Shown here one piece after another: positions 1-64,000 of a stretch of DNA of 64,000 bases. The stretch comes from an uncultured Chloroflexia bacterium. GTDB lineage: Bacteria > Chloroflexota > Limnocylindria > Limnocylindrales > CSP1-4. Every line of letters starts with the position of its first letter. Position 1 is the first letter of the stretch. The notes below the pieces were generated by a model, which had not been told where the DNA came from, did no database searches, and worked only from the letters and a program-made list of their open reading frames with translations. Location of the stretch: the NCBI GenBank assembly GCA_963790955.1, contig CAWBQM010000003.1, positions 227,385-291,384 of the forward strand, in the 5' to 3' direction. The translations under genes were made by a program, and so were the position numbers.

Positions 1-225
1 GGCGTCATTGGCGCCCTTCTGGCGCTTGATCGTCGACCATTTGGAATGTCCGGACATCGCGCCGGAGTATACCGACTATCATGCGGGGATCGCGGCCGAC
101 CGACCGTCCTCGCCGGCCCGAGCCGGCGCCCGTCGAGCGGCCCAACGGACCAGCGGCCGGGCCCGTCGCGATCACCGGCCGCCTCGCTCCGCGTCCTACC
201 ACAGCACGCTGAGGGCCTGTATTCG

Positions 226-2304
226 ATGACCAAGAGCGTAGACGCCAGCCACCTCCGGAGCGTCGTGTTGGCCGGTCACGCCGGCGCCGGCAAGACGACG
301 CTCGCCGAGCAACTCCTCTTTCGCGGCGGCGCGATCTCGCGCCTCGGCCACGTCGACGACGGGACGGCCAGCCTCGACTTCGAGCCCGAGGAGCACAAGC
401 GCCAGGAGTCGCTCAGCCTCGCCATCGCGAGCTACGAGCTCGGCGATGATCGCGTGACCCTGATCGACACACCCGGCTATCCGGACTTCGTGGCCGAGGT
501 CATCTCGGGCTTCGACGCGGCCGACGGGGCGCTGCTCGTGATGGACGCCTCGGGTGGCGTCGAGGCGGGGCTCGAATCGGCCGTTTCGCTCGCACGCAGG
601 TCCGGCAAGGCGACCCTGTTCGTCATCAACAAGGCGGACCGGGAGAATGCCGACCCGACCGCAGCGCTCGACGCGCTGCGCGCCGCCTTCGGCACCAAGA
701 TCGCGCCGCTCCAGCTGGCGCTCGGGGCGGCCGATTCGTTCGCCGGCTACGTCGACCTCGTCCATCGCACGGCGTATCGCTGGGACGGCAAGACCGAGGT
801 CGAGACCGATGTTCCGGCGGAGCTCGCGGACGAGATCGCCCGGCGCCGCGACCAGCTCCTCGAGGCGGCGGCCGAGGCCGACGACGACGTCCTGACCAAG
901 TACCTCGAGGGCCAGGAGATCAGCGACGCAGAGCTCGAGGCGTGCCTCCACCGCGGAGTGCGCGATTCGATCCTGGCCCCGGTCTTCGTCGCCAGCTCGG
1001 CCAAGGGCATCGGGATTCGGGGCCTGGCCGACGCGATCGTGCGCTACCTGCCAGCCCCGATCGAGGAGCCGGAATTCGAGGCGACCGAGGTCAAGGGCGG
1101 GGCCACCGTCAAGATCGGGCGCGACCCGTCCGGGCCGCTCGTCGTACGCGCGTTCAAGACCTCGGCCGACCCGTTCGTCGGGCGCCTGACGTTCCTCCGG
1201 GTCCTGTCCGGGACGGTCCACTCTCAGGCCGCCGTGTTCAACGCGACGCGCGGCGAGGACGAACGGATCGGCCAGCTGCTGGTCCTCCACGGCAAGGATC
1301 AGGAGCCGACCGGCGAACTGCGTGCGGGCGAGATCGGCGCGGTCGCGAAATTGTCGGTGACCCAGACCGGCGACACGCTGAGCGCCAAGGAGCGGGCGCT
1401 CGTCCTGCCGCCCGTCGCCTTCCCGCCGCCGACCCTCCAGGTCGCGATCGAGCCCTCGACCAAGGCCGACCTCGACAAGATGGGCTCCGGCGTGGCGCGC
1501 ATGCTCGAGGAGGAGCCGACCGCGCGCGTCGAGCGCACCGACACGGGCGAGCAGGTCCTCGTGGCCATGGGCGAGGCGCACGTGGCGGTGATCGCCGAAC
1601 GGCTGAAGCGCAAGTTCGGGGCAGCCATCGTCACCCACACACCCAAGGTCGCGTATCGGGAGACGATCCGCGGCAAGGCCCAGGTGCACGGCCGGTACAA
1701 GAAGCAGACGGGCGGCCACGGCATGTTCGGTGACGTGTGGATCGAGCTCGAGCCCAACCCGGACGGCGGCGTGGAATTCACGGAGAAGGTCGTCGGCGGC
1801 TCGGTCCCGCGCCAGTTCTTCCCTGGCGTCGAGAAGGGCATTCGGGAGACGGCGGCCGAGGGCGTCGTGGCCGGCTATCCGCTGTCGGACTTCAAGGCGA
1901 CCCTGTATGACGGCTCGTTCCACACCGTCGACTCGAACGAGCTGAGCTTCAAGATCGCGGCCTCGATGGCGCTCAAGGAAGGCGTCCACCAGGCCCGGCC
2001 GGTGCTCATGGAACCGATCATGAACGTCACGGTGACGGTGCCCGAGCAGTACATGGGCGATGTGAACCGCGACCTCAACGGCCGGCGGGGGCGCGTCATG
2101 GGTCTCGATGCGAGCGGCGACGGCATGCAGGTCGTGACCGCCCAGGTGCCCCAGGCGGAACTGTTCAACTACGCGACCGAGCTGCGCTCCCTCACGCACG
2201 GTCGCGGTACGTTCAGCGCGGCCCTCGACCACTACGAGGACGTGCCGCAGCACATCGCCGAGCGGGTCATCGACGAGCATCGCAAGGAGAACGACGGCCA
2301 CTGA
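226..2304 (+). CDS. fusA: Elongation factor G paralog (EF-G2/FusA2-like)
   Basis: G1 GHAGAGKTT, G3 DTPGY, G4 NKAD; domain IV/V motifs KKQTGGHGMFG, YDGSFHTVDS, LMEPIM, ELRSLTHGRG. ATG at 226 chosen over the ORF-track start at 46. Confidence 0.93.
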   Translation: MTKSVDASHLRSVVLAGHAGAGKTTLAEQLLFRGGAISRLGHVDDGTASLDFEPEEHKRQESLSLAIASYELGDDRVTLIDTPGYPDFVAEVISGFDAADGALLVMDASGGVEAGLESAVSLARRSGKATLFVINKADRENADPTAALDALRAAFGTKIAPLQLALGAADSFAGYVDLVHRTAYRWDGKTEVETDVPAELADEIARRRDQLLEAAAEADDDVLTKYLEGQEISDAELEACLHRGVRDSILAPVFVASSAKGIGIRGLADAIVRYLPAPIEEPEFEATEVKGGATVKIGRDPSGPLVVRAFKTSADPFVGRLTFLRVLSGTVHSQAAVFNATRGEDERIGQLLVLHGKDQEPTGELRAGEIGAVAKLSVTQTGDTLSAKERALVLPPVAFPPPTLQVAIEPSTKADLDKMGSGVARMLEEEPTARVERTDTGEQVLVAMGEAHVAVIAERLKRKFGAAIVTHTPKVAYRETIRGKAQVHGRYKKQTGGHGMFGDVWIELEPNPDGGVEFTEKVVGGSVPRQFFPGVEKGIRETAAEGVVAGYPLSDFKATLYDGSFHTVDSNELSFKIAASMALKEGVHQARPVLMEPIMNVTVTVPEQYMGDVNRDLNGRRGRVMGLDASGDGMQVVTAQVPQAELFNYATELRSLTHGRGTFSAALDHYEDVPQHIAERVIDEHRKENDGH

Positions 2305-2366
2305 GCCCGGGACTCGGGTCGGCCCGCGCGGCGAGGCCCGGATCAGGCTGACCGGCCGCGACTGAC

Positions 2367-4784
2367 GTGAGCGCATCCGGCTCCTCGGTCGGCCTCGCGC
2401 CGGTCCACGACACCCGCCCGCGACCGCCGGGTATCCCGGCCTGGCCGGTGCGCGCGGCGCTGCGCGGCGCGGCGTTGGCATTCGCCATCGCGGGTTTTGT
2501 CCGGGCGGCGACGGTGGCCGTCGCCGGTCACACCGAGCGCGCCGTCATCGATGCGGGCGCCCTGGCCCCGCTCGCCCGTACCGCGGTCGGAGCGGCCGTT
2601 GTGGGTACGCTCCTGGCGCTCGTCGCGGTGGCCCTCGGTCTGCGCTGGCTGCGCGACGTGACGCGGCTGAGCGGGACCGTCCGCCGTGGCCGGATTGCCT
2701 GGCCGGCAACACTCCATCAGCGGTTGGCGGGCAGGTCCGAGCGCGGCTTCCGCGTCGCGGCGATCGCCGTGGCCGGGATGACGCTGGCCGCCGCCGCATC
2801 GGCCCTCGCCGCACTCGTCGTCGGGCGCCAGGCGGGCCAGGCACCGTTCCTGGCCGGTCTCGGGCTCGAGGTGCTCGGCGCGGGCCTGGCAGTGGTCGCG
2901 TCCGGGCTCGGCGTGTGGGTCGTCGACCGGCTCGAGGAGCTCGTTCTGGACCGCACCTCGCCGTTCGCACGGCCCCTGTCGGCCAGGCGGCGGGGCATTC
3001 GCGCGCTGCCGATCGTGGCCCTCCTCGGCCTGAGCCTGTATCCGGCCGTCACCATCGCGACGGCGACGGCGCACGACCAGGTGAACTGTCCCGGGCTGCC
3101 CGGTGGCGACTGCCGGCGGGTCACCGTGGAGCTCGACCGAACGGGCGCCGATCGGAGCCGCACGCTGTCGATCATCTTTCGCGTTGCACCGGCAACCGGG
3201 TCCCGGCTGGGGACCCTGTTCGTCGCGACCGGCGGACCGGGCGTGCGTGGGCTGTCCGAGGCGGATCCGCGACTCGCCCAGATCGACCCCGCGATCCTGG
3301 CCCGGTACGACGTCGTGTTCTTCGACGAGCGCGGCGTCGGCGGCTCCGACGGCTTCGACTGTCCGTCGTCGGTCGGGGCGTACCTCCAGGACGTCGCCGA
3401 CGACGGACTGGCCGCGACCGACCAGTTCGTCGATGCCTGCCTGCAAGAGCTCGGCCCCGACGCGTCACGCCTGCCGTACATGGGCACGAGCGCGGCTGCG
3501 GACGACATCGATGCCATACGCGAGAGCCTCGGGCTCGACCGGATCGCACTCTACGGGGAAAGCTACGGGACGCTGCTCGCCCAGACCTATGCCGCGCGCT
3601 ACCCGAACCGGGTCAGCGCCCTGATCCTCGATGGGGCCATCGACGCCGTGACCCCCAGCCTCGACTTCTGGTCGGAGGCGGCACGCGGCTTCGCGTCGAC
3701 CCTGACGGCGACCCTGGATGCGTGCTCGGCGTCGCCTGCGTGTCGAACCGATATGGCAGGCGGCGATCCCCAACGCGACTGGCAGCAGGTCGTGGAGAGA
3801 CTCCGGCAGGGTGCCGTCCAGGTCGAGTACCCGGACGGCTTCGCGCTGCACGACGCGGCGATCACCCTGGCCCAGCTGTACACCGCCGCCGGCCGTGCCC
3901 TCTACGACGAGACCGCACGGATGGAGCTGTTGCGCGCGGTCGCGGCCGCCTCGCACGGCGACTGGCTCCTGCTCGACCGGCTCGTCGTGGTCGGTCTGCC
4001 GCAGCCGGTCACGGGTCTCGTTGGGTCCCGCGCTCCGACCTTCGGGCTCACGCATCTCGAACCATGGACGCCGACCGCATATCGCGCGGTCGAGTGCGCG
4101 GACGTCGACGCTCCGGCCCTGGGCGCGACGGCCTTCGATCGAGCCGACCGAGCCGCCGCCGACGCCGGCATCTTCGCCGACCTCGTGCGCCAGGACTCGG
4201 GCTGCCTGCGCTGGCCGCGCCCCATCGCGGGGGCACGGCCCCTCGCAGCGCTGCCGGCGACGGTGCGCACGCTCGTCCTGGCGGCGACGGCCGATCCGAT
4301 CACGCCCCTCGCAAACGCCCAGCGCATCGTGGCCCGGTCGAATGGAACGGCGACCCTGCTCGTGACCGATGGCGGCCCGCACGTGTCGTATGGGACGGGT
4401 TCCGCCTGCGTCGACGACGCCGTTCGCGCGCTCCTGCTCGATGGCACCCTGGCGTCGGGTCGGATCGACTGCCATGGCCGTGTGGCGGACGACTATGTTC
4501 CGCTGCCGGCGGCCTCCGCCGCGGCGTTCGAGACTGGCGCGGCGGGCATCGCCGACGTCGCCCGCCAGCTCGGGGCGCTGCCCGAGGTCACGTCCTGGGA
4601 CCGCCTTGGCTCGCTGCGAGTCGGCTGCCCGGTCGCCGGCTACGTGCGCCTGTACGGCTTTCCCGACGGGGTCACCCTGTTCGTCTCGGGCTGCTCGTTC
4701 GTGCCCGGCTTCACGGTCAGCGGGTCCGGCTCGATGGATCCGGTCGACGGTCGCATCAGCCTGGACGTGACCCGGGACGACTGA
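2367..4784 (+). CDS. Alpha/beta hydrolase (TAP-like peptidase S33 family) with N-terminal multi-pass membrane region
   Basis: GGPG oxyanion loop, FDERGVG, nucleophile GESYG, LILDG, ADPITP (Asp) and GPHVSY (His); several hydrophobic helices in the first ~230 aa. Start uncertain. Confidence 0.8.
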   Translation: MSASGSSVGLAPVHDTRPRPPGIPAWPVRAALRGAALAFAIAGFVRAATVAVAGHTERAVIDAGALAPLARTAVGAAVVGTLLALVAVALGLRWLRDVTRLSGTVRRGRIAWPATLHQRLAGRSERGFRVAAIAVAGMTLAAAASALAALVVGRQAGQAPFLAGLGLEVLGAGLAVVASGLGVWVVDRLEELVLDRTSPFARPLSARRRGIRALPIVALLGLSLYPAVTIATATAHDQVNCPGLPGGDCRRVTVELDRTGADRSRTLSIIFRVAPATGSRLGTLFVATGGPGVRGLSEADPRLAQIDPAILARYDVVFFDERGVGGSDGFDCPSSVGAYLQDVADDGLAATDQFVDACLQELGPDASRLPYMGTSAAADDIDAIRESLGLDRIALYGESYGTLLAQTYAARYPNRVSALILDGAIDAVTPSLDFWSEAARGFASTLTATLDACSASPACRTDMAGGDPQRDWQQVVERLRQGAVQVEYPDGFALHDAAITLAQLYTAAGRALYDETARMELLRAVAAASHGDWLLLDRLVVVGLPQPVTGLVGSRAPTFGLTHLEPWTPTAYRAVECADVDAPALGATAFDRADRAAADAGIFADLVRQDSGCLRWPRPIAGARPLAALPATVRTLVLAATADPITPLANAQRIVARSNGTATLLVTDGGPHVSYGTGSACVDDAVRALLLDGTLASGRIDCHGRVADDYVPLPAASAAAFETGAAGIADVARQLGALPEVTSWDRLGSLRVGCPVAGYVRLYGFPDGVTLFVSGCSFVPGFTVSGSGSMDPVDGRISLDVTRDD

Positions 4785-4812
4785 GCCAGGGCCGGCCGCG
4801 ATCCATGACGGA

Positions 4813-5556
4813 TCAGGACAGGTGCTCGATCGCGGCCGCGAGATCGATGCCGCCCTCGTAGATCGCGCGGCCGACGATGGCACCACTGCAGCCGACGCCA
4901 CGAAGCTCCTCGAGATCGGAGATCGAGCGGATGCCACCGGAGGCCACGATCCGTCCGGGCGCGAGACCCGCGAGGCGGCTGAGCAGCTCGAGATCGGGCC
5001 CGCCGAGCAGCCCGTCGCGCTCGATCGAGGTGACCTCGAACGCGGCGACGCGAAGCCCCCTGAGCCGCTCGAGCGCCCGGTCGGCATCGATCCCGGCCGC
5101 GTCCTGACGCCAGCCCTCGCCGACCGCGCGGCCACCTCGAATGTCGAGCGCGACCGCGACGTCGACGTGCGCCGCGTCGACGATCACCTCCACGAGCTCG
5201 GGCGCACGCACGGCGGCGGTCCCCAACACGAGTCGTTGCGCACCGGCGTCACGCGCGGCCAGCGCCGTCTCGAGGTCCCTGATGCCGCCACCCAGCTCGA
5301 CGCGACACGCACCACGGATGGCCGCGGCGATGCGCTCGACGGTCGCGAGCTGGCGCGGCTTGCCATCCCGTGCGGCATCGAGGTCCACGACGTGGATCCA
5401 GGCGGCGCCCGCTGCCGCGAAGTCGCGGGCGATGTCGACCGGATCGCCTGTGTAGGTGGTGCGCCGCCCGAAATCGCCGACCGCCAACCGGACGACCGTG
5501 CCATCGAGCAGGTCGATGGCCGGCAGGATCTGGAACGTTGACACCGGGCCGCTCAC
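4813..5556 (-). CDS. hisA: ProFAR isomerase HisA
   Basis: ILPAIDL, IHVVDLD, GGGIR, LGTAA, RDGLLGGPD, SGGIRS, GRAIYEG; TACGCT-N6-GTG leaderless start. Confidence 0.95.
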   Translation of the reverse strand: MSGPVSTFQILPAIDLLDGTVVRLAVGDFGRRTTYTGDPVDIARDFAAAGAAWIHVVDLDAARDGKPRQLATVERIAAAIRGACRVELGGGIRDLETALAARDAGAQRLVLGTAAVRAPELVEVIVDAAHVDVAVALDIRGGRAVGEGWRQDAAGIDADRALERLRGLRVAAFEVTSIERDGLLGGPDLELLSRLAGLAPGRIVASGGIRSISDLEELRGVGCSGAIVGRAIYEGGIDLAAAIEHLS

Positions 5557-5558
5557 CT

Positions 5559-5590
5559 TGGTAGCGTATTACTGTGCTAACACGCTACCA
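5559..5590. promoter_or_regulatory. Palindromic operator for the TrpR/YerC-family regulator, overlapping divergent -10 boxes
   Basis: TGGTAGCGTATTACTGTGCTAACACGCTACCA has 9-bp perfect inverted ends and TA every 8 bp. It contains -10 TACGCT (- strand, 5563-5568) and overlaps TACCAT (+ strand, 5586-5591). Confidence 0.75.
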
Positions 5591-5677
5591 TGCCACAAGG
5601 CCGCCTGTGCAGCCGGTCTCTGCGAGACGCGCGAACAGGATCGCCCCGGCTCGCGACGAGACCCCGCGAGCACGACG

Positions 5678-6010
5678 ATGATCGCTCGAGACGCCGACTG
5701 GCGGGGCCCTGCCACGGAGGCGCTGTTCGAGGCCATCCTGCGCCTCGAATCTCCGCCGGAGGCAGCGCAGTTCTTCCGGGACCTGTGCACGATCGGCGAG
5801 CTGCACGACCTCGCCCAACGCTGGGCCGTCGTTCGCATGCTCGACGCCGGACTGCACTACGCCGAGATCTCGAGCGTGACCGGCGCGAGCACGGCCACGA
5901 TCACCCAAATCGCATCGTGGCTTCATCACGGTGAGGGCGGCTATCAGCTCGTGCTCGAGCGCATACGCGCTTCGGGCGGCAGCCCCTATCCCAAACGGCC
6001 GGAACGATGA
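5678..6010 (+). CDS. TrpR-like YerC/YecD family repressor (HisR-type)
   Basis: LFEAILRL...FFRDLCTIGEL..LAQRWAV..ML...Y.EI...TGASTATIT..WL.HGEGGY; first gene of the his operon, ATGA overlap with hisG. Confidence 0.9.
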   Translation: MIARDADWRGPATEALFEAILRLESPPEAAQFFRDLCTIGELHDLAQRWAVVRMLDAGLHYAEISSVTGASTATITQIASWLHHGEGGYQLVLERIRASGGSPYPKRPER

Positions 6011-6867
6011 GCCGCCGCCTGCGGCTCGCCGTTCCGAACAAAGGCCGACTCGTCGAACCGACCCTGGCCCTGTTGCACGACGCGGGGCTGGTCTTCGAGG
6101 AGCACGATCGGAGCCTCGTCTCGCGCGTCCAGAATTTCGATCTCGACGTGCTGTTCGTCCGAACCGGCGACGTGATCGAGTTCGTCGGCGACGGCGTCGC
6201 CGACCTGGGCATCACCGGCGTCGACTTGCTCACGGAGACCGACGCGGAGCTGCCGCGGGTCCGTTCGCTCGGCTACGGCCGGTGCCGCTTGGCCGCGGCC
6301 GTGCCGACCGACACGCCATACCAGGCCGTCGAGGATCTGGCCGGGCTGCGGGTGGCCACCGCCCATCCCAACACGGCTCGCCGGTTCTTCGCCGAGCGCG
6401 ACATCCCCGTCGACGTCATCCCGATTTCCGGGGCCGTCGAGGTGGCGCCCCGGCTGGGGCTCGCAGAGGCGATCGTCGACCTGGTCTCGACCGGCTCGAC
6501 GCTCGTCATGAACGGCCTGCGCCCGATCGGCGACGTCCTCGCCTCGGAGGCGATCTTGATCGCCAACCCGTCCGCCCAGCAGCGCCGGCACGACGAGCTG
6601 GACGCGATCGACACGATGCTCAGCGCGGTCATCGCGGCGCGCGACAAGAAGTACCTGATGATGAACGCCCCCGCGACGAAGCTGGCCGAGCTCGAGGGGT
6701 TGCTGCCCGGGCTCGAGAGCCCCTCGGTCATCCCGCTCGCCCACGCCGGGATGATCGCGATCCATTCGGTCGTGGGCGCCGACGACGTGTGGAGCCTGCT
6801 GCCTCGGCTCAAGGCCGCCGGCGCCTCGGGCATCCTCGTGCTGCCGATCGAGAAGATCCTGCCGTGA
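6007..6867 (+). CDS. hisG: ATP phosphoribosyltransferase, long form
   Basis: LAVPNKGRL, ADLGITGVD, GAVEVAP, IVDLVSTGSTL..NGL; C-terminal regulatory domain LPGLESPSV. Confidence 0.96.
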   Translation: MSRRLRLAVPNKGRLVEPTLALLHDAGLVFEEHDRSLVSRVQNFDLDVLFVRTGDVIEFVGDGVADLGITGVDLLTETDAELPRVRSLGYGRCRLAAAVPTDTPYQAVEDLAGLRVATAHPNTARRFFAERDIPVDVIPISGAVEVAPRLGLAEAIVDLVSTGSTLVMNGLRPIGDVLASEAILIANPSAQQRRHDELDAIDTMLSAVIAARDKKYLMMNAPATKLAELEGLLPGLESPSVIPLAHAGMIAIHSVVGADDVWSLLPRLKAAGASGILVLPIEKILP

Positions 6868-8262
6868 GCGTGCGCTCCACCACTCCCGTGCGGAGCCAGA
6901 CCACGTCGACCGCCGGCACCACCGCTCCGGTCAGCCTCCGCCTTCAGCGCATCGACCTCGTCAACGGTGGCGAGGCGGCTCGCCGGGCGGCGCACCGACT
7001 CGCGAGGCGCGGGGCCATGCCGGATCGGAACGTCCGCGATGCCGCACGCCAGATCCTCGACGACGTCCGGGCATCGGGCGGCGGTGCCGTCCGGGCCGCC
7101 AATCGACGCTTCGGGGGCGGGCTCCTCGACGAACGCCTGCTGATCGAACGAGATGACCTCCGCGCCGCGGCCGGGCGCCTGGCGCCCACGGTGCGCACGG
7201 CCCTCGAGACCGCGATCGCGAACGTGCGCCGGTTCGCCGAACACCAGCGCCCGGAGTCGCGACGCGTCACGGTCGCACCGGGCGTGGAGCTCGAGCGGCG
7301 CTGGCTGCCGCTCGAGCGCGTCGGCTGCTACGTCCCCGGTGGCTCTGCGGCGTACCCGTCGTCGCTGGTCATGACCGTCGTGCCCGCGCGCGTGGCGGGT
7401 GTCGGGGCGATCGTCGTGGCGTCGCCGGCCGATCCCACCGGTCGCGTCGACCCGGTCCTGCTCGGCGCGGCGGGCCTGCTCGAGGTCGACGCGGTCCTCG
7501 TCGCGGGCGGCGCCCAGGCGATCGGGGCCCTCGCGTACGGGCTGCCCGAGATCGACCTGCTGCCAGTGGCGCGCATCGTCGGTCCGGGCAATGCCTATGT
7601 CACGGCGGCCAAGCTCGAGGTCCACGGCGACGTCGGCATCGACATGCCCGCCGGCCCATCGGAGGGCTGCGTCCTCGCCGACGGCGAGGCCGATCCGCGG
7701 CTGGTCGCAGCGGATCTGCTGACCCAGGCCGAGCACGGCCCGGACTCACCGGCCATCCTCGTCACGGCCGATCGATCACTCGCCGACGCGGTCGAGGCGG
7801 AGATGGCGGACGCTCTCGCCGTCGCGCCGCGACGGGCCATCCTCGAGCGCGCCCTGGCCGTACACGGCCGGATCGTCCTCGTGAACGATCTCGACGAGGC
7901 CGTCGCGTTCGTGAACGCCTACGCCCCGGAGCATCTCTCGATCGAGCTTCGGCCGGCGGACCTCGAGCCGGCCGTCGGGCGCCTCCACAGCGCGGGCTCG
8001 ATGTTCGTCGGGCGCTGGGCCCCCAAATCTGCCGGCGACTACGCGACCGGGGCCAATCACGTGCTGCCGACCGGTGGCCTGGCCCGCTCGTCCGACCCCC
8101 TCGGTGTCGAGGCATACGGACACTACACCCAGAATTCAGCGCATCGACCGCGAGGGCCTGTCCGGTCTGCGGCAGGCGATCACGACGCTGGCCACGGCCG
8201 AGGGGCTGGATGCCCACCGTCGCGCCGTCGAGGTCCGGTTCGAGGCGGAGGACGAGCGATGA
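6864..8262 (+). pseudogene. hisD: Histidinol dehydrogenase with an apparent +1 frameshift near 8133 (real lesion or assembly error)
   Basis: YVPGG, GGAQAI, VGPGNAYV, DMPAGPSE, QAEH, PEHL, GDYATGANHVLPT in the 6864 frame. The conserved tail AEGLDAH continues in the next frame (8134-8262) after CAG-A-ATT. GTG start overlaps the hisG stop. Confidence 0.88.
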
Positions 8263-8290
8263 GGATGCGCGTCGCAGCGGTCGCTCGACC

Positions 8291-9433
8291 GTGAGCCCGA
8301 CGCCGGTGACCTACACGGCACCGACGGCTCCCGCCGGCTACAGCTGGGAGGCGACGAGCGAGGCCGTCGCCGCACGCTACGGCCTGCCCCTCGACGCCGT
8401 GGTCCGGTTCGACCTGAACACGTCCCCCGGCCCGCCTTCGATCGCGAGCCGAGTCCTCGCCTCGGGCCACTTCGACGTGCCCGTGTCGGACTACCCGCCA
8501 TCGGACTACCGGCGCCTCACGGAGGCCGCCGCAGGGGTGTACGGCTGCAGCACGGACGAGCTCGTCGTGGGCGCCGGCGCCGACGAGATCCTCGATCTCG
8601 TCGCCAAGGCGTTCCTGCCTCCGGGAGGGATCGCCGTCGTGCCCGCACCGACGTACGCGATGTATCGGGTCCTGACCGAGCAACGCCCGGCGCAGGCCCG
8701 GATCGTCGCCCGACACGGGGCCGACGGCGGGTATGCGCTCGATGTGCCGGCCACGCTCGAGGCCGGACGCGACGCCGACGTCGTGTGGCTGTGCAATCCG
8801 AACAACCCGACGGGCGTGCCCGAGCCCGACGGCACCGTCGCACAGCTGCTCGACAACCTCGCCCGCCAGGCGCAGCGCGACGGCCGCCTCGCCCCGATCG
8901 TCGTCCTCGACGAGGCGTATGCCGAGTTTGCGGGTCGATCCCTGGCCGAGCTGCGGCGGGCCTACTCGCGTCTCGTCGTGGTCCGGACCGCCTCGAAGGC
9001 GTACGCCCTGGCCGGTCTCCGCGTTGGCTTCGCCGTCGGCCACCCGGAGCTCGTCGCCGCCATCGCCCCGTATCGCCCGCCGGGCTCGGTCAGCGTGCCC
9101 TCGGCGACGATCGTGACCGAGGCCCTGCTCGACGCGACGGACATGCGGGCCAACGTTGCCGCCCTGATCGCCGAGCGCGAGCGGCTCCGCGAGCGGCTGC
9201 TCGAGGACGGCTGGTCGGTCGGCCCGTCGGTGACGAACTTCCTGCTGCTCGATCTCGGCAGCCCGGCCCGGGCCGAGGCCGTGGCCGAGTTCCTGCTGGC
9301 GCGGGGCCTCGTGCCGCGCACATTCGGATCGGCGCATCCGCTTCGACGGGCGCTGCGCATCACCGTCCGCACGCCGGCCGACGACGAGCGCCTCGTTGCG
9401 GCGCTGCGTGACGCCCGGGACCTGGCGGTATGA
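8291..9433 (+). CDS. hisC: Histidinol-phosphate aminotransferase
   Basis: GADE, PTYAMY, CNPNNPTG, LDEAY, RTASKAYALAGLRVG (PLP lysine). Confidence 0.93.
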   Translation: MSPTPVTYTAPTAPAGYSWEATSEAVAARYGLPLDAVVRFDLNTSPGPPSIASRVLASGHFDVPVSDYPPSDYRRLTEAAAGVYGCSTDELVVGAGADEILDLVAKAFLPPGGIAVVPAPTYAMYRVLTEQRPAQARIVARHGADGGYALDVPATLEAGRDADVVWLCNPNNPTGVPEPDGTVAQLLDNLARQAQRDGRLAPIVVLDEAYAEFAGRSLAELRRAYSRLVVVRTASKAYALAGLRVGFAVGHPELVAAIAPYRPPGSVSVPSATIVTEALLDATDMRANVAALIAERERLRERLLEDGWSVGPSVTNFLLLDLGSPARAEAVAEFLLARGLVPRTFGSAHPLRRALRITVRTPADDERLVAALRDARDLAV

Positions 9434-10053
9434 ACGCCGGCGGCACGAGCGCCCCGCTGGGCGGCGCCAGGCAGGCGGTCGTCGAGCGTACGACGCGCGA
9501 GACGACGGTGACCGTCCGGCTCGACCTCGATGGCGACGGCACCACCGACATTGCGACGGGTCTCGGCTTCTACGATCACCTGCTCGCATCGCTCGCCCAT
9601 CACGCGCAGTTCGATCTCGAGATCCACGCACACGGCGATCTCGCGGTGGACGAGCACCACACCGTCGAGGATGTCGCGCTCGTGCTCGGGCAGGCGCTCG
9701 CGCAGGCCCTCGGCGACCGCGTCGGGATCGTGCGCTTCGGCGATGCCCGAGTGCCGATGGACGAGTCCCTTGCCGGCGCGGTGGTCGACGTCGGCGGCCG
9801 CCCGTACGCGGTCATCGAGCTGCCCTTCCGTGGCGATCGCGTCGGTGGACTACCGCTGCAGCTCGTCGAGCACGCCGTCGAGGCCCTGGCCAGGACCGCC
9901 GGCGCGACGATCCACCTCGCTGGCAGCGGCCGGAACGACCATCACCTTGCCGAGGCCGCATTCAAGGCGCTCGGTCGGGCACTGCGCGCCGGGGTCGCCC
10001 GCGACGCCCGACGGGCCGGCTCGGCGGCCTCGACGAAGGGCGTCCTGGGGTGA
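9430..10053 (+). CDS. hisB: Imidazoleglycerol-phosphate dehydratase (monofunctional)
   Basis: RTTRET, FYDHLL, DEHHTVED, VPMDE, NDHHLAEAAFKA, STKG. Confidence 0.96.
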   Translation: MNAGGTSAPLGGARQAVVERTTRETTVTVRLDLDGDGTTDIATGLGFYDHLLASLAHHAQFDLEIHAHGDLAVDEHHTVEDVALVLGQALAQALGDRVGIVRFGDARVPMDESLAGAVVDVGGRPYAVIELPFRGDRVGGLPLQLVEHAVEALARTAGATIHLAGSGRNDHHLAEAAFKALGRALRAGVARDARRAGSAASTKGVLG

Positions 10054-10814
10054 GCGCCCAGGCCGTCGGCATCGAGGACGGGCGCCGCCCCCGGGTCGCG
10101 ATCGTCGACTACGGCGCCGGCAACCTCGTGTCGATCGGTCATGCCCTCAGCAACTGCGGGGCGGACGCCGTCGTCGCTCGCGACGCGGCCCAGATTCGCG
10201 CCGCCGATGGCCTCGTCGTGCCCGGCGTCGGCGCGGCGGGCCCGGCCATGGCGCGCCTGGCCCGGCGGCGCCTGATCGATCCGATCCTGGCCTGGGTCGC
10301 CGCCGATCGGCCGTTCCTCGGAATCTGCCTCGGGCTGCAGCTCCTGTTCGAGGCCAGCGACGAGGACGGTGCCGTCACGCTCGGTGTCATCCCCGGCCGG
10401 TCGTCGATCCTCGCCGACGCCCCGACCTTGCCGCACATCGGCTGGAATCAGGTGGAGCGCGAGCGCGAGCACGACCTGTTCTCCGGCATCGCCGACGCGG
10501 CGGATTTCTACTTCGTCCACTCGTACGCGGGCGTGCCCGCAGGCCGCGGCCCGGACGTCACGCTCGCGCGCACGAGCCACGGTCGATCCTTCGTGAGCGC
10601 GATCGCGGTGCGCTCGGTCCTGGGCGTCCAGTTTCACCCCGAGCGCAGTGGCAGCGACGGCCTGCGCTTGCTGGCGAACTTCGTCGGGATCGTGGGCGGG
10701 CGCGATCCGGAGCGGGCCGCCGATGAACGCTCGACGTCCAGCGAGCGAGTCGGCGTGTCCGGACGGTCGAACCCGCGAGTCGCGCTCGCCGCCGGCCGGG
10801 GCTCGACGCGCTGA
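10050..10814 (+). CDS. hisH: IGP synthase glutaminase subunit
   Basis: DYGAGNL, PGVG, GICLGLQ, PHIGWN, FYFVHSY, QFHPERS; GTGA overlap with hisB. Confidence 0.95.
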
Positions 10815-11599
10815 TGCTCCGGCGACGCGTCATTCCGTGCCTCGACGTGGCCTCGGGCCGGGTCGTCAAGGGCACCCGTTTCGTGGACCTCGTCGACGAG
10901 GGCGATCCGCCGGAGCTCGCCGAACGCTACGCGCGCGAGGGCGCCGACGAGATCGTGTTCCTCGACATCACGGCCGCGCCCGAGGGACGGGGCACCCTGC
11001 TCGACGTCGTCGAGCGGACGGCGCGTCGGGCGTTCATCCCGCTCACCGTCGGCGGCGGTGTCCGCAGCGTACGCGACATGCGCGACGTCCTGCGCGCGGG
11101 CGCGGACAAGGTCTCGCTCAACACCGCGGCTGTGGCCGACCCTGGCCTCGTGCGACGCTGTGCGACACGCTTCGGGCGCCAGGCAGTGGTGGTCGCGATC
11201 GACGCGCGCCGGCGGGCGGAGCCGCCCACGGCAGACGCCCGACCCGCCTGGCAGGTCGTGGTCAAGGGCGGCCGACAGGCGACCGATCTCGACGCGGTGG
11301 CCTGGGCACGCCGGGCGGTCGAGCTCGGCGCGGGCGAGCTGCTCGTCACGTCGATGGATCGCGACGGCACGCGCTCCGGCTACGACGTCGAGCTGCTGGC
11401 CGCGATCAGCGCCTGTGTCCGGGTGCCGGTCATCGCATCGGGCGGCGCCGCGGGACCGGCCGACTTCGTCGCCGCGGTGCGAGATGGCGGCGCGGATGCG
11501 GTGCTGGCGGCCTCGATCTTCCACCGGCGCCTGCACTCCATCGCGGACGCCAAGGCGGCCATGGCCGCCGCCGGCCTGCCCGTCCGGCTCGCGGTATGA
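10814..11599 (+). CDS. hisF: IGP synthase cyclase subunit
   Basis: [46 protein letters not shown]. Confidence 0.97.
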
Positions 11600-12300
11600 C
11601 CGATCCCGCGACGGATGCCCGGACGCCGCCGGGTCGTGCGCTGCGGGTCGATCCCTCGCGCGTCCGATTCGGCCCGGACGGCCTCGTCCCGGCCATCGTT
11701 CAGGACGCCCTCGACGGACGCGTGCTGATGGTGGCGTTCATGGACGCCGAGGCGCTCGGCGCGACGCTCGCGACCGGCGAGGTGCACTTCCACTCGCGCA
11801 GCCGTGACCGGCTGTGGCGCAAGGGCGAGACGTCGGGCAATATCCTCCGTCTGCGCGGCATCGCGCTCGACTGCGACGCCGACGCGATCCTCGTCGAGGC
11901 CGAGCCGGCCGGTCCGACGTGCCACCGCGGCACCCGGAGCTGCTTCGATGCCGACGGTGCACCGGCCACACCCGACAGCCAGGGCTTCGCGTGGCTCGAG
12001 ACGTTGTGGGCGACGATCGACGAGCGCGCCGCGCTCCGACCGGCCGGCTCGTACACGGCACAGCTGCTCGACGCCGGGGTCGACGCCACTGGCCGCAAGG
12101 TGACCGAGGAGGCGACCGAGGTCCTCATTGCCGCCAAGAACGACGCGGCGGCCGGCGCCGAGCCGAACGCGACCGAGACCAGGATGGCCCTCGCGGGTGA
12201 GACCGCCGACCTGCTGTATCACACGCTCGTGCTCCTGGCCGAGCGCGGCTTGGAGCCGGCCGAGGTCATCGACGTCCTGCGCGAGCGCCACGCGTCCTAG
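11596..12300 (+). CDS. hisIE: Bifunctional PR-AMP cyclohydrolase/PR-ATP pyrophosphatase
   Basis: [48 protein letters not shown]. Confidence 0.95.
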
Positions 12301-12369
12301 AGGGCCGAGGCTTGCCACCCTCGACGTCGATACCGGGCATCATCCTCCGAGGCCTGCGCTCCCGGAGCA

Positions 12370-13761
12370 TCAGTCCGACGATCGACGCCGCCCGATGCGC
12401 AGATTGCGCCGTCCGACCCGAAGCACGAGCCAGCGCCCATCAACGGGTGCGGGCACGGGCGTGTGCCAGGCGGCGATGCGCACGTCGTTGATCGTCAGTG
12501 CCCCGTTGGCGATCTGGCGACGGGCATCGCCGTTCGAGCCGAACGCGCCCGCCGCCACCGCCAGCGGCCCGGCGCCGGCACCGAGCTGCGTATCCGCGAA
12601 CTCGAAGCGTGGCAGCTCGCCGTAGAGGGTCTCGAGCACCGCGGGATCGCGGATCGGCTCGCGCGAGAATGCCGCCTCCGACGCCGATCGCGCCCGATCG
12701 GCCGCCTCGACGCCGTGGGTCCGCGCGGTCACGTCGTACGCGAGCCGGCGCTGGCCCTCGCGCGCTTCCGGGCGCGTCTCGATCGCCGCCTCGAGCTCGG
12801 CGATCTCCTCCCGAGAGAACAGCGTGAACCAACGCAGATACAGTGCCGCGTCGCGATCGTCGGTGTTGATCCAGTACTGGTAGAAGGCGAACGGGCTGGT
12901 CATGGTCGGGTCGAGCCAGATCGAATTGCCGGCCTCGCTCTTGCCGAACTTCGTGCCTGACGGCGCCAGCAGCAGCGGATACGCGAGCCCGTGGGCGCGT
13001 TCCTCGCCCGCGCGCTCCTCGTCCACGCCCTTGCCTGGTGGCTCGGCCGCCGGGGCGTCGGTGAGCGGCGCGCCGCTCGTCCGACGGATCAGCTCCAGTC
13101 CGGCGGTGATATTGCCCCACTGATCGGCGCCGCCCATCTGGAGCTCGACATCCATCGTCCGATGCAGGTGCTCGAAGTCGTGTGCCTGCAGGAGCATGTA
13201 GCTGAACTCCGTGAAGCTCAGCCCGCGCTCCAGGCGCAGCTGCACCGACTCCTTCGCGAGCATGTACGGCACGGTGAAGTGCGTGCCCACGTCGCGCAGG
13301 AACTCGATCAGCCCGACCTTGCCGAGCCAGTCCAGGTTGTTGGCCATGACCGCGGCCCTGGGACCCGGACTGAAGTCGAGAAACCGCTCGAGCTGGCGAC
13401 GTATCGCGCCGACATTCGCCTCGAGGGTCACGGCATCGAGGAGGTTACGCTCGGACGAGCGCCCCGACGGGTCACCGATCATGCCCGTGCCGCCGCCAAC
13501 GAGCGCCACCGGTCGACCGCCGTGACGCTGGAACTGGAGCAGACCGAAGATGGGGACGAGGTGGCCCACGTGCAGGGATGGGCCGCTGGGATCGAAGCCG
13601 TTGTAGCCGGCGATCGGCCGATTCGTGGCCAAGCGAGCGTCCAGGCCCGGTGTCGTGGCGTGCAGCATGCCCCGCCAGCGCAGCTCGCCGAGGAGCGAGT
13701 CGAGACGCGCCGGCTCGACCGTGTCGGGCGCGGCCGAGCCGCCCGTCACGGGGGCGGACAC
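12370..13761 (-). CDS. tyrS: Tyrosine--tRNA ligase
   Basis: YNGFDPS, HVGH, IGDPSG, QMGGADQWGNI, KFGKS and C-terminal S4 domain. Start is GTG 13761 or 13749. Confidence 0.95.
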   Translation of the reverse strand: MSAPVTGGSAAPDTVEPARLDSLLGELRWRGMLHATTPGLDARLATNRPIAGYNGFDPSGPSLHVGHLVPIFGLLQFQRHGGRPVALVGGGTGMIGDPSGRSSERNLLDAVTLEANVGAIRRQLERFLDFSPGPRAAVMANNLDWLGKVGLIEFLRDVGTHFTVPYMLAKESVQLRLERGLSFTEFSYMLLQAHDFEHLHRTMDVELQMGGADQWGNITAGLELIRRTSGAPLTDAPAAEPPGKGVDEERAGEERAHGLAYPLLLAPSGTKFGKSEAGNSIWLDPTMTSPFAFYQYWINTDDRDAALYLRWFTLFSREEIAELEAAIETRPEAREGQRRLAYDVTARTHGVEAADRARSASEAAFSREPIRDPAVLETLYGELPRFEFADTQLGAGAGPLAVAAGAFGSNGDARRQIANGALTINDVRIAAWHTPVPAPVDGRWLVLRVGRRNLRIGRRRSSD

Positions 13762-13830
13762 GTCACAGCGGTAGGTGCCGGACCGTCTCGGCCCGACGGG
13801 ACAGGGAGCACCCGATTCATCGTTCCCCCA

Positions 13831-13839
13831 TGCTATCGT
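13831..13839 (+). promoter_or_regulatory. Extended -10 element (TGn-TATCGT) for the PBP gene, overlapping a divergent TAGCAT -10 toward tyrS
   Basis: TGCTATCGT lies 10 nt upstream of ATG 13850. The same TGC-TANNNT pattern recurs before cvpA, infC and tRNA-Val. Confidence 0.55.
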
Positions 13840-13849
13840 GCGGCCCGAC

Positions 13850-16549
13850 ATGCAAACCAGCCTGGCGCGGCGGCAGCGCCATCGCCGTATCGGCAATGGC
13901 AGGCACCGCCGGCCGAGCGGGACGGCGCGCAACATCTCGATCGCCATTCCGCTGTTCCTCTTCGGCAGTTTCGTCGTCGCGGGTCTCGTCGGCCTGGTCG
14001 GTGCCGTCGCCGCGTACAACTACTACAGCCAGGGCCTCGCCGACCCGCGGACCGCGCTCGATCAGCTGACCTTCGATCAGCAGACGGTCGTGTACGACCG
14101 GACGGGCAAGATCGAACTGGCCCGCTTCGGGGCGGCCAGGCGCGAGGTCGTCAGCTTCGACCAGATCCCGCCGGAAATGGTCGACGCGACGACCGCGATC
14201 GAAGACAAGACATTCTGGGAGAACGGGGGCTTTGACCCGGGCGGCATCATCTCGGCCGCACTCGACACCGCGCAAGGCAACGCCCGTGGCGCCTCGACGA
14301 TCACGCAGCAGCTCGTGCGTCAGCGCCTCCTGCCACAAGCCGTCCTGACGGGTCCGACGTACGAACGAAAGATCAAGGAGATCATCCAGTCGGTGCGCCT
14401 CACCCAGGATTACTCGGGTCCTGAGGGCAAGCAGGCGATCATCACTGCCTATCTCAACCAGAACTTCTACGGCAACCTGAGCTACGGCGTCGCGGCCGCC
14501 GCGCAGGGCTACTTCGGCAAGCCCCTCGCGAAGCTCGACCTGGCGCAGATGGCAATCCTGGCCGGCATTCCCCAGTCGCCGACCAAGTTCGACCTCATGC
14601 GCAACGCGGTCGAGGAATGCACCGTCGAGGTCAAGGCCGGCGCGGACTGCCCGTCGGACAAGACCCAGCTCGTCGTGCCGTCCACGAGCGAGATCGTCCA
14701 ACGTCGCAACTACATTCTCGGGCTCATGGAAACGCGCTCGCGACTGTCGGGCTCGAAGCACACGGCCGACGAGTACGAAGCCGCCAAGCAGGAGCCGGCG
14801 GTGCTCATGCCGCCTCCGGCCCAGCTCTGGAAAGCGGCCCAGTTCGTGTGGCAGGTTCGCCAGCAGCTCGGCAGCCTCCTGTGCGGGCCCGATCAGGCGA
14901 CGACCTGCGAGGCCGTCGACACGGGCGGCTATCACGTCACCACGACGCTCGACTGGTCGATGCAGCAAGTCGTGGACAAATGGGTGTACGTGTCCGCGCG
15001 CGGCCCGAACGCGAGCAGTCCGAGCGCCCTCTATCGGGCCTACAAGATCCCGAGCGCCGATCAGCGTGGCTGGCTCGCGAACCTGCGCAAGGAGGACATC
15101 AACAATGCCGCCTCGGCGGTGGCCGATGCCCGTACCGGCCAGATCCTGGCCTATGCCGGCTCGGCCAGCTACACGGCCAAGGGCAACAAGAAGTTCCAGC
15201 CCCAGTGGGACGTCCTGTCGGACAGCTGGCGCCAGCCCGGATCGGCGATCAAGCCCGTCGACTACAGCATCGGGATCGACGACCACACGTTCACGGCGGC
15301 GACGATGTTCATGGACGTCGTGACGGACTTCGGCAACAACTACACGCCGACGCAGGCCGACAAGCTCGAGCGCGGCCCGGTGCGGCTGCGCGAGGCACTC
15401 CAGTTCTCGCTCAACATCCCCGCGATCAAGGCCGGCTTCTACAACGGGCTCCAGCACCAGCTCGACCGGACCAAGGACTTCGGCATCAACTACCTGCCCA
15501 AGACGGTCGGGGTGGCGTCCGAAAGCATTGGCACGCTCGGGATGCACCCGATCGACCTGCTGGGCGCGTACACGGCCATCGCCAACGGCGGCGAGCTCAT
15601 GCCGCGCACGATGATCCTCAAGGTGACCGATGCCAGCGGTAACCAGGTCTGGCCGGCTGCCGGCGCGAAGGCTCCCTCGGGCAAGCAGGTCGTCAGCCCC
15701 CAGACGGCATACATCATCTCGGACATCCTGTCGGGCAACACCAATCCCAAGGTCAACCCGTACTGGGGTGAATGGGACATCGTCGATGGCAGCCACCGAC
15801 GCGACGCGGCGTACAAGACCGGCACGACATCGGACACGCGCGACGTGGCGGCGTATGGCTTCCTGGCGCCGCCCAAGAGCAGCAAGGATCCGCAGCTCGT
15901 GGTCGGCGTGTGGATGGGCAACAGCGACAACACGCCGACCGGCAGCCTCTCGCTCGATTTGGCCGCACCGCTGTGGAGCCGGATCATGCGTGGGGTGAGC
16001 ACGGGCGAACCCTCCGCCACGTTCGAGGCGTCGAAACCGAGCGGCCTCGTGAGCGCCAAGGTCGACGCCTACAGCGGCATGAAGCCCGGATCGTTCACCA
16101 CGCGGACGATCAGCGAGCTGTTCATCAAGGGCACCGCGCCGACAGAGATCGACAACACCAAGGTCGGCATCGACATCGACGCCGCGACCGGCGACCGGTG
16201 GGCCGACGGCTGTGCCGGCCCGATGGTCACCCGCGGGTTCCTCGATTTCTCGAACGTCGAGCCCAACTACCCCAAGTGGGCCCGGTACACCCGCAACTGG
16301 GCCGCCCGCGCGGCGGCCGGCATGCGCCGTGGCGGGCCGGAAGGCACGCGACCGACGTACTTCTACGGCGGCTTCTACCCATTCGGCCGCACCTTCGGAG
16401 CGTCGTTTGCGCCCAGCAAGCACTGCAGCCCGCCGCCACCACCCTCGCCCAGCCCGCCCGTGTGCGATCCCATCACGGGGATCTGCGAGTCGCCGACGCC
16501 GTCGGGGTCACCGCAGCCCACCCCGAAGCCGAGCAAGGGCAAGCCCTGA
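13850..16549 (+). CDS. Class A penicillin-binding protein (transglycosylase/transpeptidase)
   Basis: TM anchor; GT51 motifs AIEDKTF, GASTITQQL, RKIKE, YLN; transpeptidase motifs SAIK, SLN, KTG; Pro-rich tail. Confidence 0.93.
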   Translation: MQTSLARRQRHRRIGNGRHRRPSGTARNISIAIPLFLFGSFVVAGLVGLVGAVAAYNYYSQGLADPRTALDQLTFDQQTVVYDRTGKIELARFGAARREVVSFDQIPPEMVDATTAIEDKTFWENGGFDPGGIISAALDTAQGNARGASTITQQLVRQRLLPQAVLTGPTYERKIKEIIQSVRLTQDYSGPEGKQAIITAYLNQNFYGNLSYGVAAAAQGYFGKPLAKLDLAQMAILAGIPQSPTKFDLMRNAVEECTVEVKAGADCPSDKTQLVVPSTSEIVQRRNYILGLMETRSRLSGSKHTADEYEAAKQEPAVLMPPPAQLWKAAQFVWQVRQQLGSLLCGPDQATTCEAVDTGGYHVTTTLDWSMQQVVDKWVYVSARGPNASSPSALYRAYKIPSADQRGWLANLRKEDINNAASAVADARTGQILAYAGSASYTAKGNKKFQPQWDVLSDSWRQPGSAIKPVDYSIGIDDHTFTAATMFMDVVTDFGNNYTPTQADKLERGPVRLREALQFSLNIPAIKAGFYNGLQHQLDRTKDFGINYLPKTVGVASESIGTLGMHPIDLLGAYTAIANGGELMPRTMILKVTDASGNQVWPAAGAKAPSGKQVVSPQTAYIISDILSGNTNPKVNPYWGEWDIVDGSHRRDAAYKTGTTSDTRDVAAYGFLAPPKSSKDPQLVVGVWMGNSDNTPTGSLSLDLAAPLWSRIMRGVSTGEPSATFEASKPSGLVSAKVDAYSGMKPGSFTTRTISELFIKGTAPTEIDNTKVGIDIDAATGDRWADGCAGPMVTRGFLDFSNVEPNYPKWARYTRNWAARAAAGMRRGGPEGTRPTYFYGGFYPFGRTFGASFAPSKHCSPPPPPSPSPPVCDPITGICESPTPSGSPQPTPKPSKGKP

Positions 16550-16715
16550 TCCAAGGACGGCCGCCAGTTGCCGCCACGCGACCCGCACGATGCGCCCAAC
16601 GACTGAACGGATCGTTGTAACGTCGGCGCGAGTCGTCGCGAGCGGCCCGTTCCGCCGCCCGTATCGAGTCGGCCAGCAGGCGGCCCGTCGACGCAACCGC
16701 AGCGGCCGTCCGCGC

Positions 16716-19127
16716 TCAGAGTGCGACGATCGTTGCCCCGTCACCGCCCTGCGAGCGATCAGCCGGCGCCACGCCCTGGACGAGCGGATGCGCCGCTGCG
16801 CTCGCGCGGACGGCATCGCGCAATGCGCCCGTGCCAAGTCCGTGGACGATCGTGACCCGGTCCAGGCCGGCCAATGAGGCGTCCTCGAGATAGCGCTCGA
16901 GGGCCTGAATTGCCTCCTCGACGCGCGCGCCGCGCAGATCGAGCGAGGATGCCACCGAACGAGCCCGGCCGAGCTGCAGGGCTGCGACGCTCGTGCCGCC
17001 GTTCTGTTCGCCCGACCCACGCTGCGGAGCGCCGGTCCCGGCGCCCGTCTCGCGCCGGCCGCCACCCGCCGGCGTCGCGGACATGCCGGCCGTCGCCAGC
17101 GCAGGCACCAGGTCGGACACCTCGACGCTGACCCGCAGGCCGCCGCTCTCGAGCGTCGCCCGGCGGCCGGCACGATCGATCGCAGCGATGCGACCTTCGA
17201 ATTCACCGCCGCGGCTGCGTGCCCGCTCCCCCACCCGCCAGTGGTGGGCCTCGGTCGGCTCCGCCGGCAAGGCCGCGGGCTGCTCGGGCTGGGGCAGCTG
17301 CGCCAGACCGATATCGGCCTGTGCGAGGCTCGCGTCCAGTGTCGGCGCCGTGAGCGTCTCGCGTTCCAGCCGCCGGCGCGTCGCGACCAGCTCGTCGCGC
17401 AGCGTGTCGACGACACGCTCGGCCTCGGCTCGGGCCACGCGGACCGCCTCCTCGCGCTCGCGCCGTGCGCGACGCCGCTCGTCATCGGCCGCCCGGAGGG
17501 CATCCGCCGCGCGCAGCTCGGCCGCCCGCGCCCGGTCGAGGGCTTCGGCCGTCTCGCCTTCGGTGGCCCGGATCGACGCGAGCGTCGCCTCGAACGCTCG
17601 CTGGTTCTCGGTCAGGCGCGAGCGGGCGTCGGCCACGATGGCGTCCGGCAGACCGAGCCGCTCGGCGATCGCGAACGCCTGGCTGCCACCCGGCAGGCCG
17701 ATCGTGAGGCGGTAGGTCGGGCTGAGCGTCTCGAGGTTGAACTCGACGGCCGCGTTGCGCGCCGCAGGCGTGTCATGGGCGTACGCTTTGAGCTCGGCGT
17801 AGTGGGTCGTGGCCGCGACGAGGGCGCCGGTTCGGATGAAGTGGTCGAGCAGTGCCTGGGCCAGCGCGGAGCCCTCCGTCGGGTCGGTGCCCGCGCCGAG
17901 CTCGTCGAGCAGCACGAGCGTGGCCGGGCCGGCTGCCTCGACAATCGAGGTGATCCGCCGCAGGTGACCCGAGAACGTCGAGAGCGACTGGGCGATTGAC
18001 TGCTCGTCGCCGATGTCGGCGAAGACGTCCCGGAATACCGGCAGCCGGCTGCCCGCTTCGGCCGGGATGTGCAGACCCGACTGGTGCATGAGCGCGAGCA
18101 GTCCGAGCGTGCGCAGGGTCACCGTCTTGCCGCCGGTGTTCGGGCCCGTGACGACGAGCGCCGTATATCCCTCCCCGAGGCGCACATCGATCGGCACGAC
18201 GCGTCCGGTCAGGCCCGGATGGCGGGCACCGAGCAGCACGACCTCGACGCGATCGGTCGCCTCGGGCCGGATGGCCTCCATTTCGCTCGCCAGCTTCGCC
18301 TTCGCCGCCCAGAAGTCGAACCGAGCCAGCGCGTCGAGCGTCTCGCGCAGCGGCGTTGCGTTGGCGCCGACGAGCGCCGACAGCTGGTCGAGGATGCGTC
18401 CGATCTCCTCGTCGACCGCGGCCCGCGCCTCGCGCCAGGCGTTACCGAGCTCGACAGCGACGAGCGGCTCGACGAACAGGGTCTGGCCGCTGCCCGACGC
18501 GTCGTGGACGATGCCCTTGACCCGCGAGCGCGCCTCGGCCTTGATGGGCACCACATAGCGCCCGTTGCGCAGCGTGACGATGGGCTCTTGGAGCGCCCCG
18601 CCCAGCTCCGATCCGACGAGCGCGTCCAGACGCCGGCGCAGCCGGTCGTAGGCGATCCGGACGGCGGCGCGGAGGCCGCCAAGCGAGGGCGACGCCGTGT
18701 CCAGCAGCTCGCCGGTCGGGTCGAAGCTGCGCGCGAGCGTGCTCCGCAGCGCCGGCAGAGGGTGGAGTGCCCGACCGAGCTCGCGCAGCAGCGGGCGGCG
18801 CTCCTCCGACAGGGCCGTCGCCAACCGCGCGCTCGCGTCGAGCGTCTCGGCGATCTCACCGAAGTGCTCGGGCTCCAGGCGTCCGGCGCGCGCGGCCCGG
18901 TCGACCCAGGGCCCGATGTCGTGGGCGGAACCGATCCCGACCGAAGGGTGCTCGCTCAGGAGGCCACGCACCTGGTCGGTCTCCTCGAGGCCGCGCGCCA
19001 CGACGACCGGCTCGGCGGACGGCCTGAGCGCGGCCGCGAGGCGTCGGGACGGCTCGAACGAGGCCGCGGCCTCCAGCCGGGCGCGGATCAGGGGCAGCTC
19101 GAGGATCGCGGCGGAGCGTTCGTCCAT
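16716..19127 (-). CDS. mutS2: Endonuclease MutS2
   Basis: GIVHDASGSG.TLFVEP, TGPNTGGKT, IGDEQSIAQSLSTFSGH, LDELGAGTDP, TTHY; Smr domain LDLRG...VHGLGTG...GGDGAT. Confidence 0.95.
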   Translation of the reverse strand: MDERSAAILELPLIRARLEAAASFEPSRRLAAALRPSAEPVVVARGLEETDQVRGLLSEHPSVGIGSAHDIGPWVDRAARAGRLEPEHFGEIAETLDASARLATALSEERRPLLRELGRALHPLPALRSTLARSFDPTGELLDTASPSLGGLRAAVRIAYDRLRRRLDALVGSELGGALQEPIVTLRNGRYVVPIKAEARSRVKGIVHDASGSGQTLFVEPLVAVELGNAWREARAAVDEEIGRILDQLSALVGANATPLRETLDALARFDFWAAKAKLASEMEAIRPEATDRVEVVLLGARHPGLTGRVVPIDVRLGEGYTALVVTGPNTGGKTVTLRTLGLLALMHQSGLHIPAEAGSRLPVFRDVFADIGDEQSIAQSLSTFSGHLRRITSIVEAAGPATLVLLDELGAGTDPTEGSALAQALLDHFIRTGALVAATTHYAELKAYAHDTPAARNAAVEFNLETLSPTYRLTIGLPGGSQAFAIAERLGLPDAIVADARSRLTENQRAFEATLASIRATEGETAEALDRARAAELRAADALRAADDERRRARREREEAVRVARAEAERVVDTLRDELVATRRRLERETLTAPTLDASLAQADIGLAQLPQPEQPAALPAEPTEAHHWRVGERARSRGGEFEGRIAAIDRAGRRATLESGGLRVSVEVSDLVPALATAGMSATPAGGGRRETGAGTGAPQRGSGEQNGGTSVAALQLGRARSVASSLDLRGARVEEAIQALERYLEDASLAGLDRVTIVHGLGTGALRDAVRASAAAHPLVQGVAPADRSQGGDGATIVAL

Positions 19128-19135
19128 CGATCCGC

Positions 19136-19885
19136 TCAGCGACGACGGCCGGCCGGTTCGACCGACACGGCCGGGTGCCCGGCGAGCACGAAGCGCCACG
19201 GTCTGGCCGCCCAGTCCGGACCGGCGTAGTCGACGCCGATGCGCGGTGTCGCCGCGATCTCGGCCTCGGGCACGATGTCGTGCGCGGCCAGGATCCGGAG
19301 CGGCGATCCGGGCGCGAGCAGGTCCATCCCGGTCATGTCACGACCGATCGAGAAGGCGGCCGTCACGGCGCCCGGCCCGCTGGCAACGCGCGTCGCGGGC
19401 AACCGCTCCAGTCGCCGGGCGGCCGTCTCGCGCCGGGCCGCGTCCCAGGCACGATGGACGCGTCCTGCGTGCTCGATCCGCGCGGCGCGCATCGCGTCCA
19501 GACCGGAGCTCGGCTCGACGGCTCGGATCAGGACCGCGGCGGGCGATCCCTCCGGCTCGGTGACCACGTTCAGGCAGTCGTACATCCCGTAGACAAGGTA
19601 CACGTAGGCGACGCCGGGTGGCCCGTACATGACGGCGTTGCGGGTGGTCGGTCCGAAGCGCGCGTGCGAGGCCCGGTCCGCCTGCCCGATGTACGCCTCG
19701 ACCTCGACGATCCGGCCCGATCTGACCGCCCGCGACGCGCCGGCTTCGGACCCGGACGGGGCATCGGGGTCTCGAACGAGCACGGCGCCGAGCAGCGCAC
19801 GCGCCGCGGCCAGCGTCGGGCCGGCCAGGATCTCCCGCGCGAAGGACGTCCGGCGGCCCGGCTCCATCGGCCCTCTCGGCTCCAT
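19136..19885 (-). CDS. DNA-3-methyladenine glycosylase (MPG/AAG family)
   Basis: [41 protein letters not shown]; GGAGG SD before ATG 19885. Confidence 0.92.
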
Positions 19886-19923
19886 CGCCTCCCCGGGCCG
19901 TCCGGGCCGACTCCAGCTCGCCG

Positions 19924-20514
19924 TCAGCCGCCCGATGGGAAGTAGTCGCGTACGGCCTGCGGGATCATGAACCCGAAGATGACGAAGAACGCGGGGATGA
20001 TCGCAGACCGGAACACGTCCGCGGTGACGCTGTTGTTGTAAGCATTGAACATGTCCCGCAGGATCGTCCACTCGTCGGGATCGGGCGCGATGCCAACCTG
20101 GCGGAAGAACGAATTCAGGATGACGATGACCGCGCCGATGATGAGCAGGGCCTGTACGAGGCCCAACAGGCCGCCCAGGATCTCATCGACGAAGTTGTAG
20201 CGATCGAACAGGGGCGTCCGCTTGTAGAAGCCCTGGATGACGACCGAGAACGCGACGCTGGCGGTCACGAATACGACCAGGTACGCGATCATGTAGCTGT
20301 AGTCGCGGGCGAATTGCGTCCAGTTCTGAGCGAGAAAGCCGCCCACCGGATCCCGCAGCTGGCTCGCAAGCAGGAACGAGAACAGGATCGCCGCGATGCC
20401 AAGCAGGCGCCGGATCGTGCCCTGGACGTAGCCGAGCACGAACATGCCGAACAGGAACAGGATCGTGAACAGGTCGAAGAGATTGATCGACCGGATGCTG
20501 TCGACGATATTCAC
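19924..20514 (-). CDS. cvpA: CvpA family membrane protein
   Basis: Four hydrophobic helices, [14 protein letters not shown]; GGAGG SD before GTG 20514; position upstream of mutS2 matches known synteny. Confidence 0.82.
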
Positions 20515-20571
20515 GCGGCCTCCCCGATGCACGACGTCCCGGCGCGCCCCTCGGGTCCAGTCGGCGGCGGA

Positions 20572-20580
20572 AGCGTAGCA
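20572..20580 (-). promoter_or_regulatory. Extended -10 element (TGCTACGCT) upstream of cvpA
   Basis: Matches the recurring TGC-TANNNT pattern; 58 nt upstream of the start. Confidence 0.5.
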
Positions 20581-20698
20581 GCGGGCATCCGGCGCTCGCA
20601 ACTCGACCGGACCCGCCTCGAGCGCGCCGATCCGGCCCGGACCGCAACCGGACCGGCCAAGGCAGCGGCGCGGCCGCCCGCCGCCAGACTCGCAGCGC

Positions 20699-23182
20699 TC
20701 AGGTTCGGATTCGGCCGCCGACAGCGCTGACGGCCGACGTCACGTCGGCGAGGGCGGCCTCGATCTCGTCGTCGGTCAGCGTCCGGTCGGCGCTGAACAC
20801 GAGTCGCCACGCCAGGCTCTTCTCGTCGGGTGCGAGGGGCGTGCCGCGATAGATGTCGAACAGGCGATGCTCGGCGAGGAGGGTGCCGCCACCGTCGCGA
20901 ATCGCGGTCTCGACCACGGCGGCCGGCAGGGACTCCGGGACCACGACGGCGAGGTCGCGCTCCACGGCGGGCACGCGGGGGGGCGGAACGACCCTCGTTC
21001 GGGGCAGGCTGCCCGCGTCGAGACCGGCGACTCGGAGCTCGGCGACGAGCGCCCGCTCGACGCGCAGGTCCCACGCCTCGATGAGGCCCGGATGCAGCTC
21101 GCCGATCCGGCCGCCGATCCCGACCGTGTCGAGGCCGGACCGAGCGGAGACGCGGGCCGAGCGTCCCGGATGCAGGGTTGGATCGTCGGTGAGTGGCTCG
21201 TACGTCGGTCGTTCCAGGCCTAGCTGACCCGCGACGAGCTCGACCAGACCCTTGAGATCGTCGAGATCCCACGCGCGACGCCGGTCGGCCCAGTGCTCTG
21301 GCGCCGCGAAGCCGGCGAGCGCGATCCCGAGCCGCCACCACTCGGTCGGCAGCCCGTCGGCGGTCCGCCCATAGCCCTTCCCGATCTCGAACACCGGCAC
21401 GTCCTCGCGGCCGTGTCGGCGATTGCCGCCGACGACCTCGAGCAGGCTCCCGAGAAGCGACTCGCGCAGCAGCGCGTGGTCGCGAGACAGCGGATTGCGG
21501 AGCCGGATTGGTGCGACGACCGGCTGGTCGGGCGCCGGGAAGGTGTCAACGTGGCGCTCGGACACGAGCGCGTACGTGACGACCTCGTGCAGCCCCGCAC
21601 CGACGAGCAGGCCCCGGACGTGGTCGCGCACCTCGAGCGGATCGGGTCGGTAGACCGGCATCTCCGTATCGGGCGTGACGGGCGGAATCGTCTCGTAGCC
21701 GGCCAGGCGCCCGACCTCCTCGGCGACGTCGGCCTCGATCGCGATGTCGCGCCGCCAGGACGGCACGATCGCATCGACCGCCTCGCCGGGGATCGGATCG
21801 GCAAAGAGCGGCGCGGGCGCGGCCGCGATCGTGACCAGGCTGCCTGCCGCGGACGTCTCGGTCCGGATCCCGACCCGGCCCAGGAGCGCCTGCTGCTGGT
21901 CGGGCTCGATCGCCGTACCGAGCAGCCGATTGACCCGGGCGGGCCGGAACGCGACGCGTATCGGCTCGGGCTCGACCGGGTTCGTATCGACGACGCCGGG
22001 GGCGATTGCCCCGCCGGCCCACTCGCGGATGAGGCCAGCCGTCCGGTCGGCCCCGATCCGCGCCAGGCGGAACTCCTGGCCTTTTTCGAAGCGCAGGCTG
22101 GCCTCGGATCGCAGCGCGTAGTGGAACGCGGTCCGGCGGATCGACACGGGGTCGAAGATGGCAGACTCGACGGCGACCTCGGTCGTCGCGTCGCCGACCT
22201 CGGACGCGGCGCCGCCCATGACCCCGGCCAGGCCGAGGGGCCCGCTCGGGTCGGCGATGAGGAGGGTCTCGGGTGTCAGCTCGCGCTCGACATGGTCCAG
22301 CGTCTCGAGCCGCTCGCCCGGTTCGGCACGCCGCACGATGATCCGGGCCCGGCCCTCGATGCTGCCGATCGCTGTGGCGTCGAACGTGTGGATCGGCTTG
22401 CCGAGCTCGAGCAGGACGTAGTTCGAGGCGTCGACGACGTTGCTCACCGGCCGTACGCCCGCGGCAAGAAGCCGCATCTGGATCGCGTCCGGGGAGGGTC
22501 CCACGCGCACGCCGCTGACCCACCGACCGACGAAGCGCGGACACAGGTCCGGCGCCCGGACCTCGACGGACAGGCGCTCGGTGACGGGCCGGCCGGCCTC
22601 CTCGAGCGTGGTGTCCGGAAAGCGAACGATCTCACGGGTCAGCGCTGCGACCTCCCGCGCCAGACCGACGAGACACAGGGCGTCGCCGCGGTTCGGCTTG
22701 ACGTCGACATCGAGGACCCAATCACCGTACAGCTCGGTCAGCTGCCCGCCGAGCGGCGTCTCGGGCGGCAGGATGAGGATGCTGTCGCCGTCGGCCGTCA
22801 TGCGCAGCTCCTCGCCGGAGCACAGCATGCCGTTGCTCACGACGCCCATCTTCTGGGTGCGCTCGATGCGCCGCTCGCCGGGTAGCACCGCACCCGCCAG
22901 TGCAACCGGCACGCGTTGGCCGGGGGCGATGTTCGTCGCGCCACACACGATCTCGAGCGGTTCCGAGCCGTCGCCCAGCGTCACCCGCGTGAGGGACAGC
23001 CGGTCGGCGTTCGGGTGTGGGCGGACTTCGAGCAGCTCGCCGACGACCACGTTCTGCCAGTCGGCCCCCCAGCGCTCGAGGCCCTTGACCTCCATGCCCA
23101 GCACCGTCAGGCGCTCGGCCAGGTCCGCCGGGTCGAGCTCCACGTCGACGTAGTCGCGCAACCAATTCAGCGGCACGCGCAT
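20699..23182 (-). CDS. pheT: Phenylalanine--tRNA ligase beta subunit
   Basis: MRVPLNWL, HPNADRL, IVCGA, SNGMLCS, PNRGD, GLAGVMGG, RFEKG, WRRDI...AEEV, RDLA, FDIYRG. Confidence 0.96.
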   Translation of the reverse strand: MRVPLNWLRDYVDVELDPADLAERLTVLGMEVKGLERWGADWQNVVVGELLEVRPHPNADRLSLTRVTLGDGSEPLEIVCGATNIAPGQRVPVALAGAVLPGERRIERTQKMGVVSNGMLCSGEELRMTADGDSILILPPETPLGGQLTELYGDWVLDVDVKPNRGDALCLVGLAREVAALTREIVRFPDTTLEEAGRPVTERLSVEVRAPDLCPRFVGRWVSGVRVGPSPDAIQMRLLAAGVRPVSNVVDASNYVLLELGKPIHTFDATAIGSIEGRARIIVRRAEPGERLETLDHVERELTPETLLIADPSGPLGLAGVMGGAASEVGDATTEVAVESAIFDPVSIRRTAFHYALRSEASLRFEKGQEFRLARIGADRTAGLIREWAGGAIAPGVVDTNPVEPEPIRVAFRPARVNRLLGTAIEPDQQQALLGRVGIRTETSAAGSLVTIAAAPAPLFADPIPGEAVDAIVPSWRRDIAIEADVAEEVGRLAGYETIPPVTPDTEMPVYRPDPLEVRDHVRGLLVGAGLHEVVTYALVSERHVDTFPAPDQPVVAPIRLRNPLSRDHALLRESLLGSLLEVVGGNRRHGREDVPVFEIGKGYGRTADGLPTEWWRLGIALAGFAAPEHWADRRRAWDLDDLKGLVELVAGQLGLERPTYEPLTDDPTLHPGRSARVSARSGLDTVGIGGRIGELHPGLIEAWDLRVERALVAELRVAGLDAGSLPRTRVVPPPRVPAVERDLAVVVPESLPAAVVETAIRDGGGTLLAEHRLFDIYRGTPLAPDEKSLAWRLVFSADRTLTDDEIEAALADVTSAVSAVGGRIRT

Positions 23183-23260
23183 CCAGGCACCCTCATCGTG
23201 GTCTCGCCGCTCGCCCACCGAGGACTGAGCGCGCTCGGTGGAGCGCATCAGTCCGAGGTT

Positions 23261-24301
23261 TCATCGGAACTGCTCCAAGAAGCGCAGGTCGTTCTCCATG
23301 TACAGCCGCAGATCGGGCACCCCGTGCCGGAGGTTCGCGATGCGCTCGACGCCCATTCCGAACGCGAAGCCCTGGTAGCGCTCGGGGTCGAGCCCGCCGG
23401 ACTGGAGCACGACCGGGTGGACCATGCCCGCGCCGAGGATCGTCATCCAGCCCGTCCGCGAGCAGGCCGGGCAGCCAACGCCACCGCACACGAGGCATTC
23501 GACGTCGAACGCTACCGACGGCTCGGTGAACGGGTAGTAGCCGGGCCGGAATCGCGTCCGCTTGCCGGCTCCGAACATGGCGTGCGCGAACTGGTCGAGC
23601 AGGCCGCGCAGGTCGCCCATCGTCGTGCCCTCGTCGACCATGAGCCCCTCGACCTGGAAGAACTCTGACCCGTGCGACGCGTCGATTGCCTCGTAGCGGA
23701 AGCATCGGCCCGGCAGCAGCGCCCGGATGGGCGGCGCTGTTTGATGCATGACGTGGATCTGGCCGGGCGACGTGTGGGTCCGCAGCAGGTAGCCCTCGAC
23801 GTCGACATAGAACGTGTCCCACAGGTCGCGGGCCGGATGGTCGGGCGGGATGTTGAGGAGCTGGAAGTTGGTGACGTCGTCCTCGACCTCGGGCCCTTCG
23901 TAGACGACGAAGCCGAACTGCGCGAAGACGTCGGCGATGGCCCGCACGGTGGCCTCGATGGGGTGATGGCTACCGCGCCCGACGGCTCGGCCCGGTGTCG
24001 TCACGTCGACGGCCTCGGACATGAGTCGCGCATCGAGCTCCGCCCCCGCCACCGCGCCCCGGCGATCCTCGATCGCGGCTTCGAGCGAGGCCCGCAACGG
24101 ATTGAGGATGGCCCCGACCTTGGGCCGATCCTCGGCAGGCAACTGACCGATGCTGCGCAGGACACCGGTCAGCCGGCCCTTCTTGCCGAGGACATCGACC
24201 TCGATCGCGTCGAGGGTCACGACGTCGGGCGCCGCGGTGACAGCGGCCAGCGTCTCAACCCGGAGCGACTCGAGCTGCGCCGTCAGCGATGCGAGGTCCA
24301 C
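23261..24301 (-). CDS. pheS: Phenylalanine--tRNA ligase alpha subunit
   Basis: HPARDLWDTF, LRTHTSPGQ, FFQVEG, FRPGYYPFTEPS, GFAFGMGVER; SD GGAGGGG before GTG 24301. Confidence 0.96.
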   Translation of the reverse strand: MDLASLTAQLESLRVETLAAVTAAPDVVTLDAIEVDVLGKKGRLTGVLRSIGQLPAEDRPKVGAILNPLRASLEAAIEDRRGAVAGAELDARLMSEAVDVTTPGRAVGRGSHHPIEATVRAIADVFAQFGFVVYEGPEVEDDVTNFQLLNIPPDHPARDLWDTFYVDVEGYLLRTHTSPGQIHVMHQTAPPIRALLPGRCFRYEAIDASHGSEFFQVEGLMVDEGTTMGDLRGLLDQFAHAMFGAGKRTRFRPGYYPFTEPSVAFDVECLVCGGVGCPACSRTGWMTILGAGMVHPVVLQSGGLDPERYQGFAFGMGVERIANLRHGVPDLRLYMENDLRFLEQFR

Positions 24302-24330
24302 GTCCCCTCCAGGGCGTCGTCTGTGCCGGG

Positions 24331-24365
24331 AATCACGAACCCCCGATCTCGGGCGAGACCGAGGG
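24331..24365 (-). terminator. Hairpin with weak U-tract between rplT and pheS (possible terminator)
   Basis: CCCTCGGTCTC-GCCC-GAGATCGGGGG followed by TTCGTGATT on the - strand. Confidence 0.45.
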
Positions 24366-24416
24366 CCCGCGGCTGTAAGCCGGAATCGCCGAGCAGGCGC
24401 CCGCTCGGGCCGCGCA

Positions 24417-24776
24417 CTAGCCTGCGGATTCGCCGCGTGCCACCTGAGCGATTCTGGCAAACGTCGGTGCATCACGAACCGCGATGTCGGCCAGGATCTT
24501 GCGGTCGATCGCGACGTCCGCCTTCTTGAGCCCGGCGATCAACCGACCGTAGGTCAGGCCGTTGGACCGGGCGGCGGCGTTGATGCGCACGATCCACAGC
24601 CCGCGCATCTGGCGCTTGCGCTGCTTGCGGTCCCGGGTGGCGTACGCGAGCGCGTGCAGGAGCGCCTCGCGCGCGGGTCGGACCAGCTTCGATCGCGTGC
24701 CCTTGCGACCCTTCGCCGCGTCCAGGAGGCGCTGGTGACGCTTGTGGCTGGTGACGCCGCGCTTGACACGTGCCAT
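24417..24776 (-). CDS. rplT: 50S ribosomal protein L20
   Basis: [31 protein letters not shown]. Confidence 0.97.
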
Positions 24777-24791
24777 GGCTGCTGCCCGCTC

Positions 24792-24989
24792 CTAGAGGTA
24801 CGGCAGCAGGCGTCGAACCTGCTCCGCGTGCTGCGTTCCGACCACGGCCTTGCCCGCGTATCGACGCGTCCGCCGCGAGGACTTGATCTCGAGGTGATGT
24901 CCGCGCCACGACTTCACCCGGATCACCTTGCCGGACCCGGTAACGCCGAGCCGCTTCGCGGCCGCCTTGTGACTCTTCATCTTCGGCAC
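24792..24989 (-). CDS. rpmI: 50S ribosomal protein L35
   Basis: (M)PKMKSHKAAAKR...TGSGK...HH...KS...LLPY; AGGAG SD upstream of the GTG. Confidence 0.95.
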   Translation of the reverse strand: MPKMKSHKAAAKRLGVTGSGKVIRVKSWRGHHLEIKSSRRTRRYAGKAVVGTQHAEQVRRLLPYL

Positions 24990-24996
24990 GCCGGCC

Positions 24997-25908
24997 TCAC
25001 TCTCCTGATGCTGCGGCCGGTCGCACCGTCCGCTGTTCGCTGTTCGTCGTCGTTCGGTTCGACGCCGTGGCGCTCGACGCCGAAGCGCTCGACTGCCCCC
25101 GGGCCGTGCCGTTCGGGCTCGGTCCCTTGTTCGAATTTGCCGCGGGCATTCCCTCGGCCGCTTCGCCGGCGCTCGGCTCGGCCGAGGTTGGGTCCGACTC
25201 GCTCGCCGCGGCGTTCGCTCCCGTGGGCGTTCGCCGGACATCGCCGGCCGCCGTTGCGCTGGTCGCCGTCGCGCTCGAGGTTCCGCTGGGCTCCTCCGTC
25301 GTTGCGTCAGCCTCGCCCGCCGCTGCGGTCGCATCGCCAGGCGGCGATGTGGCCGGACCCTCGGCCCGGGGCTTCGTGCCCGCGTCGTGCGGCCGGGGCT
25401 TGTGCGTCGAGGCGACCGTGATGTGCATCGAGCGACCTTCGAGGGTCGGAGCCCGCTCGACCGTACCGTGTTCCTTGATGGCCTCGCTGAAACGCTCCAG
25501 CAACGCGCGGCCGATCTCCGGATGGGTCATCTCCCGACCCCGGAACTGGACCGCGACCTTGATCCGATCACCGTCTTCGAGGAACTCGACCGCCCGGTGC
25601 ACCTTCGTCGTGAAGTCGCCCGTGCCGATCTTGGGCCGGAGCCGGACCTCCTTGAAGGTCACCGCACGCTGCTTGCGCTTGGCTTCCTTCTCTCGCTTGG
25701 CCAGCTCGTACTTGTACTGGCCGAAGTCGAGGAACCGGACCACCGGCGGGGCTGCCATCGGTGCGACCTCGACGAGGTCGAGGCCGCGTTCCTGCGCCAT
25801 TCCGAGGGCCTGAGGCGTCGGCATGACGCCCAGCTGACTCCCGTTCTCATCGACGACTCGGACCTGTGGGATCCGGATCATCTGGTTGACGCGCAGGTCT
25901 CGGCTTAT
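24997..25908 (-). CDS. infC: Translation initiation factor IF-3 with ATA start and long low-complexity C-terminal tail
   Basis: RVNQMIRIPQVRVV, LDLVEVAP, KEVRLRPKI, FRGREM; SD-like AAGGGGTG then in-frame ATA at 25908. Confidence 0.93.
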   Translation of the reverse strand: MSRDLRVNQMIRIPQVRVVDENGSQLGVMPTPQALGMAQERGLDLVEVAPMAAPPVVRFLDFGQYKYELAKREKEAKRKQRAVTFKEVRLRPKIGTGDFTTKVHRAVEFLEDGDRIKVAVQFRGREMTHPEIGRALLERFSEAIKEHGTVERAPTLEGRSMHITVASTHKPRPHDAGTKPRAEGPATSPPGDATAAAGEADATTEEPSGTSSATATSATAAGDVRRTPTGANAAASESDPTSAEPSAGEAAEGMPAANSNKGPSPNGTARGQSSASASSATASNRTTTNSEQRTVRPAAASGE

Positions 25909-25989
25909 GGCTCACCCCTTTGACATGTTCCAGCTAATACGACCGAGGACGAGCACGCTCGCGCAGCGCCCTGGGCCGGTCGCCGCGGC

Positions 25990-25998
25990 AGGATAGCA
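25990..25998 (-). promoter_or_regulatory. Extended -10 element (TGCTATCCT) for the infC-rpmI-rplT operon
   Basis: An identical 9-mer precedes tRNA-Val (33914-33922). Confidence 0.6.
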
Positions 25999-26120
25999 CA
26001 GGCCTTCTTCTGCCAGCAATGAACCCGGGAGGTCGTTCCGGCCGAGCCGTATGAGCGCCTCATGGTGTCCGAGACGAGGCCGGCATACCTGCCCGCGGCG
26101 TGATCCCGCTGGGTCCCGCC

Positions 26121-26284
26121 GCGGACTGTGGGTCGGCACGTTCGTCCTCCGGCGACTCGCCTGCGGACTGTCAGTCTGCGATTTGGCCAAATCACCGGGC
26201 GGTCTGTCGCCGAAGGCGACGAAATGCGGACTCTCGGTCCGCGTTTGGACATCGAGGCACGGGAAACGCCGACTGAGAGTCCGC
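26121..26284. repeat. Four 17-bp imperfect palindromes GCSGACT-N3-RGTCBGC with unique spacers
   Basis: Copies at 26121-26137, 26163-26179, 26226-26242 and 26268-26284 (start spacing 42/63/42 bp). Confidence 0.85.
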
Positions 26285-26289
26285 ACCTT

Positions 26290-26390
26290 GATGACAACCC
26301 CGGTTGCAAACCCGGGTGGCAATCGCGCGGGGCGGCAAGCACGCGGCGGCAATCGCCCGAGTGGCCATCGTCAGCGAGGCAATCACGCGG
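26290..26390 (+). repeat. Degenerate ~12-16-bp tandem array, core GGCAATC (about 7 units)
   Basis: CAA/CCA cores at 26295, 26307, 26320, 26336, 26350, 26365, 26380; GGCAATC is exact three times. Confidence 0.7.
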
Positions 26391-26408
26391 TGAGCGGCCG
26401 GCCCTTCA

Positions 26409-27149
26409 ATGGGCGCCGTGACCAGTCAGCGTTTCGAGGCCCTGATACGGCGGCGGACCGAGCGCTTCCACCGCCAGCTGGCCGACGAGATCCTCCGTCT
26501 GCGTGACGATGCCGGCCTATCCCAGCGCAGGCTGGCCGCGGCGGCCGGTATCGATGCCGCCTACGTCGCGCGGATCGAGGACGGACGTGGCCGGCCGAGC
26601 GCCGAGACGTACGCACGAATCGGTGCGGTGCTTGGCGCCGACTTCAACGGGCATCTGTACGCCAACACCGGCCCCTCGATCCGCGATCGCCATCAGGCAC
26701 CGATCCTCGAACACCTGCTCTCGGTTCTGAACCCTCGCTGGCAGCCGTTTCCGGAAGCGGCCGTCCGACGCCCGTCCCGAGGCTGGATCGACTGCGTCCT
26801 CCACGATCCGGAGACCGCGGTCCTCATCGCGACGGAGATCGTGTCCGAGCTGCGACGGATCGAGCAGCTCATCCGCTGGTCGAAGGAGAAGGCCAATTCG
26901 CTGCCGTCCTGGGATGGTTGGTCACGGCTGCCGGGACCACCGGCCGTCTCCCAGCTGCTGATCCTCCGCCGAACGCGCGCCAACGCCACCCTCGCTCGAG
27001 AGTTCGAACGCCAGCTCCGGCTGGCATGGCCAGGCCACCCCGGCGACGCCCTCGCGTCTCTGATGGGCAGCGAGGCCTGGCCCGGCCCGACGCTCCTCTG
27101 GGTCGCCACCTCGACGTCGCACCATCGGTTCCTGACGACCCGAGCCTGA
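26409..27149 (+). CDS. XRE-family HTH fused to a PD-(D/E)xK-like nuclease-fold domain
   Basis: HTH: LRDDAGLSQRRLAAAAGIDAAYVARIEDGRGRPS. C-domain: PEAAV...RGWIDCVL...LIATEIVSE. Start ATG 26409 or GTG 26418. Confidence 0.75.
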   Translation: MGAVTSQRFEALIRRRTERFHRQLADEILRLRDDAGLSQRRLAAAAGIDAAYVARIEDGRGRPSAETYARIGAVLGADFNGHLYANTGPSIRDRHQAPILEHLLSVLNPRWQPFPEAAVRRPSRGWIDCVLHDPETAVLIATEIVSELRRIEQLIRWSKEKANSLPSWDGWSRLPGPPAVSQLLILRRTRANATLAREFERQLRLAWPGHPGDALASLMGSEAWPGPTLLWVATSTSHHRFLTTRA

Positions 27150-27205
27150 TGGGATGGCCAGGCACGGCCGCCCGGGGACGCGCGGCGGCTGATGCGGACG
27201 GCAGG

Positions 27206-29143
27206 TCAGTCGACGTGGCGCTCGCGGTTGGCGGCGGCCAGGCGGGCGGCCAGGTCGTCCCAGCCGACGCCTGGCTCCTGCGACCCGTCGCGATGGCGCA
27301 GCGCGATCGCTCGGGCCTCGATCTCGCGGTCGCCGAGCACGGCCATGAGCGGCACCTTCTGCTCCTGGGCGAGGCGAATCTTGTTCTGCATCCGGCTGTC
27401 CGAGGCATCGACCTCGACCCGGCCACCGGCGGCCCGAAGGATGCCTGCGAGCTCCTCGGCGGCAGCGACGTGCCGATCGGCGATCGGGATGACCGCGACC
27501 TGCACGGGCGCGAGCCACAGGGGGAACGCACCGGCGAAGTGCTCGACGAGAATCCCGATCAGGCGCTCGAGGGTGCCGTAGATGGCGCGATGGATGGCAA
27601 TGGGGCGCTGCGGCTGCCCGTGCTCGTCGATGTAGGTCAAATCGAAGCGCTCGGGCAGCATCGTGAGATCGACCTGGATCGTGGCCATCTGCCATTCGCG
27701 GCCGAGCGCGTCGTCGACGTACAGGTCGATCTTCGGCGCGTAGAACGTGCCGTCCTTCGGCTTGAGCCGATAGTCGATTCCGGCCTCCTCGAGGGCGCCC
27801 CGAATGAGCCCCTCCGCGCGATCCCAGAGTGGCGGATCGCCGAGGAAGTCGTCCGGTCGCGTGGCGAACGTGAAGCGCGGCTCGAGCCCGAACCAGGCGT
27901 ACGTCTCGCGCGTCATCGCGAACAGCGCCCGCAACTCGTCGCCGAGCTGATCGGGCCGGACGTAGACGTGAGCGTCGTCCTGGACGAAGTGACGCACGCG
28001 CGTGAGTCCGTGGAGGGTCCCCGAGCGCTCGTTTCGGTGCAGCCGGCCATACTCCGCGTACCGGATTGGCAGGTCCCGGTAGGAGCGCACGCGGCTGCGA
28101 TAGATGAACGTGGACTCGGGGCAGTTCATGGGCTTCAGGCCGAACTCCTGGCCCTCCGCCTCAACCCGGAACATGTTCGTCTCGTAATGGTCCCAATGGC
28201 CCGATTGCTGCCACAAGCGCTTGCTCACGAGCATCGGCGTGGACACTTCCTCGTAGCCGTAGCGCTGCTGGAGCTCACGCATCGCATCCTCGAGGATGCG
28301 GTACAGACGCTGGCCCTTGGGGTGCCAGAACGCCGACCCGGGCGCGATGTCGTGGAAGCTGAACAAGTCGAGCTGGACGCCCAGGCGCCGGTGATCGCGC
28401 TTCTTGGCTTCCTCGCGGCGCCACAGGAACTGGTCGAGCTCCTCCTGTGAGGGCCACACCGACCCGTAGATGCGCTGGAGCATCGGGCGCGTCTCGCTGC
28501 CACGCCAGTAAGCGCCGGCGACGGCCAGGAGCTTGAACGGCCCGATCTCGCCGGTGCTGGCGACGTGCGGCCCGCGGCACAGGTCGCTGAACGTGCCGTG
28601 CTCGTAGAAGCTCGTGACGGGCACCGGCTCGCCGGCGTCGGCCGCCCTGCGCGCGAGATCGTCGAGGATCTCGACCTTGTAGGTTTGGCCCTGACCCTCG
28701 GCCACGGCTCGCGCGTCCTCGAGCGAGGTCTCCTTGCGCACGAAGCGGTGATCGGCGGCGACCGACTCGCGCATCCGCTCCTCGATGGCCTCCAGATCGT
28801 CGGGCGTGAGCGGCCGCGGCAGGTCGAAGTCGTAGTAGAAGCCGTCCGCGATGGCCGGGCCGATCCCGAGCTTTGCGTCCGGGAACAGGGCCAGGACGGC
28901 CTCGGCCATGACGTGGGCCGCCGAGTGGCGCATCGGGTCGAGTGCGTCATGCGCACCGGCATCGAGCAGCTCCTCGACCGATCCCCGCGATGGCGCCTCG
29001 AACGTCTCGTCGGCCGGCTCGACGACGGCGGCTGACCCGGCGCCCACGGGTCCTGCGTTGCCCGCCTCGCGCGAGGAGCCGGCGGCCGGATCCGGCTGCC
29101 GGGGCTGCTCGTCGGCCTTGCCGGATCTGTGCTGCTCGCTCAT
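27206..29143 (-). CDS. thrS: Threonine--tRNA ligase
   Basis: RHSAAHVMAEA, GFYYDF, DLCRGPH, RDHRRLG, KPMNCP, RNERSG, QDDAH, FYAPKID, HRAIYG; GGAGG SD before ATG 29143. Confidence 0.97.
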   Translation of the reverse strand: MSEQHRSGKADEQPRQPDPAAGSSREAGNAGPVGAGSAAVVEPADETFEAPSRGSVEELLDAGAHDALDPMRHSAAHVMAEAVLALFPDAKLGIGPAIADGFYYDFDLPRPLTPDDLEAIEERMRESVAADHRFVRKETSLEDARAVAEGQGQTYKVEILDDLARRAADAGEPVPVTSFYEHGTFSDLCRGPHVASTGEIGPFKLLAVAGAYWRGSETRPMLQRIYGSVWPSQEELDQFLWRREEAKKRDHRRLGVQLDLFSFHDIAPGSAFWHPKGQRLYRILEDAMRELQQRYGYEEVSTPMLVSKRLWQQSGHWDHYETNMFRVEAEGQEFGLKPMNCPESTFIYRSRVRSYRDLPIRYAEYGRLHRNERSGTLHGLTRVRHFVQDDAHVYVRPDQLGDELRALFAMTRETYAWFGLEPRFTFATRPDDFLGDPPLWDRAEGLIRGALEEAGIDYRLKPKDGTFYAPKIDLYVDDALGREWQMATIQVDLTMLPERFDLTYIDEHGQPQRPIAIHRAIYGTLERLIGILVEHFAGAFPLWLAPVQVAVIPIADRHVAAAEELAGILRAAGGRVEVDASDSRMQNKIRLAQEQKVPLMAVLGDREIEARAIALRHRDGSQEPGVGWDDLAARLAAANRERHVD

Positions 29144-29165
29144 CGCTCAGTGCCTCCAGGAATCC

Positions 29166-29404
29166 AAAACCTCTCGTCCCGACAGGACGAGAGGTCAGTC
29201 CCTCTCGCGGTTCCACCCGCCTTCGTCGCGTGCCCGGTACGGCGTGCACGTGACGCACTCGTGGTCGCGCTAACGGGCGACGCCCGGGCCGGTTCGCCGG
29301 CCGCTCGCGGGTGGTGCCCCGTCATCGTCGTCGCCGGGCTCCCAGCCACTGGCCCGGCTCTCTGCGGACGTTCCGACGTCGGGGTGCGTCCCGCTCATCG
29401 CGTT
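29166..29404 (-). ncRNA. T-box riboswitch (Thr specifier ACC) with intrinsic terminator
   Basis: On the - strand: AGAGA bulge, GCTG distal loop, specifier ACC (29313-29315), T-box GGGTGGAACCGCG (29206-29218), terminator CCTCTCGTCC-TGTCG-GGACGAGAGG-TTTT. Confidence 0.92.
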
Positions 29405-29411
29405 CGAAATA

Positions 29412-29460
29412 TGGTGGGCGACACTGGACTCGAACCAGTTGACCCCTCGCATGTCAAGCA
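29412..29460 (-). repeat. att-like duplicated 3' portion of tRNA-Val (direct repeat of 33791-33838)
   Basis: Matches the tRNA from the anticodon arm to CCA with one inserted base and two substitutions; the 5' part of the tRNA is absent. Confidence 0.9.
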
Positions 29461-29529
29461 TACAGGCCGATGCGGCGCGGGTCGAGCGTGATCGTGCTTG
29501 CCGAACGATGCGGCGTGGGCCCCGTTATG

Positions 29530-29556
29530 CGGTACCTGCCGACACTCATCGCGTGG
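29530..29556 (+). repeat. 27-bp direct repeat, copy 1 (arm-site-like)
   Basis: CGGTACCTGCCGACACTCATCGCGTGG; 25/27 identical to 33658-33684. Confidence 0.85.
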
Positions 29557-29932
29557 CAAAGCCGTGCCGAGCGTCACACCTTGTTCGGTTGGCCATTCGC
29601 CCACAGGTCATCGACGCCACCCCAGGCGGCTCTCTCCAGGTCTGGTCGAGTCTGTCGAACGCCGCGCAGGCGTTCGTCCAGGATCCCTGGGTACGTCGGT
29701 TACCCTTCGCGAGCCACGGGCAGGTAGACGCCGGACATCAAGCTGACCTTCGGGTGCTTGCGGTCCGGCAAACGGACGCGCATCGTCGGTGAGCGGGGTC
29801 CGGCACTGCGCGATGCAGCCCGTCATTCTGATCCAACGAGTGGCTCCAACTCCCGCAACGCCCGTTCGCTCGTGTGAGGCTTCGTTGCTTTGGCGACGGG
29901 ATGGATGGACGGGCAATGTCACCTCGAGAATC

Positions 29933-31270
29933 ATGCAAGCGCCGCGGCTCCAGTTGAACGACATGTACCCCGGGGACTACTTCTCGGTCGCGTCCACCCC
30001 TCGGTATCGCGCCTCGCGGCGACGACGAGTCCGGGCGGCGTCGCGACACGGGATGGTCCTCGCGATTGGCGTGGCGGTCCTCGACTGCATCTGGCTCGTC
30101 GCGTTCCATATCGATGCCGCGGGACTGATTCTTGCCCTCAACGTGATGATCGCCGTCGTGGCCGCGGCCGGCTTCCTGGTGCTGGGCTCCATCGCAAAGC
30201 GGAGGCCGGAGGGCGTCGTCTTCGCCACCCTCGTCGCCGTCGATGCCGCCACGGTCGCGCTCGGGTTGGGGCACTCGGCCCTCGGGTTCGTGGCGGTCGG
30301 CTACCTCCTGCTGCTGCCGGTGGTCGTGTCGCTGGTCATCCCGTGGGCGACGAGGATCCACGTGACCTGGCTCGGACTGCATACCGCGTTGGTCCTCGGC
30401 TTCACGCTGTTCGCGCCGACTGCCTCCATTCCGGACGGCGCCCGGGACCAGCTCCTCGGGCTGCTCATCGTCGCCATCGCGGTCAGCCAGTCCGGTCACG
30501 TGACGGGAGTCCGGGGACGGGTTGCGAGCTTCACCCAGATCCAGCAGATCAAGGCACTCAACCGCCGGGCGCGTCGCGACCAGGTGCGCCTGGACTCGCT
30601 CAACGCGGTCCTCGAGACGACGGCGGCGACCGACATGTTGACCGGTCTCGGGAACCGATTGGCGCTCGATGCGGGCCTCCGGTTGGCCCGTTCACGGATC
30701 GAGCGGCAGGGTGAGTCCTACGGACTGCTGATCCTCGATCTCGATCGCTTCAAGGCGATCAATGACGAGCGAGGCCACCTGGCCGGTGACGACGTGCTTC
30801 GGGCCGCCAGCGACGCCTTGCGGGGAGTCCTCCGAGCGGGCGACACGGCCTACCGGTACGGCGGTGAGGAGTTCGTCGCGCTGATCCTGCTGACCGAACC
30901 ATCGGAGGCGCTCGCCGCGGCTGAGCGAATCCGGGTCGCAATCGAGTCGCTCCAAATCCCCAACGCTCGCAACGCGCCGTTCGGGCATCTGACCGCGTCA
31001 GTGGGTGTGACAACGATCGGGCCTGTCGATCTACCCGAGCATGATGCCTCGTGGCTGGCGAGGGCCGACGCCGCGCTCTATCGGGCAAAAGCGAACGGCC
31101 GAAACCGTGCGGAAGTCGGCACGTTCGACGCGACCGTGGAAAGAGCGGGTCGGTCGAGCTCCACGGCCGATCCTGGCCGCACTGTCACGGCACCGTTCGT
31201 CCCATGGTCCACGGCCGGCACGCATTCGACTCGCCTTGATCAGCTGGCGCGGCGAAAGGGCGGCACATGA
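29933..31270 (+). CDS. Membrane-bound diguanylate cyclase (GGDEF)
   Basis: About 6 TM helices; TDMLTGLGNR, DLDRFKAINDERGHLAGD, RAGD I-site five residues before GGEEF, SVGV, ADAALYRAK..GRN. Start uncertain (29933-30053). Confidence 0.92.
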   Translation: MQAPRLQLNDMYPGDYFSVASTPRYRASRRRRVRAASRHGMVLAIGVAVLDCIWLVAFHIDAAGLILALNVMIAVVAAAGFLVLGSIAKRRPEGVVFATLVAVDAATVALGLGHSALGFVAVGYLLLLPVVVSLVIPWATRIHVTWLGLHTALVLGFTLFAPTASIPDGARDQLLGLLIVAIAVSQSGHVTGVRGRVASFTQIQQIKALNRRARRDQVRLDSLNAVLETTAATDMLTGLGNRLALDAGLRLARSRIERQGESYGLLILDLDRFKAINDERGHLAGDDVLRAASDALRGVLRAGDTAYRYGGEEFVALILLTEPSEALAAAERIRVAIESLQIPNARNAPFGHLTASVGVTTIGPVDLPEHDASWLARADAALYRAKANGRNRAEVGTFDATVERAGRSSSTADPGRTVTAPFVPWSTAGTHSTRLDQLARRKGGT

Positions 31271-33552
31271 GCATCGAGCCGGTGACCGTACCGCTTCGGC
31301 TGTCGCATCCCGATCATGATCCGGCGACTGCCCCAGGGTTGATCCGCGCCCTGGTATCGATCGGCGGTCGACGGATCCGGGCTCGCGCCGCGATCGGCGG
31401 CCCGAGGCTGACGATACGGGTTGCGGCCGTCGTCACGCTGACGCTGTCGGCGGTAGCGATGCAGGGCGGACCCGCAGCCTTGCTCTACGACAACATCCAG
31501 GAGCTGGTAGCCGTCGCTGGCGCGGCGGCTGGCCTCGGCCTGGCAGTTCGACTCCACGGCGGCTCGACGCGCAGGTTGCTCACCTGGATCGCCCTGTCGA
31601 TGGCCGGCACTGCCCTGGGGATGCTCGCCTGGGATCTCTCCCCGGCCAGCGATTCGTCCCTCGCGATCCTTGGTGACGCCCTGTTCGTTCTGAGCGTGCT
31701 GATCGGCGTCGGGGCGATCGTCCCAGCCATCTTCAGCGGCCTCGAGCGCGGCCTCCTGGCCGGGATCGCGACCGACGCGCTCATCGTGTTCCTGACCGGG
31801 GTTGCCCTCGTCGCGTCGACCGCAGACCCTGACCTCACCGACGATCGGACCGGGTTGATCGGCCTCGTGCTGCTGATTGCGACAATCGCCGCCTGCGCGT
31901 TCGCACTGATCGGCCAACGTATTCGGCCGGCCTGGGGCGGTCCGTGGACGCTCCTCGCAGGTGCCGCAATGCTCGGTGCCTCCTGGCTGCTGTGGGCCGG
32001 CGACCCGACCGTGTCGACAACCGTCGGCCCGTCCGACTTCACATTCAGCCTGGGTGTCCTGCTGATCGCGTTCGGTGGCGTGACCTGGAACACGCGGGCC
32101 CCACATAGTCCGAGGTTCGAGCGGACCGCGCCGATGCTCGCCTGGGTTATCCCGGTAGTCGCCATCATCGCCAGCCTGGTCACGGCGGCGATCTACGATG
32201 GCGGCGCCGTACACAATCTCGTCGGCGTTGCCTCGGCCGCCGTCATCGTGATCGGGGTTGCCCGCCAGGTCCACCTCTACGTCCGCGAGGCGCGCGCGCT
32301 GGAAGCCGAGCACCGTGCCGGGGTCGGCCTTGCCGCGGAGATCCACGAGCGGGCCGCGACCCTGTTCTCGCTCCAGCGCCTGACGCCCGGCGCAACGCTC
32401 GACGACACCGCGAAGGAGATCTGCCGCGAAGCCCTCCAGCTCGACGGGATCGATCTCGCCGCCATCCGGACCTATGGCCCTGATGCCACCGTCGTGCCCA
32501 TCGCGGTAGAAGTGTCGGGATCCCGCGCAACCAAGCTCGTCGGCCATCAGCTCCAGTCGGCTCATGCCGCGCGGGTCAGGGCGCGCGCGGTCGATGGGTC
32601 GTGGGAGCGATCATGGGACCAGATCGACAACCCGTATCAGCAGGTGCTGCACGACCTCGGGGTCCGTCGGACCGTCAATGCGGCGTTGCGCTGGGGCGAC
32701 CAGATCATCGGCGACATCGCCTTGGGGACCTGCTCCGTCGAGTCAGCGATGCCGCTCTCGGATCGCCTGTCGACGGCCGAGGAGTTCGCGGTCGTCGCGT
32801 CGGCCCTCCTGGGTCCGGCCATCGCCGAGCGAGACCGGGCTGACGCGCTGCGGCGGACCCTCCGGGAGGTGCTCAGGACCCGCTCGTTCTCGCCGGTCTT
32901 CCAGCCGATCGTGGAGCTCGCATCGCACGAGATCGTGGGGTTCGAGGCCCTCACCCGGTTCGACTCCGGCCAGCGTCCGGATCTTTGCTTCGCCGATGCC
33001 TGGTCGGTTGGTCTCGGCCCGGAACTCGAGCTGGCCACAATGCGCGCGGCGGTCGAACGGGCTAAGGAACTCCCGTCGGGCGTATTCCTCGATCTCAACG
33101 CCTCACCGCGGTTGCTTGCCTACCCTGAACAACTGCGGGATACCCTCTACTCTTCCGGTCGGCCGCTCGTCATCGAAATCACTGAGCACGAGACGATCGA
33201 CGACTACGACGCGATCCGCCGCGCGATCAGGAACCTCGGGAGCGATGTCCGGGTGGCGGTCGACGATGCAGGCGCTGGGGTCGCCAACTTCGGGCACATC
33301 ATCGACTTGCGACCGGACTTCCTGAAGCTCGACATCAGCCTCGTCCGAAGGGTCGACTCCGACCTCGGCCGGCAAGCGATGGTCGTGGGCATGCGTCACT
33401 TCTCGCAAACGACTGGGTGCCGGCTGATCGCGGAAGGGGTGGAGACCCCCGAGGAAGCCGACACGCTAACGTCCCTTGGTGTCGAGTTCGGCCAGGGCTA
33501 CCTGTTGGGGCGGCCCGAGCCGATCGACTCGTGGATCGCGGCCGGGCACTGA
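31267..33552 (+). CDS. Membrane-bound GAF + EAL c-di-GMP phosphodiesterase
   Basis: Many TM helices, GAF-like region, FQPIV, GFEALTR, LNASP, EITE, DDAGAG, LKLD, IAEGVET, GQGYL; ATGA overlap with the GGDEF gene. Confidence 0.9.
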   Translation: MSIEPVTVPLRLSHPDHDPATAPGLIRALVSIGGRRIRARAAIGGPRLTIRVAAVVTLTLSAVAMQGGPAALLYDNIQELVAVAGAAAGLGLAVRLHGGSTRRLLTWIALSMAGTALGMLAWDLSPASDSSLAILGDALFVLSVLIGVGAIVPAIFSGLERGLLAGIATDALIVFLTGVALVASTADPDLTDDRTGLIGLVLLIATIAACAFALIGQRIRPAWGGPWTLLAGAAMLGASWLLWAGDPTVSTTVGPSDFTFSLGVLLIAFGGVTWNTRAPHSPRFERTAPMLAWVIPVVAIIASLVTAAIYDGGAVHNLVGVASAAVIVIGVARQVHLYVREARALEAEHRAGVGLAAEIHERAATLFSLQRLTPGATLDDTAKEICREALQLDGIDLAAIRTYGPDATVVPIAVEVSGSRATKLVGHQLQSAHAARVRARAVDGSWERSWDQIDNPYQQVLHDLGVRRTVNAALRWGDQIIGDIALGTCSVESAMPLSDRLSTAEEFAVVASALLGPAIAERDRADALRRTLREVLRTRSFSPVFQPIVELASHEIVGFEALTRFDSGQRPDLCFADAWSVGLGPELELATMRAAVERAKELPSGVFLDLNASPRLLAYPEQLRDTLYSSGRPLVIEITEHETIDDYDAIRRAIRNLGSDVRVAVDDAGAGVANFGHIIDLRPDFLKLDISLVRRVDSDLGRQAMVVGMRHFSQTTGCRLIAEGVETPEEADTLTSLGVEFGQGYLLGRPEPIDSWIAAGH

Positions 33553-33657
33553 CGGAGATTGGGGGCTGCCGAAGGCATGGGATCCGCCACGCCTTAGCGC
33601 GTAGGGCGCCAGCCTGACCACGTCAAGATTGCGGGCCGCGCGGGCCTTGCGCGACGT

Positions 33658-33684
33658 CGGTATCTGCCGACAGTCATCGCGTGG
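33658..33684 (+). repeat. 27-bp direct repeat, copy 2 (arm-site-like)
   Basis: CGGTATCTGCCGACAGTCATCGCGTGG. Confidence 0.85.
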
Positions 33685-33790
33685 AGTTGTACCAAGGGGA
33701 CCACGTGATCGGCTGGCCCGCTTAGCCCGGACGAGGGAGACTGGGAGCGCGTCGCCGGCCGATACCGCTGCCACCAGTAGATCGGCGATG

Positions 33791-33867
33791 TGGTGGGCGA
33801 CACTGGACTCGAACCAGTGACCTCTTGCATGTCAAGCAAGTGCTCTAACCAGCTGAGCTAGCCGCCC
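33791..33867 (-). tRNA. tRNA-Val(GAC)
   Basis: GGGCGGCTAGCTCAGCTGGTTAGAGCACTTGCTTGACATGCAAGAGGTCACTGGTTCGAGTCCAGTGTCGCCCACCA; cloverleaf, anticodon GAC, encoded CCA. Confidence 0.97.
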
Positions 33868-33913
33868 GCGATGCCCAGACATCGATCCCTCGAGACCTAC
33901 GCCACGGCACCGG

Positions 33914-33922
33914 AGGATAGCA
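33914..33922 (-). promoter_or_regulatory. Extended -10 element (TGCTATCCT) for tRNA-Val
   Basis: 47 nt upstream of the tRNA 5' end; identical to the infC element. Confidence 0.6.
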
Positions 33923-34164
33923 CGCAGCCCGTCAGCGGCCCAACCCGCGGAGCGTGTCGCGGCTCGATCTGAGCGTCCGGCTGTCGTCCGGCTGTCCCAT
34001 TGCCGGGCCCACGAGCCGGCTGCGCGGTTGCAACGATTTCGCGCCGATCGGCGCCGGTTTTGGCGGTCGGGACGCGAGGCGCCGCATGGGATCCATGGTC
34101 GACGCCCGCCACGATCGGCCAACCATCGGCCTGCCCAGGTGCCGGGCGACCATGGGAGACGAGC

Positions 34165-34329
34165 ATGACCTGGACCTTTCGATCCGTGCTGCTGCTGATC
34201 GCAGTGATCCTGTTCATCCTCGTAGCGGTCGGCCTCGACGTGAGCAACGTGTCACTCATCGCGGTCGGCCTGGCGTGCTTCGCCGCGGCGTTCCTCGTAC
34301 CCGACACGGCACTCGGTCGGCGTCGCTGA
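34165..34329 (+). CDS. Small two-TM membrane protein (54 aa)
   Basis: MTWTFRSVLLLIAVILFILVAVGLDVSNVSLIAVGLACFAAAFLVPDTALGRRR; GGAG SD; genome-typical codons. Confidence 0.7.
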   Translation: MTWTFRSVLLLIAVILFILVAVGLDVSNVSLIAVGLACFAAAFLVPDTALGRRR

Positions 34330-34427
34330 TCGGACAGGCACGGCCGCACGATCGAGCCGGCGACCATCGCACCGCGCGACGCGGCCAAGAGCCGACGGCG
34401 GGGCCGCTTTCACCCGATCATGTGCGG

Positions 34428-35279
34428 GTGACCGATGCCCCGCCGTACGAGCTCATCGACCTGGCCGCGGGCCGCCGGCTCGAGCGATTCGGTGCGCGCC
34501 TGATCGACCGGCCGGCACCCGCCGCCGGCGACGAGCGGCCGCGCCGGCCCGAGCGCTGGCGCGAGGCGGATGCCCGCTACGAGCCCGACGCCGGCGGCGA
34601 GGGGCGTTGGCTCAGCGCGACGCGGACGCCGTGGACGATCGAGATCGCCGGCCTCGAGCTCGTCCTTGAGCTCCGCCTTGCCGACGGCGGCCAGGTCGGG
34701 CTGTTCCCCGAGCACCTCGGCCTCGCGCGTTGGCTGTGCGATCGACTGCCGGGCGGATCCGCGGATGCGGGCGAGCCGCTACACATCCTCAACCTGTTCG
34801 CGTACACAGGCGCGGCAACGATCGCCCTCGCGTCGACGGGCACTCGGGTGACGCACGTCGATGCGTCACGGGCCGCGGTCGGGTGGGCACAGCGCAATGC
34901 GGCGCTCGCCGGGCTGGCCGATCGGCCGGTGCGCTGGATCGTGGACGACGCCGAGCGGTTCGTGGCCCGCGAGGCCCGTCGCGGCCGGCACTACGACGGC
35001 ATCGTGCTCGATCCGCCGTCGTTCGGTCGCGACCCGCGTGGCCGATCCTGGCGTCTGGAGGATCGGCTCGAGAGCCTGCTTGCGGCGTGCGCGACCGTGC
35101 TCGCACCTGAGCCGCGGACGGTCGTGCTCTCGGCCCACACCCCGGGGTTCGGGCCCGGACGGCTCGTCGCCGCCATCGAGGCGGCCTTCGGGCTGCGTGC
35201 CGAGGGGGTCGAGCTCGGGGTCGAGTCGAGCGCCGGCCGGCGGTTGCCGCTCGGGGCGGCAGCGCGGTGGTCCTCATGA
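34428..35279 (+). CDS. Class I SAM-dependent methyltransferase (RlmI/RlmK-like)
   Basis: YELID...RLERFG, GLFPEH, LNLFAYTG, HVDAS, VLDPPSFGR. Confidence 0.88.
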   Translation: MTDAPPYELIDLAAGRRLERFGARLIDRPAPAAGDERPRRPERWREADARYEPDAGGEGRWLSATRTPWTIEIAGLELVLELRLADGGQVGLFPEHLGLARWLCDRLPGGSADAGEPLHILNLFAYTGAATIALASTGTRVTHVDASRAAVGWAQRNAALAGLADRPVRWIVDDAERFVAREARRGRHYDGIVLDPPSFGRDPRGRSWRLEDRLESLLAACATVLAPEPRTVVLSAHTPGFGPGRLVAAIEAAFGLRAEGVELGVESSAGRRLPLGAAARWSS

Positions 35280-36154
35280 GGCGGCGGCCGCCCGAGAGCA
35301 GCGCCGAGGGCGGGACCCCGGGGGCCGACAGCATGGTCGGACCAGCCTCGCCGCCGGCCATCACGAGCCCGGCCAACCCCCGTCTTCGAGCAATCGGCCG
35401 GCTGCGCGATCGCCACGAGCGCGATACGCGCGGGCTGACCCTCGTCGACGGTGCCCGGGAGGTCGTCCGGGTCCTCGAGGCCGGGGCCGACGTGCGCGAG
35501 ATCCTCCTCGCGCCGACCCTCGTCCGCTCGCCCGGCGCGGTCGACGCGCTGGCGGCGATCGAAGCTGCGCGACTGCCGGTCACGCACCTGTCCGAGGCGG
35601 CCTTTGGGCGCATCGCGTACGGCGACCGGACCGATGGCATCCTGGCGGTCGTCGCGACCCCGTCGGCCGAACTCGACGACCTCCGCCTGCCGGACGATCC
35701 GCTCGTCGTCGTGCTCGAGAGCGTTGAGAAGCCGGGCAACGTCGGGGCGGTGCTGCGCTCGGCCGACGGCGCCGGTGTCGACGCGGTGATCCTCGTAGAC
35801 ACGCGTGCCGACCCGTGGAACCCGAACACGATCCGAGCCAGTGTGGGCACGGTCTTCAGCCTGCCGATCGGGGTCGCGTCGGGCGAGGCGACGCGGGCGT
35901 GGTTGCGCGCGCGTGGCGTTCGGATGGCCGCCGCGCTCGTCGAGGCGCGTGCTCCGTACACCGCGGCCGACCTCACCGGCCCGCTGGCGATCGTCCTCGG
36001 ATCCGAGGCCGAGGGGCTGTCCGAGGCGTGGTCGACGCCGGACGTGACCGCTGTCCGCATCCCGATGCTGGGTCGCGCCGACAGCCTGAACGTCTCGGTC
36101 GCCGCTGCCGTCCTCTTGTACGAGGCGCGCCGCCAGCGGGACCGCGCCGGGTGA
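35276..36154 (+). CDS. TrmH/SpoU family RNA methyltransferase
   Basis: ITSPANP, EKPGNVGAVLRSA, LGSEAEGL, IPMLGRADSLNVSVA. Confidence 0.92.
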   Translation: MRRRPPESSAEGGTPGADSMVGPASPPAITSPANPRLRAIGRLRDRHERDTRGLTLVDGAREVVRVLEAGADVREILLAPTLVRSPGAVDALAAIEAARLPVTHLSEAAFGRIAYGDRTDGILAVVATPSAELDDLRLPDDPLVVVLESVEKPGNVGAVLRSADGAGVDAVILVDTRADPWNPNTIRASVGTVFSLPIGVASGEATRAWLRARGVRMAAALVEARAPYTAADLTGPLAIVLGSEAEGLSEAWSTPDVTAVRIPMLGRADSLNVSVAAAVLLYEARRQRDRAG

Positions 36155-36233
36155 CGAATGGCGTCAGGCGCAGCCCGGGACCCGCCGGGCCACGGTCGTC
36201 TACCCTGCTAGCGGCACACGCTACGAGGCTGGG

Positions 36234-37628
36234 ATGGACACATACGACTTCGTGATCATCGGCGCCGGACCGGCCGGAGAGGCGGCCGCGAACAAGGCAC
36301 GCGAGCTCGGCGCATCGGTCGCGGTCGTCGATCGGCGCTGGTTCGGGGGCAGCTGCCCGCACATCGGCTGCATCCCGTCCAAGGCGCTCCTCAACTCGGC
36401 CGCGCGGCACGCCGCGAACCCGGCCGCCTACTCCTGGCAGCGAGCGTCCGAGCGGCGCGACTACATGGTCAATCGAGCCAGCGACGCCGATGAGCCCGAC
36501 GACAGCAGTCACGTCACGGCGCTCGAGGGTGCGGGTGCGCGGTGCTATCGGGGCGAGGCGCGCATCGTCGGACTGGGCCGGGTCGAGGTCCGCCACGACG
36601 GCGCCGTCCACGAGCTGGGTGCCCGCAACATCCTCGTCGGCGTCGGGTCGCGCTCCAAGAACCCCCCGATCGACGGTCTCGCCGACGTGCCCGCCGAGGA
36701 TCGCTGGACGAATCGCGAGGCGACGCTGGCGCGCGAGCTGCCGGGCAGCATGCTCGTCCTGGGCGGTGGGCCGACGGGCTGCGAGATGGCCCAGGTCTAC
36801 GCCCGCTTCGGGGTGCCGGTCGCGATCGTCCAGTCCGGCCCGCGGCTCATGCCGACCGATCATCCCCGCAACTCGGCCTCGGTCACGGACGGCCTGCGCG
36901 CCTCGGGCGTCGAGGTTCGCACGGGCGTGCGCGCGATGCGCGTGCTCCCCGGCGCCGGTCCGGACGGCGCGCATGTCGTCGAGCTCGACGACGGCTCGAC
37001 CGCCACGGGTCACAAGCTCCTGCTCGCCGTCGGCCGCGAATTCCCGCTCCGTGACCTGGGCCTGGAGGTGTACGGCTTCGATTCGAACGCGCGCGACGGC
37101 ATCCCGCGTGACGGGCGGCTGCGGCTGGCCGACGGCCTGTACGTCATCGGCGATCCGGCCGGACCCGAGCTGCACACGCATCAGGCCCACTACCAGGGCG
37201 AGATGGCAGTCCGGATGGCCCTCGGCGAGGACGTCGTACCCGACTACCGGGCCCTGCCCCGGGCCACGTACACCGACCCCGAGGCGGCCTTCGTCGGCAT
37301 GTCCATCGAGCAGGCGCAGGCCGCGGGCATCGATGCGTTCGAGCTCGTGGCCGAGTTCCCGCACACCGCCAGGGGCTATTCGGTCGAGGCCACGACCGGC
37401 CACGTGACGATCGTCGTCGACCGCGCGAGCCGGACGCTCGTGGGCGCGGCGATGGCCTGCCCGGATGCCTCGGCCGCCATCCACGAATGCGTGCTGGCCA
37501 TCAAGGCGCGCGTTCCGGTCGAGGTGCTCGCGGACACGATCCACGCGTTTCCGTCGACCTCGCGCATCTTCAACGGCCTCTTCGCCGAGGCCGCGGCCAA
37601 GCTACGGGAGTCGGCGCCGGTCGCCTGA
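36234..37628 (+). CDS. Class I pyridine nucleotide-disulfide oxidoreductase (Lpd/MerA-like)
   Basis: GAGPAG, redox motif GGSCPHIGCIPSK, GGGPTG.E, IGD, C-terminal HAFP. Confidence 0.9.
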   Translation: MDTYDFVIIGAGPAGEAAANKARELGASVAVVDRRWFGGSCPHIGCIPSKALLNSAARHAANPAAYSWQRASERRDYMVNRASDADEPDDSSHVTALEGAGARCYRGEARIVGLGRVEVRHDGAVHELGARNILVGVGSRSKNPPIDGLADVPAEDRWTNREATLARELPGSMLVLGGGPTGCEMAQVYARFGVPVAIVQSGPRLMPTDHPRNSASVTDGLRASGVEVRTGVRAMRVLPGAGPDGAHVVELDDGSTATGHKLLLAVGREFPLRDLGLEVYGFDSNARDGIPRDGRLRLADGLYVIGDPAGPELHTHQAHYQGEMAVRMALGEDVVPDYRALPRATYTDPEAAFVGMSIEQAQAAGIDAFELVAEFPHTARGYSVEATTGHVTIVVDRASRTLVGAAMACPDASAAIHECVLAIKARVPVEVLADTIHAFPSTSRIFNGLFAEAAAKLRESAPVA

Positions 37629-37674
37629 CGGACCTCGCCGCCGCCCGTCCTGCGACGGCCGGCGGAGGCCCGCG

Positions 37675-39318
37675 TCAGCGCTCGCTGAGGACCCGGCCGG
37701 CCACGATGGTCAGCAGCGGCCGCGCGGTCGCAAGCGGACCGTCGGGAGTGACGGGTTCGCGCACGACCCCGGCCGGGAGCACGATCAGGTCGGCACGCTG
37801 CCCGGCCACGAGGCGGCCGCGGTCCTTCTCGCCCGCGACGAGCGCGGGATCGAGGCACGCCGAACGCATGACTCGTTCCAGCGTCAGGGCCTCGTCCGGT
37901 CCGAATGTCTCGCGCTCACTCCCCCACTCGCCGCCACGCCGGGTAACCGCCACCGCCAGGCCCGGCCACGGATCGAGCGGCTCGACTGGCGCGTCGGTCC
38001 CGAACGGCAGGTGTGCGCCGCTCGCGGCAAGCGAGCGCCATGGGTACGCGGCGCCGAGACGCGAACCCCAGGCCGCGCGCGCCGCGTCCGCATCGCCCGC
38101 CAGGTGTCCAGGCTGGACCGATGCCGCGATTCCGCCGTGCGCAAAGCGCGGCAGGTCCGACGGATCGACGAGCTGGACGTGCTCGACGCGGGGCTGGAGC
38201 GCGCTCCGACCGGCGGTCGTGGCGAGGGCGCCGAGGGCGACCCGCACGGCCGCGTCGCCGATCGCATGGATCTGTGTGGCGATCCCCTGCCCCGCCGCGC
38301 GCTCGACGTCGGCCGCGAGCTCCTCGGCCGGCGTCACGAGCATCCCGCGGCGGCCGCCCGGCGCCGAGGGATCCGCGTCGTCGAACGGCTCGAGCATCGC
38401 CGCCGTCCGTGAGCCGAGCGTCCCGTCGGCGAACAGCTTGAGCCAGCCGACGCGGACGTGGACATCGTCGGCAGCCGAGAGCGGCATGCCGCTGCGCAGC
38501 CCGTGCTCCCGGGCGACAGCCAGCGCCGGCGCGCGCAAGCCGGCGTGGACACGGATCGGGAGCCGGCCCGATTCGTCGAGGCGGCGATACGCCTCGTACG
38601 CGGGCGCCAGCCGGGGATCCGACACGAGCGTCGCCGGATCGTGCACGGCCACGACACCGAGCGCGAGGAGCTGCCGGACCACGCGCGGGATCGTCTCCAC
38701 GAGGCGATCGGCGTCGGCCGCCGGGATCACCGCGCCCGCGAGCCGGACCGCCGCTTCGAGCAGGATCCCGGTCGGACGCCCGTCGTCGCCCCGGACGATC
38801 GTGCCACCGGCCGGATCGGGCGTCCCGGTCCCGATCCCGGCCGCCGCGAGCGCCTCGTGGCTGAGCCAGAGCGCGTGATGGTCGTGCTGCCACAACGCCA
38901 CGGCCCGCCCGGGCGCGACCGCCGCCAGATCGCCGGAACTCGGCCAGCGCCGCCAGCGATCCACGCGCCAACCGCGGCCGAGCAGCCAGCGTCCCGGCGG
39001 CAGTCGTCGATGGGCGTCGGCCACGAGTGCCAGACCGGCTTCGAGCGTCGGCGGGTCGGCCAGGTCCAGAGCGTCGGCCTCCGCGGCCGCGTCGGCCAGG
39101 TGCAGGTGCGCGTCGGTCAGCCCGGGTAGCGCGATCTCGTCGGGGCCGAGCGCCAGCCGCCGCGTGCCGGGCCCGGCCAGCACCTCGACCTCGTCGGGCC
39201 GCCCGGCCGCCACCACCCGCCCGGCACGGACCGCGATCGCGTCGACCCAGCCGAACCCGTCCGTGCCGGCCAACGTCGCGATCCGGCCTGTGACGAGGAG
39301 CTCGGCCCGCTCCGTCAC
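37675..39318 (-). CDS. Amidohydrolase family 3 protein (YtcJ-like)
   Basis: PGLTDAHLH, KLFADGTLGSRTA, HAIGD, RVEHVQ, FGTDAPV, AGQRADL. Confidence 0.9.
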   Translation of the reverse strand: MTERAELLVTGRIATLAGTDGFGWVDAIAVRAGRVVAAGRPDEVEVLAGPGTRRLALGPDEIALPGLTDAHLHLADAAAEADALDLADPPTLEAGLALVADAHRRLPPGRWLLGRGWRVDRWRRWPSSGDLAAVAPGRAVALWQHDHHALWLSHEALAAAGIGTGTPDPAGGTIVRGDDGRPTGILLEAAVRLAGAVIPAADADRLVETIPRVVRQLLALGVVAVHDPATLVSDPRLAPAYEAYRRLDESGRLPIRVHAGLRAPALAVAREHGLRSGMPLSAADDVHVRVGWLKLFADGTLGSRTAAMLEPFDDADPSAPGGRRGMLVTPAEELAADVERAAGQGIATQIHAIGDAAVRVALGALATTAGRSALQPRVEHVQLVDPSDLPRFAHGGIAASVQPGHLAGDADAARAAWGSRLGAAYPWRSLAASGAHLPFGTDAPVEPLDPWPGLAVAVTRRGGEWGSERETFGPDEALTLERVMRSACLDPALVAGEKDRGRLVAGQRADLIVLPAGVVREPVTPDGPLATARPLLTIVAGRVLSER

Positions 39319-40310
39319 GATCCCGCGCTGGGGTCCGGGTCGTCGAGCAGCGCCGCGAGGGAGGACCGGTCGAGACCCGCACCGACGCCCAGGGCGAGGG
39401 CCACGCGAGCCTTCGGCCCGGACAGACCGCCGGCCAGCATCGCGCCGGCTCGAACCCAGGTCGCGCCGCCACCCGGGAAGGCGTACGCCGTGCTCGCGCG
39501 GCCCGACACGCAGCGGGTCGTGAGGGCCACGGGACAGCCGTCGGCCATCGCCCGCGCGGCGGCCTCGAGGAGCGCGGCTGGGGTGTTACCGGAACCTGTC
39601 GCGGCCACGACGATCCCCTCCATGCCCATCGTGCGCGCGGCGTCGATGAGGGCGCCGTCCATGCCCATCACCGCGGTGATCAGCGCGATCCGTTCGGACG
39701 CCCGATCCGCCCTGACGTGCCGCCGCCCGGCACGCTGCCGGAGCAACCGCACGCCGGTCGCGTCGACGCTCGCGAGCGGACCCGCGTTCGGGCTCTGGAA
39801 CGTCGTGAGCGAGGAGGCATGCATCTTGGTCACGTCGTCGGCGGCATGCACGGTGCCGGCCATCGAAACGACGACACCCGCCCCCCGCAGGAGCGGCGAG
39901 ACCGCGGCGCGAACCGCGTCGATGAGGTTCGCCGGGCCGTCGTATCCGGCGTCGCTCGCGGCGCGCATGGCTCCCGTGACGACGACGGGCTTGGCCGTCT
40001 CGAGCACGAGGTCCCAGCAGAACGCGGTCTCCTCGATGGCGTCGGTGCCCTGGACCAGGACCAGCCCGTCGATCGCGTCGTCGGCCAGCGCCGATCGCAT
40101 GACCGCGGCCAGCTGGAGCAGCCGCGCGAACGTGAAATGCGAGGCCGGCGTGCGGCCCTCGTCGATCGGCACGACCTCGGCGATCCGATCGAGCCCGGGC
40201 GTCCGGGCCAGGATCTCCGCGCCCGACAGGCTCGGCACGTTGCCGCCCGCGACCGGGTCGACGGCCATGCTGATCGTGCCGCCGGTGAACACGACGGCGA
40301 CGCGGCTCAT
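39315..40310 (-). CDS. L-asparaginase family protein
   Basis: TGGTISM, QGTDAIEE, TGAMR, DGPANL, KARVAL. Confidence 0.92.
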   Translation of the reverse strand: MSRVAVVFTGGTISMAVDPVAGGNVPSLSGAEILARTPGLDRIAEVVPIDEGRTPASHFTFARLLQLAAVMRSALADDAIDGLVLVQGTDAIEETAFCWDLVLETAKPVVVTGAMRAASDAGYDGPANLIDAVRAAVSPLLRGAGVVVSMAGTVHAADDVTKMHASSLTTFQSPNAGPLASVDATGVRLLRQRAGRRHVRADRASERIALITAVMGMDGALIDAARTMGMEGIVVAATGSGNTPAALLEAAARAMADGCPVALTTRCVSGRASTAYAFPGGGATWVRAGAMLAGGLSGPKARVALALGVGAGLDRSSLAALLDDPDPSAGS

Positions 40311-41665
40311 GAACCCGCCGCCGACGTGCCGGCGCGCGGCGGCCACGGATCCGCGCCGGCCTCGGGACTCCCACCCGATGCCGCATGGGTCATCTTGTCG
40401 TAGCGCACGGGTCCCTCGCGCGTGGCCAGACGCCACAGCGCGGCCGGCACCGCGGCGACCCAGATCAAACCAAAGGCCACGGCCCGCGCTGTCCGGCGCA
40501 GCCGCTCGAGCGGTGAGAGCCGGCGGCCGTCCGCCCGCCGCTCCCAGCGCAGCGCGTCCCACGCCAGGGCGGCCGCGAGGCCCGTGTACGACGCCCCGAC
40601 CAGGACGAGGGCCCGCGGCCGGCCGGCGAGCGCGCCGAGCGCCGTTCCGAGCAGCACCGGAGGCAGGGCGAGCTGGCCCGCGTAGGCGGCGAAGTCGAGA
40701 CGCGCATCGCGGCTCAGGTGGGGGCTCGTGATCACGGCCGGGCCGTGCTCGAGCGTCCGCCGGATCGCGCCCTCGGCCCAGCGCACGCGCTGCCGCCACA
40801 GGGCGTCCCAGGTCGGGACGGGTTCCTCCCAGACCTCGGCGTCGGCCGCCCAGACGACCCGCACACCATGGGCGGCGGCCACCCGGCTCGACAGATCCAG
40901 GTCCTCGGTCAAGGCCTCAGCTCGCCAGCCGCCGACCTCCGCGAGCAGGTCGCGCCGCACGGTGATGCCGTTACCCCGGAACTCCGAGCAGCCGCCCCAT
41001 GCCCAGCGCGCGCGCTGGATGAGGCCGTCGATCGTCTGCTCGTCGGCCTGCGCACCCGCGAGGTCGCTCCGCTCGGCGCCGAGCACACGCCGTCGCGGCG
41101 TCACGCCCTGCGCGCCGAGCGCCATGTAGCCGGCCAGCGCGCGCAGGAAGCCGGGCTCGATCCGAGCGTCGGCATCGAGCACGACGACGACGTCGCCATG
41201 GCACAGGTCTGGTTGCGCTGCGGTCAGGGCTGCACCCTTACCATCGGGCAGGTCGCTGCCCCCACGCGCGAGATAGCGTGTCACCTCGCCGATGCCATGC
41301 TCCGCCGCGGCCCGCAGGGCGACCTGGCCCGTGCCGTCGACCGAGCGATCATCCACGACGAGCAGTTCGAACAGCGGCCGCCCATCCGGCGCCCGGTGAT
41401 CCTGCGCGGCGACGTCGGCCACGAGTCGACCGATGACCCAGGCCTCGTCGCGCGCGGCCACGACGACGGTCATCGTCGGCAGCGTGTCGGCGGGCTCGAG
41501 TCGGGCCGCTCCCGCACCCATGTCGCGCGGGCTGCGCCGGCTGCCGACCATGACCCGAACCGCCGTCGCCGCGGCCGCCAGCGGCATGAGGTGCAACAGC
41601 CGCCGTAACGGCCCGGGCCGCGAGGCGCTGACGCCCACGAGCAGCCCGCCCACGAGCAGGCTCAC
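40307..41665 (-). CDS. Glycosyltransferase family 2 with QxxRW motif, membrane-bound
   Basis: AARDE, VDDRSVDGT, GKGAAL, LDADA, TEDLD, QRVRW; TM helices at both ends. Start uncertain. Confidence 0.85.
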   Translation of the reverse strand: MSLLVGGLLVGVSASRPGPLRRLLHLMPLAAAATAVRVMVGSRRSPRDMGAGAARLEPADTLPTMTVVVAARDEAWVIGRLVADVAAQDHRAPDGRPLFELLVVDDRSVDGTGQVALRAAAEHGIGEVTRYLARGGSDLPDGKGAALTAAQPDLCHGDVVVVLDADARIEPGFLRALAGYMALGAQGVTPRRRVLGAERSDLAGAQADEQTIDGLIQRARWAWGGCSEFRGNGITVRRDLLAEVGGWRAEALTEDLDLSSRVAAAHGVRVVWAADAEVWEEPVPTWDALWRQRVRWAEGAIRRTLEHGPAVITSPHLSRDARLDFAAYAGQLALPPVLLGTALGALAGRPRALVLVGASYTGLAAALAWDALRWERRADGRRLSPLERLRRTARAVAFGLIWVAAVPAALWRLATREGPVRYDKMTHAASGGSPEAGADPWPPRAGTSAAGS

Positions 41666-41819
41666 CGCGGCTGTCCGCCACGCCTCCGGCGTTGCGTCGA
41701 TCGCCGCGCGCGGAATGGCCGGCCACGGACATGGCCGGCATCGCAGGGCACGGCACGCGCTGCAAGCCGTCGCCAGCCCGCGGCCGGCCGCCGTCCGTTC
41801 GAGTCGCCTGCCCTGGGAA

Positions 41820-43367
41820 TCATGTCGGTGGATCGTCCTCCGGCAACAGGATCTCACCGTCTGTCGACTGGGCGGTGGGTCCGGGCGGCCGGTCGTCCTC
41901 GATCCGGATCGGGATCTCCGAGCGAAGCGCCACGGCAAGCGGATCGACCGGCTCCCGTTGCCCGCCGAGCTCGGACGCGGCCGTGGGAGCACGCGGCCCG
42001 AGCGGTCCCCGGAAGCGCACCGAGCCGAGCCCGGACGCGAGCACGAGGACCGCGATCAGGACGATGATCGTCGGCGTGCCGATGACGTCCGAGATCGGGC
42101 CGACGATGATGATCGGCACGAAGCTCGCGATCGAGACGAGCATGTTCAGCACCCCGAAGACGCGCCCGCGGACGTCCTCGGGCAGGTCCTCCTGGAGCTG
42201 CGTCTGCGACGGGATCGCGACGACGGCGTACGCGACGCCGACCAGGAACGCGATGACGATCACGATCGAGAGCAAGGAAACGAGGCTCGACAATGACGAG
42301 AGCGACGGCGCCGCGTTGGCCCCGCGCTGCAGGAGCCGGGAGATGGGGCCCGCGAGCGCGAGCAGGAACAGCAGGATCCCGAGCGAGATGAGGCCGCCCT
42401 CGATCACCCGCCGGCGTGGCACGAAGCGGCCGTAGCTGTTGAGGCTCAGGATCCCGACGACGATCCCCAGCCCGAGCGGCAGGACGACGACGACGAAGTC
42501 CTTGGTCGACAGACCCAGTGCCTCGGTGGCGAAGTCCGGTCCGAGCACGCCCAGCACGCCGATCAGCGACGCCGTGATCCCGAGATACGTCAGCGACCAG
42601 CCGATGACCCGGTGGCCGGCGATGTAGTCGAGCCCCTCGCGCAGCTGCGCGAATGTCGATTCCACGGCGCGCTCGGCCTCGGCCACCGCGTCGCGCGCGC
42701 CCAGCCCGGGCTCGCCGGTGGCGGCCTCCGACGACGTCGCGCTCGACGGCAGCGTCGCGCAGAACACCGCGGCGACGAGGTACAGGGCCGCGACGACGAG
42801 GAGCAGCGTCGACGGACCCGAGATCGTCGTCACGAGCGGGCCGAGGAGCGCGAAGCCCAGCGCGAAGGCACCGTTGAGGGTCAGCGTGAACACGCCGTTC
42901 GCGGCCAGCAGCAGCGGCCGCGGGACGAGGACCGGGATCATCGCCGCCTCGGCCGGCGCGAAGAAGACCGTGACGCACGATACGAGCACGTTGAGCAGGA
43001 GGATGAGCAGCACGTTGCCGCCGACCAGGAACAGGACGGCGAACGCCAGCGCGCGGAGCAGGTTCGTGACCAGCAGAACGAGCCGCCGGTCGAGCCGATC
43101 GACGTACACGCCCGCGACCGCCGACAGCACCACGGCCGGGACGAGGAATGTGAGCAGCAGCGCGCTGACGGCCGTATTCGAATGGGTGGAGTCGAAGATG
43201 ATGACGGTCAGGCCGTAGATCACCATGTTGCCGCCGACCTGCGTGGCGGCCTGCGACAGCCACAGCAGCAGGAACGGCCGGATCCGGAAGACCGCGAGCG
43301 CGCTGGGCGATTCCGGGCCCGCGCCCCCGACGCCGCCTCGTGGTGCCGTCTCGGTCCCGATCCTCAC
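41820..43367 (-). CDS. MFS transporter (MFS_3/H+ antiporter-like)
   Basis: FLLLWLSQ, AGVYVDRLDRR, FFAPAE, LREGL, QTQLQE...RGRVFG; GTGA overlap with the DUF951 gene. Confidence 0.9.
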   Translation of the reverse strand: MRIGTETAPRGGVGGAGPESPSALAVFRIRPFLLLWLSQAATQVGGNMVIYGLTVIIFDSTHSNTAVSALLLTFLVPAVVLSAVAGVYVDRLDRRLVLLVTNLLRALAFAVLFLVGGNVLLILLLNVLVSCVTVFFAPAEAAMIPVLVPRPLLLAANGVFTLTLNGAFALGFALLGPLVTTISGPSTLLLVVAALYLVAAVFCATLPSSATSSEAATGEPGLGARDAVAEAERAVESTFAQLREGLDYIAGHRVIGWSLTYLGITASLIGVLGVLGPDFATEALGLSTKDFVVVVLPLGLGIVVGILSLNSYGRFVPRRRVIEGGLISLGILLFLLALAGPISRLLQRGANAAPSLSSLSSLVSLLSIVIVIAFLVGVAYAVVAIPSQTQLQEDLPEDVRGRVFGVLNMLVSIASFVPIIIVGPISDVIGTPTIIVLIAVLVLASGLGSVRFRGPLGPRAPTAASELGGQREPVDPLAVALRSEIPIRIEDDRPPGPTAQSTDGEILLPEDDPPT

Positions 43368-43618
43368 CGTCCGGGCTCGTCGCCGATGGGCCGCGGCGCA
43401 ACGGCGGCGCTGAGATCGACGTCGCCGCGGCGCACGAATGCCGCGATCCGGCGTTCGAGGGCGCGGCGCTCGAGCAGCACGTGCCGGCCGCAGCCCTCGC
43501 AGCGCAGGCCGATGTCGGCGCCGAGTCGGTCGACCATCCACGTCTCCGAGCCACACGGATGGCGTTTGCGAAGCCGCACCACGTCGCCGAGGAGCAGGAG
43601 AACGGGTCGATCGCCCAT
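43364..43618 (-). CDS. DUF951 family protein
   Basis: GDVVRLRKRHPCG...W...RLGADI.LRC..CG..V. Confidence 0.88.
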   Translation of the reverse strand: MGDRPVLLLLGDVVRLRKRHPCGSETWMVDRLGADIGLRCEGCGRHVLLERRALERRIAAFVRRGDVDLSAAVAPRPIGDEPGR

Positions 43619-43709
43619 CGGGAGGTCAGGCTACCAGAGCCATCGCACCCGGGCAGGGCTGGCGCGGACCGGCACGACCGATACCGCCCCAGCCACGGCC
43701 GCGTGCGTG

Positions 43710-44387
43710 CTACAGCCTGGGCGTGCCGTGGGCCGGCGCGAGCGAACGTGTCGTCGCCGGAAGGTCGAGCCGGTCGACCGGTGTCACGACGACCTGGACG
43801 TCGGGGAACGTGGCCGAGAACTGGGCGATGATGCCGCCGGCCCGGGTCAGCGAGCCGGTCAGCGTCTCCGCCGGGCCGATGGCGTCGATCTCGAACGGAT
43901 CGTCGAGCGTGCTGCCCTCGATGCTCAGGCCCTCGGGGCTGTCGCTCACGACACTGCCCATCGCGATCCGCACGCCGCCGATGGCGAGCGCGTCCGCCCC
44001 GGTGCTGCGCAGCTCGTTGAGCAGATCGTCGACGGCGACCGCCGTGATGGGACCCGAGATCGAGACCCGGACGCCGGACGTGCCGACGACCGGGTCGAGG
44101 CCGGACCAGGCACGGATGCGTGCCAGGTCGGACCGGACCGCGTCGACCGAGCTCTCGCCACGCGACTCCGCCGAGGTCAGCTGACCGACCTCGTTCTCGA
44201 GTGTCGCGACCTCCTGGCGCAGCTGGTCGTTGCGCGTGTTGAGGTTCGCGACGAGCACGGTCAGATCCTGGGCGGAGCGACCGGCCAGGTCGGTGCCCGC
44301 GCTCTGCGATCGGATTTGCACGACGACGAGGAAGCCCAGCACCAGGGCGACGACCGTGAGCGCGATCTGAGCCTGGCGGTGGCGCAT
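43710..44387 (-). CDS. DUF881 family protein
   Basis: N-terminal TM, coiled coil, LLNELRSTGADALAIGGVRI, PFEIDAIG. Confidence 0.85.
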   Translation of the reverse strand: MRHRQAQIALTVVALVLGFLVVVQIRSQSAGTDLAGRSAQDLTVLVANLNTRNDQLRQEVATLENEVGQLTSAESRGESSVDAVRSDLARIRAWSGLDPVVGTSGVRVSISGPITAVAVDDLLNELRSTGADALAIGGVRIAMGSVVSDSPEGLSIEGSTLDDPFEIDAIGPAETLTGSLTRAGGIIAQFSATFPDVQVVVTPVDRLDLPATTRSLAPAHGTPRL

Positions 44388-44389
44388 GG

Positions 44390-45133
44390 CTACGGGACCG
44401 CGTTCGCGTACGGCAGCGCGACGGTGCCGGCGTAGGCCGGGACCGCAACGCTGTTCGACTCGGCGAACTTGACGCTGATCCCGAAGCCCTCGGCGCGACT
44501 GCGCACGAAGGCGACCCAGCCGAGCTGGCGGCCGAGCCGGTCATACATGCCCGGCGGGCCGATCGCGGCCACCTGGTACGGCGGCGCGAGGTAGGCCGAG
44601 TTGACGAGGATGGAGCCGCCGATGTCGACGATTGCCGACGTCGCGGTGACGCGCTCGCCGTTGATCGCAATGGCCTCGGCCCCGGCCTGCCACAGCTCGT
44701 GCACGGTCGTCAGCAGATCCTGGCCGGTGACCAGGTAGTCGGCGGCGCTCGCGTCGGCGGGCGGCGGCACGTCCGAGTCGTCGAGCTGGAGCACGAGACC
44801 CGGCCCCTGGAGCGCGACCAGCCCCGCCGCGATCCGGGCCTGCTCCAGTTGTGCGTTGAGATCGCGCACGACCGCCTGGTTGCCCTGGCCGGCCTGCTGC
44901 AGGCTTCGGATCCGGGTGTTCAGGTCGAGGATCTGCTGCTTGAGCGCATCCTGGGCGTTCTGGAGCCCGATCGCGGTCTCCACGAGCGGTGAGCGCTCTT
45001 GGGTCGTGTACTGGACCCGGGGCCCCTCCGAGCGGACCTGGGCGGTGACCAGGAAGCCGAGCACGAGCAGCGCGAGCCCGAGCGTGATCTGCCAGCTCGG
45101 GATCGATCGGGCGCGCGCCCCGAGACTGCTCAT
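44390..45133 (-). CDS. DUF881 family protein
   Basis: TM + coiled coil, AGL..LQGPG, ELWQAGAEAIAINGER, PPYQVAAIG; ATGA overlap with the upstream gene. Confidence 0.88.
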   Translation of the reverse strand: MSSLGARARSIPSWQITLGLALLVLGFLVTAQVRSEGPRVQYTTQERSPLVETAIGLQNAQDALKQQILDLNTRIRSLQQAGQGNQAVVRDLNAQLEQARIAAGLVALQGPGLVLQLDDSDVPPPADASAADYLVTGQDLLTTVHELWQAGAEAIAINGERVTATSAIVDIGGSILVNSAYLAPPYQVAAIGPPGMYDRLGRQLGWVAFVRSRAEGFGISVKFAESNSVAVPAYAGTVALPYANAVP

Positions 45134-46821
45134 CCTCGATCGTCGGGGGACGCAGGTCGATCCGCTGGCGGATTGTCGAGAGGTGCCTCGTCGGGCGGTG
45201 CCTTGTCGGGCGGTGGCCCCCAGGCGGGTCGCTCGTCGTCCATCGGTCGCTCGGGCGTCGGCCACGGGCCCGGCCGTGGTGGCGGGCCGGGCGCCCATGG
45301 CGACGGCGACGTGGCGCTGTCGGCCAAGTCCGTCGGGTGCTGCTCCCAGCGTGGCTGCGCGAGGGACTGCAGCCGCGATTGCGCGATCAGGCGAGCATTC
45401 CGGCGTCGAGCCGCTCGGATGCCGATGACGCCGGCCGCGGCCAGGACCACCGCGAGCGCTCCGAGCACGACCGCGAGGAGCCGAACGGTGTCCGAATCGC
45501 CTGTCGTGCCGGCCGGCGCGGGCGCCTGCATCGCGGGCGTCGCCGTGGCGCGCGCGGTCGGCGCTGCCACCCCGGTCGACGCGCTCGCGCCCGGGGCCGC
45601 TGAGCCGCCCCAGCCGGATGGCACCGGACCCGCCGGCGCGGGCTGCGGGCCGACCTTGTCCGGAACGGCCGCGCCCAGGTCCCCGAACCACGCCGCATCG
45701 AACTGCTGGGTGTCCTGGCCGATGGCGGCGCTGAACGCCTCGTCGTCGGTGCGGCCCTGGGCATACGAGCGGATGAGCGTGACGAGGGCATCCTGGCCGT
45801 GGCCGCGGATCAGGAAGTCGATCGCCGACACGCTTTCCGCGTACGCGAGCGAGAAGCGGTCGCCCGTCGTCGGGAACTGCCCGGTCAGGCCGTCGAGCGG
45901 GATCAGATCGCCGCTCGAGGCGGCACTCCGCACGGCCGCGCGGTCGGATGCGTCGTAGCCCTGCGAGAGGTACACGGCCAGGCCCTCATTGAGCCAGCGC
46001 GGTGGGAAGTGGTACGGGTTCTGTACCGCCGTGTTGAACACGAGGTGCGTGAGCTCGTGCGGGATGACGATGCCGACCCACTGCGCGTCGAGCTCGCTCG
46101 GGGTGATGAGCGCGAACAGCGTCCGGATCTCGGCATTGGCCTGGCCGCCGACGTTCTCGCGGGTGCCGGGCCCGAGGGCGTCGTAGAAGGCCTGCTGGTC
46201 GGCGTAGACGAAGAAGTCGATCGGCTTCGATTCGGTCACACCGAGCAGGTCCTCAGCGTGCCGCACGCCCTGCTCGGCGATGTCCAGGGCCCGGCGCCCG
46301 AAGTCGCTCGAGCCCTGGTACCAGTGGATCCTCACAAGGCTGCCTGTTCGGGTCTGCCAGTCGAAGCGCGTATCCGCGTAGGTCACGCTGACGGACGGAC
46401 CCACGTCGACCCGGCCGCTCGTGGTCGTCAGTCGCCAGCGGGCGCTGATGGGCGTGTTCGGCAGCAGGCTGCCATTGCTCGTGTCGAGGACATACCGCAA
46501 CTGCGTCGGGCCGCTGCTCGCCTGGGGCGGATCGACCTCGCTGACCTGGGGTCCGAACGTGCCCGGGAACGTCAGCAGGACCTCGGCTCGGGCGATGGTC
46601 GCGTCGAGGGTCGCCGGCTGATCGAACGTGATCCCGGTGCCATACGTCGACGAGGCCGTGGGCGTTCCGAAGCGGGTCGCGGCCGCGGCAACGGTCGGGC
46701 TGGCGAAGGCGATCCCGAGCCCGAGCACGACGCTCGCGATGGCTGCCAGCGCCCGGCCACCTGCCCCATGCCAGCGTCTGGGCCGGAATGGAGCGCCCGC
46801 GCCCGCGCTCAACGCTGCCAC
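45130..46821 (-). CDS. Exported zinc metallopeptidase (peptidase MA-like, gluzincin) with C-terminal TM and Pro-rich tail
   Basis: Signal peptide; HELTH...PRWLNEGLA; AYAES. Confidence 0.85.
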   Translation of the reverse strand: MAALSAGAGAPFRPRRWHGAGGRALAAIASVVLGLGIAFASPTVAAAATRFGTPTASSTYGTGITFDQPATLDATIARAEVLLTFPGTFGPQVSEVDPPQASSGPTQLRYVLDTSNGSLLPNTPISARWRLTTTSGRVDVGPSVSVTYADTRFDWQTRTGSLVRIHWYQGSSDFGRRALDIAEQGVRHAEDLLGVTESKPIDFFVYADQQAFYDALGPGTRENVGGQANAEIRTLFALITPSELDAQWVGIVIPHELTHLVFNTAVQNPYHFPPRWLNEGLAVYLSQGYDASDRAAVRSAASSGDLIPLDGLTGQFPTTGDRFSLAYAESVSAIDFLIRGHGQDALVTLIRSYAQGRTDDEAFSAAIGQDTQQFDAAWFGDLGAAVPDKVGPQPAPAGPVPSGWGGSAAPGASASTGVAAPTARATATPAMQAPAPAGTTGDSDTVRLLAVVLGALAVVLAAAGVIGIRAARRRNARLIAQSRLQSLAQPRWEQHPTDLADSATSPSPWAPGPPPRPGPWPTPERPMDDERPAWGPPPDKAPPDEAPLDNPPADRPASPDDRG

Positions 46822-48431
46822 GCCAGGCCCGCCATGCGCAGGATGCCGAGACCGTTCTGACCCGCGCCGAGGAGGCCGTCGCGCGACAGCGCCCAGCCCG
46901 CGTCGTACGACACGGGGATGACCGGGACCTGGGCCGCCACAATCGACTGTGCGTCCTCGTACTCGGTCAGTTGCTGGGCCGGATCGCTGGTCGCGCCCGC
47001 ACGCGCGATCGCCGCGTCGAAGTCCGCGTTGCTCCAGCGGCCGTAGTCGTTGGTCTGACCGGTTCCGAGCAGGAGGCCGAGGAAGTCATTCGGGCCGGGA
47101 TAGTCGGCGACCCAGCTCAGCGCCCAGAACGCGGGCGGATCGGCCGCGAGGCGATCGAAGTAGTCGCCGAACGGCATGGCCTCGAACTTGACCGTGATGC
47201 CCAGCACCCGGTCGAGCTCGGTCACGATCGCCTGGTCATAGCCCGTCCCGCCGGTGACGAGCGTGATCGTCGGGAAGCCCCGACCGCCGGGGTAGCCGGC
47301 CGCGGCCAGATCGGCCTTCGCGGCCGTGGGGTCGTAGGCCGGGACGAAGTCGCGATCGCTGCGACCGGGCACGCCCGGCGGGACCATGCTCGTGGCCGGG
47401 GTCGCCGTCGCGAGGCCGCCGAGCGTGACGATGCGCTGCCAGTTGACCGCCTCCGCGAACGCCTTGCGGACACGAGCGTCGTCGAATGGCGGCGTGCGCG
47501 CGTCGAAGCCGTAGTACGTCACGTCGAGCGCGGGCACGGCCCGGAGCTGGGGGCCGAGGTCGCGGTCGTAGGCGATCCACGACGCGTCGTAGTCGCTGAT
47601 GGGCGTGTAGTCGACGTCGCCGGCCTGGAACGCATCGACCGGGCTTCGGCCCTGGAGCGACGCCAGCAGATGGACGGTCTTGATCGCGGGCGTGCCCGCC
47701 CAGTAGCGGTCGTTGGCCTGCAGGGTCAGCTCCGACGCGCTCGACGCCGCCAGCCGATAGGCGCCGCTGCCGACGAAGGCGCCGGGCCGTAACGCCGCGT
47801 CGCTCTGGCCCACCTCGGGCGGCACGATACCGAACGACGGGCCGGCCACGATCGACGCGAAGTCCGCCGCGGGCCGCGACAGCCTGACCTCGACGTGCCG
47901 GTCGTCCGCTGCCCGCAGCCCGACCGACCCGGGATCCGTGGCCTGGCCCGTGCGGTAGGCGGTCGCGCCCTCGACATCGTCCATGAGCGAGGCGAGGGGC
48001 GACGGCTCACGCGGGTCGATCAGGCGCAGCCAGCTGCGTACGACGTCGGCGGCTGTCAGCCGGGTCCCGTCCGAGAATGTGAGGTCGGGCCGCAGGGTGA
48101 ACGTGATCTGCCGGCCGCTGTCAGAGACCAGCCACGAGTCTGCGAGGGCCGGCCGCAGCGTGAGGGTCGTGTCGAACGCCGTGAGCGTCTCGAACAGCTG
48201 CGCGGTGACCGCGGCGCTGCCGGCGTCGCCCTGGAGGGCCGGATCGAGCGTCGTCGGCGAGCCGGTCAGGATCGCCACATCGTTCGGTGTCGCCGCGCGC
48301 ACGACGCCCGGAGCACCCGTGCCGGGCGGCGCCGCGACCCCGAGCGCGATGGCCGCGATCCCGAGGATCGCCAGGATGCCCCGGCGACGGATTCGCCGGC
48401 CTGCGTGGCCGTTGCTCAGGACCTGCGCCAC
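46809..48431 (-). CDS. Peptide ABC transporter substrate-binding protein (family 5)
   Basis: TLDP, LFETL, PALADSW, FTLR..FSDG..LTAADV, GSGAY, PFDDARVRKA, W.ADYP; Arg-rich signal peptide. Confidence 0.9.
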   Translation of the reverse strand: MAQVLSNGHAGRRIRRRGILAILGIAAIALGVAAPPGTGAPGVVRAATPNDVAILTGSPTTLDPALQGDAGSAAVTAQLFETLTAFDTTLTLRPALADSWLVSDSGRQITFTLRPDLTFSDGTRLTAADVVRSWLRLIDPREPSPLASLMDDVEGATAYRTGQATDPGSVGLRAADDRHVEVRLSRPAADFASIVAGPSFGIVPPEVGQSDAALRPGAFVGSGAYRLAASSASELTLQANDRYWAGTPAIKTVHLLASLQGRSPVDAFQAGDVDYTPISDYDASWIAYDRDLGPQLRAVPALDVTYYGFDARTPPFDDARVRKAFAEAVNWQRIVTLGGLATATPATSMVPPGVPGRSDRDFVPAYDPTAAKADLAAAGYPGGRGFPTITLVTGGTGYDQAIVTELDRVLGITVKFEAMPFGDYFDRLAADPPAFWALSWVADYPGPNDFLGLLLGTGQTNDYGRWSNADFDAAIARAGATSDPAQQLTEYEDAQSIVAAQVPVIPVSYDAGWALSRDGLLGAGQNGLGILRMAGLAWQR

Positions 48432-48580
48432 CAATCCCCCATCAGCTCGGTGCCGCTGCGCGGCTCGAACGAGGCCAGCTCGCGCTCGATCGGGATGGCT
48501 GACCGCGGCCGGACGGCCCAGGCATACGCGTCCGACGAGAAGCCGAACAGGAGAACCAGAACGCACACCCAGCGTCGCAC
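48416..48580 (-). CDS. Leaderless small protein (54 aa), hypothetical
   Basis: TATACT-N6-GTG; MRRWVCVLVLLFGFSSDAYAWAVRPRSAIPIERELASFEPRSGTELMGDWWRRS; end overlaps the SBP start. Confidence 0.6.
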   Translation of the reverse strand: MRRWVCVLVLLFGFSSDAYAWAVRPRSAIPIERELASFEPRSGTELMGDWWRRS

Positions 48581-48761
48581 CGATCGAGTATACGGACCAT
48601 CGCCCGCGGCACGAAAACGGCGGGCAGGAAATGAGGCCTCGCCGAACCACACCGCCGGGGGAACGATGTCTTGAAGCGAGGCCTCGCTCGTGGGAACGAG
48701 GGCCCGCAGGTTTCGTTAGGGCAGCACATCGAGAATTGCCGGGCGCCGCTAGGATGCAGCA

Positions 48762-48856
48762 ATGCCCCCGGTCCGGCACTCGGCGTGCGGCCGCCTGGAC
48801 GGCGGCGTCAGCGAGACCGAGCTCGGGCCGGTCGGGGCGCCGCCGGTCGAGCATCG

Positions 48857-48860
<4 letters not shown>
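48762..48860 (+). CDS. Putative leaderless uORF (32 aa) coupled to cysS
   Basis: TAGGAT-N6-ATG; the stop TGA overlaps the cysS ATG (ATGA). Confidence 0.4.
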
Positions 48861-50407
<1,547 letters not shown>

Positions 50408-50436
50408 CCACCGGGCCCACCCGCGCCAGCCATGGC

Positions 50437-51441
50437 CTACGTGCCGGAGGCGATCCGTCCGGCACGGTCGACCAGGTCGAGTCGGCGTCCGAAGCGATCC
50501 AGGAGCCGGTAGAAGTTGCGCTTCGAGAGCCGATTGCGCTCGGCCTCCGGCAGACTCGTCCAGCCCCGGTGCTCGTGCCGCAGGAGTGGGAGCCTGTCCA
50601 ATGCCACTGCCCGGCGGGGCGCCGTGTCCTCGCCTTCGTCCCTGAGCACGAGGCTCCACCAGATGTCCAGGTTGCGATAGAACCGGAACTTCTCGTCGAG
50701 CGGGCCGCGCGCGGTGTAGTCGGCACGGCGGAACGCCTGGCAGTACCCGGCCACGGCATCCACCTCGCCGGCGGCCTCCTCGAACTGGCGCAGATCGGCG
50801 GACGCCAGTCCGAACGGGCCGGCAATCGCGACATCCGGCTCCTCGAGGGCGGCGACGAGCGGGCTGATGGCGTCTCCGGTCAGCTCGATGCTCGTGTCCA
50901 GGCACACGACCGTGGCCGCCGCCGCGCGCCGAATACCCGCATTGAGAGCAGCGCCATGGCCGAGGCGCTCGCTCGTCACCACCACCTCCGTGCCGATCCC
51001 CGGCGCGCCCGGGTCCGCGGCGTCGAGGGCGACCAGTGCGGCCTCTTGCTCGGCATCGAGCGCGTCACCGACGACGACGATCTGGAGACCGTCGGGCCCG
51101 TGCTCGACGAGCGATGCCAGACAGCGTTCCAGCTCGACCGCGAAGTCGGTCGCGACTAGGACGACCGAGGCGAGGCCGAGCGCGGGCTCCTGGAGCCGGG
51201 ACGGGACGTCGACGCTCCGACCATAGCGGACGAGCCCGCCACGCTCGACCGTCGGCGCATGCGCCCGCGTCAGCCGGTAGGACAGCCCGGCGTCGACGAT
51301 CTCCCAGCCGGCAGCTTCGATCTCGACTCGCAGGCGATCCGCCTCGGGCCAGTCGCGGCCGGCCCGGGCGAGCGCGCGGGCATCGGCCAGCTCGACGATC
51401 TCGGGCGGGATCGAGGCACGGCGGTCGGTCGCTGAGCTCAC
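50437..51441 (-). CDS. GT2 glycosyltransferase fused to an N-terminal CysRS-type anticodon-binding domain
   Basis: N-terminus ARAGRDWPEADRLRVEIEAAGWEIVD; GT-A core RCLASL, GHGAALNAG, LDTS, GYCQAFRR, LDEKFRFY; TATCCT-N6-GTG start. Confidence 0.8.
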   Translation of the reverse strand: MSSATDRRASIPPEIVELADARALARAGRDWPEADRLRVEIEAAGWEIVDAGLSYRLTRAHAPTVERGGLVRYGRSVDVPSRLQEPALGLASVVLVATDFAVELERCLASLVEHGPDGLQIVVVGDALDAEQEAALVALDAADPGAPGIGTEVVVTSERLGHGAALNAGIRRAAAATVVCLDTSIELTGDAISPLVAALEEPDVAIAGPFGLASADLRQFEEAAGEVDAVAGYCQAFRRADYTARGPLDEKFRFYRNLDIWWSLVLRDEGEDTAPRRAVALDRLPLLRHEHRGWTSLPEAERNRLSKRNFYRLLDRFGRRLDLVDRAGRIASGT

Positions 51442-51540
51442 CGACGCAGGATACGTCGCACGGCCGTTCGACCCGGTGCCCGCGCCAGGCGTCCTCGCGT
51501 TCGGTGGCGGCGGCGACGCCCTTAGCGTCCCGTCGACTGG

Positions 51541-52482
51541 CTATGGGGTCGCGGGCAGGCGCGTGATCCAGTACGGCGTCTGTGGCGTCGGCGGGGTCGA
51601 GAACCTGGCGTTCGCCGCCCACAGGCGGCCGGCGCTGAAGGCCGCCGTGGCAGGCACGTCGAGATCGGGCGATTCGATCTCACGCAGCACGACAGCGACC
51701 GTCAGGCTCGGCCCGAGCGCGACTGCCGCGATCCGGTTGTCGAAGTTCTGGACGACGAACAGCGTGCTGCCACGGAGCTCCAGCCCGTCGGTGTTGCTGA
51801 GTGCCGGCGAGGCTCCCGCGTGCACGTCGATGCGGGTCGCGACACCGGTCGCCGGGTCGATGCGGAACAGGTCGCCGGTGATCGTCTGGTCGGCCACCAG
51901 CCAGCCCCGAGTGGCGACAATACCGTTGAGATTGAGCTGGCCCGGGACGAATGCGAAGTCACCCGAGATCGGCAGGGTATCGATGGCCGTGGCATCGGGC
52001 AGCTGGCCGGCCGGCCCGAGCGGGATGACGTCGAGGACGTCGGCGAACGAGTCGGTGACGTACACGGCGTCGGGCGTCGCGACCAGGTCGTTCAGGAAGC
52101 CCGGTGCGAACTGGTACGCGGCCAGCAGCGCGCCGCTCGACGCGTCGTAGACGCGAACCGCGCCGGTCGGTCCACCTGCCGCCCAGACCCGGTTGTGCGC
52201 CGCCTCGTACTCGGTGCCGACCGCCACCTCGCCACTTGCGCCCGGAACGAGCACGTGCCCGACACCGGTGCGCACGTCGCCCGTCCAGATCGCGCCGTCG
52301 GCCAGCGAGCCGACGAACACGGTCGTGCCGGGACCGGCGGTGATGCCCTCGGGTTGCCAACCGAGCGGGAGCGGGATCGTCTGCGGGAAGTTCTGTGCCG
52401 CTACGGGCGCGGCGACCATGAGACCGGCGACCAGTGCCGGGAGGGCCGCTCGCACGGTGGCGAGACGCAGGCGTCGGAGCAC
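51541..52482 (-). CDS. Secreted SMP-30/gluconolactonase-like beta-propeller protein
   Basis: Signal peptide; PEGI, FLNDL, YVTDS, NGI, DGL; AGGAGG SD. Confidence 0.8.
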   Translation of the reverse strand: MLRRLRLATVRAALPALVAGLMVAAPVAAQNFPQTIPLPLGWQPEGITAGPGTTVFVGSLADGAIWTGDVRTGVGHVLVPGASGEVAVGTEYEAAHNRVWAAGGPTGAVRVYDASSGALLAAYQFAPGFLNDLVATPDAVYVTDSFADVLDVIPLGPAGQLPDATAIDTLPISGDFAFVPGQLNLNGIVATRGWLVADQTITGDLFRIDPATGVATRIDVHAGASPALSNTDGLELRGSTLFVVQNFDNRIAAVALGPSLTVAVVLREIESPDLDVPATAAFSAGRLWAANARFSTPPTPQTPYWITRLPATP

Positions 52483-52829
52483 GGGAGACCTCCTTCTCGT
52501 GGCAGGCCACCCCGGGCAGGGCTCTGGCCGGCCGGATTGCCGGGCCCGCCCGCAGGGTGCCGGCGAGATCGTGCCGGCGCCTCGGCGGGTCCTCGGACTG
52601 CGTGTGGCACAGCCTACGCTCCGAGCGCCAGGATTGGTATCGCAGCGGTCGGCCGAGGCGAGGCTTTCGAGCGGTTGCGAGCACGATCGTCGAGGCCTGG
52701 GGCCTGGGACCGCTTGCGGTTCTGAGGCAGGTCGTCAGGATCGCGACTGGATCGGCTGTCCGAGACGAAGATCACTGGGAATGTCCGCAGCCCGACGTGC
52801 GGTTGTACGATGTGCGCCTTCGTCAATGA

Positions 52830-53948
52830 CCAACCCCGAGGGCATTCAACACGGACCCCGTCACCCGTGCGCCCGGCGATCGCGCGTCCCCATCCGGTGA
52901 GCTTGCCGGGCGGCGAGAACGCGAGCCCTCGAGAACCCAGCGGCGCCAGCTGACGGTCCTGTTCTGCGACATCGTCGGCTCGACGGAGCTCGCCGGCCGG
53001 CTCGATCCCGAGGATCTGCTCGAGATCGTCCGCAACTACCAGGCGGCGAGCGCGAGCGTCGTGGCCAGCTATGACGGCCATGTCGCCCAGTACCTCGGCG
53101 ACGGGTTGCTCGTGTACTTCGGCTACCCGACCGCCCACGAGGACGACGCGCAGCGTGCCGTGCGGGCCGGCCTTGGCATCGTGGAAGCGATCCGTGCCGA
53201 GAACGAGCAATTGGAGCGTGACTGGGGCGTCCGCCTCGCCGTCCGCGTCGGCATCCATACCGGACTGGTCGTGATCGGCGAGCTCGGGGCCGACCGTTCG
53301 GTCGAGGACCTGGCCGGCGGCCAGGCTCTCAACGTCGCCGCCAGGCTGCAATCGCTGGCCGAGCCGGACACGATCCTCCTGAGCGCCTCGACCGCCCGCC
53401 TCGTGCGCGGCTATTTCGAGCTCGAATCCCTCGGCACCGTGGAGCTCAAGGGCCTCGGTCAGGCGATGGACCTCTACCGGGCGGTGCACGAGAGCGCGGC
53501 GCGTAACCGCCTCGAGGCCGCCGGCGGCGACCTGACGCCGCTCGTGGCGCGCGACGACGAGGTCGGGTCTTTGCTCGCGGCGTGGGCCGACGCCCAGGGC
53601 GGCAGCGGTCGCGCCATCGCGCTGACCGGTGAGGCGGGCATCGGCAAGTCCCGCCTGGTGCGCATGCTGCTCGGCCTGCCGCCGGATCCGCGCTATCCGC
53701 CTCCGACCTCCACGCGCGAGCGGCAGAAGCAGCTCACGATCGAGATCCTCGTCTCGGCCATTCTGCAGCGCTCCGGAGAGCGGCCGGTGTTATTCGTCAT
53801 CGAGGACAGCCATTGGGCCGATCCCACGACCCTCGAGCTCCCGGGCGCCCTGCTCGAACGCGTCGGCGGCTCCCGACTGCTTGCGATCGCGCCCGATCCG
53901 ACGGGCGCCGACGTCATCGACATCCAGACCCTGGCGACACCAGACTGA
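52830..53948 (+). pseudogene. Decayed class III adenylate/guanylate cyclase + AAA ATPase
   Basis: RRQLTVLFCDIVGST, YLGDG, RVGIHTG, NVAARLQ, GEAGIGKS, VIEDSHWAD. No in-frame start before the first catalytic Asp, apparent internal deletion, truncated C-terminus. Confidence 0.75.
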
Positions 53949-53951
53949 CCG

Positions 53952-54968
53952 ATGCTGGAGCCGGGGCACGCAGGCCGCTCCGACATCGAGCCCGACCAAC
54001 CGGCCCACGCCTCGGAGGCGCCCGAGCCCGCGGCCTCCGAGGCTGGGCCGCACGGCCGGCCGCCGTTCCGCTCGGCCGCGATACGCTTCGGGCTGATCGG
54101 CATCCTGGCGGCCATCGCGTTCTGGCTCACATACGCCGGCTTCGTGCTGACCGAGGCCGGTCAGCGGATCGAGAACCAGGCCCTCCTCGGCGCCGCGCTT
54201 CGGGAGCCGGCCGACCGCCAGGAGTCGCTCGGGCACCTGTCGGCCGTGAGCCTGAGCTCCATGGGCCTCGCGCTCGTGGCCCTGTTCGGGGTCGCCTTCC
54301 TGCGCCGCCGTTTCGGCCTCGCCGCCCTGGCCGCGGTGGTCGTCCTGGTGTCCGTCGGCTCGGCCGAGCTGCTGCAGCTGGTCCTGCCGCGTCCGGCGCT
54401 CCTCGCCGGGCCGGCCTGGATCCTGCGCAACAGCTTTCCGAGCGGCCACACCGCGGCCGCGGCCAGCATCGCGATGGCCGCCCTGCTCATCGCGCCCGAC
54501 CGGCTGCGCTGGCTTGCCCTCCCGCTCGGAGCGGCGTTCGCCGCGGCGATCGGTCAGGCGACGCAGATCGCCGGCTGGCATCGATTGAGCGGGTCCATCG
54601 GCAGCATCGCGCTCGCCGTGGCCGTGGCCTCCGTGTCGATCGCCGTGCTGGCCCGGCTTGGTCAGGTACGGCCGTCGACCCACGGCGGCATCAATGCCCG
54701 ACTGCTGTCCGCACACTACGCCGTTGCCGCGGCCGTGCTCGTCCTGGCCGTCACCGTGGCCCTGCTGCCTGCCGCGTTTCCCGTCCTGCGCGCACCGGAG
54801 GGTGCGTCCGACGCGTTCGCGCACACGGCGTTCGACCTGGTCGGCATCGGGCTGACGATCCTGACCTTCGCCCTGTTCGCGCGCGCCATCGAGCCGTACT
54901 CCTTCGGACGCGCAGCGCGGTCAGGCCCCACGTCGTCCGACCGATCGGACAGCGCGCCCGAGGGCTAG
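53952..54968 (+). CDS. PAP2-family membrane phosphatase-like protein
   Basis: LPRP, NSFPSGHT, GWHR; many TM helices. Confidence 0.8.
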   Translation: MLEPGHAGRSDIEPDQPAHASEAPEPAASEAGPHGRPPFRSAAIRFGLIGILAAIAFWLTYAGFVLTEAGQRIENQALLGAALREPADRQESLGHLSAVSLSSMGLALVALFGVAFLRRRFGLAALAAVVVLVSVGSAELLQLVLPRPALLAGPAWILRNSFPSGHTAAAASIAMAALLIAPDRLRWLALPLGAAFAAAIGQATQIAGWHRLSGSIGSIALAVAVASVSIAVLARLGQVRPSTHGGINARLLSAHYAVAAAVLVLAVTVALLPAAFPVLRAPEGASDAFAHTAFDLVGIGLTILTFALFARAIEPYSFGRAARSGPTSSDRSDSAPEG

Positions 54969-55001
54969 CTGAGCCGCGGCGTCAACGACCGGCGGAGCGC
55001 C

Positions 55002-55658
55002 TCACTCGACACCCTCGGGCACGGACCACGGCTCGCGTTCGAGGGCGGCCTCGAAATCGGCTCGGGTGTGGACCGGCTCCCCGTGTGGCACGAGCACCCG
55101 CTCGAACGGCAGCTCGAGCATGGCGCGCAGCGCGGGCAACGTCCTGCGCTGGAGCAGCGGCGTCCACCATACGCGCAGCACGCCGTCGGGCGCCGTCATG
55201 CCGTCGGCGAACACGATCGTGCGCTGCTCGGGCAGGTACAGCGGTCGCTCCATCGCCGAGCGGCCGTCATCGAGCGCGACGAGACCGCCCGGCAGGACGT
55301 CGTCGGGCCGGAGCGGGGTCATCTCGGTCCGGGGCATGTCGTCCCGCCAGAACAGCCACGGCCCGAATGCCGGAATCCCGTACCAGTGCGCGAACACGTC
55401 GAGGTCGCGCACGTGATCGGGCTTCAGGATGACGATCGCCGTCGGCAGGCGAGCCTCCAGACGGTCATACACCTCTCGCGCGGTCGGCGGCGGGGCGAGC
55501 GGATCGAGGAGCACGGTCTCGCCGGCCGACTCCACGACGACCGACGACACCTCGGGCTGCCAGTCGGCGCCCTCAGTCCATTCCCAATGGCGCTGACGCC
55601 AGAGCCATAGCCCGTCGGCGACATCGCGCACGTCGACGTGGGCGCTCATCGGTTGCAT
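55002..55658 (-). CDS. Metallo-beta-lactamase-fold protein with degenerate metal motif
   Basis: VLLDP, KPDHVRD, FADG, PHGEP; GGAGG SD. Confidence 0.65.
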   Translation of the reverse strand: MQPMSAHVDVRDVADGLWLWRQRHWEWTEGADWQPEVSSVVVESAGETVLLDPLAPPPTAREVYDRLEARLPTAIVILKPDHVRDLDVFAHWYGIPAFGPWLFWRDDMPRTEMTPLRPDDVLPGGLVALDDGRSAMERPLYLPEQRTIVFADGMTAPDGVLRVWWTPLLQRRTLPALRAMLELPFERVLVPHGEPVHTRADFEAALEREPWSVPEGVE

Positions 55659-55692
55659 GACGACCTCCGTGCAGGGTGTCGGCCGGCGTGCC

Positions 55693-56388
55693 TCAGCTGC
55701 CGGCGATGCGCGTGGCCCCGTCTGTGCCCGGCGCGGAGGGCGCGGATGGCGGTCGAAGCGGGATGACGAGCGTCTCGATCGGCGGGTAGTGTTCGATCTC
55801 GGCGACGAGCGGGATCGCGCCCTCGGTGGGCACCGCGAAACGAGCCGCCGCGGCCGCCGTCAGCAGCACATAGGCGGCGTGGCCGACGACGCCGGCCGCC
55901 TCGGTCTTGAGCAACCGATGGGCGAGCACGACCTGGGCCCCGACGAGCTCCTGCCGGCCGGCGATGTCCTCGACGACGAACGGGCCGGCATGGAGCACGA
56001 ACTTCAGGTCGAGGCTGTCGACCCGCAGGCACGCGTCGCACGTGCACGTCCACAGCTCGTGGGCCTGGGCGAGCCTCCGCCGGAACTCCCCGTAGCACGC
56101 AGCCACGCAGGCCAGCAGGGCCGCGCCCTGGGGCACGTCGGTCAGGTCCGTGGCGTACGCGAAGACCGCATCGCCCTCGAGCTTCGACAGGATGAATGGC
56201 GGCACGAGCCTGCTCAGGATCCCGTCGAGCAGGCTGGACATCATCGCGTACGCGTCGGGGATCGCCCCATTGGCGAAGGCGTCGTCGGCGTGTGCGAGGG
56301 CGACCGCCTGCAGGAACGAGGTGTAGCCGCCGATGTCGGCCAGCACGAGCGGGCCGTCGGCCGTGTGGCGCGGTGGCGGGCTGATCAA
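55693..56388 (-). CDS. DUF2652 family protein (nucleotide-cyclase-like fold)
   Basis: LADIGGYT, SKLEGDAVF, CTCDAC, LKFVLHAG, HRLLK. Start TTG 56388 (uncertain). Confidence 0.78.
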   Translation of the reverse strand: MISPPPRHTADGPLVLADIGGYTSFLQAVALAHADDAFANGAIPDAYAMMSSLLDGILSRLVPPFILSKLEGDAVFAYATDLTDVPQGAALLACVAACYGEFRRRLAQAHELWTCTCDACLRVDSLDLKFVLHAGPFVVEDIAGRQELVGAQVVLAHRLLKTEAAGVVGHAAYVLLTAAAAARFAVPTEGAIPLVAEIEHYPPIETLVIPLRPPSAPSAPGTDGATRIAGS

Positions 56389-56483
56389 CGGAACCCCCTG
56401 GCGTTGTGCCGGCTCGGCGCACCCGAGCATGCCACACGACGGACCCGGGCGCTTCGGGGCATGTCTCGCAGCCCGATTGCGGC

Positions 56484-59042
56484 TCAATCCGGGAGGCGAC
56501 CGCCTGGCGCGAGGGGGAGGTCCCGGAGCCGAACGCCCGTTGCGTCGAAGATCGCATTGGCGATGGCCGGCGCGAGCGCGATGATCGGCGTCTCGCCGGC
56601 GCCTGCCGAGGGCACGTCGGGCCGGTCCAGCAGGACGATCTCGATGGCCGGCAGATCGGTGATCCTGGGCACGCGGTAATCGGTCATGGACGCGTTGCTG
56701 AGGACACCACCGGGTCCGAAGTGGACGGCCTCGAACAACGCCCCGCCGAGACCCATCGAGATCGCGCCCTGAATCTGGTTCGTCAGGCCGTCGGGATTGA
56801 CGATCCGCCCGCAGTCAAAGGCCGTGACGATCCGTGCCAGCTCGGGCCGTCGGTCCTCGCCGACCCGAAGCTCGACGGCAGTGGCGACACGCCCGTCCTT
56901 CTCGATGCCGCCGGCGATCCCGAGACCCACGCCGGGATGCCGCTCTCGGGTCCACTCGATCCGCTCGGCGACCTGGCGCAGGGCCGTCGCGAGGCGCTCG
57001 TCGCCGAGGTTGGCCAGCCGAAGCTCGAGCGGGTCGATCTCGAGGGCGACGGCGACCTCGTCCATCGCCGACTCCCGGGCGAAATGGTTGGCCGTTGCCG
57101 CCAGGGCCCGGTACGAGCCCTGGCGAAGTGGCGAGTCGGCGGCCTGGTATCCGAGCTCCTCGTTGTCGACCTCGTACGGTCCCGCGAGCCCGAACGATCC
57201 GGCATTGAGGCTCGTCATCTGCCAGGCGGTAAGCCGTCCGTCGCGATCTGCCCCCGCTCGGATGTCGATCACGGCGGCCGGTCGGAAATAGGCGTGGCGG
57301 TACTCATCCTCCCGGCTCCAGCGGACCTTCACCGGGCTGCGGGCCGCCCGAGCCAGGCGCGCGGCCTCGAGCGCGACATCGCCCGAGTGCTTGCCGCCGA
57401 AGCCGCCACCAAAGTCCGGCACGATAACCCGGATCGCCGCCGCGGGCATCCCCAACGCCGCCGACACCTGCTCCCGCACCCCGAACGGGACCTGTCCGCC
57501 GGTCCAGATCGTGAGCCGACCGTCGTCGGTCCACTCCGCGACGGCGGTGCGCGTCTCCATCGGCACGTGGGCGATGTATGGAGTCCGGTACGTGGCCTCG
57601 ACGCGCACCCGGGCGTCCGCGAGCGCGGCATCGACATCGCCCGAGCTCTCGTGGAAGCCGCCCGCCCAGCCCTCGTCCTCCATCGGGTGGGCCCGGAGGT
57701 GCGCTTCCAGGTCGGCCTCGCCCGGTGTGTCGGGCAGGTCCCAGGTTGGCTTCGCGCGGGCCAGCGCACGCCGTGCCTCGCCCGGAGTCGCGGCCACGAC
57801 GCCGACGAACGAGCCCTCATGGACGACGATCACGCCCCCGGCGCCGACGTCGTCGAGGTCGACCGATCGCAGCGTCGCGCCGGTCGCCGGCGGACGCAGG
57901 ATCCGGCCGTGGCGCATGCCCGGCCGGCTGACGTCGGATGGATAGCGCTTGGTGCCGGTCACGATCGAGCGTCCGGTCAGGCGTGGGACACCGGGTCGCG
58001 TGGACGATGCGCCGGCCGGCCGCGCCCGGCTCGCGGCATTCGAGCCTGAACGCTCCGCGCGCGCGGCGATCTCGACGCGTCGCATCCCGGCCACGAGCTC
58101 GCCGATCCGGTCCGACGTCCGGCCATGGGCGCGCGCCAGACCGTCGAGCACGTGGCGCGCCGACTGCCCCAGCCGACGCAGCTCCCGCCCAGCATCCGGC
58201 GTCGACCGGCTGCCGAACGTTCCAGCGTCGTGCGGGCACAGGTCCGTGTCGCCCATGACGAGCCGGACGTCCGCCAGGGCAACGCCCATGGACTCGGCCA
58301 GAATGATCGACAGGCCCGTCCGGTTGTCCTGGCCTGCATCGACCTTGCCGGTGAAGGCCGTCACGAGCCCATCGGCGCCGACATGGAGCCACGCTCCCGA
58401 GGTCGTCGACCAGCCACCGGACGGATCCGGCTCGACCACGACGACCAGGCCCTCCGGCAAGATCTCGAACCAGTCTCGCTCGGGCGTGGGCGTCATGTCC
58501 CAGGGTGCCCTCGGGCGTCGGTCGAGATCCATCGGCGGAGCGTCAGGCTCGTCGCTCGGCACGCTCCCCGACTCCCCGGCGCGCTGGACGGCCGAGAGGA
58601 TGCGCGGGTAGGTCCCGCACCTGCAGACGCTGTCTCCGAGCCAGGCGCGGATCGCCTCGGCACCGGGTTGGGGAGTGGACTCGAGCAGGGCGACGGTCGA
58701 GAGAATCATGCCCGGCGTGCAGTAGCCGCACTGGAACGCGCCCTCCGCCAGGAACGCCCGCTGGACCGGGTGGAGCTCGCCGACCGGCGCGAGGCCCTCA
58801 ATCGTCAGCACCCGGCCGCCGCCGGCCGCCGACACCAGCGTTCGGCAGCTCCGGACTGGCTGCCCGTCGAGGAGGACGGTGCAGGCGCCGCACACGCCCT
58901 CGCCACAGCCGGGTTTCGGCCCGGTCACGTCGAGCTCGTCGCGCAGGACCCCGAGCAGGCTCCGATCCGGCTCACGGTCAACGTCCGCGGCGACCCCGTT
59001 GACGGTCAGTCGAAGCGTGCCCCTCGATTCGGTCGATCGCAC
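56484..59042 (-). CDS. Xanthine dehydrogenase-family molybdoenzyme: 2Fe-2S domain fused to Moco-binding subunit (IorA/IorB-like)
   Basis: GCGEGVCGAC, QCGYC, CRC; GTFGS, AHVPME, GGGFGGK, YRA, DCG..VNP, GAGE; TAGCCT-N6-GTG start. Confidence 0.9.
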   Translation of the reverse strand: MRSTESRGTLRLTVNGVAADVDREPDRSLLGVLRDELDVTGPKPGCGEGVCGACTVLLDGQPVRSCRTLVSAAGGGRVLTIEGLAPVGELHPVQRAFLAEGAFQCGYCTPGMILSTVALLESTPQPGAEAIRAWLGDSVCRCGTYPRILSAVQRAGESGSVPSDEPDAPPMDLDRRPRAPWDMTPTPERDWFEILPEGLVVVVEPDPSGGWSTTSGAWLHVGADGLVTAFTGKVDAGQDNRTGLSIILAESMGVALADVRLVMGDTDLCPHDAGTFGSRSTPDAGRELRRLGQSARHVLDGLARAHGRTSDRIGELVAGMRRVEIAARAERSGSNAASRARPAGASSTRPGVPRLTGRSIVTGTKRYPSDVSRPGMRHGRILRPPATGATLRSVDLDDVGAGGVIVVHEGSFVGVVAATPGEARRALARAKPTWDLPDTPGEADLEAHLRAHPMEDEGWAGGFHESSGDVDAALADARVRVEATYRTPYIAHVPMETRTAVAEWTDDGRLTIWTGGQVPFGVREQVSAALGMPAAAIRVIVPDFGGGFGGKHSGDVALEAARLARAARSPVKVRWSREDEYRHAYFRPAAVIDIRAGADRDGRLTAWQMTSLNAGSFGLAGPYEVDNEELGYQAADSPLRQGSYRALAATANHFARESAMDEVAVALEIDPLELRLANLGDERLATALRQVAERIEWTRERHPGVGLGIAGGIEKDGRVATAVELRVGEDRRPELARIVTAFDCGRIVNPDGLTNQIQGAISMGLGGALFEAVHFGPGGVLSNASMTDYRVPRITDLPAIEIVLLDRPDVPSAGAGETPIIALAPAIANAIFDATGVRLRDLPLAPGGRLPD

Positions 59043-59094
59043 GGCCTGAGGCTAGCGCGTCTCGCCGCCGAGGGCCTCGGCCGGCAGAGGCGGC

Positions 59095-59832
59095 CTACTC
59101 GAGGATCAGCCGGGCCCGTCGGAAGCGCACGATGCCGAAGGCCACGAGCGCCGCATCGAGCGCGAACAGGATCACGGCGACGACCGCGGATGCGACCAGC
59201 GGCCCCGCGTCCTCGATGGCGCGGTCGAGCGCGTCGAGCGCGTCGCGCGGCAGCACCTGGACGATCCCAACCGGGATCAGGACGAGCGCCAGGATCAGGA
59301 AGCTCGTCAGCTGCGTGGCCTGACGAACCGTGGCCGAGCGCAGGGAGATCAACGTCCCGACCGCGGCCATGAGGCTCGTGCCGAGGAGACCGAAGACGAG
59401 CAGCGCGACGAACGCCTCGGGCCGATAGAACAGCAGCCGGACGCCGCCATCGACGAGGTTCACGACGACGACACCCACCAGTGCGCTGACCAGGGCGAAG
59501 CCCCAACCGTAGGCGACCGCGGTGGCGAACTTGCCGGTGAAGATCGCCGCGTCGGACAGCGGGCTGGCCAGCAGGGTCTCGAGAGTGTGGCGTTCGCGCT
59601 CACCGGCGAACGCGTCGGCGACAACACCCGTGGCCATCAGGAGCGGCACCCAGATCCAGGGCAGGAGCGCCGCCGGCGAATCGACCAGACTGCGTCCGAA
59701 CTGCCAGGGCAGGAAGACCCCGAAGATGCCCAGCGAAACGAGCAGCGGCCGTAGCCCGCGGACGATGCTGCCGTTGATCCAGAACAGGCCCCGCAGCTCC
59801 TTCCAGGCGACGGTGCCGATGTCGGCGATCAC
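59095..59832 (-). CDS. ABC-2 type transporter permease
   Basis: WKEL, FAGERERHTLETLLASP, GK; GTGA overlap with the ATPase gene. Confidence 0.88.
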   Translation of the reverse strand: MIADIGTVAWKELRGLFWINGSIVRGLRPLLVSLGIFGVFLPWQFGRSLVDSPAALLPWIWVPLLMATGVVADAFAGERERHTLETLLASPLSDAAIFTGKFATAVAYGWGFALVSALVGVVVVNLVDGGVRLLFYRPEAFVALLVFGLLGTSLMAAVGTLISLRSATVRQATQLTSFLILALVLIPVGIVQVLPRDALDALDRAIEDAGPLVASAVVAVILFALDAALVAFGIVRFRRARLILE

Positions 59833-60812
59833 GGCGCGGCTCCTGCCGCCGGCATCGATGCCTGCGCCGGGTGCGCCACGGCGTCGCCCTCCACGAGCGA
59901 CACGAACGTGGCTTCGAGATCGGCTGTCTCGGTGTTCACGCCGCGCACCGAGGCACCCGCATGGACGAGCAGCGCCACGATCGTCGCCGGATCCGCGCCG
60001 TCCGCGAGGAGGGCATCGAGACCGTCGGCCGTGACCTGCACCGACGTGACGCTCGACTCGGCACGGACGAGATCGAGCACGTCCGGGGTGATGCCCGAGG
60101 CTCGAATGGCGACGTGATGGCCGTTGACGCGCGACGCCAGCGCCCCCGGAGACCCGACGGCGAGCAGGTGCCCGGCGCGAATCACCGCGACCGTGTCGCA
60201 CACCTTCTGCGCCTCGGCCAGATTGTGCGTCGTGAGGAATACGGTCACGCCGTCCGAGGCGGCCAGCGCGCGCAGGTCCTCGCGCAGGGACGCCGCGGCG
60301 ATGGGATCGAGCCCGGCCGTCGGCTCGTCGAGGAACACGATGCCGGGTCGCGGCAGGAGCGCGCGCGCAACACCCAGCTTCTGCTTCATGCCGCGGCTCC
60401 ACGAGCCGACGCCCTCCCGCCGCCGATCCCACAGACCCAGGCTGCGCAGCAGGCTCTCCGCCCGGGCGCGGCGTTCGGACCTCGGGATGCGCCACGCGCG
60501 GCCCGCGAATTCCAGGTTGTCCTCGGCCGTCAGCCGCTCGTACAGCCCCGAGTGCTCGAGCAGGGCGCCACACTGGCGCCGGATCCTATCGGCGTCACGT
60601 CGGGTGTCGAAGCCCAGAACCTCGGCGCGGCCGGCCGTGGGCTCGAGCAATCCGAGGAGCAGGCGGATGGTGGTCGTCTTGCCGGATCCGTTCGGACCGA
60701 GGTAGCCAAGGACGGATCCGGTGGGGACCTCGAAGCTCACGCCGTCGAGGGCGCGAACGGGCCCGAAGTCGCGCGTCAGTCGGTCGATCGCGATGGCGAT
60801 CCCGGCATGCAT
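59829..60812 (-). CDS. ABC transporter ATP-binding protein
   Basis: GPNGSGKTT, WSRGMKQK, FLDEPT, TTH; TATCGT-N6-ATG start. Confidence 0.93.
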   Translation of the reverse strand: MHAGIAIAIDRLTRDFGPVRALDGVSFEVPTGSVLGYLGPNGSGKTTTIRLLLGLLEPTAGRAEVLGFDTRRDADRIRRQCGALLEHSGLYERLTAEDNLEFAGRAWRIPRSERRARAESLLRSLGLWDRRREGVGSWSRGMKQKLGVARALLPRPGIVFLDEPTAGLDPIAAASLREDLRALAASDGVTVFLTTHNLAEAQKVCDTVAVIRAGHLLAVGSPGALASRVNGHHVAIRASGITPDVLDLVRAESSVTSVQVTADGLDALLADGADPATIVALLVHAGASVRGVNTETADLEATFVSLVEGDAVAHPAQASMPAAGAAP

Positions 60813-61027
60813 GGCCAGACGATATCGCGCGCGTCCTCGGCACTCGCGGGCCGTTCGTCCACAAGGCGGGACCGAGAGTCACAGCCGACTCGACGGCCAC
60901 GTCCGTCCCGGCGCCGATCGCGAGGCGCAGCAGCGCACGCTCACCAATCGGCCGTCGTGACTCCGATGCAATGCCCGGGGGCCCTCCGCCCGGAGCATCG
61001 CCAACGCCGCATTCGCGAGAGTGAACC

Positions 61028-62281
61028 ATGCTCTGGCTCCAATCGCTCCGCGAACGGCTGCGGCTCAGTCTCTGGTTCGTTCCCTCGGTCCTGGCCGTCG
61101 CGGCGGCGCTGCTGGCTCTTGTCCTGAGCACGGTGGACGATCGGCTGGCAGCCAACGGATCCGGGTTGTTCTTCACCTTCGGCGGCAGCCCTGAGGGTGC
61201 CCGCAGCGTGCTCTCGACCATCGCACAGTCGATGCTCACGTTCACGGGTCTCGTGTTCACGATCACGATGCTCGTCCTGCAGCTCGCGTCGACGCAGCTC
61301 TCGCCCCGGGTGATGCGGACGTTCCTGCGCGACCAGGGCAACCAGGTGGTGCTCGGGGTCTTCGTCGCGACCTTCGTGTTCACGCTGCTCGTGCTCCGTG
61401 AGGTTCGGACACCCGTCGACGGAAGCGACGCGTTCGTGCCCGCCGTTTCCGTGTGGGTCGCGTTCGCGCTCCTCCTCGCCAGCGTTGCGGCGTTCGTCTG
61501 GTACATCGACCACATGGCCCACGCGATCCGTGCGAGCACGGTCATCGCCAACATCTGGAACGAGACGGTCGCCGCGATCGAGCGGCTGTATCCGGATCGG
61601 GCGGGGCGTCGGACCGAGGAGCCGTGGCGCGCCCCATCGAGCCGGCCCGCGGTCGTGCTCACGTCGCGCGCGGCCGGCATCGTCCTCCGCGTCGACGAAG
61701 CGGCGCTCCTCGAGGCAACCGACTGCGATGGGCGCGTCGCCGAGCTCCGTGCACGGGTCGGCGACTTCATCCCCGAGGATGCCCCGCTCGCCCACCTGTG
61801 GGGCGGCTGGACTCCTGCCGCCGGCGACGAGGTGCGCGACGCGATCGCCATCGGCGGCGAACGCACCCTCGACCAGGACGCCGCGTTCGGGTTCCGCCAG
61901 CTCGCCGACATCGCGGTGCGCGCACTGTCTCCCGGCACGAACGATCCGACGACGGCCGTTCAGGCGCTCGATCGGATCCACGACCTGCTCCGCCGGCTCG
62001 CCAACCGGGAGATCCCGTCGCCCGTGCGGTCCATTGACGGGCGGGTGCGGCTTGTCCTGCCCAGGCCGTCATGGGACGACTACGTCCATCTCGGGCTCGA
62101 GGAGATCCGCCTTGCCGGTGCGTCCCAGGTCCAGGTCATCCGACGGCTGCGAGCGCTCCTCGACGACCTCGAGACGGACACGCCCCACGACCGACAGCGC
62201 GTCCTCCGCGAAGAGAGGCGCAATCTGGATCTGCTCGATCCACGTGAGCGGCGGGAGGCGGGCCGGCACTCGAACGCCTAG
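61028..62281 (+). CDS. DUF2254 family membrane protein
   Basis: SLWFVP, LQLASTQLSPR, RTLDQD, DIAVRALSPGTNDPTTA. Confidence 0.88.
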   Translation: MLWLQSLRERLRLSLWFVPSVLAVAAALLALVLSTVDDRLAANGSGLFFTFGGSPEGARSVLSTIAQSMLTFTGLVFTITMLVLQLASTQLSPRVMRTFLRDQGNQVVLGVFVATFVFTLLVLREVRTPVDGSDAFVPAVSVWVAFALLLASVAAFVWYIDHMAHAIRASTVIANIWNETVAAIERLYPDRAGRRTEEPWRAPSSRPAVVLTSRAAGIVLRVDEAALLEATDCDGRVAELRARVGDFIPEDAPLAHLWGGWTPAAGDEVRDAIAIGGERTLDQDAAFGFRQLADIAVRALSPGTNDPTTAVQALDRIHDLLRRLANREIPSPVRSIDGRVRLVLPRPSWDDYVHLGLEEIRLAGASQVQVIRRLRALLDDLETDTPHDRQRVLREERRNLDLLDPRERREAGRHSNA

Positions 62282-62836
62282 CGCGTCGTCCGGCCCAGCG
62301 ATCCCCGGCGCCGATGAGGAGTGGCTCCGGGCTCGGCGGCGGGCGTCGGCCGGGGTGCGGTCGCGATCACGGCAGTGCCTGACAGGCGGGATCGGAGTCG
62401 GGCGTGGCGAAGCTGACGCTGCCGGCAAATCGAGCCGGAGCACGGCGTCCCGATGGATCATGCCGCTGTAGCAACCGGGCTGCAGGGCTCCGTCCTCGAT
62501 CGAGACGTCCCCGTCGGCGAACCGCAGGACCACCTCCGCGTCCCTGGTGAACGTCCACGTCCCGCTCAGGTTGGCGGCATCGAGTGTGTATCGGTTGCCG
62601 CGCGAGTTCTGGGCCATCCCCAGGGCCCGTTCCGCGGCACGGTCGAACGGGGCGGAGGTGAAGCCCGCCAAGGCGACCAAGACGACGCCCGCCACGACGA
62701 CGCCGACGAGCGCCAATGCCCCGACCACGATCCTCCTGTCCAGTGGCAACGTTCCACTCCTATCGCGGTCCGCAGGGACGGCGCTCTCGGCCACGCGCCA
62801 CCCGGAAGGGAGGGTGGCGGGGACCAGCCGTTGCAT
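62278..62836 (-). other. Hypothetical membrane-anchored protein or fragment
   Basis: One TM helix (IVVGALALVGVVVAGVVLVALAG). The frame runs 200 nt into the DUF2254 gene unless shifted to end at TAG 62278-62280. Confidence 0.3.
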
Positions 62837-62852
62837 GGCGGGAACGGCGCGG

Positions 62853-63249
62853 GGTAGACCTCGTCGTCCACGGCCTCATCACGGCGATGATCGGGGTGAC
62901 CTCGGCCACATCGCCGAACGGCTCGGCGATCACCCTGCCCTCGTGGTTCGACTGGTGGCCGGGGCCGTTCGGCCGGTCGTGGCTCGTTGACACGCTCAAC
63001 CTCGGCGCCGGAGCTGCCGTGATCGGCGGCTTGGTGTGGATCCTGGCCGGTGTCGCCCTCGTCGCCGCGGGACTTGGGTTTGCCGGCTTCGGCCCTCTGC
63101 GCGAGCAGTGGCCACTGCTCGGCATGCTCGGTGGCGGGCTCGGGCTCGTCGTCCTTGCCGTGTATTTCCACCCCCTCTACTCGGCGGCGGTCCTGATCAA
63201 CGTCGTGCTGGTCGTCCTCGCCTGGGGTCGAGTCGGCGCTGTCGCCTGA
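62853..63249 (+). pseudogene. 5'-truncated membrane protein
   Basis: LVVHGL...WWPGPFGRSWL followed by several TM helices in genome-typical codons; no plausible nearby start. Confidence 0.5.
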
Positions 63250-63396
63250 TCCGAACAGACAGGGTGTCTCGAGGGCACCGTCGACGCCCGCTCGAATTGG
63301 GTCGAGGCCGCATTCACCGTCGGCGAAACAGCAAAGGTGAACGGCGGGCCGCTCGAGCACAATCGTGCCTCTCGTGCCGTTGCGGCGTTCGACCGG

Positions 63397-64000
63397 TCAG
63401 CCGAACCAGACCCGCGCTGCCTCCTCATCCAGGAGTGGCCACGAGCCCGCCGGGATGCCGAGGATGCGCTCCAGCGCCTCGGCGTACGAGGCCAGGGCGT
63501 GCGTCGCCGTCTCGAAACGGACCGTCTGTTCCTGGCGGCCCAGAAAGAGCCGGACGGCGGCCTCGTTGAGCGCAAGCATGAGCGACGTGACGACCGAGGC
63601 GGATCCCTCGGGATCGGTGAGCGAGAACGTGCCGTCCGCCACTCCTTCGGCCAGGACGGTGGCGAGCACCGGTGTCAGTCGGGTAGCCGTCGCGGTGCGC
63701 ATCCGCTCGACCAGCACCCGGTTCTCGTCGGAGAACCACGTGCGCAGCGAGGCCGCAACCGCGGCCGGCTGGTACTCGGGCCGCGCCGCCTTCCAGGCGT
63801 AGATGCCGTCGAAGACCTCCCGCAGCTTCTCGAGGGGCGTCAGGGAGGGATCGGATGCCATCGACGTCGCGCCGCCGATCGCCTCCTCCACGGTGCGTTC
63901 GACCACCGCGGCGAGGAGCGCTTCCTTCGAGTCGAAATAGTGCTGGAAGGCACCCTTGGACGCGCCGACGTCCGCGATGACGTCGGCGATGACCAGCCGG
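63397..64000 (-). CDS. TetR-family transcriptional regulator (5' end outside the window)
   Basis: IADVIADVGASKGAFQHYFDSKEALL; EGVADGTF; ALERILG. Confidence 0.9.
   Translation of the reverse strand, partial: RLVIADVIADVGASKGAFQHYFDSKEALLAAVVERTVEEAIGGATSMASDPSLTPLEKLREVFDGIYAWKAARPEYQPAAVAASLRTWFSDENRVLVERMRTATATRLTPVLATVLAEGVADGTFSLTDPEGSASVVTSLMLALNEAAVRLFLGRQEQTVRFETATHALASYAEALERILGIPAGSWPLLDEEAARVWFG

Follow-up and report, generated by a model that had tools for sequence, protein, structure and literature searches.

In the aminoacyl-tRNA synthetase (aaRS) fusions LysX (LysRS-MprF) and ErdS (AspRS-DUF2156), the synthetase is joined to a transferase that consumes the protein's own aminoacyl-tRNA; the transferase domain is GNAT-like and moves the amino acid. 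We know of no tRNA glycosylation in bacteria, and to our knowledge the vertebrate tRNA glycosyltransferases QTGAL and QTMAN carry no aaRS-derived targeting domain. The abstracts that we found describe tRNA glycosylation from vertebrates only and on queuosine, with QTGAL and QTMAN glycosylating queuosine-34 of tRNA-Tyr and tRNA-Asp, and PMC12313893 restricts queuosine to GUN anticodons. A full-text literature search for aaRS-glycosyltransferase fusions, CysRS-glycosyltransferase proteins or PF23493 returned no relevant description.

The protein studied here, denoted ABD-GT2, carries a copy of the CysRS anticodon-binding domain (ABD) in front of a glycosyltransferase (GT) domain of the GT-A/GT2 type. 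Its proposed activity, the transfer of a sugar onto an anticodon-loop nucleoside of a specific tRNA, would resemble that of QTGAL and QTMAN; compared by description, however, its ABD is of the CysRS type and the host tRNA-Cys has the anticodon GCA, outside the GUN set to which queuosine-34 belongs. As with LysX and ErdS, relatives of ABD-GT2 join an extra aaRS paralog to a transferase while a housekeeping aaRS is retained, but the appended domain is GT-A rather than DUF2156/GNAT and is attached at the anticodon end. MshC, the mycothiol cysteine ligase and a CysRS paralog, is likewise a CysRS-derived enzyme linked to sugar chemistry, whereas the CysRS paralog next to our gene reaches 214.7 bits against a TIGR03447 cut-off of 485.1 and keeps its ABD. 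A separate MshC-like protein of 412-420 aa exists in several related genomes. Generic inverting GT2 enzymes (PcManGT 6YV7, SpsA 1H7L, K4CP, GalNAc-Ts) share the GT-A fold (Z 16.7-19.8), but identity is ≤20% in the VIA rows, and ABD-GT2 differs from them by D-T-S in place of DxD, an extra Arg-rich FRFYR motif, the N-terminal ABD and a basic tail.

The gene lies in a 64,000-nucleotide stretch of DNA from a soil Chloroflexota bacterium, referred to here as the window. According to the open reading frame (ORF) list it spans 50437..51441 on the minus strand, with a GTG start and its stop codon at 50437-50439, and encodes 334 aa. Residues 8-59 (51265..51420, minus strand) form the ABD copy, consisting of two helices and a beta-hairpin. 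They are followed by a beta-rich linker delimited by predicted secondary structure and conservation (residues 60-90; 51172..51264, minus strand), the GT-A/GT2 domain delimited by PF00535, VIA and column counts (residues 91-270; 50632..51171, minus strand), and a basic C-terminal extension of pI 11.45 with a helix at 299-317 (residues 271-334; 50440..50631, minus strand). Conserved residues include G74 and V79-P80 of the linker ('GRSxDVPSR'), which is common to fused forms of the protein, and H291, R292, R308, Y311 and R312 of the extension. Among 8000 candidates scored, 3446 were homologues at E ≤ 0.001. The whole-protein AF2 model had a pLDDT of 93.3 and a pTM of 0.91. No transmembrane segment was detected in the protein, the maximum KD19 value of 1.66 falling on core strand beta1 of the compact model, which agrees with the soluble protein described in the first-pass annotation, made from the DNA letters and ORFs only.

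Convergent with this gene, across a 29-bp spacer between the two stop codons (50408..50436), is a CysRS gene encoding 516 aa counted from MTLRLRN (48857..50407, plus strand), which PF01406, TIGR00435, motifs and a tree identify as an extra CysRS paralog. Its own ABD (residues 463-505; 50243..50371, plus strand; PF23493 28.5 bits) is the segment that BLASTP aligned to the N-terminus of the glycosyltransferase, and an alignment of 40 orthologues delimits a conserved Pro/Gly-rich insertion within its helical region at about residues 340-400 (49874..50056, plus strand).

The first-pass annotation had noticed a gapless match between the N-terminus of the glycosyltransferase and the C-terminus of the neighbouring CysRS, and BLASTP reproduced it with 18/43 identities, 29/43 positives and an E-value of 2e-7. 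On the first 60 aa PF23493 (CysS_C) reached 18.3 bits (E 0.0025), and 17.3 bits when the genome was scanned, both short of its cut-off of 23 bits; relatives passed the cut-off (P0203, 27.4 bits), and many have a precomputed PF23493.2 match. A profile built from 88 family members matched the CysRS C-termini of the PDB entries 3tqo (E 3.6e-7), 1li5/1u0b (E 3.9e-4) and 8qhp (E 0.0091). The two best PDB matches of the ABD model (residues 8-57, pLDDT 92.6) in Foldseek were both CysRS structures, 1u0b_B at the top (TMq 0.75, rmsd 1.5 Å, 42 columns, prob 0.97) and then 3sp1_B, with E-values of 0.5-1.1 (0.52 for 1u0b_B) that are not significant for a query of only ~50 aa. Homology and the predicted fold together demonstrate that the N-terminal domain is a captured CysRS ABD, as had been proposed. 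It is alike to the canonical domain (PF23493; E. coli CysRS-tRNACys complex 1U0B) in sequence, fold and four contact residues, and differs in its sub-cut-off Pfam score and in its position, N-terminal on a glycosyltransferase with no synthetase before it.

PMC13449415 describes R427, W432, D436 and R439 of E. coli CysRS as anticodon contacts, taken from 1U0B and mutated, with Arg427 binding O6 of G34, and PMC9976931 gives the anticodon GCA together with U73 as the strongest CysRS identity elements. The ungapped alignment places R26, W31, D35 and R38 of ABD-GT2 at these four positions. Across 172 fused and stand-alone sequences R22, R26, D35, G45 and D50 are 99% conserved, and the sole invariant columns in 88 stand-alone sequences are R22, R26, D35, D50 and R239. 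Among 120 close relatives, R26, D35 and R38 are each present in all 120, and the position of W31 holds W or F. ABD column identity reaches 82% in a set of relatives whose identity to the window protein is 52-62% over the same segment and 56-68% over the full length. The alignments thereby establish that the four anticodon-contact residues are retained and are among the best-conserved positions of the family. The pairwise ABD identities (42% for GT and paralog, 40% for GT and the genome's other cysS, 37% for paralog and other cysS) were uninformative for dating the ABD duplication, and the motif regex used in that attempt caught just 7 of 90 fused proteins.

The ABD-GT architecture is not confined to this locus. 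Fusion proteins of 715-850 aa with the order CysRS-ABD-GT2, annotated only as 'cysteine--tRNA ligase', were found across Chloroflexota; one of them (P0230) carries PF01406, PF23493 and PF00535, and a full CysRS core was present in 90 of the 100 long homologues tested. Kouleothrix, Roseiflexaceae and Ktedonobacterales are among the sources given in the annotations of the fused genes. A single ORF covered both the CysRS and the GT matches in twelve class-level genomes. The fusions occur in several Chloroflexota classes and are always joined at the ABD, so the arrangement is conserved across genomes and is not the one-off local duplication that the first-pass annotation had considered as an alternative. 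Of the 301 Chloroflexota genomes sampled, 80 contained the ABD-GT unit, which had three arrangements: fused to a catalytically intact CysRS, beside one, or alone. The fusions (for example P0230, P0280 and P0348) share with the window protein the ABD, linker, GT2 domain and basic tail over residues 8-325 at 35-43% identity, as well as the D-T-S-I-E, FRFYR and L-D motifs. They differ in that the two halves in the window are separate convergent genes, each with its own ABD, and that the stand-alone GT of the window has lost D125, D130, H158 and R166. Judged from these sequences, the window protein is a stand-alone form or descendant of the CysRS-ABD-GT2 family. An Atlas lead according to which ABD+GT2 would be commonest in Actinomycetota was not confirmed: a search from a distant member (P0249) instead returned Candidatus Dormibacteraeota/Dormibacteraceae MAGs and one Candidatus Acidoferrum MAG.

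The GT-A/GT2 core recognised in the first-pass annotation was confirmed by PF00535, which matched residues 92-208 with 42.9 bits (cut-off 23.3), by the VIA comparison with PcManGT 6yv7 (Z 19.8, rmsd 3.2 Å over 217 residues) and SpsA (Z 16.7), and by the family profile, which matched 6yv7 with an E-value of 1.2e-15. Foldseek and VIA searches with the full model returned solely generic GT-A/GT2 relatives, namely polysaccharide and glycan glycosyltransferases; this match list is filled by residues 86-329 and says nothing on the ABD. Family-level matches were also limited to generic GT2 models (MftF, PgaC, NodC, EpsD), all far below cut-off. Such neighbours are what would be expected of an ordinary GT2 enzyme with a non-RNA acceptor (a glycan, lipid or small metabolite), in which the ABD-like hairpin would be only a structural or oligomerisation module picked up by chance from a neighbouring cysS. 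The pTM of the model suggests rigid packing of the ABD against the GT domain, and such packing could explain why the ABD is conserved. However, the best-conserved residues are the CysRS anticodon contacts, and packing alone would not be expected to match all four; moreover, the architecture is kept across several classes with the junction always at the ABD, the protein lacks a transmembrane segment, and no polysaccharide gene cluster was found near the ABD-GT gene in the neighbourhoods examined. We therefore regard a non-RNA acceptor as rather unlikely, and ABD-GT2 probably binds tRNA(Cys), a reading based on its contact residues and their conservation.

The first-pass annotation had read DTS and LD as replacements of the usual DxD and ED. 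Both motifs are present as described, DTS at positions 182-184 (D182-T-S184) and LD at 258-259, but the DTS is not a degenerate DxD, as the two are conserved motifs of the family. Close relatives share the pattern D-[TS]-S-x-E (D182 in 118/120, S184 and E186 each in 119/120), and the commonest pattern of the fused forms is D-T-S-I-E (D182 in 68/82, S184 in 65/82, E186 in 82/82). D259, which by its motif position only may correspond to the catalytic base of the 'ED' region, occurs in every close relative (120/120) and every fused form (82/82). The FRFYR motif (F252-R256) is conserved, with Y255 and R256 in all 120 close relatives, and so are R171, R238, R239 and R267 of the GT domain. The column counts show that the pocket of D182, S184, E186, FRFYR and D259 is conserved and indicate that DTS and LD are family traits, not local decay.

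The change in the stand-alone forms sits in the uridine-binding motif, not in DTS. The VVDxGSxD-type motif of GT2 enzymes is their N-terminal nucleotide-binding Asp motif, and it is absent from the window protein, which reads VVGDALDA at that place. Among the fused forms, 79-82 of 82 sequences retain VVDNGS[TS]D, H158 and R166-N167. The D125, D130, H158 and R166 of these forms, which presumably bind uridine as in other GT2 enzymes, are replaced by G, A, E and L in the window protein. Position 125 is A or G in the close relatives, of which 119/120 have D or N at position 126; a set of 89 stand-alone forms has mostly Ala at position 125 and shows no conservation of D130, H158 and R166. Because the uridine-site residues are lost in the window protein and in most stand-alone members, donor binding may be altered or lost in the stand-alone forms. 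This loss would suit a scenario in which only the fused forms are enzymes and the stand-alone protein, a remnant of the fusion split, has no catalytic activity but binds tRNA(Cys) or CysRS as a chaperone, sequestering or regulatory subunit. The wider stand-alone set, with D182 kept as D in 44/89 and D259 in 49/89, and the long stand-alone branches (median end branch 0.65) fit the same scenario. However, the clade of the window protein itself is strongly constrained at D182, S184, E186, D259, Y255 and R256, with the counts given above, and the D/N at position 126 could replace D125. A purely non-catalytic role is thus unlikely in our assessment.

The neighbouring CysRS scored 305.6 bits with PF01406 and 354.6 bits with TIGR00435 (340.6 in the genome scan; cut-off 340), and its catalytic motifs (Zn-Cys, HVGN, WHIEC, HHEDE, KMAKS) are intact. 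Invariant residues in the 40 orthologues are R477, R481, D490, R493, G500 and D505 in the ABD and R364, P365, G367, D386 and P391 in the insertion. The tail-to-tail arrangement with a cysS gene reported in the first-pass annotation stands, but this gene is not the only cysS of the genome: a second, full-length cysS is located on contig C5 at 20611-21993 (426 bits), and in the tree the neighbour groups with the fused CysRS cores, not with the other cysS of its own genome. Most genomes of the same family carry only the housekeeping type found on C5. The linkage of GT and cysS holds in 76 of the 80 best-matching loci, which come from close relatives, but of the 27 genomes of the same family that bear the GT, 18 lack the paralog, and so does the sister family f3. 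As the GT persists without the extra CysRS, the ABD-GT unit is the functional constant.

All CysRS proteins examined, 31/31 fused and 8/8 split, have intact activation motifs (Zn-Cys, HIGN, WHIEC, HHEDE, KMAKS). Wherever it was checked, the fused CysRS is extra, a separate full-length cysS being present in each genome (G106, G160, G279), and in family f70 two CysRS matches occur in 17/18 GT-bearing genomes versus 0/15 without the GT. An extra, intact CysRS accompanying the GT suggests selection for a dedicated supply of Cys-tRNA. The ABD might accordingly bring in Cys-tRNA(Cys) made by the fused, adjacent or housekeeping CysRS, and the GT domain might glycosylate the esterified cysteine on its thiol or amine, or conjugate it with a sugar acceptor; the resulting cysteine-sugar conjugate could be, for example, a low-molecular-weight thiol. 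LysX and ErdS offer precedents for aaRS fusions of this kind, and GT2 S-glycosyltransferases such as SunS exist. However, the genomes noted above retain stand-alone ABD-GT although they lack the extra CysRS, and the GT domain of the fusion follows the ABD, whose place in the CysRS-tRNA geometry is at the anticodon end and thus distant from the aminoacylated 3' end. We also know of no GT-A enzyme that uses aminoacyl-tRNA, and several of these genomes already have the separate MshC-like ligase. We consider Cys-tRNA an improbable substrate. A more specific version, in which CysRS-GT2 and stand-alone ABD-GT proteins glycosylate tRNA-esterified cysteine and the glycosyl-Cys-tRNA enters ribosomal insertion or a cysteine-sugar thiol route, seems very doubtful; if true, it would provide the first glycosyltransferase acting on aminoacyl-tRNA.

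In the host genome, which is 53% complete, we found a single tRNA-Cys(GCA); it is of the ordinary kind and has U73 and A36-A37-A38. BLAST matched this tRNA in 278 of 301 genomes, almost always once per genome. No dedicated second tRNA-Cys for the paralog was seen, including in two single-contig, fusion-bearing genomes (G106, G160), in a BLAST search that would miss a very divergent tRNA.

We propose that ABD-GT2 is a soluble GT-A protein that would dock on the anticodon loop of tRNA(Cys) through its N-terminal ABD. It would be the stand-alone descendant of a bifunctional CysRS-ABD-GT2 protein, the synthetase half of which survives in this lineage as the convergent neighbour. The ABD of ABD-GT2 would still bind the GCA anticodon, and the rigidly attached GT domain, which has an Arg-rich pocket and a basic C-terminal helix, would use a nucleotide sugar as donor to glycosylate tRNA(Cys). 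The acceptor would most likely be a nucleoside of the anticodon loop or close to it, and the fused enzymes would glycosylate the tRNA that they hold for charging. Taken as a whole, with tRNA glycosylation included, this proposal is tentative, and we place it somewhat short of an even chance. Counted against it were the presence of only D-T-S at the DxD place and the loss of the uridine-site residues, as well as the lack of a second or unusual tRNA-Cys, the uninformative gene neighbours and the purely generic GT2 structural relatives. Intact activation motifs are not obviously required of a pure tRNA-nucleoside modifier and count against that role.

The idea of recruitment to tRNA(Cys) is strengthened because the contact residues are kept, the conservation is family-wide and fusions occur in several classes. 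The reading given in the first-pass annotation, in which a captured ABD would bring a soluble glycosyltransferase to tRNA(Cys), is thus partly supported. The fusion to a whole CysRS in related bacteria suggests a connection of tRNA-Cys with glycosylation that has not been described. Should the ABD still recognise GCA, it would represent a natural re-use of an aaRS recognition module to aim another enzyme at one tRNA, and a new modification of tRNA(Cys) or Cys-tRNA would be predicted.

Gene order around the ABD-GT gene was also compared. A peptidase-SBP-paralog-GT block is common to close relatives (64-68 of 80 loci), and no conserved gene was found upstream of the GT in the 80 close-relative loci. 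The fused gene of family f23 lies near genes for YqeY, a Lon-N protein, an MFS transporter and an EF-G paralog. PepF is encoded next to the stand-alone gene of this family. We judged these neighbourhoods to be ordinary synteny without a functional hint. A predicted complex of the GT and the CysRS paralog, both supplied as alignments, scored 0.00 without controls and is evidence neither way. Our analysis also corrects existing annotations: judged from their domain matches, hundreds of entries of 715-850 aa that bear the name 'cysteine--tRNA ligase' carry both CysRS and GT2 and would be bifunctional, and stand-alone GTs are sometimes wrongly labelled 'cysteinyl-tRNA synthetase'.

The glycosyltransferase (GT) gene (50437-51441, minus strand) encodes a 334-aa protein from a GTG start in a region with ~72% G+C. 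It is convergent with a CysRS gene (48671-50407, plus strand) and the two stops are 29 bp apart, which bears out the tail-to-tail arrangement described in the first-pass annotation. A GT2 domain (PF00535) was found on residues 92-208 (42.9 bits, Pfam cut-off 23.3), and no NCBIfam equivalog was matched, the top hit (MftF) scoring 32.6 bits against the 280 required. The full-length model was a single compact body (pLDDT 93.3, pTM 0.91) with a GT-A fold over residues 88-329 resembling PcManGT (Z 19.8), GalNAc-T1 (Z 18.6), and SpsA (Z 16.7); Foldseek gave a likewise generic GT-A picture. The GT-A/GT2 core read from the sequence was thus confirmed, as were its DTS (residues 182-184) and LD (258-259) and the lack of TM segments, the peak 19-residue hydropathy (1.66) falling on core strand beta1. 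The final 64 residues form a strongly basic tail (pI 11.45). A 313-aa ORF immediately upstream (51541-52482, minus strand), without a Pfam match or a counterpart in 80 related loci, is a lineage-specific insertion beside an otherwise syntenic block.

The N-terminus of GT is homologous to the anticodon-binding domain (ABD) of CysRS. The ungapped alignment to the C-terminus of the neighbouring CysRS, on which the original observation rested, held up (18/43 identical, 29/43 similar, E 2e-7). The isolated N-terminus scored 18.3 bits (E 0.0025) with CysS_C (PF23493), under the 23-bit cut-off, and in the PDB a profile from 88 family members matched the C-terminal part of CysRS (3tqo, E 3.6e-7; 1li5/1u0b, E 3.9e-4). 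Residues 8-57 were modelled as helix, helix, and beta-hairpin (pLDDT 92.6). The top two PDB matches of this model were both CysRS, 1u0b_B (TMq 0.75, rmsd 1.5 Å, 31% identity) and 3sp1_B, with Foldseek E values (0.5 and 1.1) that are not significant for a query of 50 residues. Profile and structure comparisons, the check proposed with the first reading, support both domains.

When the profile is aligned without gaps to residues 417-446 of E. coli CysRS, GT residue r corresponds to E. coli r+401, so R26, W31, D35, and R38 of GT are equivalent to R427, W432, D436, and R439; the Coxiella CysRS alignment agrees. In a 2026 paper (PMC13449415), exactly these four were chosen from 1U0B as CysRS anticodon-interaction sites, and Arg427 bonds O6 of G34. 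A review (PMC9976931) gives G34-C35-A36 and U73 as the strongest CysRS identity elements. Several anticodon-contact positions are among the most conserved of the family. R22, R26, D35, G45, and D50 were 99% conserved across 172 sequences (the window protein, 89 stand-alone, and 82 CysRS-fused), and R22, R26, D35, D50, and R239 were the sole invariant columns among 88 stand-alone sequences. All 120 close relatives had R22, R26, D35, R38, G45, and D50, and position 31 was W in 107 and F in 13. Over residues 8-57, 30 close relatives showed a mean column identity of 82% and were 52-62% identical to the window protein (57-66% over the whole GT). Beside this conservation we set the explanation that GT is a plain GT2 enzyme carrying the domain as a structural leftover, which we regard as doubtful.

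When 1.84 billion representatives were searched with GT, 1103 relatives passed E ≤ 0.001, of which 216 reached E ≤ 1e-30. The majority of the alignments begin at query residue 8-12 and therefore take in the ABD. Several long relatives consist of a complete CysRS, the ABD, and GT2. One of them, P0230 (736 aa), carries the CysRS catalytic domain PF01406 (16-325), PF23493 (425-463), and PF00535 (502-613), and aligns to the cysS equivalog across 1-461 of 466 positions. A full CysRS catalytic core was present in 90 of the 100 long proteins tested (a 100-protein longer-homologue set filtered to ≥650 aa, plus P0230, P0375, and P0380). The fused proteins are named 'cysteine--tRNA ligase' at source and come from Dehalococcoidia, Ktedonobacterales, Roseiflexaceae, Kouleothrix, and unclassified Chloroflexota. 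A distant stand-alone branch (275-300 aa) is mostly from Candidatus Dormibacteraeota MAGs.

The ABD-GT tree (67 rows, randomly sampled from 89 stand-alone and 82 fused sequences as 38 and 28, respectively) separated 35 stand-alone rows, including the window, from 28 fused plus 4 stand-alone rows with a branch support of 99. The window GT is a split form of the fusion family. LysX and ErdS are aaRS-fused tRNA-dependent transferases, which the fused CysRS-GT2 proteins recall in architecture, but the appended fold differs. Our full-text literature search returned no account of a CysRS- or aaRS-glycosyltransferase fusion; within that search, the conserved ABD-GT family has no description. Further apparent ABD-GT fusions were seen in P0271 (597 aa), P0214 (595 aa), and P0272 (720 aa), the partners being an N-terminal Rce1-like CAAX protease domain (PF02517) and a peroxidase-type domain (PF03098); these could stem from gene calls that ran on through GC-rich DNA.

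The convergent neighbour is an extra CysRS. It contains PF01406 (305.6 bits) and a C-terminal PF23493 (28.5 bits), passes the cysS equivalog (354.6 bits vs 340), and covers model positions 1-324 plus the ABD; against MshC it falls short (214.7 bits vs a cut-off of 485.1). The other cysS of this genome (53% complete), on contig C5 (20611-21993), is full-length (426 bits, TIGR00435 positions 1-465). The Zn-binding Cys, HVGN, WHIEC, HHEDE, and KMAKS are intact in the window paralog and its orthologues, and likewise in 31/31 fused cores. A Pro/Gly-rich insertion of low-complexity look (49874-50056, plus strand; residues ~340-400) is conserved in the orthologues, with R364, P365, G367, D386, and P391 invariant across 40 of them. 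In a catalytic-core tree (50 rows, quick search without bootstraps, including a random 28 of 87 fused cores), the fused cores formed one group (SH-aLRT 96) and the split paralogs, including the window's, a separate one (99). Both groups shared a 99-supported clade with the plain cysS of genomes G106 and G133; the C5 cysS and the other cysS of G245 fall outside it. The C5 type is present in every same-family genome and, since it falls outside the clade of the window paralog, fused cores, and other Chloroflexota cysS, may be a more divergent, possibly acquired, copy.

Three genomes (G106, G160, G279) each have a plain cysS, a fusion, and a short paralog of 412-420 aa. Short paralogs of this size without an ABD occur in G009 and also in G106, G133, and G279. 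The one tested, from G009 (L142:74-1336), matches MshC along its whole length at 382 bits, below the cut-off of 485, which hints that Chloroflexota have a mycothiol-like cysteine ligase.

Conservation of the unit proved firmer than that of the cysS linkage. GT was found in 80 of 301 sampled Chloroflexota genomes (the window's counted) and 44 of 169 genera, with long and short forms together in 7 genomes. In 76 of the 80 loci closest in sequence to the window GT (56-68% identity), the paralog lies downstream on the opposite strand; L039, L052, L067, and L074 gave no match. The next two genes are also common (SBP 68/80, peptidase 64/80), and nothing upstream is conserved across these loci; the GT-paralog adjacency is therefore part of a generally syntenic block.

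The wider linkage survey used a class-level sample of 101 genomes. In the window's own family (f1), GT was present in 27/29 genomes, but a paralog-type CysRS (64-70% identical, full length) in only 9 (G213, G245, G269, G277, G326, G341, G356, G359, G362). It was convergent and within ~1.1 kb of GT in eight of these, and 0.7 Mb away in G245. The remaining 18 GT-bearing genomes had a CysRS match of 45-53% only, or none. In family f70, GT was present in 18/33 genomes; two CysRS matches were found in 17/18 with GT and one in 15/15 without. One open frame of 718-810 aa spans both matches in 11 f70 genomes and in G305 (family f71), so the gene is fused there. In family f3 (GT in 24/33), the best CysRS match was 44-61% identical in 31/33 genomes, at least 55% except in G348, and lay ~1 Mb from GT in G009. 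Some of the genomes counted here are flagged as unpublished (G325 and G346 in f70; G363 and G354 in f3), and so are some in the tRNA-Cys BLAST tally (G038, G131, G168, G203, G264); leaving such genomes out alters no conclusion. Given this survey, the constant unit is ABD-GT, with the synthetase core fused, adjacent, or absent. At least nine f3 genomes have a CysRS-like match of the short-paralog kind (41-44%) 6-26 kb from the stand-alone GT. The GT-adjacent paralog of G326 (C3:895679-897203) is broken into two pieces that overlap (query 1-236 and 234-508), which points to a frameshift, by decay or assembly error.

Classic GT2 nucleotide motifs are retained by 79-82 of the 82 fused sequences: VVDNGS[TS]D (125-130), H158, G161, and R166-N167. 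They additionally have D182 (68/82), E186, Y233, R239, F252-R-F-Y-R256, D259, and S263. The window clade (n = 120) shows A/G at 125, D/N at 126, P at 128, A/E at 158, and L at 166, and keeps D182 (118), S184 (119), E186 (119), Y233 (118), R238 and R239 (120), D249-E250 (120), the FRFYR motif (112-120), D259 (120), S263 (119), and R267 (120). Among all stand-alone representatives, D182 (44/89) and D259 (49/89) are far less constant. The idea that the stand-alone GT is a pseudo-enzyme, which we consider quite unlikely, is kept alive by the loss of uridine-site residues in these forms.

We propose that the ABD of GT would still read the GCA anticodon and that the GT domain, rigidly joined to it, would act on tRNA(Cys) close to its anticodon loop. 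This model builds on the homology and fold of the ABD, the kept contact residues, the fusions, and the intact synthetase motifs, and also on the conserved acidic and Arg-rich GT pocket and the basic tail. The main counter-argument to an anticodon-loop target is that the extra CysRS retains every activation motif, which would fit a role for Cys-tRNA itself, a reading we consider unlikely. The anticodon loop is preferred because the ABD-GT unit persists without the synthetase and because GT comes after the ABD in the fusion. In the CysRS-tRNA structure, the ABD reportedly occupies the anticodon end of the tRNA, well away from the 3' end. The earlier tRNA-directed reading is partly supported, and stands firmer than before, through the contact residues and the fusion family; binding and chemistry stay predictions from sequence. 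Among described activities, those of the vertebrate queuosine glycosyltransferases QTGAL and QTMAN come closest, and they differ from the role proposed here in nucleoside and tRNAs. The chemistry of ABD-GT is directly testable.

Elsewhere in the genome, ARAGORN called a four-base anticodon (tcgg, 'tRNA-???') at C2:14252-14326, an 87-nt tRNA-Glu(ctc) at C8:12193-12279, and a 98-nt tRNA-Ala(ggc) at C10:271095-271192. Introns, unusual tRNAs, or false predictions could account for these three.
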